Shown in pieces: positions 1 to 5,763 of a DNA stretch of 5,763 nucleotides (position 1 is the stretch's first letter; each line of letters starts with the position of its first letter). The notes beneath the pieces are model-generated. The model saw only the letters and a program-made list of their open reading frames with translations. It had not been told where the DNA came from and searched no databases. The position numbers and the translations under genes are program-made. The stretch is from contig NW_003314719.1 in NCBI RefSeq assembly GCF_000143415.4, positions 1 through 5,763 on the forward strand, in the 5' to 3' direction. This DNA is from Selaginella moellendorffii (Eukaryota; Plantae; Lycopodiophyta).

Positions 1-838
1 ATTTCGTCGCTCCCCCGGCCCGCACCATTGCGATGGGTTTGACGCTGGGTTTTCGAGCGAGTGGGCAACATCCATGGCTCGGTTTGCGGTGGGACTTGAA
101 CCGTTGGAAAGCTTGCGTGAGTCCACCCGTTTCCACAGAAACGGATCCCGATTTCGTTGCTCCACCGTCCCACACCATTGCAATGGGTTTTGTGCTGTTC
201 CCGTTGCCATATCTCGTGGACCGTGGGCCCCCTTTCGCCCTTGGGCACATGGGAGCAACTGGGGCGGTGCGCGCAACTGGCCCATGTGGCCAAGTACATT
301 TTTCCATGTCCTGGGCGCCTGCTTTTGTGGTTTTTCCCACGGAAGAAGATGCGTCCCACGTGGCGATCCGTGTGCCCGCCCGCACTCCGGCACCAACGGG
401 GCCGGCCGGCGTGACGCCCCGGTCGCGGCCGTGCCAACGGATCGCGGGCCCCATGCGTGGGCTGCCGCCGGGAGTGCATCTCACTCTCGAGGAAAACACC
501 GCACTGGCGCTCGGGCCTGCACTGGAACGCGACCCCAGGAGCGCCGTGGCGAAGCCCGCGTCGAGGGCATCGATCCGAATTGGCTGGGCCCCCCATGCCA
601 TGCTGGCACCGTGCGTGCCTTGTCGAAAACGGCACACCCTTGCGACCGCTGGGCGAAAGGGGCAAACCCCGAGAGGTCCTTGCACCTCCTGTCACTGGAG
701 AGGGTGCCCCCCACGAACACGAACCCAACGGCGCCAGTCCCACGCGAAACGCACGCACGGTTCGCGAGAAAACGGCCCCCAACGCCCGCATTCTCCATTA
801 TTCCGAGAGAATATTCCCTCCACTACTTAAATTGTGCC

Positions 839-843
839 AAAAA
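839..843 (-). terminator. Pol III oligo(dT) terminator, TTTTT (also 2088-2092, 2465-2469, 3714-3718, 5227-5231)
   Basis: T5 on the minus strand directly follows the 3' arm of the terminal stem. Confidence 0.6.
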
Positions 844-859
844 GAGGTGGCTCCGGGTG

Positions 860-870
860 GGTCTCGACCC
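860..870 (-). promoter_or_regulatory. Internal B box, variant GGGTCGAGACC
   Basis: One mismatch to GGTTCRANNCC and to the GTTCGAGACC B box of vertebrate vault RNAs. Confidence 0.55.
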
Positions 871-914
871 AGGGACCTATTTGAGTGGACTTGTTTTTAG
901 ATTGGGGGTCTCTG

Positions 915-925
915 CCACTAGGCCT
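915..925 (-). promoter_or_regulatory. Internal A box, AGGCCTAGTGG
   Basis: Matches TRGCNNARYGG except for the first base and starts about +14 from the predicted 5' end. Confidence 0.55.
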
Positions 926-957
926 CTACCACCTCTCCGTTACATATTTCGTGTCGG

Positions 958-968
958 TTAAATTTATT
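958..968 (-). promoter_or_regulatory. TATA-like element AATAAATTTAA at -30 to -20
   Basis: An 11-bp pure-AT run in a GC-rich unit, at the position expected for TFIIIB/TBP binding. Confidence 0.45.
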
Positions 969-1145
969 GGGTTTGTGGGGGAGGGGGTTTAACTAGCAAA
1001 GGGCGATTATGGGGAGCGCTTAGTGCGATTAAGTGGGGCTTAAGTTGGGGCAATCGCGGCCGTCGGTGCGGTGGGGTGGTTGACCGGCGGCGATGAGTTT
1101 GACCGGCGGTCCCCGTGACACGTGGCTAGGGCTAGGGTCTGGATA

Positions 1146-1440
1146 TGGGTTTTGCGCGAGTGGGCAAGATCCATGGCTCGGTTTGCGGTGGGACTTGAAC
1201 CGTTGGAAAGCTTGCGTGAGTCCACCCGTTTCCACAGAAACGGATCTGGATTTCGTCGCTCCACCGGCCCGCACCATTGCGATGGGTTTGACGCTGGGTT
1301 TTCGAGCGAGTGGGCAACATCCATGGCTCGGTTTGCGGTGGGACTTGAACCGTTGGAAAGCTTGCGTGAGTCCACCCGTTTCCACAGAAACGGATCCCGA
1401 TTTCGTTGCTCCACCGTCCCACACCATTGCAATGGGTTTT
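1146..1440. repeat. Two-copy ~150-bp direct sub-repeat within each unit
   Basis: CCATGGCTCGGTTTGCGGTGGGACTTGAACC...GAAACGGATC starts at 1171 and at 1321. The core is identical and the flanks have diverged (gatctgga/gatcccga, ggcccgcacc/gtcccacacc). Confidence 0.95.
1191..1201 (-). promoter_or_regulatory. Perfect B-box consensus GGTTCAAGTCC in the sub-repeat (also 92-102, 1341-1351, 2817-2827, 2967-2977, 4066-4076, 4330-4340, 4480-4490, 5579-5589, 5729-5739)
   Basis: Exact match to GGTTCRANNCC. No convincing A box or cloverleaf is nearby. Confidence 0.4.
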
Positions 1441-2087
1441 GTGCTGTTCCCGTTGCCATATCTCGTGGACCGTGGGCCCCCTTTCGCCCTTGGGCACATG
1501 GGAGCAACTGGGGCGGTGCGCGCAACTGGCCCATGTGGCCAAGTACATTTTTCCATGTCCTGGGCGCCTGCTTTTGTGGTTTTTCCCACGGAAGAAGATG
1601 CGTCCCACGTGGCGATCCGTGTGCCCGCCCGCACTCCGGCACCAACGGGGCCGGCCGGCGTGACGCCCCGGTCGCGGCCGTGCCAACGGATCGCGGGCCC
1701 CATGCGTGGGCTGCCGCCGGGAGTGCATCTCACTCTCGAGGAAAACACCGCACTGGCGCTCGGGCCTGCACTGGAACGCGACCCCAGGAGCGCCGTGGCG
1801 AAGCCCGCGTCGAGGGCATCGATCCGAATTGGCTGGGCCCCCCATGCCATGCTGGCACCGTGCGTGCCTTGTCGAAAACGGCACACCCTTGCGACCGCTG
1901 GGCGAAAGGGGCAAACCCCGAGAGGTCCTTGCACCTCCTGTCACTGGGGAGGGTGCCCCCCACGAACACGAACCCAACGGCGCCAGTCCCACGCGAAACG
2001 CACGCACGGTTCGCGAGAAAACGGCCCCCAACGCCCGCATTCTCCATTATTCCGAGAGAATATTCCCTCCACTACTTAAATTGTGCC

Positions 2088-2138
2088 AAAAAGAGGTGGC
2101 TCCGGGTGGGTCTCGACCCATGGACCTATTTGAGTGGA
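2088..2138 (-). ncRNA. 3' half of the candidate Pol III ncRNA, cut off at the contig end
   Basis: Matches 839-889 with one mismatch at 2121, then switches to vector-like sequence. Confidence 0.55.
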
Positions 2139-2168
2139 AGTCAGCTGCATGCTGCAGGTCGATCTAGA
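2139..2168 (+). other. Degraded pUC/M13 polylinker (cloning-vector remnant)
   Basis: agtcagctgcatgctgcaggtcgatctaga aligns to AGTGCCAAGCTTGCATGCCTGCAGGTCGACTCTAGA (HindIII-SphI-PstI-SalI-XbaI) with only dropped bases, as expected at a low-quality Sanger read start. Confidence 0.88.
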
Positions 2169-2268
2169 NNNNNNNNNNNNNNNNNNNNNNNNNNNNNNNN
2201 NNNNNNNNNNNNNNNNNNNNNNNNNNNNNNNNNNNNNNNNNNNNNNNNNNNNNNNNNNNNNNNNNNNN
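2169..2268. other. Assembly gap of 100 N
   Basis: Exactly 100 Ns, the usual placeholder for a gap of unknown size. Confidence 0.99.
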
Positions 2269-2464
2269 GCGACGCTGGGCGAAAGGGGCAAACCCCGAGA
2301 GGTCCTTGCACCTCCTGTCACTGGGGAGGGTGCCCCCCACGAACACGAACCCAACGGCGCCAGTCCCACGCGAAACGCACGCACGGTTCGCGAGAAAACG
2401 GCCCCCAACGCCCGCATTCTCCATTATTCCGAGAGAATATTCCCTCCACTACTTAAATTGTGCC

Positions 2465-2564
2465 AAAAAGAGGTGGCTCCGGGTGGGTCTCGACCCAGGG
2501 ACCTATTTGAGTGGACTTGTTTTTAGATTGGGGGTCTCTGCCACTAGGCCTCTACCACCTCTCC
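2465..2564 (-). ncRNA. Candidate vault-RNA-like Pol III ncRNA, full copy 2
   Basis: Identical by eye to 839-938. Confidence 0.65.
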
Positions 2565-3713
2565 GTTACATATTTCGTGTCGGTTAAATTTATTGGGTTT
2601 GTGGGGGAGGGGGTTTAACTAGCAAAGGGCGATTATGGGGAGCGCTTAGTGCGATTAAGTGGGGCTTAAGTTGGGGCAATCGCGGCCGTCGGTGCGGTGG
2701 GGTGGTTGACCGGCGGCGATGAGTTTGACCGGCGGTCCCCGTGACACGTGGCTAGGGCTAGGGTCTGGATATGGGTTTTGCGCGAGTGGGCAAGATCCAT
2801 GGCTCGGTTTGCGGTGGGACTTGAACCGTTGGAAAGCTTGCGTGAGTCCACCCGTTTCCACAGAAACGGATCTGGATTTCGTCGCTCCACCGGCCCGCAC
2901 CATTGCGATGGGTTTGACGCTGGGTTTTCGAGCGAGTGGGCAACATCCATGGCTCGGTTTGCGGTGGGACTTGAACCGTTGGAAAGCTTGCGTGAGTCCA
3001 CCCGTTTCCACAGAAACGGATCCCGATTTCGTTGCTCCACCGTCCCACACCATTGCAATGGGTTTTGTGCTGTTCCCGTTGCCATATCTCGTGGACCGTG
3101 GGCCCCCTTTCGCCCTTGGGCACATGGGAGCAACTGGGGCGGTGCGCGCAACTGGCCCATGTGGCCAAGTACATTTTTCCATGTCCTGGGCGCCTGCTTT
3201 TGTGGTTTTTCCCACGGAAGAAGATGCGTCCCACGTGGCGATCCGTGTGCCCGCCCGCACTCCGGCACCAACGGGGCCGGCCGGCGTGACGCCCCGGTCG
3301 CGGCCGTGCCAACGGATCGCGGGCCCCATGCGTGGGCTGCCGCCGGGAGTGCATCTCACTCTCGAGGAAAACACCGCACTGGCGCTCGGGCCTGCACTGG
3401 AACGCGACCCCAGGAGCGCCGTGGCGAAGCCCGCGTCGAGGGCATCGATCCGAATTGGCTGGGCCCCCCATGCCATGCTGGCACCGTGCGTGCCTTGTCG
3501 AAAACGGCACACCCTTGCGACCGCTGGGCGAAAGGGGCAAACCCCGAGAGGTCCTTGCACCTCCTGTCACTGGGGAGGGTGCCCCCCACGAACACGAACC
3601 CAACGGCGCCAGTCCCACGCGAAACGCACGCACGGTTCGCGAGAAAACGGCCCCCAACGCCCGCATTCTCCATTATTCCGAGAGAATATTCCCTCCACTA
3701 CTTAAATTGTGCC

Positions 3714-3813
3714 AAAAAGAGGTGGCTCCGGGTGGGTCTCGACCCAGGGACCTATTTGAGTGGACTTGTTTTTAGATTGGGGGTCTCTGCCACTAGGCCT
3801 CTACCACCTCTCC
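3714..3813 (-). ncRNA. Candidate vault-RNA-like Pol III ncRNA, full copy 3
   Basis: Identical by eye to 839-938. Confidence 0.65.
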
Positions 3814-3878
3814 GTTACATATTTCGTGTCGGTTAAATTTATTGGGTTTGTGGGGGAGGGGGTTTAACTAGCAAAGGG

Positions 3879-4142
3879 CGATTATGGGGAGCGCTTAGTG
3901 CGATTAAGTGGGGCTTAAGTTGGGGCAATCGCGGCCGTCGGTGCGGTGGGGTGGTTGACCGGCGGCGATGAGTTTGACCGGCGGTCCCCGTGACACGTGG
4001 CTAGGGCTAGGGTCTGGATATGGGTTTTGCGCGAGTGGGCAAGATCCATGGCTCGGTTTGCGGTGGGACTTGAACCGTTGGAAAGCTTGCGTGAGTCCAC
4101 CCGTTTCCACAGAAACGATCTGGATTTCGTCGCTCCACCGGC
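3879..4142. repeat. 264-bp local tandem duplication making one 1513-bp unit
   Basis: At the junction ...CTCCACCGGC|CGATTATGGGG (4142/4143) the sequence restarts at the position equivalent to 3879. This copy lacks one G near 4117 (agaaacgatc). Confidence 0.93.
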
Positions 4143-5226
4143 CGATTATGGGGAGCGCTTAGTGCGATTAAGTGGGGCTTAAGTTGGGGCAATCGCGGCC
4201 GTCGGTGCGGTGGGGTGGTTGACCGGCGGCGATGAGTTTGACCGGCGGTCCCCGTGACACGTGGCTAGGGCTAGGGTCTGGATATGGGTTTTGCGCGAGT
4301 GGGCAAGATCCATGGCTCGGTTTGCGGTGGGACTTGAACCGTTGGAAAGCTTGCGTGAGTCCACCCGTTTCCACAGAAACGGATCTGGATTTCGTCGCTC
4401 CACCGGCCCGCACCATTGCGATGGGTTTGACGCTGGGTTTTCGAGCGAGTGGGCAACATCCATGGCTCGGTTTGCGGTGGGACTTGAACCGTTGGAAAGC
4501 TTGCGTGAGTCCACCCGTTTCCACAGAAACGGATCCCGATTTCGTTGCTCCACCGTCCCACACCATTGCAATGGGTTTTGTGCTGTTCCCGTTGCCATAT
4601 CTCGTGGACCGTGGGCCCCCTTTCGCCCTTGGGCACATGGGAGCAACTGGGGCGGTGCGCGCAACTGGCCCATGTGGCCAAGTACATTTTTCCATGTCCT
4701 GGGCGCCTGCTTTTGTGGTTTTTCCCACGGAAGAAGATGCGTCCCACGTGGCGATCCGTGTGCCCGCCCGCACTCCGGCACCAACGGGGCCGGCCGGCGT
4801 GACGCCCCGGTCGCGGCCGTGCCAACGGATCGCGGGCCCCATGCGTGGGCTGCCGCCGGGAGTGCATCTCACTCTCGAGGAAAACACCGCACTGCGCTCG
4901 GGGCCTGCACTGGAACGCGACCCCAGGAGCGCCGTGGCGAAGCCCGCGTCGAGGGCATCGATCCGAATGGGCTGGGCCCCCCATGCCATGCTGGCACCGT
5001 GCGTGCCTTGTCGAAAACGGCACACCCTTGCGACCGCTGGGCGAAAGGGGCAAACCCCGAGAGGTCCTTGCACCTCCTGTCACTGGGGAGGGTGCCCCCC
5101 ACGAACACGAACCCAACGGCGCCAGTCCCACGCGAAACGCACGCACGGTTCGCGAGAAAACGGCCCCCAACGCCCGCATTCTCCATTATTCCGAGAGAAT
5201 ATTCCCTCCACTACTTAAATTGTGCC

Positions 5227-5326
5227 AAAAAGAGGTGGCTCCGGGTGGGTCTCGACCCAGGGACCTATTTGAGTGGACTTGTTTTTAGATTGGGGGTCTC
5301 TGCCACTAGGCCTCTACCACCTCTCC
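5227..5326 (-). ncRNA. Candidate vault-RNA-like Pol III ncRNA, full copy 4
   Basis: Identical by eye to 839-938. Confidence 0.65.
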
Positions 5327-5763
5327 GTTACATATTTCGTGTCGGTTAAATTTATTGGGTTTGTGGGGGAGGGGGTTTAACTAGCAAAGGGCGATTATGG
5401 GGAGCGCTTAGTGCGATTAAGTGGGGCTTAAGTTGGGGCAATCGCGGCCGTCGGTGCGGTGGGGTGGTTGACCGGCGGCGATGAGTTTGACCGGCGGTCC
5501 CCGTGACACGTGGCTAGGGCTAGGGTCTGGATATGGGTTTTGCGCGAGTGGGCAAGATCCATGGCTCGGTTTGCGGTGGGACTTGAACCGTTGGAAAGCT
5601 TGCGTGAGTCCACCCGTTTCCACAGAAACGGATCTGGATTTCGTCGCTCCACCGGCCCGCACCATTGCGATGGGTTTGACGCTGGGTTTTCGAGCGAGTG
5701 GGCAACATCCATGGCTCGGTTTGCGGTGGGACTTGAACCGTTGGAAAGACTTGCGTGAGTCCA

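Follow-up and report, generated by a model that had tools for sequence, protein, structure and literature searches.

Is the tandem repeat in this part of the Selaginella moellendorffii genome an ordinary satellite, or is it an array of small RNA genes transcribed by Pol III? The latter had been proposed in an earlier note on this DNA, which read a segment of about 100 nt on the minus strand as a divergent vault RNA or, as its second option, as an undescribed small Pol III RNA. We analyzed the whole stretch of 5,763 nt (the window) and refer to the segment in question as the cassette.

The repeat array and the cassette

The window is made up of 1249-bp units repeated head to tail and contains an N gap and a local duplication of 264 bp. 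Each unit has two subrepeats of 150 bp, and the units differ from one another by a few bases. No LINE is present in the window. In contigs from three public runs the unit is evenly covered (depth 28.6, 11.9 and 47.9), and the joint between two units is found in the contigs of all three independent runs. The repeat is therefore real genomic DNA, and an assembly artefact as the source of the 1249-bp unit is ruled out. Since the runs which show the repeat at a depth of 12–48 assemble into only 0.9–4 Mb of contigs in total, a high copy number of the unit is implied.

Several parts of the window stand apart from the regular array. The duplication (positions 3879–4408) repeats in tandem the part of the unit upstream of the cassette, with the USE-like motif described below and one subrepeat, but not the cassette; its joint is absent from the contigs of the three runs, and it is thus a rare variant or an assembly error. 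At 2139–2168, directly before the N gap, the array breaks into 30 bases resembling a cloning polylinker, with a site order (SphI, PstI, SalI-like, XbaI) which we take to be polylinker-like. A plasmid search for a vector origin of 2141–2168 returned chance matches only, and the 30 bases are probably read-end junk in the assembly. In the GC-rich spacer there is an inverted repeat of 21 nt (81% complementary, spacer 41 nt) at 363–445 and in the corresponding copies. The GC-rich unit, which is not depleted in CpG, is more reminiscent of rDNA or 5S spacers than of transposon DNA that has decayed; within the cassette CpG is scarce (observed/expected 0.27, from very small counts). Of the ORFs across the repeat eight are absent from the protein collection and one was searched and has no homologues, so that they indicate no coding role and offer no route to related DNA. 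A TRIM of the Helenus or Cassandra type was rejected as well, as the unit has no LTR–interior–LTR layout and no 5S match and differs in sequence, when compared by eye, from the published Selaginella TRIM Helenus-1_SMo with its 120-bp LTR and 85-bp interior (PMC10886601).

Table 1. Features of the window and related loci in metagenome contigs. Positions relative to the transcript are counted on the minus strand from +1 = 938, the assumed start.
Feature	Position	Strand	Remarks
Repeat unit	1..1249		1249 bp, GC-rich, CpG observed/expected 0.97
Candidate Pol III transcription unit (cassette), copy 1	839..938	-	about 96–100 nt; from boxes, stem, terminator and shuffle test
AT-rich TATA-like box AATAAATTTAA	958..968	-	-30..-20
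A box AGGCCTAGTGG	915..925	-	+14..+24; 10/11 to TRGYNNARBGG; followed by CAGAGA, like tRNA positions 20–25
B box variant GGGTCGAGACC	860..870	-	+69..+79; 9/11 to GGTTCRANYCY (consensus PMC7279448)
T5 Pol III terminator	839..843	-	+96..+100
Terminal stem, 5' arm	928..938	-	+1..+11; 11 bp
Terminal stem, 3' arm	841..851	-	+88..+98; overlaps the terminator
tRNA positions 44–52	870..878	-	variable loop AGGTC and 5' strand of the T stem; in register with the T loop
Cassette copy, identical	2465..2564	-	sequence comparison
Cassette copy, identical	3714..3813	-	sequence comparison
Cassette copy, identical	5227..5326	-	sequence comparison
Fifth cassette copy, 3' half only	2088..2138	-	one substitution; ends before the junk and the N gap
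USE-like motif CCCATAA	1007..1013	-	-75..-69; one per unit; meaning uncertain
Two 150-bp subrepeats per unit	1146..1445	-	upstream of the cassette, same strand; each with a perfect B box at 1201–1191, 1351–1341
Perfect B box GGTTCAAGTCC, then CACC	1191–1201, 1341–1351, 92–102 and equivalents	-	in each subrepeat
SINE-like heads, first listed group	L009 6458–6536, L011 757–836, L019 780–850, L023 96–167, L026 1079–1151		metagenome contigs
SINE-like heads, second listed group	L010 199–273, L016 1115–1189		metagenome contigs

The minus-strand AT box at -30, the A box near +14, the B-box variant and the T5 terminator are all present where they had been described (Table 1), and the proposed end stem of up to 11 bp including G-U pairs was recovered with 11 of 11 pairs, G-U in three cases. 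Plant tRNA genes likewise have a TATA-like box, at -30/-24 (PMC7279448). The B box of the cassette has a G at tRNA position 54, which is outside the consensus, and an A at position 60. The four full copies (starting at 839, 2465, 3714 and 5227) do not differ from one another over a stretch that runs from 60 bases ahead of the start coordinate to 160 bases beyond it; among the copies in the window the spacer is equally uniform, and there is no conservation contrast between the two.

The frequency of such a set of signals was determined with 5000 dinucleotide shuffles of the unit, on both strands and with thresholds chosen after seeing the element. What was scored are the features normally expected of type-2 Pol III genes in plants. 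The A and B boxes by themselves occur in 37% of the shuffles, together with a T4 in 5.2%, with T4 and an AT box in 0.24% and with T4 and a stem of at least 9 bp in 0.04%, and the full set of boxes, terminator, AT box and stem was obtained in 0 of the 5000 shuffles, albeit at these post hoc thresholds. One could still argue that the motifs are a chance arrangement within an ordinary satellite, pointing to how common the two boxes are on their own, to the post hoc choice of the thresholds and to a tRNA profile giving the cassette only E 1.4. The complete failure of the shuffles to produce the full set, and an independent match of tRNA letters in register (P about 5e-4, see below), largely refute this argument and make it a most improbable one.

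Elements upstream of the cassette

The perfect B box of the subrepeats is found in 2.9% of the shuffles. About 50 nt before these B boxes there is nothing better than a weak A box, and the first T4 downstream is that of the cassette terminator, at a distance of 350–500 nt; judged from this layout they could be TFIIIC-only sites or belong to the start of a longer transcript. That the 150-bp subrepeat is a decayed copy of the cassette was considered and rejected, since 52 of 1000 shuffles score as well, its fold z is about 0 and it is off the tRNA register.

The motif CCCATAA occurs once in each unit, where about 0.26 occurrences would be expected, and agrees with the USE consensus of green algae, CCCRTAA/ACCCATAA (PMC8287931), a consensus which may not be that of Selaginella. 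The unit could then be driven by a promoter with an upstream element (USE/TATA, type 3) or by a hybrid one, possibly with Pol II and with the internal boxes being secondary, as is known from plant genes for snRNA, 7SL or telomerase RNA. The motif, however, ends about 35 nt before the AT box, near the USE–TATA spacing of Pol II genes (32–34) and not at that of Pol III genes (23–24; PMC8287931), so that there is no USE 23–24 bp upstream of the TATA box as in type-3 genes. It also sits in a degenerate C-rich run, and the RNA has neither an Sm site nor a telomere template nor an Rfam snRNA match. Because of the Pol II-like spacing we regard an upstream-driven gene as only a minor rival and as decidedly unlikely. 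The C-rich run itself extends over 1001–1052 and consists, on the minus strand, of degenerate CCCCA-like short repeats with a period of about 12 which enclose the motif; on the plus strand the C-rich repeats and a GCTAGGG at about 1124–1137 are loosely telomere-like, with the exact TTAGGG absent.

Fold, vault RNA and descent from a tRNA

The minimum-energy fold predicted for the cassette RNA (-32.7 kcal/mol) is a three-way junction made up of the terminal stem, a long interrupted stem with an A/C-rich loop of about 25 nt and a hairpin over the B box. In the terminal stem all 11 positions are paired, ten of them at a predicted probability of at least 0.93; the folding z of the cassette overall is only -1.6. 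The earlier note had in addition drawn an inner helix between the GUGG at the end of the A box and the CCAC after the B box. The complementarity holds up (11 of 12 pairs), but the predicted fold disfavours the helix, with a pairing probability of 0.00–0.04 and an energy of -23.4 kcal/mol in the form drawn or -27.5 in its most favourable form, that is 5–9 kcal/mol above the best fold. These are values of a fold prediction for one sequence, the four full copies being identical and no homologue having been found.

This result bears directly on the vault RNA label. Like a vault RNA the cassette RNA would be about 100 nt long with a type-2 promoter and an oligo-U end, features which are common to many Pol III units and therefore not diagnostic, and its ends pair into a panhandle of 11 bp. 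Together with the A at T-loop position 60 and the GUGG/CCAC complementarity this could suggest a true divergent vault RNA, or a Y-like RNA, with a TROVE-domain protein (TEP1/Ro60) as its partner. The Rfam Vault model may miss divergent members. Nevertheless, an Rfam search at E<=10 of the whole window and of 800–1000 alone yielded chance matches only and none to Vault, tRNA, Y, 5S, SRP or snRNA, and the vault-type helix has a probability of at most 0.04. Moreover, a metagenome scan for an A box, a vault-style B box and a T run gave 27 loci which include tRNA-His, -Leu and -Arg genes and SINE-like heads and no homologue of the cassette; as the same B-box ending is thus found in ordinary tRNAs, the B-box variant is not diagnostic. 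Vault RNA genes are reported to be absent in plants and low-copy elsewhere (PMC11012908), whereas the window has five copies in 5.8 kb of a large tandem array with a high copy number implied, and published surveys report MVP, and with it the vaults, as probably lost in plants (PMC3762200; PMC12547018). We therefore do not retain the vault RNA label and consider this identity very improbable.

Two families of tRNA-derived SINE-like heads with the B box GGTTCGAGACCCAC were seen in eukaryote-looking metagenome contigs (Table 1); for the five that were scanned there was no Rfam match at gathering score. A further metagenome contig (L029, 234–320) has an A box, a U-rich middle, a vault-style B box and a T run and is unmatched in Rfam. 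Pattern scans of viral, metagenome and prokaryote sequences gave no cassette homologue matching beyond the pattern; what they returned were chance matches, true tRNAs or unrelated SINE-like heads.

Judged by its letters, the cassette appears to be a descendant of a tRNA and not a vault RNA. The nine bases ahead of its T loop match tRNA positions 44–52 in register with P about 5e-4 in a profile built from 50 tRNAs which had been fetched as neighbours only and not been selected by the cassette. Positions 20–25 of a tRNA are likewise matched in register by the six bases following the A box, with P about 0.03. Such in-register letters outside the A and B boxes are as expected of a tRNA-derived element. 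It is not a known tRNA gene, a possibility for which a scan had been proposed: ARAGORN found none, Rfam gave none at E<=10 and the cloverleaf is lost, with two of four pairs in the D stem, two of five in the T stem, no anticodon stem and 30 nt where a tRNA has 18. With tRNA genes and plant tRNA-derived SINEs the cassette has in common the A box, the B box and the letters of D loop and variable loop, and an upstream TATA-like box is likewise present in plant tRNA genes; unlike them it lacks the cloverleaf, and the window holds tandem copies only, with no A-rich tail and no dispersed copies.

As to the parent tRNA, a stretch of 21 nt agrees at 19 positions with eukaryote-type initiator tRNA-Met genes of giant viruses, tRNAs which had been fetched with a pattern built from the cassette. 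In this circular comparison initiator Met scores 34, His 30 and the best shuffle 36. Initiator tRNA-Met ancestry is suggestive, but circular and not significant against shuffles. The initiator tRNA-Met genes seen on the giant-virus or viral contigs L030, L034, L039 and L042 carry introns of 9–18 nt.

While the cloverleaf stems have decayed, the terminal stem is paired at 11 of 11 positions. This uneven decay suggests selection on the stem and the promoter and is the best hint of it, read from copies none of which has diverged enough to show covariation.

Transcribed gene or silent repeat

Seven runs, all of one species, contain the cassette; their contigs are DNA-like or unlabelled and none is recorded as RNA, and no sequence word of the cassette occurs in the RNA-type contig sets. 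In three runs the spacer and the cassette are equally covered, as expected for DNA, and there is no RNA-sized contig. Raw RNA-seq reads of one run gave 0 matches in 9.2 million, in a library unlikely to keep a 100-nt RNA and with no positive control. Of the idea that the apparent satellite is a gene array, the anatomy of a type-2 Pol III small-RNA gene stands (0 of 5000 shuffles); no transcript was found. The RNA tests are insensitive to a non-polyadenylated RNA of 100 nt, and the cassette may still encode an undescribed small Pol III RNA, the second option of the earlier note.

Our preferred reading, to which we give about an even chance, is that a tRNA gene or the head of a tRNA-derived SINE has become a stand-alone type-2 Pol III unit which is tandemly amplified and would be transcribed as an RNA of about 96–100 nt. 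The ancestral sequence would have decayed into this unit, been amplified in tandem with about 1.15 kb of spacer and then been homogenised. At each cassette TFIIIC would bind the A and B boxes and TBP/TFIIIB would assemble on the AT box at -30; Pol III would start near 938 and stop in the T5, giving an RNA closed by the 11-bp stem with an oligo-U end. This mechanism is established for TFIIIC, TFIIIB and Pol III in general (PMC7279448), and from the signals we infer that it operates at the cassette. Lacking D, anticodon and T stems the RNA would not undergo tRNA maturation, so that the primary transcript would be the product, probably folded as the three-way junction with an exposed A/C-rich loop of about 25 nt. 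Its dose would be set by the tandem amplification, as for a lineage-specific RNA of the OAX, PolIII/TAN or 4.5SH sort.

It is also quite possible that the cassette is a silent passenger or a DNA-level element, namely the pseudogene of a tRNA or the head of a SINE which has ended up within a satellite. It might be uniform by concerted evolution alone, be methylated and untranscribed, or serve as a TFIIIC-binding site only, along with the two extra perfect B boxes in each unit. Such a passenger would agree with the RNA tests, in which neither the RNA-type contigs nor the 9.2 million reads gave a cassette signal, with the non-consensus B box, with a cassette not conserved above the spacer and with extra B boxes that have no good A box, fold or nearby terminator; satellites from tRNA-like or SINE pieces are moreover known (PMC10702118). 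It accounts less well for an intact AT box and terminator and for an 11-bp stem which joins the presumed start with the terminator, the stems of the cloverleaf being gone, nor would it predict a unit without CpG depletion, and the RNA tests are weakened by the insensitivity already mentioned.

The preferred reading, a transcribed stand-alone unit, has parallels in known systems. Tandem repeats related to tRNAs are found in amphibians, namely PolIII/TAN (Hirt) of the newt, OAX (satellite I) of Xenopus and Rana/polIII, of which PolIII/TAN is transcribed in vitro (PMC10702118). Like the array described here they are head-to-tail repeats in which each unit has a single segment related to tRNA, and no SINE has been identified as their parent. 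The array differs in being from a plant lineage, in its unit of 1249 bp against about 250–360 bp for two of the amphibian repeats and in a cassette closed by its own stem and terminator and known from sequence alone; no homology is claimed. By its signals each head-to-tail repeat holds one Pol III unit, as in OAX, PolIII/TAN and 4.5SH. The rodent 4.5SH RNA (as also 4.5SI, and snaR of primates) is, like the cassette, small and lineage-specific with A and B boxes and a TATA-like box near -30; there are hundreds of 4.5SH genes, each in a tandem unit of 4–5 kb (PMC7279448), and snaR genes lie in tandem arrays (PMC3045588). 4.5SH and snaR, however, have been proven to be transcribed and go back to 7SL by way of B1/Alu, while the cassette looks tRNA-derived and is known as sequence. 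The array is thus best read as one which would work like the amphibian repeats, 4.5SH and snaR but is not homologous to them. In the literature searched we found no tandemly amplified Pol III RNA of the OAX/4.5SH sort for Selaginella moellendorffii, which is weak evidence.

Going further, the array might encode an abundant and functional, so far unknown plant Pol III RNA, born from a tRNA and converged on a closed stem like that of vault and Y RNAs, which would act as a protein-bound scaffold or, via its open 25-nt loop, as an antisense guide. This we regard as unlikely; if true, an abundant functional RNA would sit in a lineage thought to be without vault and Y RNAs. If the cassette is silent, the array is an ordinary tRNA-derived tandem repeat. 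If it is transcribed, it would be the equivalent in a plant of the lineage-specific Pol III RNAs that are amplified in tandem in amphibians, rodents and apes, and would show a tRNA in the course of becoming a new RNA gene.
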